Shown here: positions 1 to 5,428 of the stretch, piece after piece | Layout of the letters: the number at the start of each line of letters is the position of its first letter | How positions within the stretch are numbered: position 1 is the stretch's first letter | Source of the DNA: a virus | DNA length: 5,428 nt | Reading direction: 5' to 3' (one strand) | UHGV virus genome: UHGV-0829476 | The notes under the pieces: model-generated | What the model was told of the DNA's origin: nothing | Database searches by the model: none | The model's input: the letters and a program-made list of their open reading frames with translations, nothing else | Made by a program: the position numbers and the translations under genes

Positions 1-140
1 CAGGCGACGACAAAATCGACAAATCAATCGACATTATACGCAAATCTTGGTGGTATAGACACAAAGCTCGACACTATAATGCTGAAAAAATCCTTAAACT
101 AGCAGATTTGGCAAGAAAAATGAAAAAAAATGCCATTTAA
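1..140 (+). CDS. 3' end of the replication initiator (VP4/Rep) ORF, 5'-truncated by the window start; frame 3 is open from base 3 to TAA 138-140, about 45 codons, and continues the rep frame leaving the 3' end if the molecule is circular
   Basis: Frame 3 (bases 3-140) has no stop and no start and reads GDDKIDKSIDIIRKSWWYRHKARHYNAEKILKLADLARKMKKNAI*. The rep ORF at 4477-5427 leaves one base over (5428 a); joined to bases 1-2 (ca) it forms codon ACA, which feeds exactly into this open frame. Basic, K/R-rich tail consistent with a Rep C-terminus. Not in the ORF track because it lacks a start. Confidence 0.5.
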   Translation, partial: GDDKIDKSIDIIRKSWWYRHKARHYNAEKILKLADLARKMKKNAI

Positions 141-168
141 GGTTTCTTTAAGGTTTTTTTGCTATAAT
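136..168 (+). promoter_or_regulatory. Putative sigma70-type promoter with extended -10 (TGcTATAAT at 160-168), preceded by a tandem TTTAAGGTTT direct repeat (136-145 and 147-156); likely drives VP1 and the downstream genes
   Basis: Exact TGnTATAAT match at 160-168, about 54 nt upstream of the VP1 ATG. AT-rich upstream region. Lies in the only non-coding gap between rep and VP1. Confidence 0.45.
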
Positions 169-221
169 TCTGTATTGAAAACCGATTTTTATCAAGTTTA
201 AAAAAACTTTAAGGAAAGACA

Positions 222-1916
222 ATGAGACGCTCAAAACACAATTTAGGCTACACACACCTAACAACCATGGAAATGGGAAAGCTCGTGCCATTCATGTGGC
301 AAGATTGCCTACCAAACGACAGCCACTTCATCAGTTGCCAAGCAGTATTTAAGGCGCAGCCTATGATAGCGCCGATAATGCAAAAAATCCATCTCACGCT
401 ACAATACTACTTCGTGCCGTATCGCTTGCTGTGGGAAAACTGGGTAGAGTTTATCACAGGCGGAGAAAGCGGAGAAGCAACGCCGGAATTTCCCATAATG
501 AAAGCACCAGCAGGAGAAGGTATTAAACCTAACACACTCTTCGACTATTTCGGGCTACCAAACGGAAAACCTAATATAGAATTTAGTGCTATGCTCGCGC
601 GCGCATATACGAAAATTTGGAATGACCACTACAAAATCGATGATATAGAAACAGAATACCCGCTAAGCTTAGCTGATGGACTAGACACTGACACTAACAC
701 GGAGCTACTGAACTGCCACTGGGCAAGAGACCGCTTTACAAAAGCAAAACCATTTACACAAAGGGGCGCGCAGGTATCAGTGCCTATACAGCCTGCCATC
801 GTGGATAATTACGCCTACGGGCTTTATCTCATAAACATAACGCAAACGGGAGAAAGCACTAAAACAAAGCCTGCAAATGCCAATATCATCGGTAAAGCCT
901 ACGGACAAGACACGGTAACCAATTTCACTATTGAAAATCCAATAGCAGAAAATAATAACTATATTGATTTCAACTTTTACAGCCCAGCAAGTAGTGGAGA
1001 ACAATATGTCCATTATTACATACCCGTAAATGCTTCAAAAGGCGAAATATTAGGATATGAGAACTCACAAACGACAACCTTAATAAGCGAAAGCCACAAA
1101 ACTGAAGGACAAAAAATTACAAATTTAACAGCACAAGTCAAAACAACAACAATTCAAAAAATAAGCACGGGTAGAATCGGCTCTTTGAATATAAGAGACC
1201 TACGCATAAGCTCCGCACTACAACGCTACCAAGAAAAGAGCTTAAAAGTGGGCGCGGAATATGAGGATTTTTGCAAAAGCGAATTTGGCACTTATATAAG
1301 AGACAGTCGACTACAAAAAAGCGAATGGTTAGGCGGCTCTCAAAGTGTGTTACAAATAAGTGAGGTCATACAAAGCACAGACACAACAAGCCTACCGTTA
1401 GGAGCAACAGCGGGTTATGGTGTAGGACAACAAAGACAGCGCACGATTTATTATCGTTGCCCCGAACACGGCGTTATTATAGGGCTTGCGAGCATAAGAC
1501 CAGAAACACTTTACACGCAAGGCATAGACCGCGAGCTTCTAAAACGAAACCGCTTTGACTACTTCACGCGCGAATTTGTGGGTATAGGCGCGCAAGAAAT
1601 ACTAGAACAAGAGCTTTACGCAGATGAAACCAACAAAGAAAAAATCTTTGGCTATGATTTGCGCGGAAATTATAGAGAGTATTACGAACGCGCAAGCAAA
1701 ATCACAGGCAATTTTAGAACTGACTTAAATTTTTGGCATATGGGGCGTTTCTTTGAAAATGCACCTGTGCTAAATTCAAGCTTTATAAAGATGAATCCAA
1801 GAAAAGACGGCTTTGCTATACAAGATGATACACTACCAGCATTTCTATGCCACTTTCAAAATTTCATCTCATCGCGCAGACCGATACCGCGAAAAGTGCG
1901 AAATATCTTAAAATAA
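222..1916 (+). CDS. VP1: Major capsid protein VP1 (Microviridae F-like jelly-roll capsid protein, gokushovirus type), 564 aa
   Basis: RBS AAGGA at 211-215, 6 nt before ATG 222. N-terminal signature of gokushovirus VP1: G.L.P....(D/E)(V/C)LP.D.F......R..(T/A)P..P.M......FFVP.RL.W.NW..F, seen here as LVPFMWQDCLPNDSHF...YYFVPYRLLWENWVEF. Also DYFGLP, and further in LRISSALQRYQEKSLKVGAEYEDF matching the conserved LR.A..LQ.....ARxG.RY.E block. Length typical for gokusho-type VP1. The low-complexity N/T/I-rich middle (about aa 190-330) fits the variable surface insertion loop. Confidence 0.92.
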   Translation: MRRSKHNLGYTHLTTMEMGKLVPFMWQDCLPNDSHFISCQAVFKAQPMIAPIMQKIHLTLQYYFVPYRLLWENWVEFITGGESGEATPEFPIMKAPAGEGIKPNTLFDYFGLPNGKPNIEFSAMLARAYTKIWNDHYKIDDIETEYPLSLADGLDTDTNTELLNCHWARDRFTKAKPFTQRGAQVSVPIQPAIVDNYAYGLYLINITQTGESTKTKPANANIIGKAYGQDTVTNFTIENPIAENNNYIDFNFYSPASSGEQYVHYYIPVNASKGEILGYENSQTTTLISESHKTEGQKITNLTAQVKTTTIQKISTGRIGSLNIRDLRISSALQRYQEKSLKVGAEYEDFCKSEFGTYIRDSRLQKSEWLGGSQSVLQISEVIQSTDTTSLPLGATAGYGVGQQRQRTIYYRCPEHGVIIGLASIRPETLYTQGIDRELLKRNRFDYFTREFVGIGAQEILEQELYADETNKEKIFGYDLRGNYREYYERASKITGNFRTDLNFWHMGRFFENAPVLNSSFIKMNPRKDGFAIQDDTLPAFLCHFQNFISSRRPIPRKVRNILK

Positions 1917-1925
1917 GGAGACACT

Positions 1926-2354
1926 ATGGCAAATTTAAGTTTAATTGCGAAAATGCAGAACGCGCAGAAAAAGAAAATCAACGCTGAAAAGCTCGACTAT
2001 ACGCCTTTGGCGATACTAACACCACTAACACGAAAACCTGACACACTCGCACACGCGATCGAAAGAGTGTTAGGGCATTCGATGGAACAAGAAGCATACG
2101 AAACCTTAAGAGGCTGGGAATATGACGAACTTGATGAAAGTGATAGCGACTTTGCTGAAACTGATTTTAATGCTGATACCGACACTGACGCAGGACACTT
2201 CGCAGACCAAAAAATCACCAAAGCAGAACGAGACGCAGGAATAGTGAGAAAAGCAAAATTTGTTACCCCCGAAACCAGCAACGCACAGGCGAATGCACCG
2301 CTAGAGGGAGTAGGGGAGGACGAACCACAACTACCATTCGAGGAAAAAGAATGA
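1926..2354 (+). CDS. Hypothetical acidic protein, 142 aa; possibly an internal scaffolding (VP3-like) protein; a DNA-mimic role cannot be excluded
   Basis: Strong RBS AAGGAG at 1915-1920 overlapping the VP1 stop, 5 nt spacing to ATG 1926. The C-terminal half is strongly acidic (DELDESDSDFAETDFNADTDTDAGHFADQ). Stop TGA overlaps the next ATG (ATGA at 2351-2354), indicating translational coupling. Size and charge resemble Microviridae scaffolding proteins, but there are no diagnostic motifs. Confidence 0.75.
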   Translation: MANLSLIAKMQNAQKKKINAEKLDYTPLAILTPLTRKPDTLAHAIERVLGHSMEQEAYETLRGWEYDELDESDSDFAETDFNADTDTDAGHFADQKITKAERDAGIVRKAKFVTPETSNAQANAPLEGVGEDEPQLPFEEKE

Positions 2355-2545
2355 TACTTTGGAATTTAGACTATGACACTTGGCGCAAACTGTGGAGAAC
2401 TTATAAAGTTAAACCCTATGAAATGACTGGAGACCACGAATTCACCGAAGCAGTTATAAGAAGCTGCAAAACAGATGAGGAATTATTTCATAAATTTCAA
2501 TGGGAAACCATAGATGAAACATTTACAGAAAGGAGGAAAAAATGA
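2351..2545 (+). CDS. Hypothetical protein, 64 aa, translationally coupled between the 142-aa and 31-aa ORFs
   Basis: GAGGA at 2340-2344, 6 nt before ATG 2351. ATGA overlaps at both ends (2351-2354 and 2542-2545). Mixed-charge, W-rich sequence. No recognisable motif; possibly a VP5/protein C-like small replication or packaging factor. Confidence 0.6.
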   Translation: MILWNLDYDTWRKLWRTYKVKPYEMTGDHEFTEAVIRSCKTDEELFHKFQWETIDETFTERRKK

Positions 2546-2637
2546 ATCAAAGCACAAAAGAACGAATCAGTCTTTGGATTACCGCAATATGTGGAGCCAT
2601 AGGCACACTGTGGGAAATGATAAAAAATTTGATTTAA
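2542..2637 (+). CDS. Small 31-aa peptide with a single predicted transmembrane helix (MNQSTKERISLWITAICGAIGTLWEMIKNLI); candidate single-gene lysis or membrane-targeting peptide; below the ORF-track size cut-off
   Basis: Consensus RBS AGGAGG at 2531-2536, 5 nt before ATG 2542, which overlaps the TGA of the 64-aa ORF (ATGA). A hydrophobic core of about 17 residues (SLWITAICGAIGTLW) is flanked by charged residues. Stop TAA 2635-2637 sits inside the recurring ATTTAAGGTTT motif. Confidence 0.5.
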   Translation: MNQSTKERISLWITAICGAIGTLWEMIKNLI

Positions 2638-2642
2638 GGTTT
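2633..2642 (+). promoter_or_regulatory. Third copy of the TTTAAGGTTT motif, overlapping the stop codon of the 31-aa ORF; same arrangement as at 136-145 over the rep stop
   Basis: Exact 10-mer TTTAAGGTTT at 136-145, 147-156 and 2633-2642. The 12-mers cATTTAAGGTTTc and gATTTAAGGTTTg both embed the TAA of the upstream gene. Further TTTAAGG and CTTTAAGGA copies at 207-215 and 2712-2720, all intergenic. Confidence 0.4.
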
Positions 2643-2661
2643 GAAAAGTCAAATTTTAGAT

Positions 2662-2690
2662 TTGTTGTAACCTGGCGTTATATATAGACA
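2662..2690 (+). promoter_or_regulatory. Possible promoter for the 181aa-VP2-J-rep gene block (TTGTTG/TTGTAA -35-like at 2662-2670 and TATATA at 2681-2686); weak assignment
   Basis: AT-rich segment of the long intergenic region with TTG..., about 17 nt, then TTATATATAG. Followed by AAACTTTAA(A/G)G motifs as in the VP1 upstream region. Spacing to a canonical -35 is imperfect. Confidence 0.25.
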
Positions 2691-2815
2691 AGGGAAACTT
2701 TAAATTTAACGCTTTAAGGAACAATTAAGAAAACTTTAAGAAAACCAAACCAGACCAACCGAGCAAGAGCCGCGAAACTCCGTTTCATAAAGCGTTCTTG
2801 CGACGATGAATCGGT

Positions 2816-2911
2816 GTGAGACACTGCGCGCCGTCGTGGCGCGCTGTCTCACTCTTAACGCGCGGAATGTGCATCCTTACACCGCGCGACAATGCGGGCT
2901 GACCGCATTGT
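2816..2911. other. Cluster of three contiguous GC-rich stem-loops in the long intergenic region; putative ssDNA structural element such as a complementary-strand (minus-strand) origin, primosome assembly site or packaging signal
   Basis: Hairpin 1 (2816-2852): GTGAGACA-ct-GCGCGCC / loop GTCGT / GGCGCGC-TGTCTCAC, 15 bp with a 2-nt bulge. Hairpin 2 (2859-2888): CGCGCGG / 16-nt loop / CCGCGCG, 7 bp. Hairpin 3 (2889-2911): ACAATGCGG / loop GCTGA / CCGCATTGT, 9 bp. Local GC is far above the roughly 40% genome background. None is followed by a T-run, so they are not classic intrinsic terminators. Confidence 0.6.
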
Positions 2912-2924
2912 AGAAAGGCATTGA

Positions 2925-3470
2925 ATGATTGCAGCAGCATTACAATACGCAGCGCGTAGAATTTTACTAGGGGGTTCATCTTCAAATAGGCGTATGAGAA
3001 ACAAAGCTTCAAATGATACGCCAAAGAAATATGAGCTTACTCACAATATAAAGCGCGCAGTATTTGACGACCCAAGATTACAGTTCCAAGAGGATATCCG
3101 CGTAGATTTGGCTCGACATTTTGATAAACTCAAAAGACGCGAAAACAACAAATTATGGCGAAAAAGGTATAGTATAACAAGAAAAGAATATGACAAAGAA
3201 ATTTTAAAAAAACGAGAATCTCAAAAAGACAAATTAGACAAGCTAATAGATAAAATACCCTCCGTGCCCTTTTTAACTTCAAAAACAAAAAGAACACTAA
3301 TTCAGTATAAGAAAGATTTTGATATAATCACAGGAAAAAGAAAAATATGCGAACAACGCGAAATGACAAGAGCCGAAATTATGAGAATGACAGGCGGAAA
3401 AGGCCTATCAATAAAATTCGCAAACAAGGGACTTCTAAGAAGTATCATTTGTAAAAAGAAAAGGAGATAA
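2925..3470 (+). CDS. Hypothetical highly basic protein, 181 aa (K+R about 30%), with predicted coiled-coil and nucleic-acid-binding character
   Basis: AAAGG at 2915-2919 upstream of ATG 2925; an alternative start is ATG 2994. The long ORF is improbable by chance in AT-rich DNA. K/R-rich throughout (KRRENNKLWRKRY, KEILKKRESQKDKLDKLIDK, CKKKRR*). Its stop lies 1 nt before the VP2 ATG, and the VP2 RBS is embedded in its last codons, indicating coupling. No homology to the canonical Microviridae proteins is recognisable by eye. Confidence 0.6.
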   Translation: MIAAALQYAARRILLGGSSSNRRMRNKASNDTPKKYELTHNIKRAVFDDPRLQFQEDIRVDLARHFDKLKRRENNKLWRKRYSITRKEYDKEILKKRESQKDKLDKLIDKIPSVPFLTSKTKRTLIQYKKDFDIITGKRKICEQREMTRAEIMRMTGGKGLSIKFANKGLLRSIICKKKRR

Positions 3471-3471
3471 G

Positions 3472-4350
3472 ATGCCTTTAGTAGCAGGTGCAATACTGGC
3501 GAGTGGTTTAGCAAATATATACGCTAATCAACAAAACAATGAAACAAATTGGGCAAGACAGCAACAAATAAACAAGCTCAACTATCAAGCTCAAAAAGAA
3601 TTCGCCCAAAATTCAATTCAGTGGAGAAAGCAAGACGCTTTGCGTGCTGGCATAAATCCTATTTATGCGCTCAATGCCTACGGCGCAAATTTTAGCCCTA
3701 GCTTCCAAGCAACAGGTAATAATCCAAACGATTATTCATTTTTAGGACAAAGCGCAGTTCAGGCAGTTAGCGCATATCAGCAAACGCAACAGGCAAAAGC
3801 CGACAAAGCAAGCGTTGCGCTAATAAAACAACAAACCGCCACAGAACAGGCACGAGAGCTAGAAAGCACGGCTCGCGCAAGCCTTATGATAAGTCAAGCC
3901 GACCAAATCGCAAATTCCGCGACCAAAACACAACAAAAAGTAAATATATCTGCAAACTCTATCCAAAGCACGCAAAATTTAGCAAACGAAATGAAAAAAG
4001 TTTTCGGCTCATATGACATTCAAACAATAGGTACAGGCAGAATTTCAGTAACTGAAAACAAATCGCGCACAGCTCAACAAAGCAGCGACAGCGAAATTAT
4101 GTCGCATATAAACGAATTAAACACACATAGAAACCGCAAACAAGCCATAAAAGAGCAACTCGAATTTTTAGGAAAAAAAACGGGCTATGTATGGAAAGAA
4201 ATCGACGCGGGACTATCGACTTACGATTTTGTAAAAACAAACCAAAAATACCGCACAGCAACACAAAAAAAAGCCGATTTTGAAAGAGCGATGAAAGAAA
4301 GCGACAGACTTTATAAAGAACACATAGAAAAATACGGAAGATATGACTAA
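3472..4350 (+). CDS. VP2: Minor capsid / DNA pilot protein VP2 (gokushovirus VP2, functional analogue of phiX174 H), 292 aa
   Basis: RBS AAGGAG at 3461-3466, 5 nt before ATG 3472. Hydrophobic N-terminus (MPLVAGAILASGLANIYA). The Q/N-rich segment and the RKQDALRAGINPIYALNAY block match the conserved gokushovirus VP2 motif (....AGLNP.LA). The C-terminal two-thirds is a Q/A/S/T-rich low-complexity, coiled-coil-like region typical of pilot proteins. Confidence 0.85.
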   Translation: MPLVAGAILASGLANIYANQQNNETNWARQQQINKLNYQAQKEFAQNSIQWRKQDALRAGINPIYALNAYGANFSPSFQATGNNPNDYSFLGQSAVQAVSAYQQTQQAKADKASVALIKQQTATEQARELESTARASLMISQADQIANSATKTQQKVNISANSIQSTQNLANEMKKVFGSYDIQTIGTGRISVTENKSRTAQQSSDSEIMSHINELNTHRNRKQAIKEQLEFLGKKTGYVWKEIDAGLSTYDFVKTNQKYRTATQKKADFERAMKESDRLYKEHIEKYGRYD

Positions 4351-4379
4351 ATCTAAATCTAAGAAAGGAGGAAAGCCTT

Positions 4380-4448
4380 ATGCGATGGTATCACACAAGA
4401 CGCAGACGCGCGCGCGCATTAAGACGAAGACGAAGACGAAGACGATAA
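4380..4448 (+). CDS. Tiny arginine-rich peptide, 22 aa (MRWYHTRRRRARALRRRRRRRR); putative DNA-binding/packaging protein analogous to phiX174 J and gokushovirus ORF8; not in the ORF track
   Basis: Consensus RBS AAAGGAGG at 4364-4371, 8 nt before ATG 4380. 15 of 22 residues are Arg. Located between VP2 and rep. Ends TAA 4446-4448. Confidence 0.6.
   Translation: MRWYHTRRRRARALRRRRRRRR
4422..4445 (+). repeat. Perfect tandem hexamer repeat (AGACGA)x4 encoding the poly-Arg tail of the J-like peptide
   Basis: agacgaagacgaagacgaagacga read directly from the sequence. Frame 3 gives RRRRRRRR; frame 1 gives DEDEDED. Confidence 0.9.
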
Positions 4449-4476
4449 ATTACTTCGCAAGGCTAATTTTAAAAAA

Positions 4477-5428
4477 ATGCCAACAATGCTAACACCAAAG
4501 GGGCATATCGCCTGCCCCGCTGAATTCTCATCTTTCAAATGTCAAAATCCTTACATAATGCGCTTTCAAGCAGGCGAAATGGACACAGGAACACCAAAAT
4601 ACAAAGCATTTCCGTGTAATAAGTGTATATTTTGTAAAAAGCGAAAGCAAAAGCAATGGACTACACGCCTATCATTAGAATGTGAGGCACACGAACATAA
4701 CAGCTTCGTAACACTCACTTATAAAGAGTATGACCCTTTTGTAGAAAGCGAACTATTTGTAAAATCACGCTCACTAGACTACACAGACATACAGAAATTT
4801 CATAAACACCTCAAAATGAATGTCAAAAGGCAAGGAGACGAAACTTATAAGCACTTCAACGCTGGCGAATATGGAGAAATCAACACACAACGCGCGCACT
4901 GGCACTTGATACTTTTTGGCTTTGCAGACACTGAAAGAAATCGCGAAAATATCTTTAAAATTTGGAAACATAGCGATTTGAAAGAAAGAGTTATCGAGGA
5001 GATAATCGATACAAAAGCCGTAGGTAAGTATGTCTCAAAATATGTGCTTAAAAACATAAATTTAAGCCCTACGGAATACGAAAGAATCCACAAACAAACC
5101 AGACCACTACATCACGGCTCGACAGGACTCGGCTGGAAAACGGCAAAAGCTAAATTTTTACAACCTGCATTAGAGAGCTTTAAAGAATTTGGCGACTTCA
5201 ACCATATAATCTATGACGGCAAAAAAGTATTCCTAGACCGATATTTAACGCACAAATTAGCCTTGCACTTAGGCGAAATTTTAGAATGCGGCCAGGGAAT
5301 TAAAAACGCTATTACGCACAAAGGTTTAGAAGAATTAAAAGCATATATAGCTGAAACAAAAGAAATTTACAAGCTCTATGCACCCGATGAATTCAACGAT
5401 GAAACGATACCAGACTACAAATACTACA
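4477..5428 (+). CDS. VP4: Replication initiation protein VP4/Rep (HUH rolling-circle endonuclease, Microviridae protein A-like), 3'-partial; 317 codons in the window with no stop
   Basis: My own frame-1 translation from ATG 4477 has no stop to the window end: MPTMLTPKGHIACPAEFSSFKCQNPY...FPCNKCIFCKKRK...SFVTLTYKEYDPF...RAHWHLILFGF...AVGKYVSKYVLKN... This contains the N-terminal Cys cluster, RCR motif 1 (FVTLTY), the HUH motif (HWHLIL) and the catalytic tyrosine motif (YVSKYV), the classic Microviridae Rep triad. Absent from the ORF track only because there is no in-window stop. Confidence 0.9.
   Translation, partial: MPTMLTPKGHIACPAEFSSFKCQNPYIMRFQAGEMDTGTPKYKAFPCNKCIFCKKRKQKQWTTRLSLECEAHEHNSFVTLTYKEYDPFVESELFVKSRSLDYTDIQKFHKHLKMNVKRQGDETYKHFNAGEYGEINTQRAHWHLILFGFADTERNRENIFKIWKHSDLKERVIEEIIDTKAVGKYVSKYVLKNINLSPTEYERIHKQTRPLHHGSTGLGWKTAKAKFLQPALESFKEFGDFNHIIYDGKKVFLDRYLTHKLALHLGEILECGQGIKNAITHKGLEELKAYIAETKEIYKLYAPDEFNDETIPDYKYY

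Follow-up and report, generated by a model that had tools for sequence, protein, structure and literature searches.

We detected a genuine protein-coding gene, overlooked by gene callers, at positions 2542-2637 of the window (the whole 5,428-nt stretch of viral DNA that was analysed). The "small single-helix membrane peptide" architecture proposed for its product in the first-pass annotation is supported by the composition and by the AlphaFold2 model, and the gene was rightly described as unannotated: no recorded gene has this product, and in the relatives the callers took the overlapping wrong frame. The gene content makes it plausible that the peptide is a phage lysis effector or an essential part of lysis, an assignment that we propose tentatively. 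The features of the region are collected in Table 1.

Table 1. Features of the peptide gene region and of the overprinted ORF in the window
Feature	Position	Strand	Remark
31-aa peptide CDS, product MNQSTKERISLWITAICGAIGTLWEMIKNLI	2542..2637	+	ATG 2542-2544, TAA 2635-2637
Shine-Dalgarno (SD) AGGAGG of the peptide gene	2531..2536	+	5-nt spacer to the start codon
Uncharged membrane-type segment ISLWITAICGAIGTLW, codons 9-24	2566..2613	+	From composition
Upstream 64-aa "MILW" gene	2351..2545	+	TGA overlaps the peptide ATG (ATGA)
Overlapping 57-aa ORF in another frame, not a gene	2514..2687	+	Picked by gene callers in relatives
Overprinted 40-aa ORF, separate from the peptide gene	2122..2244	+	+1 frame of the 142-aa scaffold-like gene

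Taken alone, the 31-aa ORF and its SD are not significantly above chance, because the window holds 85 ORFs of 20 aa or longer and its two AGGAGG copies are unremarkable (mean 1.07 expected; two copies reached in 54 of 200 shuffles). The ORF is raised above chance by conservation specific to its frame across 12 distinct coding sequences of related microviruses (designated here by L numbers), all of which retain the ATG and an ORF of 28-32 aa. AAAGGAG(G) precedes every one of the 12 at a spacing of 4-7 nt and is also kept in the remoter homologs L027, L041, and L042, with only AAAGGA in L040. The variable sites by codon position (first, second, and third) are 16, 8, and 23 of 25, and pN/pS is 0.28 in the peptide frame versus 1.0 and 3.4 in the other two frames. 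L018 and L011 differ at 14 nucleotides with no amino-acid change, and the window and L014 differ at nine nucleotides with one I-to-V change. Conservation in relatives was the check set by the first-pass annotation, and every clade relative examined was found to carry the ORF intact, behind an SD, and under purifying selection.

It is highly improbable that the ORF is untranslated, its conservation being that of a nucleotide-level element, or that the 57-aa frame is the real gene. The callers do favour this other frame, which they annotated as a 58-aa gene in both L014 and L018 and, by fusion, as part of the 85-aa P0002 in L011, and the nucleotide sequence of the adjoining intergenic region is highly conserved. 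However, variation piles up at the third positions of the peptide frame, the L018-L011 differences are all silent, and the SD, start, and stop persist even where the gene has relocated in the genome. Both other frames are interrupted by stops at varying places, and the 57-58 aa ORF picked by the callers is therefore considered spurious; as a real gene it was rejected by stops that differ in L023, L018, and L011 and by the pN/pS of 3.4. An RNA element was rejected as well, with no Rfam match at E <= 1 and a fold that is not significantly stable (z-score -1.65).

The AGGAGG with a 5-nt spacing before the ATG is present in the sequence as claimed. Its ranking as the strongest ribosome-binding site in the genome turned out to be a tie, since a second plus-strand copy is found at 4366, where it serves a conserved Arg-rich 22-aa ORF at 4380. 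The SD of the peptide gene is predicted to be unpaired in the minimum-energy RNA fold, and SD sequestration as an expression brake was rejected on this ground. Coupling to the upstream gene by the ATGA overlap applies to the window, but the overlap is not kept in the relatives, where the peptide gene overlaps the upstream gene by 22-83 nt, lies 145 nt off, or stands in the reversed order; the SD and the ATG are the sole constant start features across the relatives. In the window clade, the peptide gene is the last one before a large intergenic region. Scans for consensus promoters and terminators did not exceed the level expected from shuffled sequence.

The peptides form a family of 28-32 residues in an animal-associated, non-phiX174-like microvirus lineage, with the signature M-x(0-5)-K-[EA]-[RKQ]-[IVF]-x-L-W-[IVL]-[TA]-A-...-[ED]-x-x-K. 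K6, L11, W12, I13, A15, G18, A19, W24, E25, and K28 are invariant in the six-sequence alignment. Members are recovered by the local family HMM at E <= 5e-15; L027, L040, L041, and L042 are further members, and the family extends to microviruses with a capsid protein ~33-46% identical to that of the window. The relatives' peptides are 58-97% identical to the window copy (one weak candidate homolog excluded). This identity matches or exceeds that of the capsid protein and is far above that of the scaffold and pilot proteins and, in three of five genomes, of Rep. Where the peptide is 58-71% identical to the window copy, VP1 is 52-58% and scaffold/p181/pilot are 22-43% identical, while Rep identity to the window is 28-32% in L024, L026, and L035 and 75% in L011. 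The constraint on the peptide sequence is strong.

The peptide gene is independent of its neighbours. It was detected at three different genome positions, and its contexts are after MILW, before MILW, after an unrelated 62-aa gene, pilot/Rep, and Rep/VP1. The MILW gene is tied to the peptide gene in either order in several relatives (peptide, then MILW in L032-L034) and is missing in others, being absent or degenerate in L024, L026, L031, and L035.

Three GenBank proteins of 29 aa each (for example, MKAQITLWVTAISAFIMSILDTLEKIGVL and MKERITLWLTAISAFLMSVVDLLAKVGIL) belong to the same family: UPW41629.1 and UPW41842.1 from the Peromfec viruses RodF8_37 and RodF5_12, and XHH67748.1 from bajarodmic virus 497 (E = 4e-15 with the local family HMM). 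They are recorded as unnamed "hypothetical proteins" without an assigned function. The two Peromfec copies have a AAAGGAGG-type SD and one hydrophobic helix, and the Peromfec/bajarodmic genes are positioned differently from the window gene, in the order pilot-peptide-Arg-rich ORF-Rep or Rep-peptide-VP1. These homologs were missed by tblastn with the window sequence because their identity to the window peptide is too low; the tblastn search of GenBank phages gave chance-level matches only, and no close DNA-level relative was found among GenBank phages. A phmmer search against 1.84 billion representatives detected one homolog, P0129 (E 3.5e-4), and two degenerate-DNA pattern scans of IMG/VR gave nothing. 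One genome per bacterial species was scanned for the peptide and, separately, for the MILW protein; both scans were empty, leaving the species representatives without a prophage copy or host homolog. PHROGs, Pfam, NCBIfam, and PDB sequences yielded no significant match to the peptide; the best, all at chance level, were DUF7511 (E 0.1), phenol-soluble modulin alpha (E 0.06, far under the cut-off), and YbbR (E 0.27).

AlphaFold2 predicted a single helix over residues 3-30 (pLDDT 90). The hydrophobic helix of about 17 residues described in the first-pass annotation was found as one uncharged stretch, but this stretch, I9-W24, has 16 residues and is only marginally hydrophobic. The Kyte-Doolittle mean is 1.68 for the peptide segment versus 2.79 for the phiX174 E segment, the Hessa sum is borderline (+0.55 over 16 residues, +2.5 over 19 residues), and the Eisenberg H and muH of the uncharged segment are 0.72 and 0.31. 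The segment is short and Gly/Thr-rich, making autonomous membrane insertion marginal. The composition and the AlphaFold2 model suggest one continuous helix, with the uncharged core, flanked by Trp12 and Trp24, probably located in the inner membrane. By helical-wheel angles, a small/polar stripe (S10-T14-G18-G21/T22-E25-K28) lies on one helix face, and this conserved face is of the surface type that may pack on another transmembrane helix. A lipoprotein signal was considered and rejected: Ile at position -1 breaks the lipobox L-[AST]-[GAS]-C, and Cys17 is not conserved, being replaced by Thr in L018, L011, L024, and subfamily ii.

Lysis by microviruses outside the phiX174 group is an acknowledged gap, barring occasional acquired peptidases (PMC7062461; PMC9239249), in agreement with the premise of the earlier annotation that most gokushoviruses have no known lysis gene. 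No muralytic family (Pfam, PHROGs) was found on any window gene, and the precomputed Pfam families of the called genes in the relatives' contigs are only Phage_F and Rep, none of them muralytic. In the window genome, a candidate gene can be named for each of the other core microvirus functions, and in L023, L018, and L011 the peptide is the sole ORF of at least 20 aa with an SD and a hydrophobic stretch. With 31 codons and AGGAGG, the gene has the size (at least 25 codons) and the legitimate Shine-Dalgarno used by Chamakura et al. 2020 to select lysis gene candidates; on their third criterion, a transmembrane domain predicted by TMHMM, the hydrophobicity measures of the peptide given above are borderline. 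In that ssRNA-phage screen, E. coli was unaffected by 178 of the 293 candidates with a TMD (PMC7693330).

As a lysis effector, the peptide would be synthesised in large amounts late in infection, insert in the cytoplasmic membrane, and act by sequence-specific helix-helix contacts. Self-association may produce a lesion in the membrane, as with holins or MS2 L, and trigger autolysis; alternatively, the peptide may bind a membrane enzyme of the lipid II pathway (as LysM binds MurJ and E binds MraY), and wall failure and virion release would follow. The tight sequence conservation points to a specific partner over generic hydrophobicity, and the strong SD suits a mass-action mechanism more than inhibition at catalytic levels. 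Against a lysis role, the known lysis genes of small phages tend to have low expression and to evolve fast (PMC7693330), whereas the peptide gene has an SD of the strongest class in the genome and is conserved at the capsid level; its strong SD and tight conservation are unlike phiX174 E. An E-type protein antibiotic is further opposed by an SD common to the structural DNA-binding peptide gene, by the marginal hydrophobicity, by a gene that is not overprinted, by the lack of similarity to E and K, and by the presence of a second, E-like candidate, ORF 2122-2244. Conservation of the peptide family spans deep phage divergence, in contrast to the rapid turnover of lysis genes in ssRNA phages (PMC7693330).

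A more specific proposal is that the "KERI-x-LW" peptides are the missing lysis effectors of the broad non-phiX174-like lineage, ~30-residue, sequence-constrained transmembrane protein antibiotics binding a specific inner-membrane cell-wall-precursor enzyme; we consider it rather doubtful. Under this proposal, the lineage probably includes Campylobacterales phages, and the gene would act as a small mobile cassette relocating within microvirus genomes.

One setting for comparison is phiX174 E (PF04517, the MraY inhibitor, with SlyD-dependent lysis), like the peptide a small membrane-helix protein of a microvirus without a holin-endolysin pair. No similarity of the peptide to E was found by Pfam (E <= 10) or by BLASTP alignment (E <= 100). 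A faint local likeness, R-I-S-L-W-I-T in the peptide versus R-W-T-L-W-D-T in E, is a lead only; the Arg-Trp-x-x-Trp motif of E is cited as an MraY-contact motif (PMC11812184). The peptide has 31 aa without a C-terminal domain and is encoded by a separate gene with a strong SD, whereas E has 91 aa and is weakly expressed from an ORF overprinted in the scaffold gene. The E-family layout (scaffold overprint, N-terminal TMD, and ~55-aa basic cytoplasmic domain) is not that of the peptide, the gene of which is downstream of the scaffold-like and MILW genes; it is ORF 2122-2244 that has the E-like layout.

LysM (SglM) of levivirus M, a comparably tiny single helix of 37 residues, blocks the lipid II flippase MurJ by making a specific contact between transmembrane helices (PMC12506998). 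Its source, an ssRNA phage, is unrelated; compared by description, LysM offers the best functional parallel to a 31-residue helix under sequence constraint. As for the mass-action lesion formers (holins, pinholins, and MS2 L), the strong SD of the peptide implies abundant synthesis, its small-residue stripe would allow self-association, and its charged ends are short. No adjacent or co-encoded muralytic enzyme, as in a holin cassette, was found among the window genes and the called genes of the relatives, and the peptide has no family match in Pfam or PHROGs. To our knowledge, the peptide is smaller than any known holin.

It may also be that the product, though a real membrane peptide, has an accessory role other than lysis, and that lysis comes from elsewhere, for example from ORF 2122-2244 or from a TMD-less protein; this we regard as a credible, still tentative possibility. 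ORF 2122-2244 encodes a hydrophobic N-terminus and a basic tail behind a weak GAGG SD, and its host gene, the scaffold-like one, is acidic. The synonymous divergence of the host gene is lower inside the overlap than outside (e.g., pS 0.11 versus 0.38), in a test that is small (~41 codons, non-independent pairs). Similar +1 ORFs were detected in L025 and L036, and functional single-gene lysis proteins without a TMD exist (PMC7693330). The high conservation and very strong SD of the peptide gene also suit an abundant, partner-specific modulator better than a timing-critical lysis factor.

However, L018 and L011 keep the peptide, yet their +1 scaffold ORF is not hydrophobic (hydrophobicity is confined to the window, L014, L028, and L023, and partly L025), and these two genomes have no other SD-plus-hydrophobic ORF. 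An Asp/Glu-rich frame 0 automatically yields a hydrophobic, Lys-rich +1 frame, and the start codon of the +1 ORF is imposed by the conserved E-Y-D motif. In the subclade of the window, ORF 2122-2244 could be the gene that actually causes lysis.

The analogy behind a non-lytic role is phiX174 K, like the peptide a small hydrophobic microvirus protein, which phiX174 has in addition to E. K is non-essential and non-lytic and affects burst size. It has 56 aa and is overprinted on genes A and C, whereas the peptide has its own gene, and no BLASTP alignment of the two was found at E <= 100. Besides a K counterpart, a non-lytic peptide may serve in superinfection exclusion or modulate some membrane protein of the host, such as a transporter, a receptor, or a component of the machinery for cell division or energy supply.

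A role in particle production, as a membrane tether for replication/assembly or as a minor virion/DNA-delivery component, is improbable. The peptide gene shares its strong SD with the Arg-rich DNA-binding peptide gene, adjoins the Arg-rich DNA-binding and pilot genes in the Peromfec viruses and L027, and matches the capsid protein in conservation. On the other hand, its position is variable and, as the window shows, often distant from the pilot and DNA-binding genes, and the composition of the peptide is membrane-type, not basic. We know of no microvirus virion component of such a kind.

Microviruses outside the phiX174 group rank among the most abundant phages in animal and human guts, and a bounded 31-residue peptide family with natural variants, together with a named rival candidate in the same genome, is now defined for them. 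If the peptide is lytic, the family members would be the shortest conserved DNA-phage lysis proteins known; if it is lytic via a specific target, this would reveal a new point of vulnerability in how the hosts, possibly Campylobacter or Helicobacter relatives, build their envelope. Regardless of function, the gene exposes a systematic annotation error, in which callers skip it or take the overlapping wrong frame.

Analogous unannotated, SD-preceded hydrophobic peptides were detected in remoter relatives. In L025 and in chicken and pig microviruses, peptides of 26-30 aa (MKEKVIMWLGW...) match the family HMM only marginally (E 0.02-0.09 in a small database); they are positional and architectural analogues, and their homology to the family is not proven. 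Small SD-preceded hydrophobic ORFs likewise lack annotation in the six GenBank microvirus records examined among the seven without a clear family member (all but MT135457.1).

We found that the ORF at 2542-2637 is a real and strongly constrained gene, encoding a membrane-type peptide of about 30 residues, which confirms the observation of the first-pass annotation. The coordinates and product (MNQSTKERISLWITAICGAIGTLWEMIKNLI) were as reported there, as were the ATGA overlap with the upstream gene and the AGGAGG (2531-2536) separated from the ATG by 5 nt; this product has no gene on record. The ribosome-binding site had also been called the strongest in the genome; AGGAGG is present, but only as a tie, because the hexamer occurs twice. 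Neither feature is significant alone, since 85 ORFs in the window reach 20 aa, and two occurrences of AGGAGG fall within the range expected from shuffling. The predicted mRNA fold leaves the Shine-Dalgarno (SD) sequence of the peptide gene unpaired. The window is a complete circular microvirus genome of 5,428 bases, identical to Logan contig ERR975022_7, with all genes on the + strand.

Features of the window and peptide-like ORFs of related microviruses (L numbers, contigs or GenBank genomes)
Feature	Genome	Coordinates	Strand	Remarks
VP1 major capsid protein	window	222-1916	+	PHROG 514, E 3.5e-122
Acidic 142-aa scaffold-like protein	window	1926-2354	+	
40-aa ORF	window	2122-2244	+	MTNLMKVIATLLKLILMLIPTLTQDTSQTKKSPKQNETQE; +1 frame inside scaffold-like gene
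64-aa MILW protein	window	2351-2545	+	
Candidate peptide ORF	window	2542-2637	+	
Intergenic region, 287 nt	window	2638-2924		
Basic 181-aa protein	window	2925-3470	+	
DNA pilot protein	window	3472-4350	+	
Arg-rich 22-aa ORF	window	4380-4448	+	
Replication protein (Rep), 363 aa	window	4477 onwards, wraps to 139	+	
Distant member	L027 (VP1 46%)			MNKERFGLWVTAIFAALQSLYEIFSKLF; between pilot and Rep
Distant member	bajarodmic virus 497 (GenBank)			between Rep and VP1; 'hypothetical protein'
Distant members	Peromfec viruses RodF8_37, RodF5_12 (GenBank)			between pilot and Arg-rich ORF; 'hypothetical protein'
HMM-marginal ORF	L025			MNLKEKITLYLTMIASMLTFISQSIIPSLP
HMM-marginal ORF	bajarodmic virus 462 (L037, PQ006610.1)	2357-2431		MLEYLFLMAFFCAFAVGAFALTWH; unannotated
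MKEKVIMWLGWIVAACEAVVNFLGTV-type ORF	L036 (MN379650.1)	3540-3620		unannotated
MKEKVIMWLGWIVAACEAVVNFLGTV-type ORF	L038 (MG945798.1)	4498-4584		unannotated
MKEKVIMWLGWIVAACEAVVNFLGTV-type ORF	L039 (MT135350.1)	1740-1826		unannotated
MKEKVIMWLGWIVAACEAVVNFLGTV-type ORF	MN379643.1			unannotated
MKEKVIMWLGWIVAACEAVVNFLGTV-type ORF	MT135457.1			

Relatives were collected by searches with the MILW protein (encoded just upstream) and VP1, followed by contig retrieval, and by scanning metagenome contigs with the peptide alignment. The ORF proved to be retained in related microviruses: homologs of 28-32 codons were detected in 12 distinct coding sequences, each with AAAGGAG(G) before the ATG. The window, L014/L028, L023, L018, L011 and L024 belong to subfamily i, and subfamily ii comprises MNKERIGLWIAALTGAINAIWELVKGLI and close variants (L026, L030-L035). 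Of 96 nt, 14 differ between the L018 and L011 genes without any change in the peptide, and the 9 nt that differ between the window and L014 cause one Ile-to-Val change. Over 25 alignable codons, variable sites at codon positions 1/2/3 number 16/8/23. Summed pN/pS is 0.28 in the peptide frame versus 1.0 and 3.4 in the alternative frames, the true value being lower than 0.28 because synonymous sites are near saturation. Both other frames contain stop codons at positions varying between relatives.

An overlapping ORF of 57-58 aa was rejected as a gene, since its stops vary in position and the pN/pS pattern favours the peptide frame; this frame-specific conservation makes it an artefact. Public gene calls took the wrong frame as a 58-aa product in L014 (2599-2775) and L018 (3094-3270), and in L011 (4797-5054) it was joined to the upstream MILW gene as the 85-aa protein P0002, so the true peptide gene is masked in protein databases.

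AlphaFold2 with single-sequence input predicted one helix (residues 3-30, mean pLDDT 90), in line with the proposed single hydrophobic helix, but its transmembrane hydrophobicity is marginal. Sixteen residues, I9-W24, form the uncharged core, which has a Kyte-Doolittle mean of 1.68, an Eisenberg hydrophobicity of 0.72 (moment 0.31) and a Hessa sum of +0.55; the sum rises to +2.5 when the segment is extended to I27 (19 residues). By these values the core is borderline as a transmembrane segment and falls far short of the helix of phiX174 E (Kyte-Doolittle 2.79, Hessa -3.4). K6, L11, W12, I13, A15, G18, A19, W24, E25 and K28 are invariant in the alignment, and the helical wheel places S10, T14, G18, G21/T22, E25 and K28 along one face, with Asn at the G21 position in subfamily ii. 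We infer that the peptide may be a membrane-embedded helix packed against another helix, either of its own copies or of a host protein. Pfam, PHROGs, NCBIfam and PDB gave no match to the peptide, nor was similarity found to phiX174 E and K.

The peptide gene is independent of its neighbours. The peptide is 58-71% identical to that of the window in genomes where VP1 is 52-58% identical and the scaffold-like, 181-aa and pilot proteins just 22-43%; Rep identity is 28-32% in L024, L026 and L035 and 75% in L011. In the window clade the gene lies 3' of MILW, by the ATGA overlap in the window, an overlap of 22-83 nt in L018, L011 and L023, and after a 145-nt gap in L014. The order is peptide then MILW in L032-L034, an unrelated 62-aa gene precedes the peptide gene in L024, and MILW is missing from L026, L031 and L035.

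Members of the family are spread over a broad lineage of microviruses, and databases give the family neither a name nor a function. A local HMM separated the members (E <= 5e-15) from all else in 5,212 translated segments. Of 1.84 billion representatives searched exhaustively with phmmer, one matched, the called protein P0129 (E 3.5e-4), which is a further distant member. In still more distant relatives there are hydrophobic ORFs of 24-30 aa that follow an SD, lack annotation and match the family HMM marginally at best; they include MKEKVIMWLGWIVAACEAVVNFLGTV and its relatives in five GenBank records of chicken/pig microviruses (26-28 aa, hydrophobic, SD-preceded, between pilot and Rep). A second, very hydrophobic small-ORF type was seen twice, in L037 and in L026, where the unannotated MLEFIIVFAFLSICALFAYHYYKFWKEVIINE (4805-4903) lies immediately 5' of the peptide gene and overlaps it. 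In L027 the family peptide, at 4932-5018 and with an ATG and AAAGGAGG of its own, makes up the C-terminal half of a 58-aa called ORF (4842-5018). Another helix, hydrophobic or amphipathic, makes up the N-terminal half; possibly the gene has a dual start that yields a long and a short product.

The proposed role as lysis protein is reasonable but putative, and we give it somewhat less than an even chance. The literature matches the premise of no known lysis gene outside the phiX174 group: microviruses there do not have the peptidoglycan-synthesis inhibitor, and only some have acquired peptidases (PMC7062461, PMC9239249). By the length, SD and hydrophobic-helix criteria of a single-gene lysis screen in ssRNA phages (PMC7693330), nearly every genome has a single candidate with a full-strength SD, the family ORF, and L023, L018 and L011 have no candidate besides it. 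A precedent is LysM, a proven lysis protein that targets MurJ and is likewise single-helix and similarly small, with 37 residues versus 31 (PMC12506998). No muralytic domain was found in any window gene (Pfam/PHROGs), and no peptidase or muralytic enzyme in the window or on the called genes of the retrieved relatives' contigs; capsid, scaffold, pilot, DNA-binding and replication roles already have candidate genes in the window. However, the hydrophobicity is marginal, and the SD equals that of a structural peptide gene in strength. The peptide is also as conserved as the capsid protein, which counts against lysis because lysis genes of small phages are usually weakly expressed and evolutionarily short-lived. 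In addition, most TMD-bearing candidates of the ssRNA-phage screen had no effect in E. coli (PMC7693330). If the peptide is lytic, a mechanism relying on specific helix-helix contacts would be favoured, and the strong SD would point to mass action (self-assembly or autolysis triggering) over catalytic-level inhibition.

Alternatively, the 40-aa ORF located 300 nt upstream of the peptide gene could be the lysis gene of this subclade, the peptide being a K-like or exclusion-type membrane accessory, a possibility that we hold as tentatively as lysis by the peptide. The 40-aa ORF follows a weak SD (GAGG), and its product has a hydrophobic N-terminus, Pro at position 20 and a basic tail; the position of the ORF in the scaffold-like gene repeats the layout of phiX174 E within D. 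Across the four closest genomes, synonymous divergence of the scaffold-like gene is lower within the overlap than outside (pS 0.11 vs 0.38 for the window and L014; 0/23 vs 10/61 sites for L014 and L028). On the other hand, a conserved Glu-Tyr-Asp motif imposes its start codon, the +1 frame over Asp/Glu-rich sequence gives such a composition automatically, and L018 and L011 keep the 31-aa peptide, yet their +1 product is not hydrophobic. L025 (2693-2845) and L036 (2095-2277) have comparable +1 ORFs.

The window has no close relative in GenBank, the best VP1 matches being ~40% identical over full length. Its MILW protein has 72% identity to P0006, a called protein from non-viral contigs (L019 1020-1211; L020-L022) that also carry topoisomerase and relaxase and share ~75-77% DNA identity with Campylobacter and Helicobacter plasmids. 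These similarities suggest that the host belongs to the Campylobacterales and that a microvirus and a plasmid-like element have the MILW gene in common; such sharing would be unusual because microviruses are reported as genetically isolated (PMC9239249). A scan of one genome per bacterial species detected no copy of the MILW or peptide genes.

Within 4366-4448 the second AGGAGG precedes the Arg-rich ORF (MRWYHTRRRRARALRRRRRRRR), whose N-terminus, M-[RK]-W-[YF]-H-T-R, is kept in L014, L023, L018 and L011; judging from this motif, it is probably a J/VP8-like DNA-binding peptide. In another frame, a Lys/Thr-rich ORF (4343-4492) is likewise open in most of the same four genomes. The intergenic region is near-identical in L014 and L023, exceeding adjacent coding third positions, has GC-rich hairpins (2816-2852, 2889-2911) and an AT-rich promoter-like stretch (TTGTTGTAACC...TATA) in the window, and gave no Rfam match; it could be an origin, promoter or packaging element. 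Clear intrinsic terminators immediately follow the peptide stop codon in L024 and L026. Compared with the window, L011 and L018 show strong mosaicism: in L011 Rep is 75%, pilot 31% and scaffold 43% identical, and in both genomes MILW is 69-77% and the peptide 71% identical, which suggests module exchange among these microviruses.

Follow-up and report, generated by a model that had tools for sequence, protein, structure and literature searches.

The window, i.e., the whole stretch of DNA that was analysed, is a complete microvirus genome of 5428 nt of the gokushovirus type, in which every gene is located on the + strand. The major capsid protein VP1 is encoded at 222-1916 (PHROG major head protein, E 3.5e-122) and is followed on the same strand by ORFs of 142, 64, and 31 amino acids, a noncoding region of 287 nt (2638-2924), a ribosome-binding site with an ORF of 181 amino acids (2913-3470, ATG at 2925), the pilot protein gene (3472-4350), and the gene for Rep (VP4), which starts at about 4487 and wraps round to about 138. 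The Rep proteins of the window's clade are matched by Pfam PF23343, a family that joins microvirus ORF2 and filamentous gpII. The 31-aa ORF (MNQSTKERISLWITAICGAIGTLWEMIKNLI, 2542-2637) stops where the noncoding region begins and has no PHROG match; its hydrophobic core is kept in L010, L012, L076, L077, and L014, and its product could be a small membrane or lysis peptide. An Arg-rich ORF of 49 amino acids with a RRRRARALRRRRRRRR run (4343-4492), likewise without a PHROG match, overlaps with the last part of the pilot gene and the first part of rep and probably encodes a DNA-binding (J/VP8-like) protein. Upstream of VP1, the sequence TTTTTTTGCTATAAT (154-168) represents an extended -10-like promoter candidate with a T-run, which was missed by the promoter consensus scan because it has no -35 region; L079 carries TTTGGTATAAT at the equivalent position.

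Relatives of the window were found by a VP1 protein search (L061 by a motif scan, see below), after which the corresponding contigs were looked up. The close genomes L010, L012, L076, and L061 (83% VP1 identity) form, together with the window, a close set of five, and the more distant genomes L014, L015, L016, and L077-L081 share 51-69% VP1 identity with it. A megablast search of the genome against the INPHARED phages gave no match and tblastn returned only relatives with a VP1 identity of ≤ 51%. A host or prophage search with a VP1 profile against 185k genomes revealed no close relative, the best match (30%) being to Treponema MAGs.

Folding of the noncoding region confirmed the three hairpins that the initial annotation had proposed at 2816-2911. 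SL1 (2816-2852) is a 15-bp hairpin of 8 + 7 bp with a CT bulge, found when folded as DNA and as RNA. SL2 (2859-2888) consists of an outer GC stem of 7 bp, a 5′ bulge GAAT, a short inner stem RTG..CAY, and a loop. SL3 (2889-2911) is a 9-bp hairpin that ends 2 nt short of the ribosome-binding site. The description of the stems as almost entirely G:C was too strong, as about 23 of 31 pairs are G:C, and that of the hairpins as directly abutting holds for SL2 and SL3, but not for SL1 and SL2, which are 6 nt apart. Upstream of them, SL0 (2763-2801) has an outer stem GCAAGA/TCTTGC around an unpaired GCCG, an inner hairpin (2774-2786), and the sequence AAGCGTT. These hairpins do not form a free-standing island, as had been assumed, but occupy the distal end of a noncoding cassette of about 250 nt (2662-2911), at the other end of which lies an element resembling the phiX174-type nick site (2662-2712, see below). 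The 181-aa ORF and its ribosome-binding site lie outside the element and delimit it on the 3′ side of the coding strand. The linker is separated from the hairpins by an invariant unstructured tract, CCAAACCAGACCAACC (2745-2760), whose minus-strand sequence, GGTTGGTCTGGTTTGG, includes a CTG. The heptamer TTTAAGG occurs seven times in the window compared to 1.1 expected copies, a number reached in none of 200 shuffled sequences. Its sites (92-98, 136-153, 208-214, 348-354, 2633-2639, 2713-2719) are concentrated at gene ends, ribosome-binding sites, and the two noncoding regions, and variants are also found in the linker between SL0 and SL-A, the stem-loop of the nick-site-like element.

The predicted stability of the hairpins is far beyond that of shuffled sequence. 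As DNA, 2816-2911 has a minimum free energy of -39.8 kcal/mol compared to -18.9 ± 2.3 kcal/mol for 200 dinucleotide shuffles, none of which was as good (z -9.0), and as RNA the value is -56.9 (z -7.1). The reverse strand of the whole region adopts an equivalent fold (z -6.9). The GC content, described from the outset as that of a GC-rich island in an AT-rich genome, is 59-62% in 100-nt windows compared to 40% for the genome, and the 100-nt window with the lowest energy of the genome falls into the island, 6.2 sd below the genome mean. A search of Rfam 15 returned no family for 2600-2950, not even at E ≤ 10, neither a tRNA nor a tmRNA was detected at the locus, and no promoter-like site was detected in 2763-2911 on either strand, nor were sigma-70-like hexamers present in the stems. 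The 79-aa minus-strand ORF (2785-3024), which is created by the GC island, is a real frame in the window. It is broken by frameshifts and stop codons in L012, L076, and L010 and is therefore spurious, as the initial annotation had held.

Stable GC hairpins between gene blocks might act as transcription terminators, insulators, or stabilisers of mRNA 3′ ends, functions that the intergenic hairpins of phiX174 have. This behaviour of the phiX174 hairpins is also the ground on which the authors of PMC9865509 advise caution. At the present locus such a function is very improbable. None of the three hairpins is followed by a U-tract or terminator-like site on either strand, in agreement with their initial classification as poor intrinsic terminators, the upstream stop codon is about 180 nt away with the nick-site-like element in between, and a separate canonical terminator is present in those relatives that require one.

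All three hairpins SL1-SL3 are present in the four close relatives. The identity of the 183-nt GC island within the close set is 91-99% compared to 83-88% genome-wide. For the 46-pair structure, 99.6% of the cells of this small sample of five sequences are paired, whereas slid controls reached 23-53%. Three pairs are doubly compensated, with one-sided changes in none: two in SL1 carry double changes in L076 and L010, and one in SL3 changes from T:A to C:G in the same two genomes. All stem substitutions in SL1-SL3 are compensated; the exception is a mismatch in SL2 of the window itself, where one inner-stem pair is affected. In a wider comparison, the most stable 100-nt window of the genome corresponded to one syntenic intergenic region in 12 of 12 clade genomes, 4.2-7.7 sd below the respective mean. 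The structure is under selection; its presence in relatives, compensatory changes, and excess stability, the three points on which the proposal could have failed, were each examined and each found.

Of the three hairpins, SL2 is the most widely conserved; it recurs in six lineages, and its stems covary throughout. When a covariance model was built from the island, it recovered SL2 in L080 and L078, and a purpose-written motif scan found its architecture in L015, L077, L078, L080, and the close group, on the cassette-sense strand only and not once in shuffled sequences. SL2 is not alignable by MAFFT across lineages, so the covariance model and a manual table were used. The 5′ bulge is GAAT or GAAA, the inner stem RTG...CAY, and the loop small. 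In seven distinct versions, 86 of 87 pairs are Watson-Crick pairs and both stems covary. SL1 and SL3 do not extend beyond the window's close group; at the same place, other lineages have different hairpins. SL0-like hairpins with changed stems and the unpaired GCCG and AAGCGTT kept are present in L015, L077, and L078. The tract at 2745-2760 is identical in all five close genomes, and a similar one is present in L016. G·T pairs occur neither in SL2 (87 pairs) nor in the stem-loop SL-A described below (95 pairs) nor in 230 cells of the close set.

Some further matches were noted during these searches. In L103, a distant gokushovirus, a perfect 13-bp hairpin with an SL2-like GAAT bulge (1850-1883; TGGGG gaat ACGGCGGA aaat TCCGCCGT CCCCA) sits in the Rep gene at the codons GEYGGKFRRPH directly before the HUH motif, and none was found in shuffled genomes. 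The single match of an SL1 17-mer in IMG/VR lies within a coding region of a 102-kb contig and was discarded as a chance match. Matches of the motif TTGTTGTAACC..TAGACAAG in IMG/VR and JGI metagenomes were nearly all chance matches in large-phage genes, with one true relative, L061. In L010, the linker between SL-A and the hairpins contains a partial tandem duplication of about 100 nt (2690-2830), including a degenerate second SL-A loop region, which indicates that the linker tolerates changes in length.

The element at the other end of the cassette (2662-2712) was captured with an nhmmer profile and is composed of a conserved box, TTGTTGTAACCTGG (2662-2675), and the stem-loop SL-A (2675-2712) with arms at 2675-2680 and 2707-2712 and a loop at 2681-2706. 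The arms of SL-A differ in every lineage and always pair; 12 stem sequences comprise 95 of 95 Watson-Crick pairs. The loop opens with a conserved ATA..(G/T)A.CAAGG. The profile gave one significant match in each clade genome, and the element is also present in about 75 of 87 distant gokushoviruses from IMG/VR and in the isolates Chp2, SpV4, and phiMH2K. In these genomes, the consensus is (T)GGTGTCAC(C/T/G)TAGC, followed by a covarying stem and a loop ending in ..(A/T)(A/T)CAAGG. On the other strand it reads stem-CC(C)TTGAT(A/G)T-stem-GCTAGGTGACACC, which is the order and spacing of the viral-strand origin of phiX174. This origin is given in the annotated record as CCCCCAACTTG|ATATTAATAACACTATAGACCACC (rep_origin at 4306), and the gokushovirus profile matches it at 4300-4316. 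As in the phiX174-type origin, the CTTG|AT motif of the gokushovirus consensus is followed by an AT-rich spacer and, about 21 nt downstream, by a GAC(A)CC box. In the window, the element reads CCCTTG|TCTATATATAACGCCAGGTTACAACAA on the minus strand with CTTG at 2692→2689; this is a variant, CTTGTC...GGTTACAAC, with unchanged spacing. The bar follows the cleavage position of phiX174, whose CTTG|ATA nick site is shared with pC194-type plasmids, and by this analogy a nick would be predicted between 2689 and 2688.

Based on the phiX174-like order and spacing and the profile match, the box and SL-A presumably constitute the gokushovirus Rep (viral-strand) origin, homologous to that of phiX174. Compared to the phiX174 origin (CAACTTG|ATATTAATAACACTATAGACCAC), the resemblance concerns 2662-2712 and not the hairpins: in both, a CTTG-type motif comes first and is followed by an AT-rich spacer, with the GAC(A)CC-type box 21-22 nt downstream. 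Unlike in phiX174, where the motif lies inside the rep gene, the gokushovirus motif is located in the loop of a covarying intergenic hairpin, and the window has CTTGTC instead of CTTGAT, on the non-coding strand. We found no description of gokushovirus cis-acting replication signals or of a nick-site hairpin in the searchable literature, the only related report dealing with other clades (PMC9865509); for general background on rolling-circle replication see PMC5714925. Two other candidates were rejected. ACTTGATA at the HUH codons (4905), considered as a phiX174-style origin within rep, is not conserved at the nucleotide level in L010, L012, L015, and L080. An ordinary promoter as the main reading of SL-A was dismissed since the arms covary as a hairpin, there is no -35 region at a workable spacing, and the hexamer degrades in L078-L080.

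The orientation of the element relative to the genes differs between clades. In about 75 of the 87 distant genomes, the three isolates, L014, and L081, the nick-type motif is located on the coding strand, as would be predicted if coding-sense DNA is packaged, which is the case in characterised Microviridae. By contrast, all ten genomes of the window's clade, the window included, have the element reversed, with the nick-like motif on the non-coding strand. L014 and L081, whose element is reversed relative to that of the window, have strongly structured GC-rich hairpins on the same side in the orientation of the element, and the minus strand of L014 carries AAGCGTT and GCCG. These features suggest that the whole cassette is reversed between the clades, although SL1-SL3 and the GAAT-bulged hairpin were not found in L014 or L081. 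In the VP1 tree, L014 and L081 are sister to the inverted clade and the outgroups have the usual orientation, which points to a single inversion event. The contigs concerned come from at least 10 independent samples, making an assembly artefact unlikely. Among the distant contigs, only L001 shows an origin-like element oriented like VP1 (498, +); at 7.5 kb this contig exceeds genome length and may be a concatemer or a misassembly.

Irrespective of gene orientation, structured DNA is usually found on one fixed side of the origin-like element. In 54 genomes, the first and the next 100 nt on the hairpin side exceeded the respective genome in structure, with mean z-scores of -1.7 and -1.3 and with 41 and 24% of the genomes, respectively, at ≤ -2, whereas 100 nt on the box side had a mean z-score of +0.1 and 2% of the genomes at ≤ -2. 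On the strand with the nick motif, the structured DNA is located 5′ of the nick site. Its distance to the element ranges from about 5 to about 130 nt among genomes.

This arrangement also bears on a possible function as RNA, be it as a folded 5′ leader on the transcript that encodes the 181-aa protein, VP2, and Rep or as a small noncoding RNA transcribed inside the cassette, with a role in protein binding, stability, processing, or translation. Several features would fit such a function. In the window's clade the hairpins reach within 2 nt of the ribosome-binding site, SL0 and SL2 keep unpaired nucleotides as found in protein-binding RNAs, TATAAT-like hexamers are present in the SL-A loop, and a strong cassette-sense intrinsic terminator lies at the far end of the L081 cassette, with a similar one in L155. 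These terminator-like hairpins with T-runs (L081 3393-3420, minus strand; L155 about 2490-2520, minus strand) are antisense to the genes, and cassette-sense RNA may be made. However, in the sister clade the element and the structured DNA are inverted, and in L081 the latter is flanked by a + strand intrinsic terminator and by an 11/12 sigma-70 promoter, so that it cannot be the leader of the downstream gene. Moreover, there is no G·U pair in more than 400 pair-cells, no Rfam family was matched at E ≤ 10, and neither a promoter nor a terminator was matched in the intergenic region of the window. As for the TATAAT-like motif, it is only weakly recognisable in L078-L080 and could just as well be the AT-rich spacer of the origin. 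A function as RNA is thus disfavoured and appears unlikely.

If Rep nicks the strand with the CTTG motif, the window's clade packages the strand complementary to the mRNAs, in contrast to the assumption of the initial annotation that the coding (+) strand is packaged. We see an even chance that the cassette of nick site and hairpin arm was inverted once and that this clade of gut gokushoviruses nicks, displaces, and packages the strand complementary to all mRNAs, i.e., consists of 'negative-sense' microviruses. A packaged strand is usually T-rich. The AT skew of the coding strand at four-fold sites is +0.27 to +0.66 in all ten inverted genomes, compared to -0.26 and -0.51 in the sister clade and a mean of -0.25 for 82 distant genomes. 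Skew alone was rejected as an indicator of the packaged strand, as there are genomes of usual orientation with A-rich four-fold sites, such as phiMH2K (L179, +0.33) and L115, L116, and L122-L125 (+0.39 to +0.72). On the terminal branches of the inverted clade, G>A changes at four-fold sites (15 of 61) outnumber C>T changes (4 of 62; p = 0.006) and C>A exceeds G>T, a pattern that mirrors that of two groups of usual orientation. When all synonymous sites were considered, the ratio of the C>T and G>A rates in the inverted clade was 0.78, which is not significant; of the six groups of usual orientation, four had ratios of 1.4-2.8 and two had ratios of 0.9-1.0. On balance, these data tend to support a flip of the packaged strand but go back to a single evolutionary event.

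To our knowledge, every ssDNA phage needs a start signal for the complementary strand. In f1 and in rolling-circle plasmids, the complementary-strand origin occupies the position 5′ of the nick. The hairpins of the window might serve as such an origin on the nicked strand, here probably the minus strand of the window, with the site nicked by Rep directly 3′ of them. We advance this interpretation tentatively and rate its chance at slightly below even. In the proposed mechanism, SL0-SL3 (2763-2911) would form the structured arm of a cis-acting replication cassette whose other end (2662-2712) would be nicked by Rep. On the nick-motif strand, the hairpins lie roughly 70-220 nt to the 5′ side of the nick and would therefore remain double-stranded longest during each round of rolling-circle synthesis. 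On the packaged circle coated with SSB, such very stable Watson-Crick hairpins would remain folded and could mark a primer site for a host enzyme (primase, RNA polymerase, or primosome), which would convert the ssDNA to the double-stranded replicative form. Since the cassette is inverted relative to the genes, the relevant single strand would probably be the minus strand of the window.

Priming at the DNA level is favoured by the selection on structure, the exclusive use of Watson-Crick pairs, and the fixed side relative to the origin-like element, as well as by the structured DNA of the sister clade, which cannot be a leader, by the general need for a start signal, and by the precedent of PMC9865509. 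In that study, conserved intergenic hairpins with compensatory changes were described in other microviruses and tentatively tied to negative-strand initiation, their function, according to the authors, being one that cannot be certified. The replication-linked DNA role proposed in the initial annotation, as complementary-strand origin or packaging element, is favoured on the same grounds: a conserved and compensated structure, the lack of G·T pairs, and the fixed position. We know of no separate packaging hairpin in microviruses, and none is expected, unlike in f1/M13. Several findings count against priming. The conserved unpaired GCCG and AAGCGTT of SL0 and GAAT of SL2 have no known reader, SL1 and SL3 are lineage-specific, promoter-like hexamers are absent, and there is no CS-6 on the presumed packaged strand. 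In addition, the hairpins directly precede a gene in the window's clade, and L081 and L155 have the cassette-sense terminator-like hairpins described above.

The hairpins could instead be part of the double-strand origin, i.e., auxiliary Rep-binding or cruciform DNA that acts in melting, termination of a round, or coupling to packaging and not in priming. The tight linkage to the nick-site element on a fixed side in many gokushoviruses would agree with this, perfect palindromes could extrude as cruciforms in the supercoiled replicative form, and the phiX174 origin is also flanked by a GC hairpin (CCCCgaaGGGG). In Microviridae, packaging is furthermore coupled to Rep-driven synthesis. Yet the hairpin sequences differ between lineages in which Rep and the nick element are conserved, unlike what is seen for a Rep-binding site, the distance to the nick element varies between about 5 and about 130 nt, and in phiX174 a 30-bp origin is sufficient. 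We consider this explanation improbable.

When a complementary-strand origin is assumed, a parallel in layout is offered by f1/M13, where the hairpins [B] and [C] form the minus-strand origin next to hairpin [D] with the gpII nick. Likewise, the window has back-to-back hairpins within one noncoding region immediately 5′ of the presumed initiator nick site: on the nick-motif strand, here the presumed packaged strand, they extend from 2911 to 2763 and precede the CTTG at 2692→2689. In contrast to f1/M13, the stems of the window form no -35/-10-like duplex, and there is no sequence similarity. The complementary-strand origin of G4 consists of three hairpins that are recognised by DnaG primase with SSB, primer synthesis starting at a 5′-CTG-3′ by the first hairpin. 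The window shares with this microvirus three adjacent stable intergenic hairpins, which form on either strand, the presumed packaged one included. On the minus strand, the unstructured tract 3′ of the cluster contains a CTG (2753→2751); a trinucleotide is expected by chance, and the tract is not kept in L015 and L077. No sequence relation to G4 is evident, and in G4 the complementary-strand element is far from the viral-strand origin, which is inside gene A. The PriA primosome assembly site of phiX174 is a hairpin defined biochemically, by the activation of the PriA ATPase on SSB-coated ssDNA, and has no sequence consensus. Of the precedents initially named (PriA site, G4 primase site, and M13 promoter hairpins), the general architecture is retained, and no resemblance beyond it could be demonstrated.

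The reekeekee- and roodoodoo-microviruses also have clade-conserved intergenic DNA hairpins with compensatory substitutions, for which a negative-strand start was proposed and not shown; they belong to other clades, have one or two hairpins, and no link to a nick site or its orientation was reported (PMC9865509). The single-strand origins of rolling-circle plasmids (ssoA and others) are folded ssDNA just upstream of the double-strand origin and act in an orientation-dependent manner (PMC5714925), an arrangement that the window resembles. Neither the RSB nor the CS-6 (TAGCGT/A) of ssoA is present in the window; what comes nearest is the AAGCGT of SL0, which sits in an internal loop and belongs to the cassette-sense strand, the complement of the presumed packaged one.

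Complementary-strand origins made up of intergenic hairpin clusters are already known; what is new here is the tie of such a cluster to a subfamily-wide phiX174-like nick-site hairpin and to an inverted cassette. In gut and environmental viromes, few ssDNA phages are as common as gokushoviruses. For these phages, the locus provides a testable map of a nick-site hairpin conserved across the subfamily and a structured arm, in which the complementary-strand origin is most plausibly sought. Should the inversion mean that the antisense strand is packaged, the rule that Microviridae package the coding-sense strand would have exceptions. This would affect the interpretation of strand-specific virome libraries, analyses of mutation spectra, and conventions of genome annotation, and it would mean that in a genome of 5 kb an origin cassette can be turned round as a whole.
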